Origin: an uncultured delta proteobacterium
GTDB taxonomy: Bacteria; Desulfobacterota; WTBG01; CAIYCZ01
DNA: 64,000 bases
Reading direction: 5' to 3'
Assembly (NCBI GenBank): GCA_963803975.1
Contig: CAWDOY010000014.1
Span: 128,001 to 192,000, forward strand
Program-made: the position numbers and the translations under genes
The notes under the pieces: generated by a model
Database searches by the model: none
What the model saw: the letters and a program-made list of their open reading frames with translations, nothing else
What the model was told of the DNA's origin: nothing
Part shown: one piece after another, positions 1 through 64,000 of the stretch
How the letters are laid out: the number at the start of each line of letters is the position of its first letter
Numbering within the stretch: the stretch's first letter is position 1

Positions 1-13
1 TCTGGAAAAGGAT

Positions 14-574
14 ATGGCAGCCATTATCCAGAAGACAGCGGTTTCCAACCTTGATTTTATTGGTTCTAACATTGATTTAATCGGAGCGGAAATAGAGCTG
101 GTAAATATGCCCATGCGTGAAAACAGGCTGCGCAATGCTCTTGAACAGATAAGAAATCAGTATGATTTTATCATAATTGATTGCCCTCCCTCGCTGGGTT
201 TATTAACCGTAAATTCTCTCACCGCCGCAGATTCTGTGCTTATCCCCCTGCAATGTGAGTATTATGCGCTCGAAGGCCTCAGCCAGCTATTAACGACCAT
301 CAGGCTTATAAAGAGCAGCTTAAATCCCCAGCTTGCTATTGAGGGTATCCTGCTGACCATGTTTGACAAGCGCAACAGTCTGTCCCATCAGGTGGCAAAT
401 GAAATACACGAGCATTTTTACAGCAAGGTATTCAGGGTAATAATTCCCCGGAACGTGCGTCTCGCAGAAGCACCCAGCCATGGAAAGCCGGTCTATTTCT
501 ATGACAAAACTTCCCCCGGTGCGCAGACGTATCTGGAGCTGGCAAACTGTATTATCCACAACGAGAGGAATTAA
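14..574 (+). CDS. parA: ParA/Soj chromosome partition ATPase (5' end lies outside the window)
   Basis: DFIIIDCPPSLGLLT, PLQCEYYALEGL and PRNVRLAEAPSHG motifs; the Walker A region is upstream of the window. Confidence 0.95.
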   Translation: MAAIIQKTAVSNLDFIGSNIDLIGAEIELVNMPMRENRLRNALEQIRNQYDFIIIDCPPSLGLLTVNSLTAADSVLIPLQCEYYALEGLSQLLTTIRLIKSSLNPQLAIEGILLTMFDKRNSLSHQVANEIHEHFYSKVFRVIIPRNVRLAEAPSHGKPVYFYDKTSPGAQTYLELANCIIHNERN

Positions 575-575
575 C

Positions 576-1427
576 ATGGTGCAGAGAAAAGCCCTGGGAA
601 GGGGGCTGGAAGCCCTCATTCCCGGCATGAGCGAAGGTGGCCCTGGAAAGCCTGAGGGACTGCTGCTGGTTGCTCTTGATGAAATACAGCCCAATCCGCT
701 TCAGCCGCGGCGGACCTTTGACCAGGAAAAAATTGAAGAACTGGCCAATTCCATACGGGAAAACGGCATCATTCAGCCCCTGCTGGTTAAAAAAGGGGTT
801 GACGGTTTTGAGCTTATAGCCGGTGAGCGGCGCTGGCGAGCGGCCCAAAAAGCAGGACTTGATAAGGTTCCGGTAATAGTAAAAGAAGTCGAAGAAAAGC
901 ATCGCCTGGAGCTTTCACTCATAGAAAATATCCAGCGAGAAGATCTCAATGTTATGGAAGAGGCCGAGGCCTATCAAAAGCTGATAGAGCAGTTTGGCTA
1001 TACCCAGGAGGAAATCGGTAAGCGGGTCGGTAAAAGCAGAACCAGTATTACCAATACGCTGCGCCTCATTAAGCTGAACAAAAAAATCAAAGATGATTTG
1101 ATTCAGAATAAAATCAACATGGGACACGCCAGGGCCTACCTCGGGCTTGATTCAGCCGCCCAGCAACAGGAGGCCCATGCCCGTGTGCTCAAGGGAAACC
1201 TCTCTGTCAGGCAAACAGAAAATCTTGTCAAACGGATGAAACGCGGGGTTAAAGAACGGCCCACCGGGAAACAGGGTCATAAGCATGAGTTCGTCCTTGC
1301 AGAATTGCGCAAGCGACTGGGTACAAAGGTAGCTATAACCACCCGGGGAAAAGGCGGGAAACTCATAATTGAATTTTATTCTCCAGATGAGCTTGACAGG
1401 ATTTTTGAGCTTATACGGGGACAATAG
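576..1427 (+). CDS. parB: ParB/Spo0J partition protein
   Basis: ATG 1 nt after the parA stop; KALGRGLEALI, QPRR, LIAGERRWRA and ENIQREDL motifs plus HTH. Confidence 0.95.
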   Translation: MVQRKALGRGLEALIPGMSEGGPGKPEGLLLVALDEIQPNPLQPRRTFDQEKIEELANSIRENGIIQPLLVKKGVDGFELIAGERRWRAAQKAGLDKVPVIVKEVEEKHRLELSLIENIQREDLNVMEEAEAYQKLIEQFGYTQEEIGKRVGKSRTSITNTLRLIKLNKKIKDDLIQNKINMGHARAYLGLDSAAQQQEAHARVLKGNLSVRQTENLVKRMKRGVKERPTGKQGHKHEFVLAELRKRLGTKVAITTRGKGGKLIIEFYSPDELDRIFELIRGQ

Positions 1428-1444
1428 AGGATAAGGGAGGGTAA

Positions 1445-3898
<2,454 letters not shown>

Positions 3899-3936
3899 AT
3901 TAAACATAGATTAATAATATAAATATATTTTATAAT

Positions 3937-6366
3937 ATGGATAAAATAGCAAACATTGTTCCAGTAAACATTGAAGATGAAATGCGCAAGTCCTATATGG
4001 ACTATGCCATGAGCGTCATCATCGGCAGGGCCTTGCCAGATGTGCGGGATGGCCTCAAACCGGTGCAGCGCCGAATCCTGTATGCAATGGACGATATGGG
4101 GCTGCAGTGGAATAAACAGTATAAGAAATCAGCCCGACTCGTCGGAGATGTCATAGGTAAATATCATCCCCACGGCGATTCGGCAGTGTATGAGGCCACG
4201 GTGAGAATGGCACAGGATTTTTCCCTGAGAAATCCCCTCGTGGACGGCCAGGGAAATTTTGGCTCCATGGACGGTGATCCGCCTGCTGCCATGCGCTATA
4301 CCGAAATCAAGCTGGCGCGTATTGCATCGGAGATGCTTGCAGACATTGACAAGGAGACGGTCAACTTCACCGGCAACTATGACAACTCTCTTCAGGAGCC
4401 GGTCATCCTTCCGTCAAAAGTCCCCAATCTGCTGATCAATGGAAGCGCTGGCATTGCTGTTGGCATGGCGACCAATATTCCGCCGCACAACCTGGGAGAG
4501 GTTGTGGATGCCCTGGTCGCGCTCATAGACAATCCGGAGATATCAATCAGAGAGCTTATGAAGCTTCTGCCGGGGCCGGACTTTCCTACCGGCGGATTCG
4601 TGCACGGCAAAGAGGGATTGAAAGATGCCTATGAAACCGGAAGAGGTACCATTCAGCTCAGGGCCCGATCCTTTATTGAAAAGAGAAAAAAGGGAGACCG
4701 GGAAGATATTGTTATTTCTGAAATACCGTTTCAGGTAAACAAGGCTCGGCTCATTGAGCGGATTGCCGAGCTGGTGCAGGAGAAAAAGATAGAGGGAATC
4801 GCGGATGTGCGCGATGAGTCAGATCGTGACGGTGTGCGCATAGTGATTGAACTGAAAAAAGACGGGATTGGCAGCGTCATCTTAAACCAGCTGTATAAAT
4901 TGACCCCGATGCAGTCCTCGTTTGGGATAATGCTGCTTGCCATCGTTGACAATCAGCCGCAGATCCTCACGCTCAAAGAAATACTGGAACATTTTATAGA
5001 GTTCCGCAAAGAGATAATCACGCGCCGGACGCAGTTTGATTTGCGCAAGGCAGAAGAGCGCGCCCATATACTGGAAGGCTTAAAGATTGCCATTGACCAT
5101 CTGGATGCAATCATAAAACTGATTCGCTCCTCCCAGTCTCCTGCTGAAGCGAAAGAACGGCTTATGCAGGACTTTAAGCTCTCAGATGTCCAGGCGCAGG
5201 CAATCCTTGATATGCGGCTACAGCGGCTCACAGCGCTGGAGCGGGAAAAGATCAATGCGGAATACCTTGAAACCATTAAGCTTATGGAACAGCTCCGGCA
5301 CATACTGGAAAGTGAGCGCCTGGTGCTGGAGATTATAGGCGATGAGCTCAAAGCGCTTAAAGAAAAGTTTGGCGATGCACGCAGAACAGAGCTTATCGAC
5401 AAGACCGAAGAGATACGCCTGGAAGATTTGATTGTCGAAGAACAAATGGTGGTCACTGTTTCCAACACCGGCTATATCAAGCGCAATGCCATCAGCCTGT
5501 ACCGGACACAGGGCCGCGGCGGCAAGGGCGTGACCGGCATGACCACCAAAGAGGAGGATTTTGTAGAAACGCTGTTTGTGGCGTCGACGCACGATTACGT
5601 GCTCATATGTACTAATAGGGGTAGGGTCTACTGGCTTAAGGTTTATGAAATACCCGAGGCCGGGAGGGCTGCCCGCGGTAAGGCAATTGTAAACCTGGTC
5701 AAGCTTTCTCCCGGGGAAAGCCCGGCGGCAATTTTACCGGTAAGCGGGTTTGAAGAAGGCAACTATGTGGTAATGGCCACCCAAAAAGGCGTGGTAAAGA
5801 AGACCGACCTGAGTGCCTACAGCCATCCGCGCGCAGATGGCATTATAGCCACCGTCATCGACCCGGGCGACAGCTTAATTGATGCCAAGCTCACCGACGG
5901 CAATAAGGAAATATTTCTCGGCACCAAGAATGGACTTGCCATACGATTTAACGAGCAGGATGTGAGATCCATGGGCAGGGTTTCTCGCGGGGTGCGCGGC
6001 ATGTCTCTGGCAAAGGATGACGAAGTGGTTGGCATGGAGATTTTAAGCGGTGATGCGACGATTCTCACCATCACCGAACATGGCTACGGAAAAAGAACCC
6101 GGAGTTCAGAATACAAAATACAGGGACGCGGCGGCAAGGGAATTATCACCATCAAGACCTCGGAACGCAATGGCTCTGTCGTTGGCATTAAACAGGTAAC
6201 CAACGAAGATAGTTTGATGATGATTACCAGCACGGGAAAAATCATCAGAATTGCCGTTTCCAAGCTTTCCGTTATCGGCCGGAACACCCAGGGCGTACGC
6301 CTCATCAATATAGACAAGGACGAGAAAGTTGTGGGCGTTGCCCGGCTTGCAGAAAAAGAAGAATAG
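3937..6366 (+). CDS. gyrA: DNA gyrase subunit A
   Basis: [23 protein letters not shown] and GyrA-box-like QGRGGKG. Confidence 0.98.
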
Positions 6367-6428
6367 CGACCCAAGAATCATGCTTGAGAAGAGTTCGAGC
6401 CTGAGCAACTCACAGCTCTTTTTTTAAT

Positions 6429-7442
6429 ATGCGCGAACATAAAATAGGCATCATCGGAGCAGGAAGCTGGGGCACCACGCTTGCCAATCTGCTGGCAGAT
6501 AAGGGGTTTGAGGTTACCCTGTGGGTGTATGAGGAAGAGCTTTTACAGAAACTCAAATGCATGCGCTGCAATACCAGGTACCTGCCCGGGATTACGCTCA
6601 ATGCCGCCCTGCGCTACACCCGGAGCCTGAAAGAGGCTGTTTATGGCAAGCACGTCATCCTCTGGGTAACGCCCTCTCAGGTCTTTCGTAAACTGTTTAG
6701 CGAAGCACTTCCGTTTTTCCCGACCGAAGCGATACAGGTGAGCGCTTCTAAAGGGATAGAGAATGAATCGTTAAAACGTCTTTCTGAAATTGCAGAAGAC
6801 CAAAACCCGGCCTTTAGGGACCGGAAATTTGTTGTTCTTTCCGGCCCCAGTTTTGCCCTGGAGGTCTGCAGAAAGCTCCCGACGGCTGTGGTGGTCGCTT
6901 CCCGGGATAGAGAAAGCGCAGCCAGCATACAAGAGGTTATGGCAACGCCGCTGCTCAGAATCTACACCAGCCAGGATATTGTCGGGGTAGAACTGGGCGG
7001 AGCACTTAAAAATGTTATTGCCCTCGCAACCGGCATAGCAGATGGATTGGGTTATGGGAGCAATACCCGGGCAGCCCTCATTACCAGGGGCCTTGCTGAA
7101 ATGATGCGGCTTGGTATTGCCCTGGGCGCGGAGCCGATAACATTTTCCGGCCTTTCCGGCCTGGGCGATCTGGTGTTAACCTGTACCAGCACTATGAGCA
7201 GAAACTATAGTGTGGGCTTTCAGATTGGCCAGGGAAAAGCTCAGGAACGGATTTTACAGGAGATGAACGCAGTAGCAGAAGGGGTCTTCACAACCCGCTC
7301 AGCGTTTTTCCTCGCCCAGAGCCGTCAGGTAGCTATGCCCATTACGCAGGTGGTTTATCAGGTGCTGTACGAGAATAAACCAGCGCCACAGGCAGTACAG
7401 GACCTCATGAGCAGGGAGCTCAAACAAGAAACCCCTCTTTGA
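6429..7442 (+). CDS. gpsA: NAD(P)H-dependent glycerol-3-phosphate dehydrogenase
   Basis: GAGSWGT, SGPSFA, GGALKN, GLGDLVLTC and SRN motifs. Confidence 0.95.
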   Translation: MREHKIGIIGAGSWGTTLANLLADKGFEVTLWVYEEELLQKLKCMRCNTRYLPGITLNAALRYTRSLKEAVYGKHVILWVTPSQVFRKLFSEALPFFPTEAIQVSASKGIENESLKRLSEIAEDQNPAFRDRKFVVLSGPSFALEVCRKLPTAVVVASRDRESAASIQEVMATPLLRIYTSQDIVGVELGGALKNVIALATGIADGLGYGSNTRAALITRGLAEMMRLGIALGAEPITFSGLSGLGDLVLTCTSTMSRNYSVGFQIGQGKAQERILQEMNAVAEGVFTTRSAFFLAQSRQVAMPITQVVYQVLYENKPAPQAVQDLMSRELKQETPL

Positions 7443-7500
7443 ATAGGTAACGGGGCCATTGAAGGGCCGCGGGATACCGTTCTAATCCAGCAAGAATGAC

Positions 7501-8697
7501 ATGCAGATAGCAATACCCAAAAGAACCCTCTACACCCATATTACCAAAGAGCTTATGAGCCCCTTTATTCTGGGGCTTTTGATTTTTACTTTTATTTTGC
7601 TCACCAACAGAATCCTCAAGCTTATGGACTTGGTGGTGAATAAGGGGGTGGGTCTGGATGAGGTTATTAAACTCATAACGTATCTTCTCCCCTCTTTTTT
7701 TATGCTCACCATTCCCATGTCTGTTCTTCTGGCAATTCTCATAACGCTCGGCAGGCTTTCAGCGGATGGGGAGCTCATTGCCATGAAAGCCTCGGGAATA
7801 AGCCTTTATCAAATACTACCCCCCTTTATTGCCCTGTGTGTAACAGGCTTTTTGCTCACCAATATGTTGTCGTTATTGCTGCTCCCGCAGGGAAACAGAG
7901 CCTTCAGGAATCAGCTCTTCAGCCTGTCTAAGCGGCACTCAGAAGCAAACCTGCAGGAACGGATATTTAATGATGACTTTGAAGGCCTCATCATATACAT
8001 TAATGAAATCCCCGGCCAGGGGAAGCATATGCAGGGAATAGTGATTTCAGACAAGCGGGAGACAGAAGTCCCCAGTTTAATTATTGGCGAAGAGGGGATG
8101 ATTATCTCAGATCAAAATGAAAGGAAGGTTACCCTGCGGCTTTTTAACGGAAGTATTCATCGTGCCGCAAACGATTCGCTCGCGTATCAGAAGGCAATCT
8201 TTAAGACCTATGATATGAACCTGCAACTGAGCAACGAGGAGTCAGAAAACGATACGGACGTAAAATACAGCGAACAGAGTATAGCGGCGCTTTTAAAGCT
8301 TTTAACCGACCGGAGCAAAGAAAAGAAGTCTTCGATTAAGATCCAGACAGAGATTCACAAGCGGTTTGCCTTTCCCTTTGCCTGTGTGGTACTGGGGCTG
8401 GTGGGAATACCGTTTGGTGCATATCGGAGAAAGGGGACCCGGTCGTACGGGTTTGTCCTGTGCATCATAATCCTGTTCCTTTACTATGTGTTTCTGAATT
8501 TCGGGGAAACAATGGCAAAGCGCGGCATCCTCTATCCGGCGCTGGGCATATGGCTGCCAAATGTCGTATTGGGAATTATGGGCTGCTATCTGCTCTCTGT
8601 GGTGAGCAGGGAAAAACCAATCCCGGGGTTATACTGGATAGATGAAACAATAAACCGTCTGAGCACGACCCTTAAGAAACGGTTCAAACGACAGTAA
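7501..8697 (+). CDS. lptF: LPS export ABC permease LptF
   Basis: YjgP/YjgQ architecture, RLSADGELIAMKASGIS; paired with lptG. Confidence 0.9.
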   Translation: MQIAIPKRTLYTHITKELMSPFILGLLIFTFILLTNRILKLMDLVVNKGVGLDEVIKLITYLLPSFFMLTIPMSVLLAILITLGRLSADGELIAMKASGISLYQILPPFIALCVTGFLLTNMLSLLLLPQGNRAFRNQLFSLSKRHSEANLQERIFNDDFEGLIIYINEIPGQGKHMQGIVISDKRETEVPSLIIGEEGMIISDQNERKVTLRLFNGSIHRAANDSLAYQKAIFKTYDMNLQLSNEESENDTDVKYSEQSIAALLKLLTDRSKEKKSSIKIQTEIHKRFAFPFACVVLGLVGIPFGAYRRKGTRSYGFVLCIIILFLYYVFLNFGETMAKRGILYPALGIWLPNVVLGIMGCYLLSVVSREKPIPGLYWIDETINRLSTTLKKRFKRQ

Positions 8698-8723
8698 TGC
8701 GTTCATAACAAGGCTGTGTTCTC

Positions 8724-9806
8724 ATGTTAATTATTACCCGGTATTACACCAGAGAATTTCTTAAGATCTTTGCGTTGTGCCTGGCATCCTTTGTGGTCCT
8801 CTATCTGCTGGTGGATTTATTTGAGAATTTAGACAGCTTCATAAAGAACAAGGCTTCGCTTGCTGCCGTTATCCGCTATTTTTTATACAGCATACCGCTG
8901 ATTATCTATCAAATATGTCCGCTGGGAATGCTCCTGTGCACGTTTATCACCATAGGGCTGTTTGCGCGCTTTAATGAAGTAACCGCACTTAAGGCGCACG
9001 GCATAAGCCTTTTTACTGTTTTTAAAGTGTTTCTTTTTATTGCAGCATTTACCTGGATCTTTTCGCTTTGGCTTCAGGAGTATGTTCTGCCGTATACCAA
9101 CCGGCAGATGAAAGAGATAAAAAATGTCCAGATAAAAAAGAAAAAAAGCGTTGATATGCTTGCCAGGGACCATTTTTGGTATCGCAGCCAGAATGCTATT
9201 TACAACATAGAAATATTTTATCCTGATAAAAACAGGATTCAGGGAATTACGATATATTATTTCACCCCGGATTTTCGCCTCCAGGAGCGCATTGATGCAA
9301 AATGGGGGGAGTGGAAGCAGAATGGCGACTGGACTTTTCATGACGGGGTGGTTCGGGCCTTTCAAAACGAAGGGGAGATACGGACTGAGGCCTTCAAGGA
9401 ACGGCTCATTACTATTCATGAAACCCCCGATGATTTTAAAATGTCGCAGAAGCTGAGCGAGGAAATGAGCTTTAGTGAGATCAGGGCGTACATTAATAAA
9501 ATAGGGGCGGAGGGATATGATACTACTCCGTATGAAGTGGACATGCAGGCCAAGATTTCCTACCCATTTATAAATATAATAATGGCTATGCTCGGGATTC
9601 CGTTTGCTTTGATGATTGGCAGAAGCGGGGGAATGGCGCTGGGCATTACGGTAAGTGTTCTTTTTGGGTTTTTCTACTGGATATTTTTTGCCCTCTGTCT
9701 CTCGCTCGGCAAAAACGGGTCCCTGCCCACGTTTCTTTCGGCATGGATGGCAAATGTAGCCTTTGGCTCCCTCGGCCTTTACCTGTTCCTGCAAGTGAAA
9801 CAGTAA
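8724..9806 (+). CDS. lptG: LPS export ABC permease LptG
   Basis: YjgP/YjgQ architecture, NEVTALKAHGIS, KISYPF. Confidence 0.9.
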   Translation: MLIITRYYTREFLKIFALCLASFVVLYLLVDLFENLDSFIKNKASLAAVIRYFLYSIPLIIYQICPLGMLLCTFITIGLFARFNEVTALKAHGISLFTVFKVFLFIAAFTWIFSLWLQEYVLPYTNRQMKEIKNVQIKKKKSVDMLARDHFWYRSQNAIYNIEIFYPDKNRIQGITIYYFTPDFRLQERIDAKWGEWKQNGDWTFHDGVVRAFQNEGEIRTEAFKERLITIHETPDDFKMSQKLSEEMSFSEIRAYINKIGAEGYDTTPYEVDMQAKISYPFINIIMAMLGIPFALMIGRSGGMALGITVSVLFGFFYWIFFALCLSLGKNGSLPTFLSAWMANVAFGSLGLYLFLQVKQ

Positions 9807-9951
9807 GCACCGTGCCGGGCCCGGGGCACCAATCCGCAACGATAGCGCAGTTTAAATATACATTGACTTTTAGATAAAACTCTTTTATTAGGAACAATCT
9901 AACGTTAACAATGCATGTTTTCATAGATTCATAAGGGAGGACATATAATCC

Positions 9952-11118
9952 ATGTCAATGACGAGCTACTTATTTACCTCAGAGTCGGTAACAGAGGGAC
10001 ATCCGGACAAGGTGGCAGACCAGATATCTGATGCAGTGCTGGATGCGATCATAGCAGAGGACAAGAAGGCGCGGGTGGCGTGCGAGACGCTGGTGACGAC
10101 GGGGCTGGCGATGATAGCAGGGGAGATCACCACCGACTGTTATGTGCATTTGCCAGACATCGTGCGGGAGACGATCAAGGGGATCGGCTATAATGACTCG
10201 GCCATGGGGTTTGACTGGGAGACGTGCGCGGTAATGAGTTCGATAGACCGGCAGTCGCCTGACATTGCCATGGGGGTGAACGCGACAAAAGAGCATGAGC
10301 AGGGAGCAGGTGATCAGGGCCTGATGTTCGGGTACGCATGCACGGAGACGGCGGAACTGATGCCGATGTCGATACACTACGCGCACCAGCTGAGCAAGCG
10401 GCTGGCGCAGGTGCGAAAAGAGGGAATTCTTGATTTTTTACGGCCGGATGGCAAGACGCAGGTGACGGTAGAGTATCACAACCGGAAACCGGTACGGTTG
10501 GATGCGGTTGTGGTGGCGTCGCAACACACGCCGGAGGTAAAGGACGCGCGGCTGCGGGAAGGGATTATAGAAGAGGTGATCAAGAAGGTAATCCCTGGCA
10601 ATATGATGGATAAGAACACGAAGTTTTTCATCAATGCGACGGGGCGGTTTGTGGTCGGGGGACCGAAGGGCGACTGCGGGCTGACGGGGCGGAAGATAAT
10701 CTGCGACACGTACGGCGGGCAGGGGAGCCACGGCGGGGGAGCTTTTTCAGGGAAGGACCCGTCGAAGGTGGACCGGTCGGCCTCCTACATGGCGCGGTAC
10801 GCGGCCAAGAACATAGTGGCGGCGGGGCTGGCGACGCAGTGCGAGGTGCAGGTGGCATACTGTATCGGGGTGGCAAAGCCGGTGTCGATAATGATCAATA
10901 CCTTCCGGACGAGTAAAATTCCACCGGATCGGATAGCCGAGATAGTGAATGAGGTGTTTGATTTTCGGCCGGCGCAAATCATAAAGCACCTGAATTTATT
11001 GCGGCCGATATTCAAGAAGACCGCAGCGTACGGGCATTTTGGGCGGGAGGATAAGGACTTCACCTGGGAGCGTACCGACATGGCAGCTGTGCTGAAGGAG
11101 AAGGCGGGAGTTGACTAA
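9952..11118 (+). CDS. metK: S-adenosylmethionine synthetase
   Basis: [26 protein letters not shown] and AAYGHFG motifs; GGAGG RBS. Confidence 0.98.
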
Positions 11119-11334
11119 AAGCGCTTTCAGCATGTAGCCGGTAGCTATAAGGTTGCTTTATTTGTTTCTATTCTAATGTATGAACGGACAGACTTAACGC
11201 TACATTACCAAATTATCAAGGTGGATGCTGACAGAAAGCGTCTGCCTTTTTTGTTTTTTTATAAAAAAAGCATACAAAACCTCTTGACAATTGCAAGCAA
11301 AACACATAATAAACATGCATTACATATATCAGAG

Positions 11335-11958
11335 ATGGGTTTTTGCTTGCAAGTTTCAGATAAGACAAAAGAAATAATCCTCAGCGCTGCAAAAGAACTT
11401 TTTGCCCAGAAGGGCTATTTTAAGACCACGTACGCTGATATTGCACGGCATGCAGGAGTTAATCAGGCAACGGTTTATCGCGGATTTAAAACGAAAGAAA
11501 ATATATTTACCTGCCTGTTAGAGGAAGAATACCAGCACATAACCCGGGAAACCTATAACGCGTTTACTGCAGATGAACCAACACCCCAAAAGCTGAAAAA
11601 GATAATAACAACAAACTTTACCTTAACAACCCGAAGCAAGCTCCTGAAATATATACTGCATGATGAGTATAGCCAGTTCCGCACAATTTTTAATACCAAA
11701 GACAAAAAAGCTTTTGACGAAATCCGCGCCATCATTCAGGAGGGCATAGCAAAAGGTGAAATAAAAAATGAAGACCCCTCCTTTCTGCTGGCAGTGCTTA
11801 ATTCGTTTCGCTTTTGCCTGCTCAGCCTGTATCGGAGTGAAAACATTCTCCTGGAGAGCAAGTACAGCCTTGATCATTTGATAGAAACCATAAACGATAT
11901 TTTTGTAGAGGGGTTTCTCAAAAACTTTGCAACCCATACAAAATTAAACATTGAGTAA
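11335..11958 (+). CDS. TetR/AcrR family transcriptional regulator
   Basis: N-terminal HTH IILSAAKELFAQKGY..TTYADIARHAGVNQATVYRGFKTKE; start placed at ATG 11335 downstream of TTGACA at 11284, rather than 11176. Confidence 0.85.
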   Translation: MGFCLQVSDKTKEIILSAAKELFAQKGYFKTTYADIARHAGVNQATVYRGFKTKENIFTCLLEEEYQHITRETYNAFTADEPTPQKLKKIITTNFTLTTRSKLLKYILHDEYSQFRTIFNTKDKKAFDEIRAIIQEGIAKGEIKNEDPSFLLAVLNSFRFCLLSLYRSENILLESKYSLDHLIETINDIFVEGFLKNFATHTKLNIE

Positions 11959-11991
11959 CAGCAAAGATTATATTATTAAAGGAGGCATATC

Positions 11992-12162
11992 ATGATACAA
12001 GTTGACAGGGAAAAATGTGTTGGCTGCGGAGGCTGTGTTGACCTTTGTCCCCGGACAGCAATTCGCTTTGTGAAAGATCGGGCGTTCATTGATGTAGATC
12101 TGTGCCTTGAGTGTAAGACCTGCGTGCAGGTTTGTCCCATGAAGGCACCCGATGAGCTGTAA
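11992..12162 (+). CDS. Small 2x[4Fe-4S] ferredoxin, 56 aa (not in the ORF track)
   Basis: AAGGAGG RBS; MIQVDREKCVGCGGCVDLCP...DLCLECKTCVQVCPMKAPDEL* has two CxxCxxCxxxCP motifs. Confidence 0.9.
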   Translation: MIQVDREKCVGCGGCVDLCPRTAIRFVKDRAFIDVDLCLECKTCVQVCPMKAPDEL

Positions 12163-12235
12163 GCAACTTGGGGAATACTAGCACGACGCTTGCAGAAGGG
12201 ATACATCCTTAAATTACAAGGAAAGGAGATTACGC

Positions 12236-12517
12236 TTGGAATCAACTGCTAAGTTTACAAAAAGCATGGTAGAGTGCTCGCTGCTCGATAAGGAGTTGGG
12301 CCGGCCGTTTAAGCCGGGAACCAGGAGAGAAGCGACCCCCGAATGGGATAAAGACAAATGCGTACGGTGCGGGCTGTGTTATGTGTACTGCCCTGATGGC
12401 GCAATTTATAGAACAGAAGACGGTTTTTTTGAGGCCGACACGGACAAATGCAAAGGATGCGGCATTTGTCACCGCGAATGCTGGTTTGGTGTCATCAGCA
12501 TGGTGAAGGAGGATTAA
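12236..12517 (+). CDS. 2-oxoacid:ferredoxin oxidoreductase delta-subunit-like 2x[4Fe-4S] protein (PorD-like)
   Basis: PEWDKDKCVRCGLCYVYCPDGAI...DKCKGCGICHREC; AAGGAG RBS before TTG. Confidence 0.8.
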   Translation: MESTAKFTKSMVECSLLDKELGRPFKPGTRREATPEWDKDKCVRCGLCYVYCPDGAIYRTEDGFFEADTDKCKGCGICHRECWFGVISMVKED

Positions 12518-12520
12518 ATA

Positions 12521-13234
12521 ATGGATAAGTTCAGTCTTTTTGTCCCCAACTTTTTGCCCTTTAAGGAATATTTTGTCCCTGAAAAAAATATCGCCTGCTC
12601 TGGCTGTGGCCTGGCGCTCGCTATCAGACAGACCTATAAGGCCCTCGAAGCAGTGATAGAAAAGGCCGAGTGGGTGAAAGCCGGCGATGGGAAGCTTTTT
12701 GCCCGGCTGTTTGATAAGTCCCCCATGGGCAACAGCGAGCCGTCACTGCTGCGGATAAAAAAAACCGGCGGAGAACTGATCATCTGCTTTGACAATGAAG
12801 CAGGAGGCAGTCTTGAGGAGGCAGTAAAGAAAGCAATGCCTGCTATAGCCGTAGCCGAGGGGTTCCACTATGTAGCCACTGCATGTCCCAGCTATCCCTT
12901 TGATCTGTATGAAAAGGTTAAAAAGGGCCTGGAGGCCGAGGGTAAAGCCTACCTTCACATACTCTGCCCGTGCCCGGTTGCATGGCAGTTTGATCCGGAA
13001 CTCACCGTGAAAATAGGCCGCTGGGCAGTTGAAAGCAGGGCCTTCCCGCTGTATGAAGTGGGCAGTGCCTCTGCCTATCACATGACCGTTACCACCGCAA
13101 AGCCGCGACCCCTGGCAGATTACCTGAAACCGCAGTATCGCTTTGCCGAGATCTCTGAGCAACAGATAGCAGACCTGGGCGCTGCGGTGGAGAGTGACTA
13201 TAAAAAATTAACCGAGAAGATGCAACCAGCATAG
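12521..13234 (+). CDS. Degenerate 2-oxoacid:ferredoxin oxidoreductase beta-subunit-like protein (PorB-like)
   Basis: ACSGCG, ICFDNEA, YVATACPSYPFDL..KVKK, HILCPCPVAW and FPLYE retained; thiamine-diphosphate-binding segments missing. Confidence 0.75.
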   Translation: MDKFSLFVPNFLPFKEYFVPEKNIACSGCGLALAIRQTYKALEAVIEKAEWVKAGDGKLFARLFDKSPMGNSEPSLLRIKKTGGELIICFDNEAGGSLEEAVKKAMPAIAVAEGFHYVATACPSYPFDLYEKVKKGLEAEGKAYLHILCPCPVAWQFDPELTVKIGRWAVESRAFPLYEVGSASAYHMTVTTAKPRPLADYLKPQYRFAEISEQQIADLGAAVESDYKKLTEKMQPA

Positions 13235-13292
13235 AACAGCGGTAGCATACTTATTTGCACAGATTACTTAATTGCCTGAAAGGAGCGGGAAA

Positions 13293-14219
13293 ATGGCAGA
13301 TATAAAATGGTCGCCAGACGGCAAACAGATGTTTGAGAAGCTTATGGGCGCTGTACCCGAGGCGATGAGAGAGGCAGTAAAACCGATGCTCCTGGAGAAA
13401 CTTGCCGGCAGGGCTGCCGGTAAAGCGGTTACGCAGGACATCGTTGCCACCATGGTGCAGGAGGATCTGCCGGAGCCTCAGAAAAGCGCACTTATGGAAG
13501 TGCTTGGTCTTAAGAAAAAACCTGCAAAAAAGGAGCCGGCACCAGCTGCCCCTGCAGCGCCTGCCAAAACTGAGTGGCAGGGGAAAAGTGAAGCAATGTT
13601 TGAACGCATGCTTCAGGAAGTTCCTGAAGCATTACGCGGCGTCTTCCGGGGAAAACTGATGCAGGTTCTCCAGCAGAAAGCAAAAGGCGGTCCCGCTGCA
13701 GAGAGCCATGTGACAGAGATCGTCCACGAGATGGTCCCGGAGCCTTTCAAGAGTAATATTCTGAAAGCATTTTCCACCATGGGTGATATTGACATGAATG
13801 TGGTGGAGGAGATTATTAAGAACAATCCTGGCGGACAGGAAACAGTCATCTCCATACTTCATGCCATCCAGGCCAAGTGCGGCTACTTACCGCAGGAAGC
13901 GCTCATACTGGTGAGCCAGAAGAAAGACATATTCCTGAGCAACCTGTATCGACTGGCCACATCCTATAGCGCCTTTCGTATAAAGCCGCTGAAAAAATAT
14001 GCGGTTACCGTGTGCAATGGAACCGGATGTCATGTTAAAGAAGGCGGGCAGATCCTCAAGGAGCTGGAAAAGAAAGTATCAGGAAATGGCTCACAGATAA
14101 CCCTGGAGAAGGTTAGATGTCTTGGCTGCTGTGATATGTCTCCCGCAGTAATGATCAACGGTGAGCTGTATGGCGGTGCTCAGGCACAGGCCAGGATTGC
14201 AGAAATCTTACACGAATAG
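13293..14219 (+). CDS. NuoE/HydC-like [2Fe-2S] subunit with two N-terminal helical repeats
   Basis: AGGAG RBS at 13281; C-terminal CNGTGCHV...CLGCCDMSP; N-terminal W-x5-MFE-x4-VPE repeats. Confidence 0.85.
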   Translation: MADIKWSPDGKQMFEKLMGAVPEAMREAVKPMLLEKLAGRAAGKAVTQDIVATMVQEDLPEPQKSALMEVLGLKKKPAKKEPAPAAPAAPAKTEWQGKSEAMFERMLQEVPEALRGVFRGKLMQVLQQKAKGGPAAESHVTEIVHEMVPEPFKSNILKAFSTMGDIDMNVVEEIIKNNPGGQETVISILHAIQAKCGYLPQEALILVSQKKDIFLSNLYRLATSYSAFRIKPLKKYAVTVCNGTGCHVKEGGQILKELEKKVSGNGSQITLEKVRCLGCCDMSPAVMINGELYGGAQAQARIAEILHE

Positions 14220-14234
14220 AGGAGAGCGAGACCT

Positions 14235-15947
14235 ATGAAAATAAATAGAGCCAGTGACCTTTCTAAAATAAAAAAACAGGGTTTGGATTTGCTCTCTCCG
14301 GCCACGACACGCATCACCGTAGGATCAGCAACCTGTGGCTTGGCAAAGGGAGCGGGAAAAGTTCTGGAAGCACTGAAATATGAAGTAAAAAAACAGAAGA
14401 TACAAGCTGAGGTGGTAGCGGTGGGATGCAACGGCCTCTGCTATGCCGAGCCGATTGTTGAAGTAATCCAGCCGGGCAAGCCGCGCATTACCTATGGACC
14501 GGTCACCGTGGAAAGAGTCGGTGAATTGCTGAAAGCAATCAAAACAGGCAAGGTGGTGCAGGACCTGGCGCTGGCGCGGCACGATGAAGAAGCCTACTGC
14601 CTGAATATCGCTCCGCTTAAATACGCAAAAGGGAAAGTTCCCGCAGCCCTGTCCGGCATCAAAGAATACCGGAAGCAGGATTTTTTCAAAAACCAGTTAA
14701 AGCTGGTGAGTAAAAATGCCGGCACCATCAGCCCGTCGCGCATTGAAGAATATATTGCCCTGGATGGCTATAGGGCTTTGGCAAAAGTGCTCACGGAGAT
14801 GAAGCCGGAGGACGTGATCAAAGAAGTTACGGCTTCAAAGCTCCGGGGCCGGGGCGGCGCAGGGTTCCCGACAGGGCTGAAATGGCAGGCATGCCGCTCT
14901 GCAGCAGGGGATAAAAAATATATTGTGTGTAATGGCAGCGAAGGTGACCCTGAGATCGGGATGCATAGAAGTTTTCTTGAATCCGACCCCCAGGCCATAA
15001 TCGAAGGCATGGCCATAGCAGGCTACGCAGTTGGCGCAGATGCGGGTTACATATACGTCAATGACCGCTATGTTGTCGCGCTGGAACGGCTGGAAGAGGC
15101 TATCAAGCAGGCAGAACAGACCGGTCTTCTGGGCAGCAATATTTTAGGAAGCGGATTTTCCTTCTCGCTTACGGTGAAGCGCGGCGGCGGCGCCTATGTG
15201 TGCGGCGAGGAAACCGCGCTGCTCAATGCGCTTGAAGGCCTGAGCGGAGAACCGCGGCCGCGGCCGCCGTACCCTGCACAGCAGGGTCTTTTCGGCAAGC
15301 CGACGGTAGTCAATAATATTGAGACGCTGGCAAATATTCCCCTCATTGCCCTGCATGGCGGAAAATGGTTTGCAAAGATCGGCACCGCATCCAGCACCGG
15401 AACCAAGATTGTAGCGCTCTCCGGCGCTGTGGCTCAGCCCGGCTGGGTAGAGGTGCCCCTGGGAACGCCGGTCAAGGCCATCATTGAAACCTTTGGCAAG
15501 GGAACCGGAACAGGGAAAAAAGTAAAAGCCTTTCAAACCGGCGGGCCGTCCGGAGGAGTGCTCCCCGCCTCTCTTCTCAATATTAAGCTTGATTATGATC
15601 AGCTCACCAAGGCCGGAAGCCTGCTTGGCTCCGGGGGACTGCTGGTCATGGATGAAGGCACGGACATGCTTGACATGGCGAAGTTTTTAACCGACTTTTT
15701 TGCAGAAGAGACCTGCGGCAAATGCAGCACCTGCCGGGAAGGCGTTAAACGGCTTCAGGAAATCATTGACAGCATTATGCAGGGATACGGCACCAAGGAG
15801 CACCTCAATCTGGTAAAACGCATGGCTGCTGCAATGTCAGACACTGCGGCATGTGCTTTGGGTAAAACAGCGGCCGTTCCTTTTCTTTCCGTACTCAAAC
15901 ATTTCCCCAAGGAAGTGGAAGGTAAGCTGCTCAGAAAGGGCGCTTAA
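14235..15947 (+). CDS. NuoF/HydB-like FMN/NAD(P)H-binding subunit
   Basis: GRGGAGFPTGLKW, GAYVCGEETAL, CGKCSTCREG..CALG; N-terminal thioredoxin-like domain (TCG..GCNGLCYAEP). Confidence 0.9.
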   Translation: MKINRASDLSKIKKQGLDLLSPATTRITVGSATCGLAKGAGKVLEALKYEVKKQKIQAEVVAVGCNGLCYAEPIVEVIQPGKPRITYGPVTVERVGELLKAIKTGKVVQDLALARHDEEAYCLNIAPLKYAKGKVPAALSGIKEYRKQDFFKNQLKLVSKNAGTISPSRIEEYIALDGYRALAKVLTEMKPEDVIKEVTASKLRGRGGAGFPTGLKWQACRSAAGDKKYIVCNGSEGDPEIGMHRSFLESDPQAIIEGMAIAGYAVGADAGYIYVNDRYVVALERLEEAIKQAEQTGLLGSNILGSGFSFSLTVKRGGGAYVCGEETALLNALEGLSGEPRPRPPYPAQQGLFGKPTVVNNIETLANIPLIALHGGKWFAKIGTASSTGTKIVALSGAVAQPGWVEVPLGTPVKAIIETFGKGTGTGKKVKAFQTGGPSGGVLPASLLNIKLDYDQLTKAGSLLGSGGLLVMDEGTDMLDMAKFLTDFFAEETCGKCSTCREGVKRLQEIIDSIMQGYGTKEHLNLVKRMAAAMSDTAACALGKTAAVPFLSVLKHFPKEVEGKLLRKGA

Positions 15948-15995
15948 TTAACAGGACAGAACATACGTAACTGCTATTCTTTAATTATATAGGGG

Positions 15996-16943
15996 ATGAA
16001 ACCTATGGCGACACTTAAAATTAATGGAAAAAAAATTACCGCACCCGATGGTGCAACGATTCTTGAAGCGGCGCGCGAGCACGATATCAAGATTCCCACG
16101 CTATGCTCAAACGAAGCCCTGAAGCCGTACGGCGCCTGCCGCCTGTGCATTGTGGAAGTCACTAAAAACGGCAGGACCACCATTGAAACATCATGCACCT
16201 ACCCCGCCGAAGACGGGCTGGATGTAAAGACTGAATCGCCGCGGGTAGCTGAAGGCAGAAAGCTGGTTATTGAGCTGTATCTTGCCCGCTGCCCCAATGT
16301 TAAGATCATCCGCCAGATGGCAGAGGAGTACGGGATTAAGGAAAGCGCCCCGCAGATGGGTAAAGACAATGACTACTGCATTCTCTGCGGACTCTGCGTG
16401 CGCGCCTGCAACGAAGTGGTCAAGGCCGGGGCCATACAGTTTGCCGGAAGCGGCATCAATAAAATCGTTGATTCGCCCTTTCATAAAACCGCCGAAGACT
16501 GTGTTGCCTGCGGCTCGTGCGCATTTATCTGCCCCACCGGGATAATTAAAAAGAACGATCTGCCGTCCACATCGCAATGCACTCCCGAGGGCTGCACGCA
16601 AACCGGAGCGCAGCGGGAAATTTTAAACTGGCAGGTTGAGCATAAGCTGAAAGTGTGCACCAAATGCGGCAACCCTTATTCCCCGGAACCCCATCTGACA
16701 AAGATCACCCGGCAATATTATTTCCTGCCGGAATTTTTCAACATCTGCCCGTCATGCCGCCAGTATCCGGTGGTTGACGAGGAAAAGTGTCTGGGCTGCG
16801 GCGGATGCATGGAAAACTGCCCCATTGGAGCGCTTGAGCTTGAAGACAAGGGCGGTTATGACAAAAAAGCCCATGTCTTTACTGAGAACTGCACGGCCTG
16901 TCATACCTGTGAAGATTACTGCCCGATGAAAGCAATTAGCTAA
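15996..16943 (+). CDS. NuoG-N-terminus-like multi-Fe-S protein without a catalytic domain
   Basis: IPTLC..YGACRLC..SC [2Fe-2S], CILCGLCVRAC, CVACGSCAFICP, CxxC pair and C-terminal 2x[4Fe-4S] domain. Confidence 0.85.
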   Translation: MKPMATLKINGKKITAPDGATILEAAREHDIKIPTLCSNEALKPYGACRLCIVEVTKNGRTTIETSCTYPAEDGLDVKTESPRVAEGRKLVIELYLARCPNVKIIRQMAEEYGIKESAPQMGKDNDYCILCGLCVRACNEVVKAGAIQFAGSGINKIVDSPFHKTAEDCVACGSCAFICPTGIIKKNDLPSTSQCTPEGCTQTGAQREILNWQVEHKLKVCTKCGNPYSPEPHLTKITRQYYFLPEFFNICPSCRQYPVVDEEKCLGCGGCMENCPIGALELEDKGGYDKKAHVFTENCTACHTCEDYCPMKAIS

Positions 16944-16977
16944 ACGGTATTTAATATAGAGATAAGGAGGAGTCATA

Positions 16978-18267
16978 ATGGTTTATGATCTCGCAATAGT
17001 TGGAGCAGGCCCCGGCGGACTGCACGCGGCCAAATGGGCTAACAAAAAGGGGCTGAAAGTCGCAGTCATAGAGAAGCGCAAAGATATTTCTAAAATTACC
17101 CGATACTGCAGCGAACATATCATTCTGGATGAAGACTACAATGGAGATACCATTAAAGTTGACACTGCCGCGGGAAAAATAATCTCAACCAAGAACGGCT
17201 GGGAAGTTAACTACCGGGGAGAATTATGTCCGGTCACGGATAAATACTATTCTTCTCCCAAGCTGTACCACTGCCATTTTGCCTGGCCGGATAAGCGGCC
17301 TTTTGCCTATAAATACGGCAAGGGAACGCTCCTGAAGGGACTGCTCGAAGAGTGCCTTGCCTTAGGGGTTACCTATATTACTGAAACAACGGCCTATGAT
17401 GCCACGGACAGCCCCGCAGGGGTTGAGCTCAAATGCGTGAGCAAGGGAAAGAAATTTAAGATCCAGGCTAAGAAACTTATCGCTGCTGATGGCGCAAGCG
17501 CCCAACTGGCGCAGAAACTGGGAAGAAATAATGAGCGAGCCTATCTCGGGTTTGCCTTGGTCCTAGCGGTATATATGTCCAATGTAAAAAACTACAGCAC
17601 TTCCGAATGGAGGGGCTGGTGGGGGCGCTGCTATGGCACAAACCTGGCGCCGCTCATGGGTACCGGGCCTGAAGGTCATTTTGACTGGGCCGACATGATT
17701 ATTCTTGGCAGCCCCAAAGAGCCACCCGAAAAGACCTTTGAATTTTTTACCAAAGAGGGGCCCATGGCATTCATGTTTGAAAATGCCAAGATAGAGGCCA
17801 AACACTGCTGCTCTACCAAAGCATATACGCCGCTAAAACAACCGGCCAAGGGAAACTGCATTATGATTGGTGATGCCGCGGCGTTTGTCGAAACCCAGGC
17901 CCAGGGAGCTCTGAGCTGCGGCTTCAGGGCAGCTGAAGCCGTGGCGAAAGAACTTGAGGGCAAAAACGGCTTTGAAGAATATAACCAGTGGTGGCTCAAA
18001 TCGTTTGAATTTAACGACGAAGGGATGATGCAGGTAACAACCGGGTACGCGCTCATTCCTACCTATACGGACGACGAGATTGATTATCTGTTCTCCCTGT
18101 GTCATGGTCATACCATGGAGGGGAGCTGGAGCCAGTACAAGTCCCCCAAGATGATGTGGAACCTTATTCTGAAAGACCCGGAAAAGATTAAGCGGGAGCG
18201 GCCGGAAGTATGGGCAAAGATTCAGACCCGCGGCACCCAGACGCTTTCCGACAGCATCAACAAATGA
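16978..18267 (+). CDS. FAD-dependent oxidoreductase, geranylgeranyl reductase/FixC family
   Basis: YDLAIVGAGPGG, LIAADG, MIGDAA motifs; AAGGAGGAG RBS. Confidence 0.8.
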   Translation: MVYDLAIVGAGPGGLHAAKWANKKGLKVAVIEKRKDISKITRYCSEHIILDEDYNGDTIKVDTAAGKIISTKNGWEVNYRGELCPVTDKYYSSPKLYHCHFAWPDKRPFAYKYGKGTLLKGLLEECLALGVTYITETTAYDATDSPAGVELKCVSKGKKFKIQAKKLIAADGASAQLAQKLGRNNERAYLGFALVLAVYMSNVKNYSTSEWRGWWGRCYGTNLAPLMGTGPEGHFDWADMIILGSPKEPPEKTFEFFTKEGPMAFMFENAKIEAKHCCSTKAYTPLKQPAKGNCIMIGDAAAFVETQAQGALSCGFRAAEAVAKELEGKNGFEEYNQWWLKSFEFNDEGMMQVTTGYALIPTYTDDEIDYLFSLCHGHTMEGSWSQYKSPKMMWNLILKDPEKIKRERPEVWAKIQTRGTQTLSDSINK

Positions 18268-18300
18268 TGTAACCGGCTTTCAAAAAATACGATTGCCCCA

Positions 18301-18334
18301 AAGGGGGTGGGTTTTAAAAACCACCCCCTTTTTT
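18301..18334 (+). terminator. Rho-independent terminator ending the redox operon
   Basis: AAGGGGGTGG-gttttaaaaa-CCACCCCCTT followed by a T-run. Confidence 0.8.
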
Positions 18335-18343
18335 CATTTTATT

Positions 18344-19603
18344 ATGGGATTGCAAAGGTTTTTTATTATTGCAGGCTTTGCTCTGTTTTTTATTGCCGTG
18401 CAGCTGGTAACCCTTTATGGCTGCTACAACACCTTCCGCTCCTTTAAGAATAAAAAAACCCTGATAGCGGCCCTTGTCTATATCCTGTTTTTAAATCTCT
18501 CCTACCTGTTTCTTTTTTACCGCTATCCGCTTCCGGCCGAGCTTAAAACGACCATTAACTATATCCTTATCTACCCCTACTTTATCTACATGCTGCTGTG
18601 CCTGGTGCTGTTCCCGTGGTTTGTGCTGAACGGGCTCTTTGTCTCCATTAAGAAGCTGTGGGCGGAGGTTGCGGCGCTGATTGGTTATGATGATACAAAG
18701 ACAAAACGAACCGTGTCGGAAGGCCGAAGGGACTTTTTAAAAGTAGCGACATCGGCGTTGCTGCTGCCGGTTGGCGGCTGCTCACTCTATGGCACATATA
18801 TCGGGAGGAATAGAATAACCATAGAGGAGAAGACCATTTCCTTCTCTGATTTTCCTGCAGCACTGGATGGCTTGAGCATTGTGCAGATAAGTGATCTTCA
18901 TGCAGGGGTTTTCATGGAGGGATGGGAGCTGGAACCCTACATAGAGATGGTAAATGATTTAAAGCCGGACATTGTTGTCATTACCGGCGACATCATCAGC
19001 TGGGGGGCGCATTACATAGAACCTGCGGTTGCTGCCCTGGGGAAAATAAAATGTAATCATGGTGTTTATGCGATAATGGGCAACCATGATTTTTACGGAG
19101 ATATCGATGCGCTCTGTGAGAGCCTTGAGAAATCGGGCATCACCGTATTGCGCAACAAATGGAAAAAACTAGATTTCTTCAGCGAAGCCGCCCCGCTCTA
19201 TCTCATCGGGGTTGATGATGTCTGGGCAACCAGATATTTCAAAAAAAGGAATATCTCCTTACGGGATATTGTTTCAGGGATTCCGGAAAGAAGCTTTAAA
19301 CTGCTGCTCTCGCATAACCCTATCCTCTTTGATGAGGCTGCCGCACACGGGATACACCTCACCCTTTCAGGCCACACCCATGCAGGACAGATTATTCTTC
19401 CGTTTCCACAAGAACACGGCTATTCCTTTGCCCGGCTTATTTATAAGAGAGATTACGGCCTTTATCGCAACGGTGATTCATTTCTGTACATCAACCGGGG
19501 ACTCGGTGTCATCGGCCCGCCCCTGCGCATCAACTGCCCGCGGGAAATTACCCGGATTGTTTTAAAAAGCAGCCCGCGCGAAAAAGGCAGCACTAACGGA
19601 TGA
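18344..19603 (+). CDS. Membrane-anchored calcineurin-like metallophosphoesterase (YkuE/YaeI-like)
   Basis: N-terminal TM helices; SDLH, TGD, GNHD, SHNP and SGHTHAGQ motifs. Confidence 0.9.
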   Translation: MGLQRFFIIAGFALFFIAVQLVTLYGCYNTFRSFKNKKTLIAALVYILFLNLSYLFLFYRYPLPAELKTTINYILIYPYFIYMLLCLVLFPWFVLNGLFVSIKKLWAEVAALIGYDDTKTKRTVSEGRRDFLKVATSALLLPVGGCSLYGTYIGRNRITIEEKTISFSDFPAALDGLSIVQISDLHAGVFMEGWELEPYIEMVNDLKPDIVVITGDIISWGAHYIEPAVAALGKIKCNHGVYAIMGNHDFYGDIDALCESLEKSGITVLRNKWKKLDFFSEAAPLYLIGVDDVWATRYFKKRNISLRDIVSGIPERSFKLLLSHNPILFDEAAAHGIHLTLSGHTHAGQIILPFPQEHGYSFARLIYKRDYGLYRNGDSFLYINRGLGVIGPPLRINCPREITRIVLKSSPREKGSTNG

Positions 19604-19639
19604 GCTCTTATTGATTTGATCGCTGTAGGGGGATGACGC

Positions 19640-20131
19640 TTAAAACCCGGAACCGCAGTAAATAAATCGTTCCGGAGTTGGGGGGGTGCCATCTTTGGTG
19701 AAAATGAATGTCCTTGTTCCACTGCCTGCCACTAAGCGGTTCCTGAACCCCATGGGCCGGACCCTGAAGTCATACTGAATTTCAATGTCCTCCTGGAAGT
19801 CCGGGTCAAAAAATTTGCCGGTCGTTCCCTGGGCATGAAGCAGAAAAAAGTTTTCCTGATGATATGTTCCCGTAGCGGGCTGTATAAAAAGGTCTGACCT
19901 GATAGAAAAGGTGTTATCGCTTAACAGGGTAAGGTCAATTACTTCGGGAAGAAAAAAGACGGTTCCCAGTAAAAAGGCGATATATTCTCTATCTAATACT
20001 GGCGGGGCGACCTGCACCGCAGATGCAGGATAGGCATTATGGTGAGGAAGTATTATTATAAAAAAGACTGCTGTGCAGAGGGTAAGACAAAAGCGCCTTT
20101 TGGTAACCGTAATATGAGCCATTCTGAACAC
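19640..20131 (-). CDS. Hypothetical secreted protein
   Basis: Signal-peptide-like N-terminus; no family recognised; start uncertain. Confidence 0.55.
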   Translation of the reverse strand: MFRMAHITVTKRRFCLTLCTAVFFIIILPHHNAYPASAVQVAPPVLDREYIAFLLGTVFFLPEVIDLTLLSDNTFSIRSDLFIQPATGTYHQENFFLLHAQGTTGKFFDPDFQEDIEIQYDFRVRPMGFRNRLVAGSGTRTFIFTKDGTPPTPERFIYCGSGF

Positions 20132-20212
20132 CAGAAAATAAATTTAAATTAATTACATGCTGAAAGCATTTACGGTGTAGCATAGTGCAACCATTGTATG
20201 CAACGCGAAGCA

Positions 20213-20671
20213 TTACTTTACCGCCTTGATGGCAAGGGTGGTTCCTTCTGCTGACCACCGCCCTGCATTACCGACACTGTCAAAATAAATCCCGTAGCCT
20301 TTAAGTACAACCGTCCCCTCCCCGTTCACCCGTGCACCAATATTTGCTCCGGCAAAACTTATCTCCAGGTCTTCACCATCAATCAGGGTTTTACCGTTTA
20401 TATGGGTATAGACAACACCGGCATTTTGCCTGATATACTGCTCTGGTTCGTCTTTCGGGAAAAGATTTTCCGGGAGCGTTACCGATGCATTTTTATTGAC
20501 GACCAGTGACCCCTCTCCGGTTATTGAAAGTGGCCCAGTGCCTATAAAGGTAATCACGCCGTTACCCTTGGCTATTAAAATATCGCCATCCTCACAATTA
20601 CCGGTCTGCCCGTTTATGAGCCAGCAGGCGGCAATAAAGGCCAGCATGATCAGTATATATTTTCTTTTCAT
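20213..20671 (-). CDS. Hypothetical secreted Gly-rich, beta-strand-rich protein
   Basis: AAGGAG RBS; MKRKYILIMLAFIAAC signal peptide. Confidence 0.7.
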   Translation of the reverse strand: MKRKYILIMLAFIAACWLINGQTGNCEDGDILIAKGNGVITFIGTGPLSITGEGSLVVNKNASVTLPENLFPKDEPEQYIRQNAGVVYTHINGKTLIDGEDLEISFAGANIGARVNGEGTVVLKGYGIYFDSVGNAGRWSAEGTTLAIKAVK

Positions 20672-20874
20672 AGTACTTCTCCTTAGTCCCGGATTATGTA
20701 TGCGCTGTAAAAGTATGACACAGCCTTTCCCTTATTTAAACCCTTTAAAACACAGAAAGTTTTCATCTTTTACGGGTATATACATTATATAACAAAAAAC
20801 GTATAAAGTAAAGATTGATAGCAGTGTCAACGAAGAGAGATTTTCGGTTTTCCGGCAAATTTTCAACTATACCA

Positions 20875-21072
20875 TTACACAATCCAGCGAATTGAGATTC
20901 CGGGAGAGAGCTTTCAAAGTTCTGAATTACCAGTAACCAGAGGCTCTTTTAACTGTGAGGAAAGTGCCGCAGCACAGCAGTCAGCATACGCAATTTTGTA
21001 TTGTGCCTTCAGCTTTGCCGCATGGTACGTTAATTCCTTGTCAGCATTTACAAGATTAACAGGATACCGAGA
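20875..21072 (-). pseudogene. VapC/PIN toxin C-terminal fragment with an internal stop
   Basis: Manual translation VNLVNADKELTYHAAKLKAQYKIAYADCCAAALSSQLKEPLVTGNSEL*KLSPGISIRWIV*. Confidence 0.75.
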
Positions 21073-21099
21073 AGGTCATGTCCGGTCTAACCGATTGTT

Positions 21100-21801
21100 T
21101 CACTCCAGCGGCAGCTCGATCTGCCCGCTTATGGTCACTGATACCATGCTCTCGCCTGCCTCGATGGGGGCCGGGGCTGCTTCTGCCGCATCCATGCGTG
21201 CCGAGCGCATCATCATCGGCATTACCGGGGGCTGGCCCGCGTTGCCTATATTCATTTGTCGGATGCAATAGGATTTTTTCAGAGCACCGGCGATAAGGCT
21301 GGCCTTTGCCTGAAAGGCGGCAATGGCCTCAAGCATGGCCTCTTCTTCGGCTTTTTTCCGCGTCTCGGGTGAGGGCTGCAAAACAAGCTGGCTGACGGCG
21401 AGCGTTTCCTGCAACCTGCCCAGAAGCTCGGAGAGCGCGGTCATGTCGCGCGACTCAAGCCGAAGCTCAGAGCGCATGCGCCACCCGCTGATGCGGCCTT
21501 CTTTACCGTAGGTGGGGTAGGTGTGGGTGCCGCTGCTTTGAGTTTTTACTTTGCTAAACGCCTTGGCGGTCTGCAGCGCCGTTTCAATGGTGCTGTTCAC
21601 CTGTTTGGCAAGTTCAGCCGGGTTCGTGCCGCTTACCTCAGCATAGACCGTGGTGCGGGCCATGTCATTGGGCGCGGACCGGGAAGCCTCGGCCGAGAGG
21701 TCGATCAGCGTGCCTTTGGGTTTGGCGTCCTCAGCAGCAAGGCCCGTGGAAGCAATAACGCAGACAATGATTGCCATGAATAGCATTAGATATTTGTTCA
21801 T
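21100..21801 (-). CDS. SIMPL (DUF541) domain periplasmic protein
   Basis: Signal peptide MNKYLMLF..; SAEASRSAPNDMA; C-terminal IEAGESMVSVTISGQIEL. Confidence 0.85.
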   Translation of the reverse strand: MNKYLMLFMAIIVCVIASTGLAAEDAKPKGTLIDLSAEASRSAPNDMARTTVYAEVSGTNPAELAKQVNSTIETALQTAKAFSKVKTQSSGTHTYPTYGKEGRISGWRMRSELRLESRDMTALSELLGRLQETLAVSQLVLQPSPETRKKAEEEAMLEAIAAFQAKASLIAGALKKSYCIRQMNIGNAGQPPVMPMMMRSARMDAAEAAPAPIEAGESMVSVTISGQIELPLE

Positions 21802-21865
21802 ACAACGGCTCCCTTTGATGTGAGGCTGAAAAAACCAGTGAATCTCTGGTGTGCTATAGAAACAT

Positions 21866-22050
21866 CTATCCTGGTATTCGTGATGGTTTTTTGTTTTCTG
21901 CAAGAGTGGAATAATGTTTGCCCATACGGCTCACCTCAGACTGCACTGCTTCAAGTAAGGATTCCGGCCCGATAACTTCTGCCTTCGCGCCCCAGCTCAT
22001 AACCCATGACACCAGCTCCACTGCCTGGATAGCTGATCACCCCTGGCCAT
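21866..22050 (-). pseudogene. Internally deleted WYL-domain transcriptional regulator
   Basis: AGGGGG RBS plus ATG MARGDQLSRQW, joined out of frame to VELVSWVMSWGAKAEVIGPESLLEAVQSEV (WCX-like C-terminus). Confidence 0.7.
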
Positions 22051-22435
22051 CAAGCCCCCTGTTTTGGAATGTAACCGCAGAAATCGCTGTGGAATACTTC
22101 CTTTCTCTGTGACCCTTGTGGTTTTGCTATTACAGGATTAAAAAGATTAAAGAAGTAAAAAGTTTATAGCAATATTTACTCTCAATTGACAACAGAATTC
22201 TTGGGGCCGGGCCGCTTAAAAAACCTAAAAATAATTTTTTCACTGTGACCGTATCTGTCAAACTGCCGGATTATTCTGAACCGCAGAGAAGGAAATTCAG
22301 GAGTTAGAGAGTAAATGAGTTGAGGAGTCTGAAGGTAGTTAATTGAGAAAGAACACCGGAACTATCTGACTCCACAACTCTCCAACGCATAGATATCTGT
22401 GGTTAAACAATTATTATAACCAAGAGGAAGTGAAG

Positions 22436-22561
22436 ATGGATATTTTCCCCCACGTCAATCTTATTCTCATAATGCTGTGGCTCGTCTTTTTTGTAATTGT
22501 CCCTGCCTGGTGTGAGCTGAAGCCTAAACCGTTCCGCGGCATCCATGAGCTGAAGGAATAG
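22436..22561 (+). CDS. Putative small single-pass membrane protein, 41 aa (not in the ORF track)
   Basis: GAGGAAG RBS; MDIFPHVNLILIMLWLVFFVIVPAWCELKPKPFRGIHELKE*. Confidence 0.55.
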   Translation: MDIFPHVNLILIMLWLVFFVIVPAWCELKPKPFRGIHELKE

Positions 22562-22795
22562 TTGCCGCGCCTAATATATATAAAAAATGGAGCAGCAGTT
22601 ACGCGCTACTACCTTTCTTTAATGTTGTGCAGGGGGAAGGTATTATTTATTATTTTGAAGATGAAGATATTAAAAAAATAAATTTAGCCGCCCGCAGGGC
22701 CCGGGGCCGGATAGTAAACCAGGATATACTGTAAATATAATAAGTTATAAAAACGCCGGAAGCAGCTATACGAAATAAGTAGATTTTTATGTATA

Positions 22796-22823
22796 TTGAC
22801 ATACAAAAGCATTGTGTTATATC
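22796..22823 (+). promoter_or_regulatory. Putative sigma70 promoter
   Basis: TTGACA-16 nt-TATATC with an extended TGn, upstream of the ORF at 22875. Confidence 0.4.
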
Positions 22824-22874
22824 CATTAACAGGCAACGCCCTCCAGCATTAAATCTACAGAAAGGGAGCATTTT

Positions 22875-23702
22875 ATGAAACGCAGAGATTTTATTAAAAT
22901 CGCAGGTATCGGCTGTCTTGGCTGCTGCTGCCCGCCTGGCCTGCTGGTCAAAAGCGCCGGCGCAGCGACCGGCGCGCGCGGGGCAGCCAGTGCTTTTCCC
23001 TTCCGGCTGGCTGGTCTTGGCACCGGCCCATTTTCCCTGTCTGCTGCCGGCAGGGCCTATGACGCCCAGGAGCTGCTTGCAAGCTATGACGATGCCGAAT
23101 ACGCAAAAAAGCGGCGGGATATGTACCTCGAGATTTTTGACGGGGGAACAGTCGACAAGATACTGGCTGAGATGCGTGTCTCATACGAAGCGCTTATCCC
23201 GGAGATACCCTTCATCGGAAAAAACAATTTCCACCTGCAGTGGGTCATCCCGAACATGGAGAAACTCGCCGAGTATATTGTTGCGAGAAATTACGGCATC
23301 ACGGCCGACGTGTTCAGCCGCATGTACATCAAGCGGGCAACCTATGACCTGCTCGCACAACCTGAGGAGGAGCGGAAGATGATCGGGCAGATGCAGTTCG
23401 GACCGGTGGCGGAAACGCTGATGCGGTACGTGGCATTCCGCTCGCAGCTGAAGCTCTTTCCTGATGACTACATCCTGAGCTTTGTTCCGGGAGACGGGAA
23501 AGATTTCGACTGGGGGCTTGACTACACCCAGTGCACCAATATCATTGTGTATAAAAAGTATGACGCGCTGGAAGTTCTGTACCCGATGGTCTGCGCCATG
23601 GATTATGTTGCGGGCATGACCATGCGTGTCGGCTATTACCGCACCAAGACCCTGGTAAAGGGGGATTCAATCTGCGACCTGCGGTGGAAATGGCAGGGAT
23701 AA
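22875..23702 (+). CDS. L-2-amino-thiazoline-4-carboxylate hydrolase-like (V4R-related) protein with a Tat signal
   Basis: MKRRDFIK twin-arginine signal; C-terminal DYTQC...VCAMDY...RTKTLVKGDSICDLRW. Confidence 0.75.
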   Translation: MKRRDFIKIAGIGCLGCCCPPGLLVKSAGAATGARGAASAFPFRLAGLGTGPFSLSAAGRAYDAQELLASYDDAEYAKKRRDMYLEIFDGGTVDKILAEMRVSYEALIPEIPFIGKNNFHLQWVIPNMEKLAEYIVARNYGITADVFSRMYIKRATYDLLAQPEEERKMIGQMQFGPVAETLMRYVAFRSQLKLFPDDYILSFVPGDGKDFDWGLDYTQCTNIIVYKKYDALEVLYPMVCAMDYVAGMTMRVGYYRTKTLVKGDSICDLRWKWQG

Positions 23703-23790
23703 TAGTTGACCGGAAGACGGCAGAGCAGGGCCCTTATTCATAAATTCAACGTCTGGTATGATACGGTGCTTAACCGGATAGGAGGAGAAG

Positions 23791-25062
23791 ATGAGACAAC
23801 CAGGTAATTATTTTCTAGTTCTATTGCTTTCAGTCTGTGTCTTGTGCGGCGCCGGCTGCAAACAGGAGACATCCTGCGAGCCCGGGATAAAACAGTCCTG
23901 CTACTGCCCCGACGGTACAGTTAAAGAGCAGACATGCAGGGATGACGGCAAGGGCTGGGATGCATGCCAGTGCACCTATTATTCAGTCTGGTGCGACGAC
24001 AGCTCGGGCCTGTGCTGGCAGGACCCGCAGAAGGACGGCTATGACAATACAGAGGGCGGTGTCGAGCCTGCTGATGCGGTACGGTACTGCGAGCAGGTGG
24101 CCTTCGGCGGCTATGCCGACTGGCGCCTGCCCACTATTGAAGAGCTGCGCACACTGGTCAGGGGCAATCCCGCCACCGAGACCGGCGGTGAATGTCCGTT
24201 GGTTAATGATAGTGTCAGCTCCGATATGAACGATCCAGCATGCATGCCCGTTACCCTGTACGGAGGCCCCGGCACAGGGACTGCTGAGGGCTGCTATTGG
24301 CCCCCGGAGCTTACCGGCACCTGCAACAAGCCCGACCCTGCTTCGAAGGGACATCCGCTTGAGTATGCTTCCTCAACCCGGTGTCCTGATGATCCGACCA
24401 AGGGCTGGTATGGCACGATCATGTTCGAGAATGGCGCTGTCTGCTGGAACCATATCAATACATTTGCCGACGTGCGCTGCGTGCGCGACGCTCCGACGCC
24501 CATAGCAACCTGCACTGAAGAGGCGACGTGCATGCCGGGTGCAACCAGGAAGTGCATTGGCAAGAATTTCAGGCTCGGCGCACAGGTCTGCGCCGAAGAA
24601 GGCAACTGCTGGGGCCCCTGCGACAGCATGGCATTCAAAAAATCGCCCCCCCGAATTGATGTCTGCCCTTCTTGCGATCAGATCAAGCTGACCGTCAGGG
24701 TGCCCGAGAAGCTTGCGGTGAAGCCCGCTCAGCTCATGGCCTTCCTGTATGCTGCTGACACCTGGACATGGCCGCCCAACAGGCAGCCAGATGGGGGCAA
24801 TTCCGATTGCCAGGTGAAGGATCCCGTCATTGACGTGGACACACCGTTTACTCTGACAGTGCCCGCCTGCACCTATTATCGCATGAAATGCCTCAAGGGT
24901 CAGTATATGCTGTATGTAGCTATTTTGCAGACCGATACCATGCCGCCGGTCATGAAAGAGGGCGACTACTGGTGGGGCATGGATCAGGAGCCGCTCACGC
25001 TGGGCGACGGGACGGCAAAGGAAATTCCCATGGATATCACGCTGGTGCCCTGGACAAAATAG
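23791..25062 (+). CDS. Cys-rich lipoprotein with a DUF1566 (Lcl C-terminal) domain
   Basis: Lipobox GAGC; GLCWQ..A..YC...GGYADWRLPTIEELRTL...VRCVR. Confidence 0.8.
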   Translation: MRQPGNYFLVLLLSVCVLCGAGCKQETSCEPGIKQSCYCPDGTVKEQTCRDDGKGWDACQCTYYSVWCDDSSGLCWQDPQKDGYDNTEGGVEPADAVRYCEQVAFGGYADWRLPTIEELRTLVRGNPATETGGECPLVNDSVSSDMNDPACMPVTLYGGPGTGTAEGCYWPPELTGTCNKPDPASKGHPLEYASSTRCPDDPTKGWYGTIMFENGAVCWNHINTFADVRCVRDAPTPIATCTEEATCMPGATRKCIGKNFRLGAQVCAEEGNCWGPCDSMAFKKSPPRIDVCPSCDQIKLTVRVPEKLAVKPAQLMAFLYAADTWTWPPNRQPDGGNSDCQVKDPVIDVDTPFTLTVPACTYYRMKCLKGQYMLYVAILQTDTMPPVMKEGDYWWGMDQEPLTLGDGTAKEIPMDITLVPWTK

Positions 25063-25101
25063 ATGCGAACGTTTTGATACTGGAAAGAGAGGTTGGATGC
25101 G

Positions 25102-25209
25102 ATGAACATAGCATAAAAGATCACCAAGCAGAACCGGTCGCAGGCCATGTCACGCGTCGTGATTTTCTGTAATGGCAACGGCATCGGCGATGCCTGCGAG
25201 AGTAAATAA
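25102..25209 (+). pseudogene. Gene relic: Tat-like start joined to a thrombospondin-type-3-like end
   Basis: ..HVTRRDFL in one frame, immediately followed by NGNGIGDACESK* in another. Confidence 0.45.
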
Positions 25210-25233
25210 AATTTTGCTGTTTCGCTTCTGTCT

Positions 25234-25268
25234 AAAAAAGGGCTCAGCCTGTGGCTAAGCCCTTTTTT
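25234..25268. terminator. Bidirectional Rho-independent terminator
   Basis: AAAAAAGGGCT-c-AGCC-tgt-GGCT-a-AGCCCTTTTTT. Confidence 0.85.
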
Positions 25269-25271
25269 ATG

Positions 25272-25300
25272 GTGCGCCCGGCATGGGCGATAACTTGGAG
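25272..25300 (+). mobile_element. 5' stub of a group IIC-like intron
   Basis: GTGCGCCCGGCATGGGCGATAACTTGGAG starts 3 nt after the terminator T-run; no reverse transcriptase ORF follows. Confidence 0.6.
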
Positions 25301-25505
25301 ATGCGGCATTGACTGAGCTTACCCGGTATTCTGAAGACTATGGCACGAAAGCTGCCATTCAAAAAGTTTGACTGCAAACCCCGGACAGTTGATTGCAGCA
25401 TGCAGGGCTGCGAGCGGGCTGTCCCTGTGCAGGAGCAGACCAGCTCGGACGTTACCGGGGGATTGTGCCGTGCTGGCTCAGATGATCTCTCCGCCAGCAA
25501 CACGG

Positions 25506-27341
25506 TTACGGGTTCTCAAAAAGGCTCAGCACCCCAAGCGAGAGGGCCGGGACGTAGGTGATGAGGAGCACGCCGAGGCCAAGGATGAGGAGAAACGGCA
25601 GGACATAGCGGTAGAGCGCGACCATGGGTTTGTTAAAGCGCGACGAGGAGAGGAACAGGTTGAGGCCCACCGGCGGGCAGAGAAAACCGAGTTCCAGATT
25701 GGCCAGGATGATGACCCCCAGGTGCACCGGATGGATCCCGAAGGCCGTACCGAGCGGGATGATCAGCGGCGTCAGGACAACGATGGCTGAGAAAATTTCG
25801 AGCACGCTTCCCAGCACCAGCAGCACCACATTGAGCGCGAGCAGGAAGACCAGCGGCGAGTGGATACGGGTCTGAACCATGGTCAGCAGCTGGGCGGGGA
25901 CCTGGGCATCCACCAGGTAGCTGGTGAGTCCCATGGCGCAGCTGAGCAGGATCAGCACCGCGCCAACAAGCGCGGTGGCCTTCAGCAGAACCGGCGGCAG
26001 CTCCCAAAACGGGTGCAGATCCCGCTGGATGAAACAGGCGATGACGATAGAGTAGGCGCAGGCAAAAGCGGAAGTCTCCAGCAGCGAAGCGAGCCCGGTA
26101 CCAAACAGCACGGCCATCACCAGAGGGATGGAGAGCTCCCATTTGGCTCCCCAGGTCGCCTTCAGCAACTCATTCCACATGAATGGCTGACGCGGAGTCC
26201 GGAGTTTGCGGCCAAAGATGATGCCATAGGCCGCCACCAGCAACAGGAGAATCAATCCCGGTACCAATCCGGCAATAAACAGCTGGTCAGCTGGAACCTT
26301 TGCAACCACGCTGTAGAGGATCACGGGCAGACTCGGCGGGAAGAGCAGACCCAAACTGCCCGCTGCGGTGACCAGACCCAGCGAGAACTGCTCTGAGTAG
26401 CCATCTTCGATGAGAATCGGATAGAGCAGCCCGCCCAGCGCGATGATGGTGATGCCCGAGCCGCCGGTGAAGGCGGTGAACAACGCACAGACCGCGCTCA
26501 CCAGCACCGCGACACCACCGGGCATGAAGCCGAACAGCGCGTGAAAGAAGCGCACCAGCCGGTGCGGGGCTTGCGTTTCGGCGAGCACAAAACCGGTTGC
26601 GGTCAGAAGCGGGATAGCGGGAAGTGTCGGCGACGCGATCAGCCGGTAGATCTCAGCAGTGACCGCCGACACCGGCGTGGACTCCCGCCAGAAAAGGGTC
26701 ATGCCCAGGCCTGCCATCGCAGCGAAGACGGGCAACTCGAGCAGCGTCGCTGCCAGCAGCAGTAAGCACAAAAGCCAGGTGACAGGGCTCGTCGGGCGCA
26801 TCAGCCCGAGCGCGAATACAGCACCCACGATGGCAACCGCACCAGCCCGTCCGGACCAGCTCCTGGAGGACTTGCGCACATAGGTCAGTGTCATCAGTCC
26901 CAGCGCAAGAGGCATCACACTCTCGCTGATCCAGGTCGGCAGCCCAAAGGACAGCATATTTCCCTGCTGACGCTCGGCCAGCACCACACTGACGCTGGCG
27001 TACGTCAGCATTGCCGTGACTGAGGCCGCAGCGCAGGTCGAAAAGTACTCTGCGCACCTCCGCACAGTACCCTCCGGGAGCAAACCGGCAGTGGAAAGCG
27101 TCAGCTGTTTTCCCGTCCAGGTGGCAACGAGACCGCCAAGGAAAGCCAGATAGAAGGTGAGCTGCTGCGTGTAGGTTGCAGAACCGGGAATGTGAAAGCC
27201 GGCGAGCGGACGCCCGAGGAAGTTTACCAGCGGCACTGCCGTAAGCAGCATGAAGGCGGCGACGAGGGCTCCCTGCCCGGTGCCGCGGATAAGGGAGCGC
27301 GCTGTCAAGGGCCGCCAGCCTTGCCCGCCTGCCGGCGACAC
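25506..27341 (-). CDS. TRAP transporter fused DctQ-DctM permease
   Basis: Many TM helices; AIPLL, GSLGLLFPPS, GFLCPPVGLNLF; start may be TTG at 27308. Confidence 0.9.
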   Translation of the reverse strand: MSPAGGQGWRPLTARSLIRGTGQGALVAAFMLLTAVPLVNFLGRPLAGFHIPGSATYTQQLTFYLAFLGGLVATWTGKQLTLSTAGLLPEGTVRRCAEYFSTCAAASVTAMLTYASVSVVLAERQQGNMLSFGLPTWISESVMPLALGLMTLTYVRKSSRSWSGRAGAVAIVGAVFALGLMRPTSPVTWLLCLLLLAATLLELPVFAAMAGLGMTLFWRESTPVSAVTAEIYRLIASPTLPAIPLLTATGFVLAETQAPHRLVRFFHALFGFMPGGVAVLVSAVCALFTAFTGGSGITIIALGGLLYPILIEDGYSEQFSLGLVTAAGSLGLLFPPSLPVILYSVVAKVPADQLFIAGLVPGLILLLLVAAYGIIFGRKLRTPRQPFMWNELLKATWGAKWELSIPLVMAVLFGTGLASLLETSAFACAYSIVIACFIQRDLHPFWELPPVLLKATALVGAVLILLSCAMGLTSYLVDAQVPAQLLTMVQTRIHSPLVFLLALNVVLLVLGSVLEIFSAIVVLTPLIIPLGTAFGIHPVHLGVIILANLELGFLCPPVGLNLFLSSSRFNKPMVALYRYVLPFLLILGLGVLLITYVPALSLGVLSLFENP

Positions 27342-28372
27342 TGGTCGCGTCGCTTGAGCGCGGCATCGAGGGCTTCCGCAGGCAGGAACGAACCCCGTAC
27401 CTGCGGCAGGACCCCGTCAATGAGCTGTCGCCACTGGTCGAGCACTGCGTTGTCCACGGCGACCACCTGGACTCCGTGTTTTTGCAGGACTTCGATGTCC
27501 CTGGCCTCCGACTGCCGCGAGAATTCGCTGAGGCGCCGGCAGGCTTTGCGCGCCGCCTCCTTTAGTAATGGACGCACATCAACGGGCAGCTTCTCCCAGG
27601 TTGGCTTGGCCACCACAATAGCGCCAAGGAACACCGCCCATTTAAGGTCGGTCATATACCTGACCTGCCGGTACCACTGGAGCAGTACAACGCCCTGGAC
27701 CGTCGAAGTAACGGCGTTGACCAGCCCGGTCTGGAGCGCTGTGGAGATTTCCGTCGAGGGCAGCGGCACCGGGTTGAAGCCGGCCTTCTTCCATAGCTCG
27801 GCATACCGGTCATCGCCGGCCCAGACAAACATTTTCAGCTTCTTCATGTCATCCGGTGTCCTGACCGGCTCCCTGGTAAAGAAATGAGCCCAGCCAGCGT
27901 CAGACCAGCCGAGCAGGACAAATCCCCGGGCCTCGATCTGTTTCTCAAGCTGGGGGCCGAGTTGCTCGATGGTGCAGTCCAGCTCGCGGTAGTTGGCATA
28001 GGCCAGCGGTACCTGCAGCGCCAGCACACCGCGGTCAATGTCGGTGAGCCCATCGGAGCTCAGCAGTGCCACGTTGAGGGTTCCGAGCCGCATCTTGCGC
28101 ACGACGTCGGCGTCGTCTCCTGCCACTCCCCCCGGGTAAAGGCGGAACTGCACCTGGCCGCGGGACGCCTTCTCCCACGCCGCGCCCATTTCCTGAAGGA
28201 CCTGGTGCCATTCGGAGCCTTGGGGAGCAATCGTCGCCATCTTGATGACCATCTCGTCAGCCGCCCAGGAGGCGTGCGCCGCTGCCAGAAGCAACAGCAT
28301 CGCAAGCCAGATCAGCAGGCCCCGGCTGCAGGTGCGTCTATCCATTATCGAATCTCCTTGTTCACTCGACAA
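27305..28372 (-). CDS. dctP: TRAP substrate-binding protein DctP (TatP-type)
   Basis: IKMATIAPQGSEW, YPGGVAGDD..VVRKMR, LQTGLV motifs. Confidence 0.9.
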   Translation of the reverse strand: MSSEQGDSIMDRRTCSRGLLIWLAMLLLLAAAHASWAADEMVIKMATIAPQGSEWHQVLQEMGAAWEKASRGQVQFRLYPGGVAGDDADVVRKMRLGTLNVALLSSDGLTDIDRGVLALQVPLAYANYRELDCTIEQLGPQLEKQIEARGFVLLGWSDAGWAHFFTREPVRTPDDMKKLKMFVWAGDDRYAELWKKAGFNPVPLPSTEISTALQTGLVNAVTSTVQGVVLLQWYRQVRYMTDLKWAVFLGAIVVAKPTWEKLPVDVRPLLKEAARKACRRLSEFSRQSEARDIEVLQKHGVQVVAVDNAVLDQWRQLIDGVLPQVRGSFLPAEALDAALKRRDQCRRQAGKAGGP

Positions 28373-29327
28373 ATAACCGGTCCATCCGGGCCAGCAGCCA
28401 TTGCGCCCGGCGCTGCGCGATCACGTTCGCCAGGCGCTGTTCCGGCAAGGCATTGACGTCGATCGCCAACGCCTGATTTAGCAGTTTCACAAACTCGGCC
28501 CGGTTCTGCAGGCCGACATCGACCGTTTCGGCGAATGCTACCAGCGGTGCCGCGCGCCGTCCCTTGGAAAGCTGCAGCGCCCGGCCCAGGCTGGCACGGG
28601 CGCGTTCAACAGAACCGCCAGCAGCAGCCGGCCTTCCTCCTTCGTAGGCGATGAAAAAATCATGGATGGCACCCAGGTCGTAGCCTTCGTCGAGTTCCAG
28701 GGCGCGGCGCATGAGCACCTCGACCTGAGGCAGGTCGGCACCCAGTTCAGTATCAGTCTTGTTCAGCGCAATCGCCGCCCCCCAAGCCATTGCCGTCCAG
28801 TAGAGCTGTGCCACGTTCGCCTTGCGGAACCGGGATAGCGCCGCGCTCGGGTCGGCTCTAAGCGACGTGCGCACGCCGGGCTGGACTTCCTCCAGGCCGC
28901 GCATACCGTAACCCAGCGCCCGGCAGTAGAGATGGCCCGCCTGCTTCCGGAGTGCCGTGGCCTGTGCCAAATCACTATCCTCAACAAAATCAGCCCTGGT
29001 TTGCACAAAGGCATAGGCATATTGCGTGAACCCGCTGGTTGCGGCGAGGAGCAGCTCTTTGTGGTGCGGGGACTGCAGCAAGAGGCCTTCGATAGTCTTG
29101 AGACCGAAAGGCAGTGCCGCGCCAACCAGCTCCGGGTCGTCGTCAATGGCGTACACCGAGGAGCCGGTGGCGAGAGCATCACCCAGGCGGTTGACGGCAA
29201 ACTGCTTAAAGGAGCAGCCGGGTAGTGTCAGGGCTCCCAGGAGCAGAGCCAGTCCCAGAATTTTTCTCTGCCGCAGCGCACTTCGCTGCGCGTCGCTCCG
29301 AGATAAAAAATAAAAAAAATCTGACAT
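28362..29327 (-). CDS. TRAP transporter TatT component (TPR-like lipoprotein)
   Basis: Lipobox LPGC; DDDPELVGAALPFGLK; adjacent to dctP and dctQM. Confidence 0.85.
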   Translation of the reverse strand: MSDFFYFLSRSDAQRSALRQRKILGLALLLGALTLPGCSFKQFAVNRLGDALATGSSVYAIDDDPELVGAALPFGLKTIEGLLLQSPHHKELLLAATSGFTQYAYAFVQTRADFVEDSDLAQATALRKQAGHLYCRALGYGMRGLEEVQPGVRTSLRADPSAALSRFRKANVAQLYWTAMAWGAAIALNKTDTELGADLPQVEVLMRRALELDEGYDLGAIHDFFIAYEGGRPAAAGGSVERARASLGRALQLSKGRRAAPLVAFAETVDVGLQNRAEFVKLLNQALAIDVNALPEQRLANVIAQRRAQWLLARMDRLFVE

Positions 29328-29566
29328 GCTTACTGTGCGGAAATGAATTGCCGGGGCCACTATCGAACAGATAGAAACTCTTTTTTTGGACGGGGTAAGT
29401 ATAGGCAGGGGGCGATTGTGTGTCAATGAAAAAGTCTTCATGAAAAAGTCTTCTCCAGAGATGGAAATGCTTAATAAGGTTACGCAAACCAAGGAGTCAA
29501 ACAAGGTAAGCGAAAGGTGAGAACAAGAAGCAGTGTCAGTAATGGCTATATTTGCCCTCTTTTTTA

Positions 29567-29595
29567 TTGCCTTCTTATTTCAATTTCACTATAGT
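29567..29595 (+). promoter_or_regulatory. Putative sigma70 promoter for dacA
   Basis: TTGCCT-17 nt-TATAGT. Confidence 0.45.
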
Positions 29596-29662
29596 TAAAA
29601 AAACGCAATCATGCTCCTGTTCGCATTCCACAACAGCTCAAACGTATTACAGGTAACGGCAG

Positions 29663-30931
29663 ATGAAATTCCTTTTTAAAAGTCTCTTCCTGGTAATTGC
29701 CATCAGTTGCTTCTCTCTTCTGCACGCTTCTGCTGCCCCGGCACCGCCTGCAGCTCCCTCCTTCCAGGTCACCGCCCGGTCAGCACTGCTCATCAACGGC
29801 CTGACCGGAAAAATTGTGTTCGAGCAGAACGCGGATGATAAGATCCCTCCCGCGAGCCTGATTAAAATCATGACCCTCTATCTCATCTATGATGCCATTG
29901 ATAGCGGCAACGCCAAAATTACGGACATGGTTACCATCAGCCAGCGGGCCTGGAAGTTCGGCGGCTCGCAGATGTATTTGGAAGTCAATATGCAGGTGAC
30001 GCTCGCTGACATTATAAAGGGTATTGTGGTGGTCTCGGGGAATGATGCCTGCGTTGCGGCGGCTGAACACCTTTCAGGCACGGAAGAGGTGTTTGTCGAA
30101 AAAATGAACAAAAAGGCTGCTGAGCTCGGGCTGACCAGCAGCCTTTTTAAAAACTGCCACGGCCTTCCGGTGGACGGGCAGTACACCACAGCCCGCGACA
30201 TGGCGACCCTTGCCTATAATTATCTTACGCATCATCCCCATGCTACGGACATACACAGCATCAAAGAATTTACCTTTAACAACATCACCCAGCAGAACAG
30301 AAACAAACTGCTATGGCGTGACGCAAGCGTGGACGGGTTAAAGACCGGGTGGATCAGGGAGTCAGGCTATCATCTCATCGCCACCGCACACAAGGATAAT
30401 GACCGGTACATCGCGGTTGTGATGGGCGCAAAGAACCATACCATCCGCGAGGAGGAAGCCCTGAAGCTGCTTAACTACGGCTTCAGAAATTTCAAAACCA
30501 GCGAGCTGGTGCAAAAGGGAAAGCCCGTGGCAGCGCTGCCGGTGTGGAACGGAATTGAAGAAGAAGTGACGCTGGCAGCTGTCGAATCATCGTTTGTGAC
30601 CGCTCCCCGCGATCAGGCCGGTGCCGTGCAGATTCAGCAGGATGTGCCTGCAGGTATTTTTGCCCCGGTGGCAAAAGACCAGAGAATCGGCTCCCTCAAG
30701 ATCATGGTTGACGGGAAGCCCTATGCCGAGATCCCCTTGGCAGCGCTGGCAGCTGTAGATAAGACCGGTTTTGTAAAACAGGTGCTGCAGACCATCGGCC
30801 GTTCTTTTACTGCCGCGCCGTACTGGGGTATTATTGCGGTTGTCCTGATCGTCATCCTGTTCTTTGTCGGCGTATCCAGAACAAAAGGGAGCAGCGGTAA
30901 AAAGAAGAAAGATAGTTCTCTGGTCTCATAA
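29663..30931 (+). CDS. dacA: D-alanyl-D-alanine carboxypeptidase (PBP5 family)
   Basis: PASLIK (SxxK), SGN and KTG motifs; signal peptide and C-terminal TM helix. Confidence 0.9.
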   Translation: MKFLFKSLFLVIAISCFSLLHASAAPAPPAAPSFQVTARSALLINGLTGKIVFEQNADDKIPPASLIKIMTLYLIYDAIDSGNAKITDMVTISQRAWKFGGSQMYLEVNMQVTLADIIKGIVVVSGNDACVAAAEHLSGTEEVFVEKMNKKAAELGLTSSLFKNCHGLPVDGQYTTARDMATLAYNYLTHHPHATDIHSIKEFTFNNITQQNRNKLLWRDASVDGLKTGWIRESGYHLIATAHKDNDRYIAVVMGAKNHTIREEEALKLLNYGFRNFKTSELVQKGKPVAALPVWNGIEEEVTLAAVESSFVTAPRDQAGAVQIQQDVPAGIFAPVAKDQRIGSLKIMVDGKPYAEIPLAALAAVDKTGFVKQVLQTIGRSFTAAPYWGIIAVVLIVILFFVGVSRTKGSSGKKKKDSSLVS

Positions 30932-31032
30932 TATTCCGGCACTGCCGCAGGAGAATGCGTGCGCCAGAAATCAGGATCATAATAATATAAATAGTGCCCG
31001 CACCGCTGTAATCTGTCTCATGTACTCTGACT

Positions 31033-33457
<2,425 letters not shown>

Positions 33458-33732
33458 AATTAGGTTAAGGCGGGGAAAAAGAAAATGCTGCATCGAAAGG
33501 GACGCAGATAAACGTCCACCCTCCGCAGTGCAATGAAGATAAAGATATTGGTGATTACCAGGTGCCATTTTAATTTTGGGTGCTAACTTTGTCAGTGCTA
33601 CGGAGGACGGGCGGATTTTCAGGATGCTAAATAAGTATTTTTCCTGATTTCCTGAGTTCCAGATATCGGTGATTATATTTCTTTATCCGGATGGGTATTG
33701 TATAAATATTCCTGAAGGGCTATACTGAACCT

Positions 33733-34065
33733 ATGCAAAATCTGAAGCTTAATCAAAACGAAGAACAGGCTATTATAAAGCTCAGTAAAGCGCTGCGGGC
33801 AAAATACCGCATTATTGATTTTTACGTGTACGGCTCTAAAGCACGCGGGGATGCTACGCCTGAGTCTGATATCGATGTTATGATTGAGCTCGAAGAGTAC
33901 ACCCCCGAAATTGAGTCAGCGATTGATGACCTTGTTTTTGACATAAATCTTGCTCATGACTGCTTCATATCAACAGTGATGTTCAGCAAAAAAGAGCTTG
34001 AGGAAGGCCCTCTTGGTGAATCACCTTTTTATAAAGCAATAGCACGGGAGGGGATTAGAATTTGA
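33733..34065 (+). CDS. Minimal nucleotidyltransferase (MNT) antitoxin
   Basis: YGSKARGD...SDIDV motif; overlaps the HEPN start (TTGA). Confidence 0.85.
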   Translation: MQNLKLNQNEEQAIIKLSKALRAKYRIIDFYVYGSKARGDATPESDIDVMIELEEYTPEIESAIDDLVFDINLAHDCFISTVMFSKKELEEGPLGESPFYKAIAREGIRI

Positions 34066-34458
34066 CTGCAGATGAAAAGAAAATCGAGCTTGCAAAATAT
34101 AGAATCAAACAGGCTGAAGAAAGTCTTGAGGAAGCACGGTTTCTTTTGTCCGGGAGAAAAGTACCCGTTCTATAATTAATCGGGCTTATTATGCCAGTTC
34201 TATTCAGTATTGGCGCTGCTGGTACATGAAAGTTACTCGTCTTCGAAACATAGTGGAGTTATCAGTTATTTTAATAAGCGTTTTATAAAAGAGGGCGTCT
34301 TCCCGGAAGGTCTCGGCAGAGCAATAAATAAGGCATTTGAACTGAGGCAGCGTGGAGATTACCGCGAATACTGTGATCTCAGCTATGACCAGGTAACGCC
34401 AATAATCGAAGAGGCAGAACTTTTCATAACAGCAGTAAAAAGGCATTTGAGTTTATAA
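34062..34458 (+). pseudogene. HEPN-domain protein of an MNT-HEPN pair, two apparent 1-nt deletions
   Basis: Reconstructs to ..YRIKQAEESLEEARFLL..INRAYYA(M)FYSVLALL..KHSGVISYF..FELRQRGDY; frame breaks near 34157-34160 and 34196. Confidence 0.75.
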
Positions 34459-34565
34459 TCAACTGAAATGCCTTTTCTGCAACATGTCCTTCTATAATTC
34501 CCCGTGAGTTTTGCATAAAAGCATGCCCCTGTCAGGTTTCTCCCAAAGAGGAGGCTGATCGAACC

Positions 34566-35885
34566 ATGACCGAAGAATCTTATCTTGAGCGAACCAACCT
34601 TTTGTTTGACCGGGCAGTACAGATCATAAACTGCTCCCGCGGCGCAAAAGACCAGCTGAAAGCCGGCATCGTTGACATGCTCAGAAGGCCCCAGCGCATC
34701 CATCACGCGCGCTTCCCGGTTAAGATGGACAATGATGAAGTGCGGATGTTTGAAGGCTGGCGAGTGCAGCACTCTCTTGACAAAGCGCCTACCAAAGGCG
34801 GTCTCAGGCTCTCTCCAGATGTCAGCCTTGAAGAGCTCTCAGCCCTGGCCTTCTGGATGACCTGGAAGAATGTCATAGCCGCCACGCCGTTTACCGGCGC
34901 CAAGGGGGGCGTGGTCTGCGACACCAAAAGTCTGAGCGAGGTGGAAATAGCGCGCATCATACGCCGGTTTGCCTACGAGATGAGCCACGTGTTCGGCCCC
35001 TTAAGCGACGTGCCATCCCCCGACATGTACACGGGCCCCCGGGAGATGGCGTGGATCTATGATACCTTCACCATGATGAACGCCAGAAATCCGGTGGCGA
35101 ATCCCCAGGCCGTGGTCACCGGAAAGCCGGCAGCCTTCGGCGGCATAGAATTGCGAAAAGAGGCTACAGCCTTGGGCGGTGTCTATGTGCTTGAAGAAGC
35201 TTTTCGCCGGGGCGATATAAAGGCAGCCGGCGGGCTGTCCGGGAAAACCGTGGCGGTGCAGGGGTTCGGTAAAGTCGGTGCTGCTGCGGCGCGGCTCTTC
35301 CATGAACGGGGAGCCCGCATTGTGGCGGTGTCTGATTCAAAAGGCGGCATCTACTGCCCGGAAGGGCTTGATCCGGCAGACGTATTAAATTATAAGCGCG
35401 CGTCGAAAGAAAAATCTATCACCAGCTACCGGGGCTTACCGGTCCTGGAGCGCGACGCCATTCAGACCGTGGCCTGTGATATTTTTGTTCCCGCAGCGGG
35501 CCAGGATTCACTCACCGCGCACTATGCCCGGCAGCTGCAGGCTTCAATAGTGCTTGAGCTTGCCAATGGTCCTGCGACCCTGCAGGCGGACGAAGTGCTT
35601 GCTGCAAAGGGGGTCTTTGTGATCCCTGATTTTGTGGCTAATGCCGGAGGGGTTGTCGCCTCCTACTACGAGTGGCAGGCAAACCTGCGCTATGACCGGC
35701 AGACAGGAACTGAAACCTACCGCGGCCGGCTGCAGGAGCAGATGACCCAGACCTATGAGCGCGCCCGCGCAACACAGCTTGATTATTCAAAACGCTGCCG
35801 CGCCATCAGCCTGCGCGAGGCAGGCCTCATCTACGGTATAGAAGAGCTGCACGACCACATCCGGGAGCGGGGCATCTTTCCGTAA
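34566..35885 (+). CDS. Glu/Leu/Phe/Val dehydrogenase
   Basis: KGGLR, MTWK, GAKGG, QGFGKVG, ELANGP, PDFVANAGGV. Confidence 0.9.
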   Translation: MTEESYLERTNLLFDRAVQIINCSRGAKDQLKAGIVDMLRRPQRIHHARFPVKMDNDEVRMFEGWRVQHSLDKAPTKGGLRLSPDVSLEELSALAFWMTWKNVIAATPFTGAKGGVVCDTKSLSEVEIARIIRRFAYEMSHVFGPLSDVPSPDMYTGPREMAWIYDTFTMMNARNPVANPQAVVTGKPAAFGGIELRKEATALGGVYVLEEAFRRGDIKAAGGLSGKTVAVQGFGKVGAAAARLFHERGARIVAVSDSKGGIYCPEGLDPADVLNYKRASKEKSITSYRGLPVLERDAIQTVACDIFVPAAGQDSLTAHYARQLQASIVLELANGPATLQADEVLAAKGVFVIPDFVANAGGVVASYYEWQANLRYDRQTGTETYRGRLQEQMTQTYERARATQLDYSKRCRAISLREAGLIYGIEELHDHIRERGIFP

Positions 35886-35925
35886 AGAGCTGTCAGCTAT
35901 CAGCGGTCAGCTTTCAGCCCTTTAT

Positions 35926-38152
35926 TTATTTTATTGGCATTGTCTTGCCGCTGCTCCGTGTAATGCGCAACGTATTGCCGATAACCGTGAGACTGCTGGC
36001 AAACATGGCCGTGACCGCGATCAGGGGATTGATGAGGCCTGACATGGCCAGGGGAATGGCCAGACCATTGTATATGAAGGCAAGAAACAGGTTCTGCCGG
36101 ATGGCCTTCAATGCCTGGCAGGAGAGGTCTATAACATCCAGAACGCACAGCGGGTCGCTGGAGAGAAGGTGAATGTCGGCTGAGCCGAGGGCAAAGTTTG
36201 TTCCGGTCAGAAGTGCTATTCCCACATCGGCCTGCGCAAGAGCTGCCGCGTCATTTACCCCGTCGCCGACCATGGCAACCCGCCTACCCTGCTGCTGAAT
36301 GCTTTTTATAATCTCTCCCTTGTGCTGCGGAAGCGCCTGCCCCTGAAACCGGGCAATGCCCGCCTGTTCTGCCACTGCCCGGGTTGTGTCAGGAGAATCA
36401 CCGGAAACCAGCCAGAGATCTATACCACGCGCCTGAAGTTTTTTAACTGCTTCCACGGTGGACGGCTTCAGGGCATCCCCCAGCACAAAAAAGCCCGAAC
36501 CGTTGGTCCCCATCCCAAGGAAGATTACGGTTTCCCCCTGCTGCTCATACCGATTCGCCGCATCAAGCAGCGCTGGCGTGCAAGATGCTCCGCGAGCCTC
36601 CATCAGCTTTCTGTTGCCGATCATTATTTCTCTGTCCGTTCACCATTGCCGTAACCCCCAGACCCGGAAGCTCTGCAAAATTTTCTACTTCTGCAAACAT
36701 CAACCCGGCATTGCGCGCCTGGCGCACTAGTTCCCGCGCCGCGAAGTGGGCGGAGCGTGCTTCTACCGAGGCGGCAAGCTGGAGCGCTTCTTTTTCCGGC
36801 AAGCCTTCTGTAACTATCTTCCGCAGGGAGAAAACACCTTCGGTAATGGTTCCGGTTTTGTCTAAAACCATGGTTTCAAGCGACGCGGCCTGTTCCAGCA
36901 CGGCCGGGTCCTGGATGATTATCCCCTGCTCATGCGCTCTGCGGATAAACGCCACCTTTGCCAGGGGTATGGCAATGCCAAGGGTGCAGGGGCAGGTTAT
37001 AACCATTACAGAAAGAGCCCTGAGCATGGCAGTGTCAAATGCCGCACCGCTATACAGGAGACAGCCCGCGGTAATTACTGACAGGCCGAGTATTGCCGGC
37101 ACCAGCCAGCGCATAAGCCGGTCTGCGGTCTTCTCGGCGGGGATTTTTTTAGCAAGCGCCTCCTGCATGAATGCTATGGTTTTGCCGAGAGCGCTTTCCC
37201 CGGCAGTGCGGACTGCTGAAAGGGTGAGCTCTCCGTCAAGCAGCATGCTCCCGCCCAGCACCTCGTCCCCTGCGCTCTTCTTTACCGGGCGGGATTCACC
37301 GGTAAGAATCGATGCGTCAATGAATGCGCTGCCTGAGATAACACGGCCGTCAAGCGGGCACCGTTCGCTGTTCAGCACTGAAAATTCATCTCCCGGCTGC
37401 ACTGTTTCCGCCGCTACCCAGCGCTCAGCCCCGCCCGCGCCCAGGCGGACCTTGCGGCCTGCATAGCTGTACAGCTCAAGTATTCCGGCTGAAACATTGT
37501 GCCGGGCCCGGGCCTCAATGTATTTCCCCAGAAGCACCAGGCTGACCAGCATGGAGGCGGTATCAAAATAGAGATGGATGCTGCCCCGTGCCATTTGTAT
37601 GACGCTGTAGCCGTATGCTGACAGGGCGCCGATGGCAATGAGGGTATCCATTGAGGTTTGCAGATGGCGCAGCCCGGCAAACGCCCGCTTAAGAATTGGA
37701 TAGCCGCAGTAAAAGATAACCGGCGTTGCGAGTATCCACTGGGGGAACGATAGGTACCAGATGGCGCTGCCGGAGAGCTCCTGAAAAAATCCCCAGTAGA
37801 GCGCGTGGGAGACCATCATCACGTTTGCGCTGAGCAGGATGGAGATGCCGAGGCGCAGCAGGAGGCTTCTTTTTTCAGCATCATGCTCTGCATGCTCCTG
37901 GAACTGAGAAGGCCGGTACCCGAGCTCGGTAATCTTTCCCAGTATCTCCTGCGGGGTTATAAGGTGCGGCAGGTATTTGACCTGCACCATGTCGGTGAGG
38001 AAGTGGGTCTTTGCTTCTTTTATTCCCCTTGTTTTACCCAGCATGGTGTCGATCACGGCTGCACACCTGGTGCAGGACATGCCGTCAACCCTGAGAATCA
38101 GCTCAAGGGCGGAAATAGCGCTGTCCATGGTGTTCTCAGGTGGTGAGTTCAT
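35926..38152 (-). CDS. Heavy-metal P1B-type ATPase (CopA/FixI-like), apparent frameshift near 36627
   Basis: HMA GMSCTRC, TGES, CPC, DKTGT and GDGVNDA motifs split over two frames by one extra base. Confidence 0.88.
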
Positions 38153-38308
38153 AAGTGATTATGGGGAATGCGTTTTAGAGCAGTACCCTTCTCATAGCTA
38201 TGCATTACATAATTAAACCGCTGTTTTCAAGTCTATTCAGGGAATTTAACTTGAATGTACCAGTCTTTTTAAATAAGATTCAACCAGCTTAATTTTAAAC
38301 AGGAGGAA

Positions 38309-39085
38309 ATGAGGAAGATGACGGGCGGGTTCGATTTTCTTCTCGTGGGACTTGCGGCAGTAGCCGGCGGGGCGGTTAACGCGCTGGCCGGCGGCGGCAC
38401 GCTCATCACCTTTCCCCTGCTCACCGCAGTGGGCATCCCGGCGGTAGCTGCCAACGTGACCAATACCGTGGCCCTGTGTCCCGGCTACCTCGGGGCGACT
38501 ATTGCTCAGATGAAAGACCTGCGCGGGCAGGGGCACCGGCTGCTGCTTCTTATTCCCGCGAGCGTGCTGGGCGGAATCATGGGCGGTGTCCTGCTTCTGA
38601 AAACAGGCGAGCACCTGTTTCGCGCGCTGGTGCCGTTTCTGATTCTTTTCGCCACCGGCCTGATAGCTTTTCAGGACCCTCTGCGTAAACGGATTATGCG
38701 TCGCGTCGGGCAGACGACAGAGCCGGCAACTGCACACGGGGCATGGATAGTGCTGCCGGTTGTTCCGGCTGCTATGTACGGCGGATATTTCGGTGCAGGG
38801 GTAAGCGTCATGGTGCTGGCCGTGCTTGGCCTGGTGCTAGATGACACGCTGGCACGGCTTAACGCGCTCAAGCAGGCTGTGGCGTTCAGCATCAACATTG
38901 CAGCAGCCATCTTCTTCCTTTTTTCGGGACAGGTCGTTTGGGCGGCAGCCGCGGTGATGGCTGTGGGAGCAATGATAGGCGGCGCCCTGGGAGGTAGATT
39001 AGCGGGGAAAATCTCATCAAGGCTGCTGCGCAGGATCGTTGTCACCATTGGTGTCGTGGTATCCCTGATATACTTTCTGCGTTAA
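38309..39085 (+). CDS. TauE/SafE (TSUP) family membrane protein
   Basis: [21 protein letters not shown] motifs. Confidence 0.9.
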
Positions 39086-39275
39086 CAGGCGGTGACCCAT
39101 CTTTCGCATTGCTACGGAGGGTGATAAAACAACTTTTTCAAAAAAAAGGGAGGCAGCAAGCCCCCCCTTGCTATTTTTTAGCCCTTGCCGAGTAAGTGAC
39201 TATACGTGAAGCAGTCTTTTTCTGCAGCCGGTTTGCAGTAATATACAGATTAAATTTTATTCCGCAGTTCGCGCT

Positions 39276-40193
39276 TTATTTCTGTCCGGTCTCAATCGGC
39301 AGATCGGCAATGCTTGACCATTCATTAAAGCCGCCGTCATAATTTCTTACCTTGAAGCAGCTCAGCATATATTTGAGAACAAAATAGGTATGAGCAGACA
39401 TCTGCCCCTGACCGCAGTAAACAATTATGTTCTTATCAGGGGTGACGCCTATTTTTTCATAGGCCTGCTTCAGCTCTTCCTTGCTCTTCAGCGTGCCGTC
39501 GGCCTTTAAATCATCGCCCCAGAAATGATGCACGGCGCCTTTGATATGGCCTTTGCGTTTCCAGAACCCCTTTTCGCCGGTATACATTTCAAGCGGCCGC
39601 ACATCAACTATAACCGCTGTTTTTTCTTCTGAAGCTCTCTTGACCGCGCGCAGCGGCGCCCGCCACTGTTCATGGAGATTAAAAATGGTGTACGTAGACT
39701 GCCGGGCCTTTGGGTAATCCTGGGTAACCGGGCGCTTTTCCTGCTGCCATTTACTAAAGCCGCCGTCAAGCATGCCGCTGAAGTTCTGCCCAAGGTAATC
39801 AAGCGCCCAGATAAGATAGGCGGCTTTTTCATCGCTTCGGTCGCTGTACACAACAACCTTCGCCATTCGGCTGACGCCCATTTTCCCCAGCATTATTTCA
39901 AGAGCCTCCGGGGGCATGAGCTTTACGGGAACTCCGCGGCTGCTTAACCGCAAAGCCTCAGGATTTAAATAGATAGCGCCGGGTATGTGCCCCTGCCAGT
40001 AGTCGGTTACCTTGTCCCGGATATCAATGATCCGGATATCAAATCGTTTCATGTTCGCGCTCAGCCACTCGGTGGTTATTACGTGAGGATGCGTTTCCTC
40101 GGCAATAACGCTCCCCACGAAAGACAGGGTAAAAATTAAAAACAGTGCAGCAACAACGAGGTGGTTCCGGTTTACCGTTCTGGTGTTTCTCAT
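39276..40193 (-). CDS. Exported tandem-rhodanese sulfurtransferase
   Basis: GGAGG RBS; signal peptide; GHIPGA, LDGG, active-site YCGQG, YDGGFNEW. Confidence 0.88.
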   Translation of the reverse strand: MRNTRTVNRNHLVVAALFLIFTLSFVGSVIAEETHPHVITTEWLSANMKRFDIRIIDIRDKVTDYWQGHIPGAIYLNPEALRLSSRGVPVKLMPPEALEIMLGKMGVSRMAKVVVYSDRSDEKAAYLIWALDYLGQNFSGMLDGGFSKWQQEKRPVTQDYPKARQSTYTIFNLHEQWRAPLRAVKRASEEKTAVIVDVRPLEMYTGEKGFWKRKGHIKGAVHHFWGDDLKADGTLKSKEELKQAYEKIGVTPDKNIIVYCGQGQMSAHTYFVLKYMLSCFKVRNYDGGFNEWSSIADLPIETGQK

Positions 40194-40421
40194 GCATTCC
40201 TCCTGGTTAGATTTCATCGTTGAATTTCAAGCATCCGGTTAATTACGTTATTATGTAATCTCTAATTCAAACAAGAGTCAAATATATTCTTACCTACTGC
40301 GCGGGACCTGTAAAGCTTTTTTATCAGACCCCCGGCAGCGGCAGGACGGACTATCGAGGGAACTTGTGGACACTTCCCTCAGTTTAATCAGGCAGGACCA
40401 AGAGCCTGCGGGCAGATTGTC

Positions 40422-40901
40422 TTATGCGCCTTTTCCAAGCGAGCGGATATAATTAATAATGAGCCAGCGGTCAGCTTCTGCAACCGTGTAGGCAAGCGGC
40501 GGGTGCCTGCGGAAACCAAGGCTTATTTTATAAAACAGCTCTCCATCCTTCTGCCCCTGCACATAGGGGCTGGCAAGGTTTGCGGGCAGCGGATAGAAGC
40601 TTTGCCCTACCGTCCCGTTGCCGTCAGCTTTTGTTCCGTGGCACATACCACAGTAATAGCCGTAGCGCGTTTTGCCCGCAGCAATTGTTTCACGGTTTAA
40701 GGCAACGGGATTGCGCAGCTGCGATGGCGCTGATTCGCGCAGGGCCTGAATGCCGTTTTTTATTGGAACCGTATTGGCGGGCATTTCGGGTAATTTAACT
40801 TCATACGGACGCAGCGACTCCTGATCACTCATGCGGGCATAGTCACAGCCGGTGATGAGCAACAAGGCTATTGCCGCGATAACAGCGCAACTTTTATGCA
40901 T
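40422..40901 (-). CDS. Monoheme cytochrome c lipoprotein (ActE-like)
   Basis: Lipobox ITGC; CGMCH heme-binding motif; DGELFYKIS. Confidence 0.8.
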   Translation of the reverse strand: MHKSCAVIAAIALLLITGCDYARMSDQESLRPYEVKLPEMPANTVPIKNGIQALRESAPSQLRNPVALNRETIAAGKTRYGYYCGMCHGTKADGNGTVGQSFYPLPANLASPYVQGQKDGELFYKISLGFRRHPPLAYTVAEADRWLIINYIRSLGKGA

Positions 40902-40987
40902 AGGTATTGAGCGGTTAACTATAATATTGTGATGCCTTAATTGCACCTGATTGATCAACGCCACATTTCCTTAAGAATTTAATTTCG

Positions 40988-42464
40988 CTATTGTTTTGTA
41001 GCCCACTCCGTTCCCTGCGGGGTGTCCTTCAATATAATCCCCTTCTCCTCCAGCTGCTTGCGGATCTCATCAGCTTTTTTAAAGTCCTTGGATTTTCTCG
41101 CCAGCTCCCGGTCTTTGATCAGCTGTTCTATTTCCTCTGGCGAGATTGCTGCGGCAGCAAGCCCTTTTTCTTTCTGTTTCTGAAAATATGCCTGGGCTGA
41201 TTCCTGGAACAGGCCAAAGACGCTGCCGACCATTTTGAACTGTTCCTTTGCCAGCTGGAATGTGCCCTCGGCAATCTGAAAGGTGGGGAATTTCTTTTTC
41301 TGGTCAATGATGGAGTTGAGGCTTCTGGTCAGGGTATAAAGATGCCCCAGGGCCGCGGCGGTGTTAAAATCATCATCCATTGCTTCAATGAATTTTCCCT
41401 GAAATTCCTGCAGCTCTTTGACCAGCCGTTTTTCTCCAAGGCTCTGGGCAGCAGCGCCTTTATCCAGGGACTGTAATTTCACCCAGGTCCCTGAGTACTG
41501 CATAAAACCGGTCAAGGCCAACCTTGGCCTCTGTCAGGTTCTGCTCGGAATAATCAACCGGACTCCGGTAGTGATTAGAGAGCAGGAACAGGCGCAGCAC
41601 CTCCGGATGGTAGGTCTCAAGTATCTCGCGGATGCTGAAAAAATTCTTCAAAGACTTTGACATCTTCTGCTGGTTGATGTTCACGAACCCGTTATGAATC
41701 CAGTACCGGGCAAAGGGCGCGCCGGTTGCGCACTCAGCCTGGGCAATTTCGTTCTCATGGTGCGGGAAGATGAGGTCCATGCCGCCGCCGTGGATGTCAA
41801 AGGTTGTGCCCAGATATTTCTGGCTCATGGCAGAACATTCGATGTGCCACCCGGGCCGCCCTTTGCCCCACGGGCATTCCCAGAACGGCTCGCCTTCTTT
41901 GCTCTTCTTCCACAGGGCAAAATCAAGGGGGCTCTGCTTCCGCTCATCTACCTCCACGCGGGCTCCTGAATTGAGCTCTTCTATGTTTTTTCCTGAGAGC
42001 CTGCCGTATTCAGAAAAGCTGCCCACGCTAAAATAGACATCCCCCTCAACTTCGTAGGCAAATCCCTTTTCTATAAGGGCCTCAACCATCGCTATCATTT
42101 CAGGAATATGGTCGGTAGCCCGGGGAGAAACCGAAGGCTTCTCCAGGCCGAGCATATCCATGTCATGGTCAAACTCTTTTATGTAGCGATCAGAGATGTC
42201 CTTATAGGTAACGCCCTCTTCCTGCGCCCGCTTGATTATCTTGTCATCAATATCAGTATAGTTGCGCACAAAGGTGACTTTATATCCGCGGTATTGCAGG
42301 TAGCGGTATATGACGTCAAAGACAATCAGGGCGCGGGCATGGCCGATATGAGATAGATCATATACTGTCACGCCGCAGGCATACAAGCCGACGGAGCCCT
42401 CCCTGAGAGGTACAAACTCCTCTTTCTTTTTCTTCATGGTGTTGTAAATCTGAATCGTCATCAA
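40988..42464 (-). CDS. cysS: Cysteine--tRNA ligase, apparent frameshift near 41483
   Basis: CGVTVYD..HIGH, PGWHIEC, KMSKS; anticodon-binding domain in the second frame. Confidence 0.95.
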
Positions 42465-42669
42465 CGGATCCTTTCAATCTGGCAGGGTTTTCTGGTACCG
42501 CTTATTTTTAGCAGATAACCACCGCATTGCAAAATGGTTTTTGTGCGATGCCTGAGAAAGGCAAAAGGCAGAAGTAATGGTGACCTCTGCCTTCGAAACG
42601 GTCTGCCGCCCAAAGGCAGCAACAGCGTATGCAGTGTTTTATACCTTCCTGCCGGTAAAATAATGGCGG

Positions 42670-43635
42670 CTATCTGTCCGGGGGTTTTACGCTTTTCAAT
42701 GCAAGGTACGCAGCGCCATAAATCCCTGCCTCATTACCAAGCTGTGACGCCGTGATCTTTATTTTACTCTGAGATATAGCATATACCTGGCGCGCAACCT
42801 CTTCCAGCAAAAAAGACCTGAAAACTTCTAAAGCATTACTTGCGGCACCGCCAATGATGAAGTTGTGGATGTCTAACAGGTTATTCACATTGCTGATGCC
42901 AATGGCCAGATAGCGAGCCATTTGCTTAAAAATATCTATGGAAATGGCGTCGCCCTGAAGCGCCGCCTGATGCACCATCTCCGCATCAATAGTAGAAAAA
43001 TCTCCCCTTGATAAATTCTTTAAACTCGAACACGCGCCGGACTGCACCGCATCCTGTGCCATCCGTTTTATTGCTGTGGCAGAGCTATAGGCCTCAAGAC
43101 AGCCGCGTTTGCCGCAGGCACAGAGTATTCCATCCGTCGCAACCACCATGTGCCCGATTTCACCGGCCTTGCCGTTCTCACCGGCCCAGAGGTCTCCATG
43201 TAAAATAAACCCGCCGCCGATTCCCGTGCCCAGGGTGATGAGAAGAAAATTATCAAGCTCTCTGCCGGCACCTGCCCACTTCTCGCCCAGTGCTGCGGCA
43301 TTGGCATCATTCTCCAGAAAAACCGGCAGCTGCAGCGCTTCGTTCAGCAGTTTTTTTAAAGGAGCCTGCTCTAATGGCTTAATGTTAGGGGACTGGAGCA
43401 ATACTTCTTTTGGGGGATCAAGGACGCCGGCAACACCAATGCCAACAGATAACACCTGCCCTTTTGCAGTGTGGAGGGATTTTATAAGTGCTATCAGGTT
43501 TTGCAGGACAGCGTCTCTGCCTCTATCAACCCGGGTCTCTTCGGAGCGCTTCTCTACCAGTGCTCCATCGCTGCCAAACAGGGCACCCTTGATCATGGTG
43601 CCGCCGATGTCGATGCCGATTACATAGTCTTGCAT
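42670..43635 (-). CDS. ROK family sugar kinase (glucokinase-like)
   Basis: GIDIGGT, ENDANAAALGE, GEIGH..CACGKRGCLE. Confidence 0.9.
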   Translation of the reverse strand: MQDYVIGIDIGGTMIKGALFGSDGALVEKRSEETRVDRGRDAVLQNLIALIKSLHTAKGQVLSVGIGVAGVLDPPKEVLLQSPNIKPLEQAPLKKLLNEALQLPVFLENDANAAALGEKWAGAGRELDNFLLITLGTGIGGGFILHGDLWAGENGKAGEIGHMVVATDGILCACGKRGCLEAYSSATAIKRMAQDAVQSGACSSLKNLSRGDFSTIDAEMVHQAALQGDAISIDIFKQMARYLAIGISNVNNLLDIHNFIIGGAASNALEVFRSFLLEEVARQVYAISQSKIKITASQLGNEAGIYGAAYLALKSVKPPDR

Positions 43636-44216
43636 GATAACCCGTTAATAGGTGAAAACGCAGATGCAAGCAGATTATCAGGATTGCAGAAAGCTTGCAA
43701 GTGTTGAAACTTATTTAAATTTCACGCTTCTCTTTTCGAATCTTTTTTAAACCAGAGAAAGCCCGCCTTCTGAATGGTTCTATTAGCTGCAGCGGCTTAT
43801 GTTAGAGGACAGAAATAAAAAACAGTTCCTGCCGTTCTCTTTTTACACCAGCTCACCAATTATAACTTCTCATAATTCAAAGCGTTTTACTCTTCTGGCA
43901 AATTGCCAACAATGTTGACAACCGCCCGTGGCTTCGGTATTGTTCTTGTATTATATTGATTATATTATAAAGCGCACGCGTGTAAAACGGACTTTTTGCC
44001 CAATGACCGCTTGAATGTATAATGGTTGGAATGCACCATAGAAGAGGGTAACTGCGCCCAATAGCGACTATTTTTCGAGCGCTGGCGGCTCTTTAACGTC
44101 AACCCAATACCTGGCCGTGATTTTGTTGCTTCTTGACAACAACCTGCAAATTATTTGTCAAATTGACAAAATTCCCGTTTTAGCGCTCTAAATTTTTAAA
44201 CTAACAGCACGCTTTT

Positions 44217-45383
44217 ATGGGCATCTTTCACCAGGAGCTAAGCCAGCTTGAGGAGGCGGGACTTTACCGGAAACTAAAAGAGCTGCGTTCTCAAACAGGG
44301 CCAACGGTTATAGTTGACGGTAAAGAGCTGCTCATGCTGTCCTCAAATGACTATCTGGGTTACTGTTCACACCCTGCCATAAAACAGGCAGCACAGAAGG
44401 CGCTGCATACCTGGGGCGCGGGGTCTGGCGCCTCCCGGCTCATCAGCGGAAACACAGCAATCTTCCGGGACCTTGAAAAAAAGATTGCCCGGCTGAAGGG
44501 CACTGAAGATGCTCTTGTCTTCAGTACCGGTTACATGGCAAATATGGGCCTTCTGACCGCAGTGGCAGAAAAAGGCGATGTGATCTACAGCGATGCGCTG
44601 AACCACGCAAGCATTATAGATGGCTGCCGGCTCAGCCGTGCGCAGGTAGAAATATTCCCTCATCGAGATACTAACGTCCTCGAAACTCTGCTTGAAAAGG
44701 GGAAGCAATTCAGAAGACGCTTCATTATAACGGATGGCGTTTTCAGCATGGATGGCGATCTTGCTCCTCTTCCCCGCCTGGCAGAGCTTGCCACGGCCTA
44801 TTCCGCGCAACTCATAGTGGATGATGCCCACGGGACCGGAGTCCTTGGCAGCCATGGAGGGGGTACTGCTCAGCATTTTGGACTGGAGGGGCAGGTTGAT
44901 ATTATAATGGGAACCATGGGAAAAGCGCTTGGATGCTTTGGCGCCTTCGTAGCCGGCAGCAGTGAACTGAGAGAATATCTCATCAACCGGGCGCGAACTT
45001 TTATCTTTACCACCGCCCTTCCGCCAGCGGTGATAGCAAGCGCGCTTGAAGCAATAGACCTGATTGAAAGAGAGCCCCTGAAAAGGCAGGCGCTGTGGGA
45101 CAATGTCCTTTTTTTCAGAACGGGCTTAAACGATCTGGGCTTTAACACCCTTGAAAGCACGACGCATATCATCCCCATTTTAGTTGGTGATGCTCATACA
45201 GCGGTACGCCTCGCAAACGATCTCATGGAGGAGGGGCTGTTTATTCAGGCAATCCGCCCCCCCACGGTTCCTGAAGGAGCGTCACGCTTAAGGACTACGC
45301 TGATGGCAACGCATACAAAACAGGACCTTTCCCGGGCGCTTGCGGTTCTGGAGAAAGCAGGTAAAAAATATAATATACTATAG
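44217..45383 (+). CDS. bioF: 8-amino-7-oxononanoate synthase
   Basis: SNDYLG, NHASIIDG, FSMDGD, DDAHG, TMGKALG. Confidence 0.93.
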   Translation: MGIFHQELSQLEEAGLYRKLKELRSQTGPTVIVDGKELLMLSSNDYLGYCSHPAIKQAAQKALHTWGAGSGASRLISGNTAIFRDLEKKIARLKGTEDALVFSTGYMANMGLLTAVAEKGDVIYSDALNHASIIDGCRLSRAQVEIFPHRDTNVLETLLEKGKQFRRRFIITDGVFSMDGDLAPLPRLAELATAYSAQLIVDDAHGTGVLGSHGGGTAQHFGLEGQVDIIMGTMGKALGCFGAFVAGSSELREYLINRARTFIFTTALPPAVIASALEAIDLIEREPLKRQALWDNVLFFRTGLNDLGFNTLESTTHIIPILVGDAHTAVRLANDLMEEGLFIQAIRPPTVPEGASRLRTTLMATHTKQDLSRALAVLEKAGKKYNIL

Positions 45384-45426
45384 CGGGAGCAAGGTAAAAA
45401 GGTTTCAGAACCGGCAGTTGCTATCA

Positions 45427-46221
45427 ATGAATAACACCATGCACTATCAAACATGCGGTACGGGAAAGCCCATCGTGCTCATCCATGGCTGGACCATGGA
45501 TTCCCTGGTCTGGTCAGCTTTCATTGAGGAGTTTTCTGCTGACTATAAAATTATTGCCGTTGATCTCCGAGGACATGGCAAGTCCGGCTCGATGCCCGGC
45601 CCCTATACCCTCGGGTCCTTTGCCCGGGACCTGGCAGACCTCATGGGAAGCCTGGCGCTACAGGATGTTACCCTGGTGGGATGGTCCATGGGCGTGTCGG
45701 CCGTGCTTAAAATGTTTGAACATGCACTGCCCGGTGTTGGCTCGCTGGTTTTTATCAGCGGCACGCCGTCGCTTGTTGCCCGGGAAGATTACCCGCATGG
45801 CTTGCCGCGGGGAGAAGCGAGCGGCCTGCTGCGAAACATCAAAAGAGAGTATCAGTCCGGCCTGGCAGGTTTTTATAAACGTATGTTTCAGGGCGATGAC
45901 GTAACGCATCCGCACCGGGGAAAAATATATGCGCTCGCTGCTGATACTGCCCGGGCTCCGCGGCAGGAAGTTGCCTGTGAAACGCTTCAGTCCATGCAGC
46001 AGGAAGATCTGCGGGCGCACCTGAAAAATATCCGCGTCCCCGTCCTGCTCATTCATGGAAGCCTCGATCGCATCTGCCTGCCCGCAGCATCGCGCTACAT
46101 GGCTGAGCAGATACCCGGCTCCTCTCTGCATATAATAGAAGCAACCGGGCACGTTCCATTCCTCTGCGCGCCGGAAAAAGTTCACCGGGAAGTGAAAAAA
46201 TTTATTCAGTTATGGCAATGA
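45427..46221 (+). CDS. bioH: Pimeloyl-ACP methyl ester carboxylesterase
   Basis: HGW, GWSMG, GHVPF alpha/beta-hydrolase motifs; lies between bioF and bioC. Confidence 0.8.
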   Translation: MNNTMHYQTCGTGKPIVLIHGWTMDSLVWSAFIEEFSADYKIIAVDLRGHGKSGSMPGPYTLGSFARDLADLMGSLALQDVTLVGWSMGVSAVLKMFEHALPGVGSLVFISGTPSLVAREDYPHGLPRGEASGLLRNIKREYQSGLAGFYKRMFQGDDVTHPHRGKIYALAADTARAPRQEVACETLQSMQQEDLRAHLKNIRVPVLLIHGSLDRICLPAASRYMAEQIPGSSLHIIEATGHVPFLCAPEKVHREVKKFIQLWQ

Positions 46222-47067
46222 GCGCTATTGATAAAACATTCGTAAAAAAATCCTTTAACCGCCACGCGGCCACCTATGATGCCTATGCCGTGCTGCAGGG
46301 ACGGCTGGGAGACCGCCTGCTGCACTTTCTTAATGGCTCGCTGCCGGCTGCTCCCTGCATTCTTGATATCGGCATGGGGACCGGTACCACGACCATGAGC
46401 TTGCTGCAGAGGTTCCCCGCTGCCCGCATTCACGGCTGTGACCTTGCGCTCAATATGATTGCCCGGGCGCGGGCGCAAGAAGCCCTGCAGAACCGGAAAC
46501 AGTATTTCATTGCTGCGGACACGGAGTTTCTTCCCTACCGGGAGTCTTGCTTTGACCTGGTAATTTCAAGTTTTACCCTGCAGTGGCTTGAACAGTGGGA
46601 CCGGGCAGCGCACGAGATATTCCGGGTTCTGAAGCCCGGCGGCATCTTCCTCTGTGCAGCCTTTGGCGAACAGACATTTAAGGAGCTGAAAGCCTCCTTT
46701 GTCCGTGCCTGCGGGGAGACCGGGTATAACCACGGTGAAGCGCTCCGTCTGTATGGCAGCCAGGAGCACTGTTCCGCCGTGCTGCGTGCAGCCGGATTTA
46801 TAAAATCCTTCGCCACAGCTAACCTGCTGACGCAGCACTATCAGTCGGTCGCGGATTTAATCCGTTCCATAAAGGGCATGGGCGCGCAGAACGCATCCCT
46901 GAGAAGAAACCGGGGGCTGGGGATGCGCCGCATCTGGGACACGAATGATCGCGCTGTATGAAGCTGACTTCAGGCAGCAGGACGGGATTGCTGCCACCTA
47001 TCAGGTTATTATGGGCGGTGGTCAAAAGCCGTCCCCGGCATTGCACAACGAAAGACTGCACGTGTAA
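46218..47067 (+). CDS. bioC: Malonyl-ACP O-methyltransferase, apparent frameshift near 46937
   Basis: SFNRHAATYD, LDIGMGTG, TLQW; C-terminal IAATYQVI lies in the shifted frame. Confidence 0.85.
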
Positions 47068-47225
47068 TTAAAATAAGTGTACTCATAAATTATTTGCAAT
47101 AGCTGCCTTCCCTGGTATATACTGCAGCTGGATTTAACCGTGCCGTGCGCATACGGGTACGGGCTGCTGATACCGAGCGCAGCAGCTGGGCGCGGGAAAA
47201 TCGTGAGAGTAAGGGATGTAGCGTC

Positions 47226-49109
47226 ATGGCAGAAAAACTGGAAGAGATAAAGAAACGGTACCCTGAAAAGTTTGCTTCAGAGCGTGGCATATTTTCGCAC
47301 ATACATCCCGGTGACCGGATATTTATCGGCACTGCCTGCGGCGAGCCGCAGTATCTGGTGCGCGCCCTCATTGACTATGTGAACGCCAATCCCAAGGCTT
47401 TTTTTGACGCTGAAGTAATGCATGTCTGGACCCTTGGTCTTGCCCCCTATGCCGACGAGAAATTCAAGCGCAACTTCCGGCACAATTCTTTTTTTATCAC
47501 TGACAACACCCGCAATGCCGTCAATACCGGGCTTGCAGATTACAGCTCGATATTTTTTTCCCAGATTCCATCTCTGTTCCACCGCGGCATGGTAAAGGTG
47601 GATGTAGCCCTGATTCAGACCTCGCTTCCTGATGAGCACGGCTACGTCAGCCTTGGCATCAGTGTTGATATCGTTAAGGCAGCGACTGAAAACGCCAAGC
47701 TGGTTATCGCTCAGGTCAATCCCTATATGCCGCGCATTCACGGCGATACCTTTATTCATGTGGCAGATATTGATTATATTGTTTCCTGTGATGAACCGCT
47801 GCTTGAGTTTGGGACCACTGTACCGGACGACATTGCAGACCGCATCGGAAATTATATTGCGCGCATCGTGCTGGATGGTGACACCATCCAGGTAGGCTAT
47901 GGCAGCATTCCCAATGCCATTCTCACCCACCTGCATACGAAACAGCACCTCGGCGTCCATTCAGAACTGCTTACTCCCGGAGTCGTGGCCCTCATGCAGG
48001 GCGGCGTCATTGATAATTCCCGGAAAAGCCTTGACCGCGGGAAAACAGTGGCCGCCTTCTGCATGGGCAATAAAGCAACCTATGACTTCCTCGACGATAA
48101 CCCCAGCATCGCCTTCAGGGCTATTGATTATACGAACAATCCCCTGATCATAGCCAGTCAGAAAAACATGACCGCCATCAATGCCGCACTGCAGATTGAC
48201 CTTACCGGCCAGGCGACCGCAGAATCCATCGGCAAGCGTTTTTACAGCGGGGTTGGCGGACAGGCAGACTTCATGCGCGGCACAGTGCTGGCGCCCGGCG
48301 GAAAAACCATTCTTGCCGTCCGTTCAACCTCAAATGATGGTCAATTCTCACGGATCGTGCCCTGCCTTGATGAGGGTGCCGGCGTCACCCTGGTGCGGGG
48401 AGACATGCACTATGTGGTGACCGAATACGGAATCGTGTATCTGCATGGGAAAAATGTCCGCGAGCGGGCGATGGACCTGATCTCAATCGCTCATCCCAAA
48501 TTCCAGCCCTGGCTCATTGAAGAAGCTAAAAAGCTTGGCTACATATATAGAGACCAGGCATTCATTCCCGGCAAGAAGGGCGAGTACCCGGTAAACCTGG
48601 AAACCCATCGGGCAACAAAAACCGAACTTGAGATACTGCTGCGGCCGGTAAGAATCAGTGACGAACCGCTGCTCAAGGACTTTTTCTATGCCCTGTCAGA
48701 CCAGACCACCTACCGCCGGTTTATCTCTGCGCGCCGTGATATGCCGCATGAGCGGCTGCAGGAGTTTGCCGTTATTGACTATACCAGGGAGATGGTGATC
48801 CTGGCGCTCATAGCGGGCGAGGGAAAGGAAGAAATTCTCGGCATAGCACAATACGGCATCGATGATGTGACCCACACCGGCGAAGTCGGCGTGGTGGTGC
48901 GGGACGACTTTCAGGGGCGGGGTGTCGGCACCGAGCTGTTGTCTTATCTAACCTATTTGGCAAAGAGACAGGGTCTGCTGGGATTTACCGCAGAGGTGCT
49001 CGTTGAAAACAGGCCCATGATGAGCCTGTTTGAAAAAATGGGCTTTGATCTTGAAAAGCGCAGAAGCGAATATGTGTATGAACTGAAGATGGCTTTTCGG
49101 GCGACTTGA
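47226..49109 (+). CDS. Acetyl-CoA hydrolase/transferase fused to a C-terminal GNAT domain
   Basis: GTACGEPQ, LGVHSE, SGVGGQADF, VVTEYG; GNAT VRDDFQGRGVGT. Confidence 0.9.
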   Translation: MAEKLEEIKKRYPEKFASERGIFSHIHPGDRIFIGTACGEPQYLVRALIDYVNANPKAFFDAEVMHVWTLGLAPYADEKFKRNFRHNSFFITDNTRNAVNTGLADYSSIFFSQIPSLFHRGMVKVDVALIQTSLPDEHGYVSLGISVDIVKAATENAKLVIAQVNPYMPRIHGDTFIHVADIDYIVSCDEPLLEFGTTVPDDIADRIGNYIARIVLDGDTIQVGYGSIPNAILTHLHTKQHLGVHSELLTPGVVALMQGGVIDNSRKSLDRGKTVAAFCMGNKATYDFLDDNPSIAFRAIDYTNNPLIIASQKNMTAINAALQIDLTGQATAESIGKRFYSGVGGQADFMRGTVLAPGGKTILAVRSTSNDGQFSRIVPCLDEGAGVTLVRGDMHYVVTEYGIVYLHGKNVRERAMDLISIAHPKFQPWLIEEAKKLGYIYRDQAFIPGKKGEYPVNLETHRATKTELEILLRPVRISDEPLLKDFFYALSDQTTYRRFISARRDMPHERLQEFAVIDYTREMVILALIAGEGKEEILGIAQYGIDDVTHTGEVGVVVRDDFQGRGVGTELLSYLTYLAKRQGLLGFTAEVLVENRPMMSLFEKMGFDLEKRRSEYVYELKMAFRAT

Positions 49110-49153
49110 GCATACGCATTGCTGAGGTTACGCACTGTATGGAGCCTGACCGA

Positions 49154-49208
49154 CAGGCTGTTGAGGAGTAGTCTCGTAACACCATGCCGGTCAAACACCT
49201 TCAGCAGC
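49154..49208. repeat. Degenerate, internally deleted copy of the MITE-like element at 52060
   Basis: caggcTGTTGAggAGTAGT..CCAtGCcGGTCAAAcAC..TTCAgCAGC aligns by eye with both ends of 52060-52206. Confidence 0.45.
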
Positions 49209-49252
49209 TTCCTCAGCCAGTTCTCGGTAACAAATAATCGAAGCGAGGATGT

Positions 49253-50534
49253 ATGGACTGCATAGGAACAAGAAATCTACGCCAGGTTTTAGAATACAAA
49301 GCCAAACAGTTTGGCAGCAGGGAATGTCTTGTGTTCGAGGACGCAGACGGTTATGTGGTCTCATACACCTACCGGGCGTTTGATGACATGGTCAACCGGT
49401 ATGCCAATGTCCTGCTGCGCAACGGCATTAAAAAGGGCGACAAGGTTACCATCCATCTGGCCAATTCTCCTGAATATCTCTTTTCCTTCTTTGCCCTTGC
49501 TAAAATCGGCGCCATCATCATCCCCACCAATATTCTCTCCGGGGCGCCGGAAATGGAATATTTTCTTGATTTCACTGACTGCGTGGGCATTGTTACCGAA
49601 CCGCGCTATATGGACCTGATCGGCGGCATCCGGGGCACGTGCAAAAAGCTGCAGAAGATTTTTTTGGTCAGGACTTCCCCCTGGTATCCTAATACCAGAT
49701 TATATCCTGATACCACCATCATTGCTGACGAGCTGAAAGACACGCCGGCCATCCTTCCTGAAGTATCCATAGATGTCGAAGATGATTTGATGATGCTGTT
49801 TAACCACGATCCGTCACGTCCCAAGGCAATACAGATGACCCATGCCAATGCCGTATTTGCCGGGATATTCGGCGCCCAGGCATGGAAAATTGTTACTCAG
49901 GACCGCCACCTGCTTACCCTGCCCCTGTTCCACATCAATGCCCTGTTCATTTCCGTTATGCCGGCCCTGACCGCCGGTGCCGCTATCATCCTTGCCGAAC
50001 AGTTCAATGCCAGCCGGTATATGGAGCAGGTGCGCAGCCATCGGGCAACAACGGCCAGCCTGGTTGGCGCCATGGTGAGAATGATACTTAAAGAGCCGCC
50101 AGACAGAGCGTGATGCTGATAACAGCCTGCGTTTTATCATCTATGCCATTGCGGTCACGGATGAGGAATGGGACGCATTTGAATCCCGCTTTCAGGTTCG
50201 TCTGTGCGATTTGTGGGGCATGACCGAAACCCTGGGAGCAACCACCATAAATCCCCTTGACGGCATCCTGAAGAAAAACTGCATCGGCCTTCCCCGCCTC
50301 AGCAACGCGGTCAAAGTGGTTGACGAAAACAGTGTTGAAGTCCCCGCAGGAACAACCGGAGAGCTCGTGGTGCAGGGTGTGCCCGGCAGGACCATCATGA
50401 AGGGATATTATAAAAATGCCGACGCAACCCGGGAGACGGTCCGGGACGGATGGCTGCACACCGGTGACTATGCATACATGGATGCAGACGGTTATTTTCA
50501 TTTTGGGGGCAGGAAAAAAGAGCCTGCTGCATGA
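49253..50534 (+). CDS. CaiC-like AMP-binding protein, degenerate (no P-loop, no C-terminal domain); apparent frameshift near 50100
   Basis: LPLFHINA, WGMTET, GWLHTGD retained; LFNHDPSRPK at the TSGTT position; stops just after GRKK. Confidence 0.75.
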
Positions 50535-50732
50535 GTGCGGCGGTTAACCGCAGCGGGGGAAACAGGTTGTCAGGGAGACGGGTAATCCCTGATAAAGCGG
50601 CCGGCAACGGGAGATGCGCTCGGTTCAGTACAGAGAACATCTCTGCGGATATGCGGTTTTGGAAATAAGCACTTGAACGCGTGCACGGTTAAATCAATTA
50701 ATGGCATCTCAACTTAACATTGGAGGTTGATT

Positions 50733-52007
50733 ATGGAACAACTAAAGCCCGGACCCTTAAATGGTGTCACAATTCTGGACTTCACCTGGGTGCTGGCAGG
50801 CCCTTTTGCCACGCGGATTCTGGGAGACATGGGAGCATACATTATCAAGGTGGAGCGCTATAAAGACGGAACCAATGAGCGCCATCTGCCGCTGCGGATT
50901 ACCCACAACGGCGTGACCCAGAGCTCTTACAATCTTAACTGCAACCGCGGTAAAAAAAGCATCTGCATAAACCTGAAAAGCCCCCAAGGCATGAAGCTGA
51001 TCCATGAACTCATCAAAAAAAGCGATGTGCTCATTGAAAACTTTGCCCCCGGTGTTATGGACCGGCTGAAGCTTGACTATGAGTCGGTGAAAAAGATCAA
51101 TGAGAAAATAATCTATTGCTCGGTTTCCTGCTTCGGCCACTGGGGCCCCTACAGCCATAAACCGGGCTATGACATGATTGCCCAGGGCGCAAGCGGCTGG
51201 ACCGATCAGAGCATCAGCCCGCAGATAGCGCCGGTCTCCATCGGAGACATGACCGCCTCGGTTAATGCGGCAGTGGCAATCTGCGCGGCGCTCTATTCCC
51301 GGCAGCAGACCGGCGTTGGTCAAAATATAGATATTTCAATGATGGACTGCCTGTTTGCCTTCCATGAAAATACCCTTCCCTGGTATCTGATCAGCTCCGC
51401 AATCGGAAAGCCTGTTGACCCGCCCAAGATCGGCCGCCATCATCCGGGCTATGCGCCGTACGGCATTTACAAGGGCAAAGACGGCTACATCACCATCGCC
51501 TCGCTCACGCAGCCGCGCTGGGAGGGTATTGTCAAAACCATGGGCCGGGATTATGAGTGGCTGCTGAAAGACCCGCGGGCAGCTACGGTTTCCACGCGCT
51601 GCTGCGAGGAAAACGCCCCCTTTATTCACAAGGTGGTGGAAGAGTGGGTGATGGCACAGGATTCGGTTGCAGAGGCCGAGCGCAAGCTTGAGGAAAACGA
51701 ATGCCCGTGCCTGCGCGTGCGCTCTGTTAAAGAGCTCGCTGATTCTGACCCGCAGATAAAGGCGCGGGAAATGATGGTCGAGGTGGAGCAGCCGTTTATC
51801 GGCAAGGTGAGAATGTACGGCAGCCCGCTTAAGATGTCTGAAACACCAACCGGCATACGAGGGCCCGCGCCGCTGCTCGGCCAGCACACCGAGGAGATTC
51901 TTGCCGATGTTTTAGGATATAAGAAAGAGCAGGTAAAAGAGCTGTATGACCAGGAAGTAGTATATAACGAGCCGGCGGTCGACAGGCTCAAGGCAGGTGA
52001 AAAATAA
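50733..52007 (+). CDS. CaiB/BaiF class III CoA-transferase
   Basis: LDFTWVLAGP, NRGKKS, ENFAPG, PGYD, APLLGQHT. Confidence 0.92.
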   Translation: MEQLKPGPLNGVTILDFTWVLAGPFATRILGDMGAYIIKVERYKDGTNERHLPLRITHNGVTQSSYNLNCNRGKKSICINLKSPQGMKLIHELIKKSDVLIENFAPGVMDRLKLDYESVKKINEKIIYCSVSCFGHWGPYSHKPGYDMIAQGASGWTDQSISPQIAPVSIGDMTASVNAAVAICAALYSRQQTGVGQNIDISMMDCLFAFHENTLPWYLISSAIGKPVDPPKIGRHHPGYAPYGIYKGKDGYITIASLTQPRWEGIVKTMGRDYEWLLKDPRAATVSTRCCEENAPFIHKVVEEWVMAQDSVAEAERKLEENECPCLRVRSVKELADSDPQIKAREMMVEVEQPFIGKVRMYGSPLKMSETPTGIRGPAPLLGQHTEEILADVLGYKKEQVKELYDQEVVYNEPAVDRLKAGEK

Positions 52008-52015
52008 CGGGGTAC

Positions 52016-52252
52016 TGGCGGCGTAACGTACTGCAGCATACTTGAAGACGGGTATTTAGCAGTTTGTTGAAAAGTAGTTTTTCCAGGCTGGTCAAAAACA
52101 TCCAGATGCAAGGCGCGCGAAATCAAGAGGAATGAGGCGTACTTTACAGTACGTCGCAATGACGAAGGATGAGCGCAACGAAGCAGATGGGTGTTTTTCA
52201 ACAGCCGATGGCGGCGTGACGCACTGCAGTATACATGAAGACGGGTAGTTAG
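52016..52252. mobile_element. MITE-like element (52060-52206) flanked by 44-bp imperfect direct repeats
   Basis: Terminal inverted TGTTGAAAA / TTTTCAACA; direct repeats 52016-52059 and 52209-52252 are 39/44 identical. Confidence 0.7.
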
Positions 52253-52422
52253 AGGGTATGGGAACAGAGAGGAGGCAGGTGAAGCTGAACAGAACCGACA
52301 CTGACGTAGGGAACGGGAATGACTATGGATTACAACATTGCGGAGGCGGAGGCGGAGGGGAGAAACGGTGCAGGCAGGACAGGGATAAAGGAGTGTGTCA
52401 TGAAGATGGTTCGAGGTGCAGT

Positions 52423-54558
52423 ATGAGAGCTAACGTACCGGACATAAAATATTTATTTGAGCCGCGTTCAGTCGCGGTCATCGGAGCGTCACAGGATACC
52501 ACCAAATTAGGCTTTCACGTCACCGATAACATTGTCTCCGGGGGGTATGCGGGCAGGGTTTACCCGATTAACCCCCGGGGCGGAGAAATATGCGGCCGGC
52601 GCGCTTTTAAAAGTATCGAGGATGTGGACGATGAAATTGATTTAGTATCAATCGTGGTGCCGGCAAAATTTGTCTATGAAGCAGTGCAAAGCTGCGCCCG
52701 GAAAAAGGCGAAGTTTGTTTCCATCATAACTTCAGGCTTTGCGGAAGTTGGAAATGTAGAAGAAGAACAGAAAATAGTGGCATGCGCCCGGGAAAACGGC
52801 ATGCGCATTCAGGGGCCCAACATATTCGGCATCTATTCCTGCGCGAGCTCACTCAATGCCACATTTTCCTCCGGCTCTCCGGAGCCCGGCAGCGTTGCCA
52901 TCATCACCCAGAGCGGGGCTCTGGGGCTGGGCATGATCGGCAAGACCGCCATTGAGCATCTGGGCCTGTCCTGTATTGTCTCGGTCGGCAACAAATCTGA
53001 CCTGGACGAGGCAGACCTGCTCGAATACCTGATCCCGCAGGAGCAGACCAGGCTTATTTTCATGTACATTGAAGGAGTGCAGGACGGAGAAAAGCTCATC
53101 AAGGTGCTCTCTGCAGCGACCAGGAAAAAGCCGGTCATCGTGCTGAAATCCGGCCGCTCCGAGCGGGGCGCCATTGCCGCAGCCTCCCATACCGGCTCTC
53201 TTGCAGGCGCTGACGATGTGTTCGACGCCATCATGCGGCAGTGCGGCGTGCTGCGGGCGGAATGCGTGAAGGAAGGGTTTGACTGGTGCAAATTTATTGC
53301 AAACACCCCCGCGCCCGCCGGAGAAAATACGGTCATCATAACCAACGGCGGCGGCATCGGGGTTATGGCTACCGACGCCGCGGAAAAATACAGCGTCAGC
53401 CTGTATGATGACGCTGCAGTATTGAAGGAAGCCTTTACTGCGGTAACCCCTGATTTCGGCTCCACCAAGAATCCCGTGGATATTACCGGGCAGGCCGGCC
53501 CCAAAGAATACAACCTGTCCCTTGATACAGCACTCCGGCATCCGGACATGCACGCGGTCATGTCGCTCTACTGCGAGACCGCGGTCTTTGATGCTGACAG
53601 CCTCTATTCGATGATAACTAAAAACACCCGAAATTACCGGGAAGGCGGTAAACCCCTGGTTTTTGCCGTGTTCGGCGGCCGCAAGTCTGAAGACTGCATT
53701 GCCCGGTGCCGGGAGCAGAGCATCCCGGTATTCAGCGATGTGTATGAGGCGGTGTCGTGCCTGGGGGCTCTCTATCGCTATAATAAGTACCGCAACAATA
53801 CCTCTGATGGTGCGGCCAGCGCTAAGCTGGACATCAAGGCGATCGAGGAGATTGCCCGGCGGGCGATACTGCAGAACCGGTTTTTCCTGCTGGCCAATGA
53901 AGCACAGGCTATTATGAAGATCGCCGGCGTGGAGGTCCCCAAGAGCTCGGTTGCCCGGAACCTTGATGAAGCAGTGCGCTGCTCAGAGGATATCGGATAC
54001 CCCGTGGTTATGAAAGTTGTTTCCAAGGACATCATTCATAAGAGTGATGCCGGCGGGGTTGCCCTCGATCTGGAAAACCGCAATGAGGTCATTGACGCCT
54101 ATCAGGCCATCATGCACGACTGCAAAGCCTATAACCCCGCTGCCGTTATAGAAGGGGTTGAACTTGCAGAGATGGTAAAGCCCGGAACTGAACTCATTAT
54201 CGGCGCCCGCAGGGATGCAACCTTCGGCCCTATCGTGATGGCGGGCCTGGGCGGCATTTATGTCGAGGTCATGAAAGACGTGACCTTCCGGTCTTTTCCC
54301 CTTGACCGCAAAGAGGTGATGAACATGATCAAGGAGATCAGGTCATACCCGCTGCTGCTGGGAGTGCGCGGTGAGGAGAAGAAGGATATCGACGGGGTGG
54401 CTGATATAATCATTAAGCTCGGCTCCCTCATTGAGGATTGCCCGCTCATCTCTGACATTGAGGTAAATCCGCTGCGTGTCTACGAGAGCCGGGGAGTGAA
54501 AGCTGTTGATGTGAGAATTTTACTTTCTAAAGTTGAGAGGAGTACTAAACATGAATAA
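52423..54558 (+). CDS. ADP-forming acetate--CoA ligase family (fused alpha/beta)
   Basis: FEPRSVAVIGAS, GPN, QSGA, SHTGSLAG, NPVDI, HKSDAGGV. Confidence 0.92.
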   Translation: MRANVPDIKYLFEPRSVAVIGASQDTTKLGFHVTDNIVSGGYAGRVYPINPRGGEICGRRAFKSIEDVDDEIDLVSIVVPAKFVYEAVQSCARKKAKFVSIITSGFAEVGNVEEEQKIVACARENGMRIQGPNIFGIYSCASSLNATFSSGSPEPGSVAIITQSGALGLGMIGKTAIEHLGLSCIVSVGNKSDLDEADLLEYLIPQEQTRLIFMYIEGVQDGEKLIKVLSAATRKKPVIVLKSGRSERGAIAAASHTGSLAGADDVFDAIMRQCGVLRAECVKEGFDWCKFIANTPAPAGENTVIITNGGGIGVMATDAAEKYSVSLYDDAAVLKEAFTAVTPDFGSTKNPVDITGQAGPKEYNLSLDTALRHPDMHAVMSLYCETAVFDADSLYSMITKNTRNYREGGKPLVFAVFGGRKSEDCIARCREQSIPVFSDVYEAVSCLGALYRYNKYRNNTSDGAASAKLDIKAIEEIARRAILQNRFFLLANEAQAIMKIAGVEVPKSSVARNLDEAVRCSEDIGYPVVMKVVSKDIIHKSDAGGVALDLENRNEVIDAYQAIMHDCKAYNPAAVIEGVELAEMVKPGTELIIGARRDATFGPIVMAGLGGIYVEVMKDVTFRSFPLDRKEVMNMIKEIRSYPLLLGVRGEEKKDIDGVADIIIKLGSLIEDCPLISDIEVNPLRVYESRGVKAVDVRILLSKVERSTKHE

Positions 54559-55585
54559 GGTTATCATTGCTTCATTAAGGAAAAACGCCGGTAAAACCAC
54601 CGTCATGGTTGGTTTAACAAAAGCGCTGAACAAAAAAATCGGCTATCTTAAACCGTTTGGCGACAGGCTGATTTACAATAAAAAACGGTTGTGGGATTAT
54701 GACTCGGCCTTGATTACAAACATTTTTGCGCTCAGCGAAAACCCGGAAGATATGAGTATCGGCTTCGACCACTCAAAGCTGCGCTACATGTATGATGAGA
54801 AGATCACGCAGGAGAAGGTCACCGAGCTTGCCGCCAATATGGGGCAGGGTAAGGACATCCTGTTTGTTGAAGGCGGCAGGGACCTGGCCTACGGCATTTC
54901 CGTATATCTTGATGCGCTGTCTTTGGCACGCTATGTCGGCGGGAACCTGGTGGTCGTTATCAGCGGGGATGAGAATACCATCTTTGATGACATTACCTAC
55001 ATAAAGAAACATGTTGATGTGACCGGCATTAACTTTAAAGGCGTGATTATTAACAAAGTGCAGAACATGGATGACTTCAAAGAGACCTATCTTCCCCAGA
55101 TCGAAAAAATCGGCGTTCCGGTGCTCGGGGTCATTCCCTATCAGAAAGACCTGACCTATTTTTCGGTCAATTACCTGAGCGAGCGCCTGTTTGCCAAAGT
55201 CATCACCGGAGAAGACCACCTCAAGCGCACGGTTAACAACATCTTTATCGGTGCCATGTCCGTTAATGCCGCGCTGCAGCAGCCGCTGCTGAAAAAAGAA
55301 GGCATCCTCATGATTACCGGCGGCGACCGGACGGATATGATTCTGGTGGCTATCGACTACCAGGCTGCGGGCATTATCCTCACCAATAACGTGGTGCCGC
55401 CGTCACATATTGTTTCAAAAGCAACCGAGCGCAAAGTGCCCATGCTCCTGGTGCCCTACGACACCTACGAGACAGCCAAGCGGATTGACAGCATAGATCC
55501 GCTTCTGACCAAAGACGAAAAGCACAAGATCGAGCTGCTGGGAAAATTAATTCAAACGAATGTGGACATACAGAAAATAGTCTGA
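54551..55585 (+). CDS. AAA_26/DRTGG-domain protein (phosphotransacetylase N-terminal-like)
   Basis: AGKTT P-loop, YLKPFG, ITGGDR. Confidence 0.85.
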   Translation: MNKVIIASLRKNAGKTTVMVGLTKALNKKIGYLKPFGDRLIYNKKRLWDYDSALITNIFALSENPEDMSIGFDHSKLRYMYDEKITQEKVTELAANMGQGKDILFVEGGRDLAYGISVYLDALSLARYVGGNLVVVISGDENTIFDDITYIKKHVDVTGINFKGVIINKVQNMDDFKETYLPQIEKIGVPVLGVIPYQKDLTYFSVNYLSERLFAKVITGEDHLKRTVNNIFIGAMSVNAALQQPLLKKEGILMITGGDRTDMILVAIDYQAAGIILTNNVVPPSHIVSKATERKVPMLLVPYDTYETAKRIDSIDPLLTKDEKHKIELLGKLIQTNVDIQKIV

Positions 55586-55605
55586 GAGATAAAAAAGCAT
55601 TTCCC

Positions 55606-55643
55606 ATCCCCTCCTCTTGACGGGAGGGGATTAGGGGAGGGTG
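55606..55643. repeat. REP-like palindromic element
   Basis: ATCCCCTCC-tcttgacg-GGAGGGGAT followed by TAGGGGAGGGTG. Confidence 0.6.
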
Positions 55644-55670
55644 AGATATTAACTCCAAAAACCCCATGTA

Positions 55671-56511
55671 ATGCCTGCCTGTACAACTCAAATAAAGCTA
55701 TCTCCCGCAGCCATCCGCTCATTCCGCCGGAAGCTTTACCGTTACTACCGGGACCATGGCCGCACCCTTCCCTGGCGCACCACACGCAATCCCTACCATA
55801 TCCTCATTTCAGAAGTAATGCTCCAGCAGACACAGGTGGACAGGGTCGTGCAGAAGTATAATGAGTTTATCGCTGCCTTTCCTGACTTTAAGACACTTGC
55901 CAGGGCACCGCTGAGAAAAATCCTGCAGGTGTGGCAGGGCATGGGCTACAACCGGCGGGCACTGTATTTGAAAAAAATAGCTGAAGAGGTGGTGGAGACG
56001 TTTAATGGCAGGCTTCCCAAAACAGTTGAGGAGTTAATGGGGCTTCCGGGGATTGGCAGAAATACCGCGTGTTCAATTACAGCTTTTGCCTTTAACCAGC
56101 CGGTAGCCTTCATTGAAACCAATATCCGCAGCGTCTTTCATCCATTTCTTTTTCAACGACCGGGTTGATGTGCATGACCGTGAAATTCTGCCCCTGGTAG
56201 AAAAGGCCCTTGACGAGAAGAATCCGCGGCAGTGGTACTCCGCGCTCATGGACTACGGGGTGATGCTGAAGAAGACCCATCCCAATCCTTCCCGCAAAAG
56301 TGCTCACCATCAGAGGCAGTCAAAGTTCGCAGGGTCGAACCGGCAGGTGCGGGGGATGATTATAAAGTTGCTGACTGAAAGTCCCCAACTCTCTGAAGAA
56401 GAGGTTATTAAAAAACTCCGAGTTTTTTCTGCTCGAATAAAAGAGAATTTTGTTCAGCTCATAAAGGAAGGGCTTATTAAAAAGAAGGGCCAAAAATTTA
56501 TGATTGCCTGA
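55671..56511 (+). CDS. mutY: A/G-specific adenine glycosylase, short MutY-like; apparent frameshift near 56137
   Basis: LPWR, SEVMLQQTQV, WQGMGYNRRA, HhH LPGIG, ALMDYG. Confidence 0.85.
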
Positions 56512-56954
56512 GGATTATAAAAGCCACTCACCAACCAGAATCTCTTTTAATAGTGAATCAATGCTTTTATCAGCCCTTGCCCTGCGACTATTGCGGAGAT
56601 GAAGCCACACAGATCCCTCAGGTAGTCTAAAACCTTTTTCTATTTCTTTCTCTCCCGTGGAAAAGGCTGCAGCTCTACGGAGAGAATAAGTGCGACGACA
56701 AGGATCTGCTTTAGAATTTTTTCTTGATGGCCTTTTCCCCTCCTTTTGGATCTTTTAAGCTTTCTTTTATTTTAACTATAGGTCAAGGGCTTTTTCTCTT
56801 CAAAACGCTTTGTTCAAACACTTCAACTATTATTTTAGACCAATCTGCATTTTTCAAAAATTCTGATTCTTCCTTGGTAATACTGTTGCATAACTGGTAA
56901 ATTCAAAAAGTGATTTTTTTATGCTATAACCGTTTGGTATAAGGAGTGGCAGGC

Positions 56955-57494
56955 ATGCAGGTAACAATACATACTACAACCATATTTTTGTGTCAGGGTG
57001 ATATCACTGCACAACGCGTTGATGCTATGGTAAATGCGGCAAACGCTCGGCTTGCCGGTGGCGGAGGTGTTGATGGGGCAATTCACCGCGCTGGCGGCCC
57101 TGCCATTATGGACGCTTGTAGAAAAATCGGCGGCTGTCCCGCGGGTAGCGCAGTAATTACAACCGGGGGCAATCTGCCTGCCCCCCATGTTATTCACGCT
57201 GTAGGCCCGGTTTATTGCAACGGGTCATCAGGAGAGCCCGAGCTTTTGAAAAGTGTCTATAAAAGCTGTCTGAATCTTGCAGAAAAGAACCATATTAAAT
57301 CAATCGCGTTTCCCTCAATCAGCACCGGAGCCTATGGCTATCCGATAGCTGAAGCAGCGCATATTGCTCTCTCTACGGTTCTTGAACATGTAACGGGCTC
57401 AACCGGGATTGCGCGGGTAGTGTTTGTTCTCTTCAGCAGCCCGGACTTTGATGTCTATCAATCTCTTCTTGAAAAGATGACAAAACACGGCTAA
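56955..57494 (+). CDS. Macro-domain O-acetyl-ADP-ribose deacetylase (YmdB-like)
   Basis: GDIT, VNAAN..GGGGVDGAIHRAGG, FPSISTGAYGYP. Confidence 0.92.
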   Translation: MQVTIHTTTIFLCQGDITAQRVDAMVNAANARLAGGGGVDGAIHRAGGPAIMDACRKIGGCPAGSAVITTGGNLPAPHVIHAVGPVYCNGSSGEPELLKSVYKSCLNLAEKNHIKSIAFPSISTGAYGYPIAEAAHIALSTVLEHVTGSTGIARVVFVLFSSPDFDVYQSLLEKMTKHG

Positions 57495-57545
57495 TAGTTT
57501 AAGTTTGGATAGTTTATTATCCTTAATAAAAACAGGAGGATTTGT

Positions 57546-58394
57546 ATGTGGGATTATACAGATAAAGTAAAGGACCATTTTTACAATCCACGCAATGTGG
57601 GTCAAATTGAAAAGCCCGATGGTGTCGGCGAAGAAGGTTCTCTTGCCTGTGGAGATTCATTGCGGCTCATGTTTAAACTCGATAAAAACGGGCGCATAAC
57701 AGAGGCAAAGTTTCAGACCTTTGGCTGTGGCAGTGCGATTGCTTCAGCCTCTGCCCTTACGGAAATGATTCTCGGCAAGACCCTGGAAGAAGCGGAAAAA
57801 ATTACCAATCAGGATATTGCTGATTATCTTGGAGGGCTGCCGGTTGAGAAGATGCACTGCTCTGTAATGGGCCGGGAAGCTCTTGAAGCAGCCATTGCCA
57901 ATTCCCGGGGCGAAGATGTAGAGGCACTCCGGGCCCGCAAGGGACACGTGGTATGTGAATGCTTTGGCGTTACTGATAATGAAATTGTGCGGGTGATTAA
58001 GGAAAGTCGTTTAAAGACGGTCGAAGAAGTGACCAACTTTACTAAAGCTGGCGGCGGCTGCCGGCGCTGTCATCCGCAGATTGAGAATCTCATTGCCGGC
58101 GTTATCGGCATTGAGCAGAAGCAGGAAGCAGCGCAGCCGGCCGGGAAAAAGATGAGCAATATCCAAAAAATAAAACTGATTGAAGAAACCCTGGAAAATG
58201 AAATTAAACCTATGCTTCGTGCTGACGGCGGCGACATTGAACTGATTGATATTGAAGGAGACCGGGTCATGGTAGCCCTGCGCGGTATGTGTTCATCCTG
58301 CCCCAGCTCCCAGCTCACCCTGAAACAATATGTAGAGTCAAAGCTGCGCGAATTCGTTTCAGAAGATATTATCGTTGAGGAGGCCAAACCATGA
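57546..58394 (+). CDS. nifU: Fe-S cluster scaffold NifU
   Basis: MWDYTDKVKDHF; IscU-like, central CECF..CRRC and Nfu CSSC domains. Confidence 0.95.
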   Translation: MWDYTDKVKDHFYNPRNVGQIEKPDGVGEEGSLACGDSLRLMFKLDKNGRITEAKFQTFGCGSAIASASALTEMILGKTLEEAEKITNQDIADYLGGLPVEKMHCSVMGREALEAAIANSRGEDVEALRARKGHVVCECFGVTDNEIVRVIKESRLKTVEEVTNFTKAGGGCRRCHPQIENLIAGVIGIEQKQEAAQPAGKKMSNIQKIKLIEETLENEIKPMLRADGGDIELIDIEGDRVMVALRGMCSSCPSSQLTLKQYVESKLREFVSEDIIVEEAKP

Positions 58395-59573
58395 CCATAC
58401 GCACCGTCTATGCGGATAATAATGCCACGACCCGGGTAGCCCCTGAAGTGCTCGAGGCAATGCTGCCCTTTTTTAAGGAGCAGTTCGGCAATCCATCGAG
58501 CATGCATTACCTGGCAAAACCTGCTGAACAGGCGATAACAAAAGCGCGGGAGCAGGTTGCCTGCCTGCTTAATGCAGACCCTTCTGAAATAGTGTTCACC
58601 TCATGCGGAACAGAAAGTGATAATGCAGCAATTCGCGGCGTGCTGGCTGCACTGCCTCATAAAAAACATATCATAACAACCCGGGTTGAACATCCGGCGG
58701 TGAGAAATGTCTGCCAGTACCTGGGAAAAAACGGCTACCGGGTTACGGAGCTCTCCGTAGACAAAACGGGACAGATAGACCTCGATGAATTGCGCGAAAC
58801 GCTGGATGATGACACAGCGCTGGTGAGCATCATGTGGGCAAATAATGAGACCGGCGTAATCTTTCCTGTCAGAGAGATAGCAGACATGGTGAAAAGCAGG
58901 GGCGCACTTTTACATTGTGATGCAGTACAGGCAGCCGGCAAGCTTCCCATTGATTTAAGGACTGTTAATGTCGACCTGCTTTCTATTTCAGGACACAAGC
59001 TGCATGCCCCCAAGGGCATCGGCGTGCTCTACATCAGAAAGGGAACCTATTTTTCCCCGCTTATGATCGGGGGCCATCAGGAAAAGGGGCGTCGCGCGGG
59101 AACCGAAAATGTTCCCTATATTGTGGGGCTCGGGAAAGCCTGCGAACTGGCGCTTGAGCAAATGGAAGACGAGCAGACCCGGGTTAAATCTTTGCGTGAT
59201 CGGCTGGAACAGGAACTGCTGGAAAAGGCCCTTGATGCCTCGGTGAATGGTGACCCCGCGAATCGTCTGCCCAAACACCACCAGCATCAGTTTTAAATAT
59301 ATTGAGGGAGAAGCAATTCTTTTAATGCTCAGCGCTGAAGGCATTGCTGCTTCCTCGGGATCCGCCTGCACGTCGGGTTCGCTTGAGCCGTCCCATGTGC
59401 TGCGAGCCATGGGGGTCCCGTTTACACGGGTACATGGCTCCATTCGCTTCAGCCTGAGCCGCTACAATTCTGATGAAGATATTACCTATATAGTAGAAAA
59501 AATGGTGCCCATAGCACGCCGGCTGAGGGAAATATCACCGTTTGGACGGGACGAGCTGTATGCCGCAAAATAA
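58391..59573 (+). CDS. nifS: Cysteine desulfurase NifS, apparent frameshift near 59274
   Basis: DNNATT, SGHKLHAPKG; SSGSACTS in the second frame. Confidence 0.93.
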
Positions 59574-60498
59574 ACTTGCCCAGATTATAGAAAAAATCCT
59601 GGATACCTATCAGGATGATAAGGGTATAAACCACCTCGAAGGCCCTAACCTGCCCGCGCGTGAGGCGGTGGAAGAGATAGTGGTAGATCTGCTGAATGTT
59701 ATTTTCCCGGGATACTATGAAAAGCTTGAGATCAGCAGGGAAGAAGTGAGCCTTTACATTTGGGAGCGAATCGTTTCCACCTACCATAATCTATCCCGAG
59801 AAATTACCAAGAGCCTCAAAACAATCGCTGAAATGGAAAAGAAGACCGACGATGAGCTCACGACTATAGCGGTGCAGAAGACGCTTGCCTTCCTGCTGCG
59901 GCTCCCGCATGTGCGTAAAAAACTGACCGGGGATGTTGGTGCGGCCTATGACGGGGATCCGGCGGCAAAAAGCTTTGATGAGATAATTCTCTGCTATCCG
60001 GGTCTGGCAGCAATTGCCGTTTACCGTGTTGCCCACGAGCTGTATATGCTGGAGATCCCCCTCATTCCCCGGATCATGGCTGAGTTTGCCCACAGCAAAA
60101 CAGGTATCGACATTCACCCGGGGGCCTCCATTGGAGACAATTTTTTTATCGACCACGGCACCGGCGTGGTGATTGGCGAAACCTCGGTTATTGGGAATGC
60201 GGTCCGTATTTATCAGGGGGTTACCCTGGGGGCGCTCTCCTTTAAAAAGGATAAAGATGGCCGGGTCATGAAAGGCGGCAAGAGACATCCCACCATAGAC
60301 GACAATGTAGTGATTTATGCCGGAGCAACAATACTGGGCGGAGAAACAGTGGTGGGGAAGAATTCAATCATTGGTGGAAATGTCTGGCTGCTGGAATCTG
60401 TCCCCCCGAATACTACGATTACCCATCAGTCGCCAAAACTCATTTATAAGGAACTCGGGGGGGGACCTGCAGAAGAAGTATATATGTATTATATATAA
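59560..60498 (+). CDS. cysE: Serine O-acetyltransferase (EpsC-type)
   Basis: GDPAA, GIDIHPGA, FFIDHGTGVVIGET, KRHPT. Confidence 0.9.
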   Translation: MPQNKLAQIIEKILDTYQDDKGINHLEGPNLPAREAVEEIVVDLLNVIFPGYYEKLEISREEVSLYIWERIVSTYHNLSREITKSLKTIAEMEKKTDDELTTIAVQKTLAFLLRLPHVRKKLTGDVGAAYDGDPAAKSFDEIILCYPGLAAIAVYRVAHELYMLEIPLIPRIMAEFAHSKTGIDIHPGASIGDNFFIDHGTGVVIGETSVIGNAVRIYQGVTLGALSFKKDKDGRVMKGGKRHPTIDDNVVIYAGATILGGETVVGKNSIIGGNVWLLESVPPNTTITHQSPKLIYKELGGGPAEEVYMYYI

Positions 60499-60508
60499 AA
60501 AGTCATTA

Positions 60509-61721
60509 TCAACCGCCGACGGCCCCTGCCATCTTAAATATGGGCAGATACATGGCAGCAAGCATCGTACCTACGGTGCCGCCCAGAAAAACCATCATAA
60601 AAGGCTCTATAAGTGAAGTGAGTGCCTCCACCGCCGCATCCACTTCGTCATCATAAAAATCAGCAATCTTGATGAGCATTGCATCAAGCGCGCCGGTCGA
60701 CTCGCCAACTGAAACCATCTGGCACACCATACTGGGAAAGACCCCGCTTTTAGAGAGCGGTTCTGCAATTGTTTTTCCCTCGCTGATACTTAGCCTTTGT
60801 AGCCATGATAGCCTCTTCCACAATTCTGTTGCCCGCTGTTTTAGCGACAATATCCAACCCGTCGAGGATTGGCACGCCGCTGGTTATCATGGTGCCGAGG
60901 GTTCTGGTAATTTTTGCCACCGCAACTTTTCTCAGAAGCAAGCCGAAAATGGGCAGCTTCAGTGCAAGCCGGTCGAAAAAATACTCTCCCTTATCGGTAG
61001 CCCTGATCCTATTAAATGCAACCACGATGCCGACAACAATAGCTATCAGATATAAGAAGTTTCTCCGCAAAAAAGCGCTCAAATCCACCACCCCTTGAGT
61101 GAGTGCGGGAAGTTGACCGCCCAGGCTGCTGAACATTTCCTGGAACACCGGAATAACAAAGACCAGCATCACGATAACGACCACCGCAGCAATAATTAAA
61201 ATGGTCACCGGGTAGACCAGGGCGCTCTTAACCTTTGCCTTCAGTTTTTCATTTTTTTCAATGTAGGTTGCGAGCCTCTGCAATATGGTATCAAGCACGC
61301 CACCCAGCTCACCTGCGGCAACTAAACTGGTGTACAGGTTATCAAATACTTTGGGATGCTTTTTGAGGGCATCGGCAAAGGTTGCACCTGCTTCAACGTC
61401 TGTTTTTATTTGGAGGAGGATTTTTTGGAACGTTTTATTTGGTTCCTGATTGGCAAGTATTTCAAGCCCCTGGATTAAGGGGAGCCCGGCATCGATCATG
61501 GTTGACAGCTGCCGGGTAAAGAGAACCAAATCTTTTGCCGTTACCTTTGGTTGTAGCAAGGCGATATTTGCTAAAATATCCTTGGGCTTTTCCTTGATGC
61601 GCCCCAGCTGGATATTCTGTTTTCTGAGCAGCAGGCGGGCTGCCGCTTCATTGGCTGCCTCGACAGACCCTTTTTGCTGTCCTCCCTGGGAAGATTTCCC
61701 CTCCCATACATATACTGTCAT
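60509..61721 (-). CDS. pilC: Type IV pilus platform protein, apparent frameshift near 60790-60798
   Basis: FTRQLSTMIDAGLP, AGELGGVLD, VGESTGALD, YLPIF. Confidence 0.92.
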
Positions 61722-61860
61722 GTGGTGTTTCCTCTTCTCGCTGATTACTCTGCGAGTGGCAAAGAGCCACCAGAGTTTGAATGGTGCTTTAAGTTACTTT
61801 CGGCATAATACCAGAAATAATTAATTAAATTTAATTAAATCACGTGCCCCGAAACAGGGC

Positions 61861-63567
61861 TTAATCATCACGCACCGTTGTTTTCAGTACCTCTTCTAAC
61901 GAGGTCACCCCTCCCAGCAGTTTTGAGATACCGCTGCGGCGCAGGGTTTGAAGGCCCTGGTGTATCGCTTCTCGTTTAATATCAATGGCCGATGCACCTT
62001 GCAGAATGAGCTCCTTAATTGGTTCAGAAATAGGCATAACTTCATAGAGGGCAAGGCGCCCTTTATATCCGGTATTGTTACAGATATCGCAGCCCTTGCC
62101 TTTGTAAAAAGTAATATCCTTGTACTGTTCATATTCTTCTTTTTGCACGCCCAACTTGACAAAGGATTCGGGTGATATAGTAACCGGTTCTTTGCATTCC
62201 TGGCATATTTTACGAACCAGCCGCTGGGCCAAAATAAGATTAGTGGCAGAAGATACCAGAAAAGGTTCAATACCCATATTGAGAAGACGGTTGACCGTGC
62301 TGGGGGCGTCGTTGGTGTGCAGTGTGCTTAAGACAAGGTGTCCGGTAAGAGCCGCTTTTATGGCAATTTCAGCTGTTTCAAAGTCGCGGATTTCTCCCAC
62401 TAAAATTATATCAGGATCCTGGCGTAAAAATGATCTGAGGGCATTCGCAAAGGTCAGGCCAATCTCTTCATGAATCTGCACCTGATTAATGCCGGCAAGA
62501 TTAAATTCCACCGGATCCTCTGCGGTAGAAATGTTTTCGGTTGTTTTGTTAAGCTCACTGAGGGCAGAATAGAGCGTGGTGGTCTTGCCGCTGCCCGTTG
62601 GGCCTGTGACCAGTACTATCCCGAAGGGTCTATAGATGGCCTCTCGGAAGTGCCCCAGCTGTTCGTCCATAAACCCCAGCTTGGTCATATCAAGCTGCAG
62701 GTTTGATTTATCCAGAAGTCTCAGAACAACCTTTTCACCAAAAAGGGTCGGGAGAACAGAAACCCGGAAATCCATTTCCGTGTCTTTGCCCATTTTCAAC
62801 TTGATGCGTCCATCTTGAGGGAGGCGGCGTTCCGCTATGTCGAGGCGTGCCATTATTTTAAGGCGGGAAATCATAGCATTTTTCATTTTAAGCGGTGGTT
62901 TCATCATTTCATAGAGGGTTCCATCCATGCGGAACCGGATCCTGAAGGATTTCTCATAGGGCTCAACATGAATATCGCTGGCACGCTTTTTAATCGCATC
63001 AGTTAAAATAGCATTAACCAGCTTTATTACGGGAGCATCTTCGCTTGCCTCCTTGAGATTGCTTATGTTAACCGTTTCTTCTTCACCGATATATTCAACA
63101 CCCTCAGTTTCCATCCCCTCTAAAAGCGTATCAAGGCCCTTTGTAGTTCCGTAGTGCATGTCAAGCGCCTGCTTCATGGACGATTCTGAAGCGACGAGCG
63201 CTTCAATACGATAGCCAGTGAGAAATTTAATATCATCGATGGCAAAAATGTTGGATGGATCAACCATAGCAACGATCAGGGTGGTATCCCGCAAGGAGAC
63301 GGGTATGACTTGATATTTAATCGCCACATCGGTAGGGATAATTTTAATAACTTCAGGGTGAATTGCTATTTCAGTAAGATTAACCGAGGGCATGCCATAC
63401 TGTTTACTTAAAAAACGGACCAGATCAAGCTCTTTAATAAACCCCAGCTTTATAAGGCTTTCACCAAGCCGCCCCCCTGAAGCCTTCTGGTCTTCAAGGG
63501 CTTTTGCGAGTTGCTGGTTAGAAATAGTGTTATTTCTAACCAGAAGTTCGCCCAGTTTTTCTGGCAT
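61861..63567 (-). CDS. pilB: Type IV-A pilus assembly ATPase
   Basis: MshEN-like KLGELLV, ASDIHVEP, GPTGSGKTTT, RQDPD, Zn-binding Cys pairs. Confidence 0.95.
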   Translation of the reverse strand: MPEKLGELLVRNNTISNQQLAKALEDQKASGGRLGESLIKLGFIKELDLVRFLSKQYGMPSVNLTEIAIHPEVIKIIPTDVAIKYQVIPVSLRDTTLIVAMVDPSNIFAIDDIKFLTGYRIEALVASESSMKQALDMHYGTTKGLDTLLEGMETEGVEYIGEEETVNISNLKEASEDAPVIKLVNAILTDAIKKRASDIHVEPYEKSFRIRFRMDGTLYEMMKPPLKMKNAMISRLKIMARLDIAERRLPQDGRIKLKMGKDTEMDFRVSVLPTLFGEKVVLRLLDKSNLQLDMTKLGFMDEQLGHFREAIYRPFGIVLVTGPTGSGKTTTLYSALSELNKTTENISTAEDPVEFNLAGINQVQIHEEIGLTFANALRSFLRQDPDIILVGEIRDFETAEIAIKAALTGHLVLSTLHTNDAPSTVNRLLNMGIEPFLVSSATNLILAQRLVRKICQECKEPVTISPESFVKLGVQKEEYEQYKDITFYKGKGCDICNNTGYKGRLALYEVMPISEPIKELILQGASAIDIKREAIHQGLQTLRRSGISKLLGGVTSLEEVLKTTVRDD

Positions 63568-63821
63568 AAAAGACCCTTCGAGATAAGTTCTTTTTATTGC
63601 TTATTTTTCGCACACTTCGTGGCTAGCATTATTATTAATTTCAAATAATTTGTAAAGAGTTTTTCTTGTTGAATAATCTTGACTTTTTTTTTATTAACCT
63701 TTAGTTTAAGTTTTTTACCAAACAGTCGATTTATTGGCTGGGGCAAAAAATCTGTCTGATATTATATCATAATCAACGCGTGCGTTACCTAATTGCCTGC
63801 GTCGCCTAAAAAAGTCATTTC

Positions 63822-64000
63822 ATGAAAAAAAATATTATTATTGGCTGCATTATAAGTGCCATCTTTATTTTTCTTGCCGTGCGAGGAATAAACTTTTCAG
63901 ATGTCATGAAAAGTTTTCGCTCGGCAAACTACCTCTATGTTATACCCATTGAACTTCTAATGGTTCTGGTTCTCTATATGCGCGCTTATCGCTGGGGCAT
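63822..64000 (+). CDS. Lysylphosphatidylglycerol-synthase-TM/flippase-like membrane protein (runs off the 3' end)
   Basis: Manual translation MKKNIIIGCIISAIFIFLAVRGINF...RAYRWG. Confidence 0.7.
   Translation, partial: MKKNIIIGCIISAIFIFLAVRGINFSDVMKSFRSANYLYVIPIELLMVLVLYMRAYRWG

Follow-up and report, generated by a model that had tools for sequence, protein, structure and literature searches.

Which reaction is served by a NuoEFG-like electron-transfer module that stands beside an FAD flavoprotein, with neither a hydrogenase nor a complete pyruvate:ferredoxin oxidoreductase next to it? This question is raised by eight genes in a 64,000-nucleotide stretch of DNA from an uncultured delta proteobacterium (the window). 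Our literature search found no published description of this operon.

Gene content and conservation of the operon

The locus comprises eight intact open reading frames, all on the forward strand and separated by gaps of 3-73 nt. It opens with a TetR-family regulator of 207 aa (11335..11958; PF00440, TetR_N, 58 bits), a free 2x[4Fe-4S] ferredoxin of 56 aa with eight cysteines (11992..12162; Fer4), and a PorD-type 2x[4Fe-4S] subunit of 93 aa that starts at TTG (12236..12517; TIGR02179, 75.8 bits against a cut-off of 60.05). The fourth gene (12521..13234) encodes a protein of 237 aa with the OFOR beta fold, here called pseudo-PorB, that scores far below the cut-off of PorB models (126/405 bits). 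Next come a BfuC/NuoE-like [2Fe-2S] subunit with two N-terminal PCP_red-like helical repeats (13302..14219; PF01257, 2Fe-2S_thioredx), a BfuB/NuoF-like FMN subunit of 570 aa (14235..15947; Complex1_51K, SLBB and NADH_4Fe-4S, or PF01512, PF10531 and PF10589), and a BfuA/NuoG-N-like Fe-S wire whose C-terminal end is a fused 2x[4Fe-4S] ferredoxin domain (15996..16943, with the probable start at 16005; Fer2_4 and Fer4). The last gene encodes a 429-aa FAD flavoprotein that belongs to the GGR/FixC superfamily (16978..18267).

The first-pass annotation had described tightly packed, co-oriented genes closed by a strong terminator, and this description holds. The intrinsic terminator (18300..18335, forward strand) consists of an 11-bp hairpin (18300-18331) and a subsequent U-run, and folds at -26 kcal/mol over a 78-nt stretch (z -3.36; equalled by 0 of 200 shuffles); it is absent from the output of a simple terminator scan. 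A promoter scan gave 25 sigma-70-like sites against 13.7 expected, none of them decisive, including one 9/12 site that precedes the ferredoxin gene, and no operator-like inverted repeat stood out in a scan for such elements. The reported absence of hydrogenase, molybdopterin, PorA/PorC and membrane Nuo subunits was also confirmed: H-cluster, NiFe, pterin, PorA and PorC domains have no match within the eight-gene span, etf genes are absent from the eight ORFs, and no membrane-like stretch occurs in any of the eight proteins (19-residue hydropathy not above 1.48, vs 2.53 for the next gene after the operon).

Seven of these genes, from the free ferredoxin to the flavoprotein, form an operon that is conserved among uncultured anaerobic bacteria: it occurs in four families, all of them in the same uncultured class of Desulfobacterota. 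All seven are present in the same order in 19 of the 20 fetched loci, the 20th being cut by a contig end, and BfuA adjoins the flavoprotein in 28 of 31 relatives from families f1, f2, f4 and f5. The synteny search suggested with the first-pass annotation recovers these seven genes as a unit. The free ferredoxin gene, present in 19/20 loci, is 78-100% identical among relatives, and it groups most closely (mean 90 bits) with the ferredoxin encoded ahead of porC where family f4 has an intact Por-Bfu operon. The TetR, which had been proposed as the sensor of the system, is a local addition and no conserved part of the unit: it lies upstream only at L021, L023 and L088, that is, at two of the 20 fetched loci of the window type, both from the window's own family, and at one further locus. 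Contigs from RNA libraries of relatives (four runs, two studies) bridge pseudo-PorB and BfuC (X2 record 11) as well as BfuC and BfuB (X1 record 4, X2 record 12, X3 record 17). Since flanking genes are covered too, DNA is possibly present, and no piece spans the operon, this bridging was not counted as co-transcription; shares were below 0.2 in 10 of the 12 runs listed.

The PorB pseudo-enzyme and the truncated Bfu core

The operon looks derived from Por-Bfu (Por-BfuA-G), which is predicted to belong to Type 2 of the BfuABC family (Schut et al. 2022, PMC9304861) and with which it shares PorD, a PorB-derived subunit, and BfuC, BfuB and BfuA in identical order. An intact porC-D-A-B-bfuC-B operon, containing the sole close porA/porC pair of the genome, is located on contig C18 of the same genome, and relatives carry an intact Por-Bfu operon with bfuA and a leading ferredoxin. 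Por-Bfu had not been named as the likely parent in the first-pass annotation. The window operon differs from it in the lack of PorA and PorC (absent from all 20 loci), of the thiamine motif and of sites B2-B4 of BfuB, and in a remodelled FMN loop; it adds the PCP_red-like repeats of BfuC, the ferredoxin domain fused to BfuA, and the GGR-like flavoprotein as last gene. The window copy thus looks like a reduced relative of an electron-splitting enzyme linked to pyruvate.

In pseudo-PorB, about 70 residues are deleted from the OFOR beta fold; C26, C29 and C151 are kept, and the GDG...NTG thiamine motif and the TGC cysteine are lost. The motif GDG...DNE.YMNTG together with NATGC occurs in all eight intact PorB proteins and is absent from every short and long pseudo-PorB read, a chance GDG at residues 56-58 of the window copy not being conserved. 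The structural model (pLDDT 82.8) has the beta subunit of oxalate oxidoreductase (5exe_C) as its best fold match. We also considered a decaying pseudogene and rejected it, given 38 invariant columns across 26 sequences and no internal stop in the near-full-length matches listed.

In an alternative that we regard as unlikely, electrons enter from reduced ferredoxin at PorD and pseudo-PorB (or come from oxidation of the flavoprotein substrate) and NAD+ is reduced, so that the module mainly reoxidizes carriers. The extra subunits of Por-Bfu have been proposed to feed electrons in via cluster A4, and the 98% complete genome has 29 matches to AFOR_C (the tungsten aldehyde oxidoreductase/BamB family; some of them pieces), with no FeFe hydrogenase and no dsrA found. 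A second version of the module that lacks the flavoprotein is conserved equally well, which suggests that the module can also function with no flavoprotein next to it. However, among solved structures a reductase is closest to the flavoprotein, and the dedicated fusion and predicted docking described below point to the flavoprotein as the end of the wire.

BfuB contains the FMN/NAD, SLBB and B1 cluster domains of the BfuABC family. It keeps the B1 cysteines (Cys 494, 497, 500 and 540), three thioredoxin-domain cysteines, GGPSG, and the NAD contacts F211, K216, E326 and Y346, which correspond at a constant offset of 52 to those of NfnB (PMC11829005). The [2Fe-2S] cluster of BfuC and clusters A1 and A2 of BfuA are also present. 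The FMN loop reads NGSEGDPEIGMHR, compared with the usual NADEGDPGA(F/Y)MDR, and is altered in 21/21 copies, which makes the identity of the pyridine nucleotide uncertain. By the residue criteria of PMC7311640 the protein is mixed, with M243 and GGPSG resembling the bifurcating group and I241 fitting neither group.

The definition of BfuABC includes a C-terminal 2x[4Fe-4S] domain of BfuB (PMC9304861). This domain (B3 and B4; IPR017896) is missing in all 19 full-length window-type copies, the one described here included, where the tail is 67-74 aa long and has no CxxCxxC. The residues that we take to form the B2 (Zn) site are missing in the same 19 copies: the H-x5-CP tail is absent, and the CMVD cysteine is replaced where the pattern is readable. 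According to PMC11829005, deletion of B3/B4 abolished bifurcation in T. kivui HydABC. The losses of PorA/PorC, the thiamine site and B2/B3/B4 thus place the window copy outside the Bfu definition and make bifurcation, which the first-pass annotation had considered possible, unlikely; the window-type complex probably does not bifurcate.

As the first-pass annotation required, the module is not orthologous to a characterized complex with its catalytic subunit elsewhere. The characterized Bfu enzymes NfnABC, Wor-Bfu and HydABC (best PDB matches 9n5u_B, 9bov_B and 7t2r_B) share the FMN/NAD site, B1, C1, the thioredoxin domain and GGPSG, but in these enzymes electrons reach ferredoxin through a C-terminal B3/B4 domain, which the window copy lacks. 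The non-bifurcating Nqo1/NuoEFG, Hyd1ABC and FdsGB (PMC7311640) have no B3/B4 domain either, whereas the window BfuB still has the thioredoxin domain at its N-terminus, as well as GGPSG and the bifurcating-type Met; the absence of B3/B4 therefore looks like a secondary loss. Bifurcation might still be hidden if PorD, the free ferredoxin or the BfuA tail replaced B3/B4, so that NADH would drive the reduction of both a double bond and ferredoxin. We consider this improbable: FMN, B1, C1 (B1-FMN-C1 being the minimal bifurcation site), the thioredoxin domain, M243 and GGPSG are all kept, and sister cassettes keep the whole core, but B3/B4 and B2 are lost jointly and the FMN loop is remodelled. Nor does the BfuA tail appear to be a relocated B3/B4 domain: its match to the C-terminal domain of BfuB (mean 36-44 bits) is not better than its match to free ferredoxins (43-51 bits).

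The flavoprotein and its predicted partner

The closest solved relative of the flavoprotein is the T. acidophilum geranylgeranyl reductase (GGR) 3oz2 (profile E 2.8e-25), which is also Foldseek rank 1 (TM 0.67). The protein has the GGR fold, GxGxxG and a cysteine at the position of GGR Cys47, and its invariant residues are R42, C44, C278 and E305. With 3oz2 and FixC-FixX (7koe) it shares the FAD fold, a cysteine beside the flavin and a predicted ferredoxin partner; it differs in its low identity (16-19%), the lack of PxxYxWxFP and RxxFD, the invariant Glu305 in the GDAA loop, and the wiring to a Bfu-type module and not to a free ferredoxin or ETF.

In a multimer prediction of the kind suggested with the first-pass annotation, BfuA is predicted to dock with the flavoprotein (score 0.82, against 0.01 for the best of three controls). 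Of 157 solved complexes, 116 attain the pass mark, vs 2 of 215 mismatched pairs, counts that are rough with the alignments used here. A pass may reflect likeness to the solved FixC-FixX pair (7koe), and close paralogues can pass too. The runs share at least 83% of contacts with a partner pLDDT of at least 88. The modelled interface lies entirely within BfuA 241-312, so that the fused ferredoxin domain, positioned beside R42/C278, is the predicted docking site. Conserved gene order and predicted docking support the earlier proposal of a soluble flavin/Fe-S wire ending at an FAD enzyme, and the flavoprotein is likely the catalytic subunit.

FixC and FixX form a flavoprotein-ferredoxin pair of comparable design, and FixC ranks second in the profile search (E 8.8e-15), so the flavoprotein could conceivably hand NADH electrons to quinone and act as a soluble alternative NADH dehydrogenase. 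The chance of this is slim: FixC is only rank 20 by fold, the 21 flavoproteins match 13 NCBIfam families at E 1e-8, with no FixC model among them, and the 8-25 related flavoproteins per genome suggest substrate-specific enzymes. That the flavoprotein is a true geranylgeranyl or prenyl reductase which acts on lipids or on the tails of quinones and has a dedicated source of electrons is very improbable despite the GGR fold, Cys44 and xxGDAA in 19/21 flavoproteins, since of the GGR pocket motifs (PMC10821996) PxxYxWxFP occurs in 0/21 and RxxFD/LD in 1/21, and all 21 match TIGR02032 weakly (best E 2.5e-21; window copy 62.8 bits vs a cut-off of 158.8). The family calls of the first-pass annotation hold for TetR, ferredoxin, PorD, pseudo-PorB and the NuoEFG-like subunits, and for the flavoprotein at the level of the GGR superfamily; true GGR membership is not supported.

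Proposed electron path, substrate class and implications

The seven proteins probably form one complex with the flavoprotein as its catalytic end, and a reductive direction of flow is fairly likely. The best overall explanation, to which we give an even chance, is a soluble, non-bifurcating NADH-to-flavoprotein complex that derives from Por-Bfu and reduces a carbon-carbon double bond. NADH would be oxidized at the FMN of the truncated BfuB, and electrons would run along BfuA to the fused ferredoxin domain without bifurcation and on to the FAD of the GGR-like flavoprotein. The latter would likely reduce a carbon-carbon double bond, most plausibly on a tetrapyrrole or its side chain, and PorD and pseudo-PorB may have been retained as an electron relay or a scaffold, and as the point where the free ferredoxin connects.

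A tetrapyrrole-related substrate (a chlorophyll- or haem-type pigment) falls somewhat short of an even chance and is our best guess, based on the expanded and clustering bilin-reductase-like, chelatase-like and GGR-like families together with the BfuC repeats. The bilin-reductase fold PF05996 has 22 matches in this genome, 6-18 in 30 of 31 relatives with the flavoprotein clade, and none in the nine relatives without it; G016 (95% complete) has the cassette and no PF05996 match. For 9 of the 22 GGR-like genes (or gene pieces), vs 2.6 expected, a bilin-reductase-like or chelatase-like gene is found no more than 10 kb away, in a count that includes frameshift pieces, two near-duplicate loci and kin that are not independent. 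Bilin-reductase-like or chelatase-like genes occur in the fetched flanks of 7/13 sister loci and 4/20 window-type loci; the flanks of the other 16/20 have none, nor do those of the intact Por/Por-Bfu loci of the class (0/7) or the window's own 224 kb contig. The BfuC repeats have PCP_red as their top Atlas match (0.90), no PF08369 match in Pfam, and a weak match to DUF2621 (E 0.0013); among 26,879 genome ORFs, their HMM matches only two such BfuC proteins and the tail of a DPOR-like B subunit (E 0.001). DPOR-like genes occur in 22/40 relatives, more patchily than the cassette, which is therefore not tied to them.

The sister cassettes keep a complete bifurcating core beside a related flavoprotein and have a free ferredoxin gene between BfuA and the flavoprotein, where the window type has the fused domain; the gene preceding the sister flavoprotein (L192:4649) and several small neighbours match no Pfam family. 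The BfuB tree does not join these cassettes with Por-Bfu in a group that leaves out two other BfuB-like genes of the genome. Because the quick BfuB tree and the PorB tree are long-branched and without a root, they suggest an order of events but do not test it. We offer one tentative joint reading in three parts (an undescribed tetrapyrrole pathway, a bifurcating sister and a rewired window descendant), which is doubtful as a whole. The cassettes might supply electrons for an undescribed anaerobic reduction of chlorophyll- and haem-derived tetrapyrroles in sediments. The intact-core sister might be a Bfu enzyme of a new kind, in which NADH electrons are bifurcated between ferredoxin and a double bond of a pigment, possibly feeding many bilin-reductase-like and DPOR-like enzymes. 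The window copy might then have descended from this sister by rewiring around a PorB pseudo-enzyme that lacks thiamine, and a stepwise change from a pyruvate-linked bifurcating enzyme to a reductase wire might be recorded in the series.

Databases annotate the conserved pseudo-enzyme as the beta subunit of pyruvate:ferredoxin oxidoreductase, and this misannotation inflates the counts of that enzyme in these genomes. The GGR-like flavoprotein would be a new catalytic end for Bfu-type modules. Within single genomes there is a natural series that starts with intact Por-Bfu, passes through a flavoprotein cassette with the full core and ends in copies lacking B2-B4; its members are ready-made controls for the question of what makes a Bfu enzyme bifurcate. 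If the substrate is indeed a tetrapyrrole, the biological share of pigment breakdown in anoxic sediments would become testable with defined enzymes.

The operon and its distribution

All eight genes of the span (11335-18334 of the window, + strand, contig C14; the genome is 98% complete) are intact and share one orientation, with intergenic gaps of 3-73 nt, and the unit ends in an 11-bp hairpin followed by a U-run (z -3.36), in agreement with the terminator proposed in the first-pass annotation. The family calls made there were upheld for the eight genes by Pfam and NCBIfam, and none of the eight proteins has a membrane-like appearance. Beyond the terminator lies a gene for a membrane-anchored metallophosphoesterase (18293-19603), also found downstream of the cassette in loci L021-L023, L025, L028 and L034, and the protein encoded at 22875-23702 matches ATC_hydrolase (E 1.3e-9) and begins in a twin-arginine-like manner.

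Based on the proximity of the best PorB-like, NuoF-like or flavoprotein matches, 20 loci of the window version (type 1) were fetched. They showed ferredoxin, PorD, pseudo-PorB, BfuC (NuoE-like), BfuB (NuoF-like), BfuA (NuoG-like) and the flavoprotein in this order in 19 loci, with a contig end interrupting the remaining one. The TetR gene, previously regarded as part of the system, does not belong to it by this measure, being upstream of the cassette only in L021, L023 and L088. BfuA adjoins the flavoprotein in 28 of the 31 relatives from families f1, f2, f4 and f5 (further loci and listed coordinates included); among the other three, the contig of G038 is cut after BfuA, and the arrangement was not seen in G014 and G017. 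Both the short pseudo-PorB and this flavoprotein clade are absent from the nine relatives of f3 and f6. A flavoprotein profile matched 12 of 401 genomes across the phylum at E 1e-60, all from f1, f2 and f4, and, among the best 80 matches listed, the named records with the short pseudo-PorB are MAGs labeled as uncultured Thermodesulfobacteriota, delta proteobacterium, Proteobacteria or bacterium, plus one Myxococcota MAG.

Cassette versions and putative origin

Several versions of the cassette (types 0-3 and intermediates) occur in the studied genome and its relatives. Type 0, the intact porC-D-A-B-bfuC-B(-A), is also present in Dehalococcoidia records and has the arrangement of Por-Bfu, a predicted pyruvate-linked bifurcating complex, as described in PMC9304861. 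Type 3, the sister cassette, comprises PorD, a long PorB without the thiamine motif, BfuC, a full BfuB (sites B2-B4), BfuA, ferredoxin and a GGR-like flavoprotein; in 12 of 13 fetched loci its BfuB combines the canonical NADEGDPGAYMDR loop with the two C-terminal clusters, and we consider this cassette a candidate new bifurcating Bfu enzyme. In the intermediates (L069, the second BfuB of L070, L117 and contig C16 of the studied genome) the loop is altered and the tail partly or wholly kept. Type 2 combines the short pseudo-PorB with a truncated BfuB and misses the adjacent co-oriented flavoprotein; the studied genome has it as a four-gene cassette (L212, C3:103517-107244). In f4, BfuA of type 2 is encoded inside the operon; in all 20 relatives from f1 and f2 it stands alone amid housekeeping genes. 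This lone BfuA-ferredoxin gene (L207:4738-5682, on contig C45 of the studied genome, and L215-L235), 65-98% conserved in those relatives, probably supplies the subunit that the four-gene cassette lacks.

The type 3 loci L061-L073 often include a second GGR-like gene, PadR, and chelatase-like and PNPOx-like genes. The studied genome's own type 3 copy (L211, contig C25, about 29300-35250, minus strand) reads frameshifted. Many paralogous genes on its contigs C16, C18, C25, C4 and C47 likewise read as frameshifted, intact-type Por-Bfu bfuC/bfuB among them, which may reflect assembly error rather than decay; near-duplicate loci were noted on C24/C36 and C31/C4.

In quick unrooted trees, type 1 BfuB and type 1 PorB each formed a clade (support 100), the BfuB intermediates fell between type 3 and types 1/2, and a further two BfuB-like genes from the studied genome branched between types 0 and 3. 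Because of this branching and the lack of a root, the putative descent from Por-Bfu is argued from gene order, PorB/PorD similarity and the leading ferredoxin, whose closest group is the ferredoxin preceding porC in f4.

Subunits and predicted docking on BfuA

Pseudo-PorB retains the oxalate/pyruvate oxidoreductase beta fold, but its thiamine elements (GDG and NTG) are gone, as is the TGC cysteine. Since C26, C29 and C151 are still present, which we take to be three of the four proximal-cluster ligands, the protein may hold a cluster that has an open site. No free porA/porC partner was found in the studied genome. For BfuB, we presume that position 367 of PMC7311640 corresponds to the A(F/Y)xCGEE motif, which would give Tyr (non-bifurcating-like) in type 1 and Phe in type 3. 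By the residue criteria of that paper type 1 BfuB is mixed, M243 and GGPSG being bifurcating-like and I241 fitting neither group. The protein retains the NAD contacts known from NfnB and has lost B3/B4, the deletion of which abolished bifurcation in T. kivui HydABC (both according to PMC11829005).

BfuC has two helical repeats that resemble PCP_red and the tail of a DPOR-like B subunit of the studied genome. L026, L028-L032, L120 and L206 have an additional PCP_red-like repeat between BfuC and BfuB, which in L120 is fused to the BfuB N-terminus; BfuC of other relatives has one repeat or none (L021, L033), and RNA contigs skip 13295-13596. Outside the window, L177 (C14:84000-96000) contains a complex I-like nuo cluster that looks similar to Nuo-Bfu by eye, its NuoF having the long form of BfuB.

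T. acidophilum GGR is the nearest relative of the modeled flavoprotein (pLDDT 87.8), in line with the proposed GGR-like fold; however, the pocket motifs listed in PMC10821996 are missing, so true GGR membership is not supported. A multimer prediction for BfuA and the flavoprotein, each entered as a 21-row alignment, favored pairing: the score was 0.82 (best control 0.01), above a mark that 116 of 157 solved complexes pass but only 2 of 215 mismatched pairs. Contacts agreed between runs by at least 83%, with partner pLDDT of at least 88. The C-terminal ferredoxin domain of BfuA has eight cysteines, all invariant, and the predicted interface covers BfuA 241-312. Within it, two invariant residues of the flavoprotein, R42 and C278, contact cluster ligand C268 and residue 270 of BfuA, respectively. 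As FixC-FixX is a solved look-alike, the modeled docking speaks for likeness and a plausible partnership and does not demonstrate binding.

The closest paralogue of the flavoprotein (55-62% in L192, L193, L194, L195, L203 and L204; 44% for the own copy, L161) is preceded by FAD-oxidase-type and CCG-domain genes, with no Bfu module there; in the paralogue loci read there is also a PNPOx-like gene that carries a CxxCH motif.

Genome context, proposed electron route and placement

Tetrapyrrole pigments are a guessed substrate class. Among 80 selected proteins scanned, neighbors of GGR-like paralogues in the studied genome include bilin-reductase-fold, ferrochelatase/CbiX-like, DPOR-like and URO-D proteins. 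The bilin-reductase fold (PF05996) has 22 matches in this genome, 6-18 in 30 of 31 cassette-bearing relatives and none in f3/f6; of 14 controls, only Synechococcus has it. Of the 22 GGR-like genes or pieces, nine have a bilin-reductase-like or chelatase-like gene within 10 kb (2.6 would be expected at random, p 0.0004; gene pieces and two duplicated loci inflate this result). In fetched flanks, genes of these two kinds accompany type 1 in 4/20 loci, type 2 in 1/20, type 3 in 7/13, type 0 in 0/7 and L132-L160 in 0/29. A coproporphyrinogen-oxidase-like gene (PF01218, E 2.3e-6, under the cut-off; L065:8744-9451 and, in pieces in the studied genome, L211:9706-10276, both minus strand) immediately precedes type 3, although the host is an anaerobe; bilin reductases share its fold according to PMC13446030. 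The pigment reading is weakened because the window's contig has no bilin-reductase-like or chelatase-like gene and G016 carries the cassette without PF05996 matches.

The studied genome has 29 AFOR_C, 8 nitrogenase-like and 18 GGR-like matches, and neither dsrA over the cut-off nor FeFe hydrogenase was found in its 98% complete sequence; despite its kinship, the organism is probably not a sulfate reducer. The AFOR_C matches and these two absences support a less likely alternative in which electrons from reduced ferredoxin, or from substrate oxidation at the flavoprotein, would pass to NAD+, the module mainly reoxidizing carriers. The most likely route runs from NADH: its electrons would enter FMN and then B1 of BfuB, continue through the BfuA clusters to the fused ferredoxin domain, and reach the FAD of the flavoprotein and a C=C bond of the substrate. 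A double-bond acceptor such as enoyl-CoA lies near 0 mV. With NADH at about -280 mV (Table 1 of PMC9304861), bifurcation would be unneeded, which fits the loss of B3/B4.

No description of the operon was found in the open-access literature searched, at listing level apart from the papers cited; type 3 loci could be listed in Supplementary Table 1 of PMC9304861 or in papers behind subscription. PMC13689815 concerns an unrelated family. Membership tests on the sequences place the cassette in neither Bfu, Por-Bfu nor GGR: it would work like the electron-input module of Bfu and complex I, with a catalytic end resembling that of GGR and FixCX.
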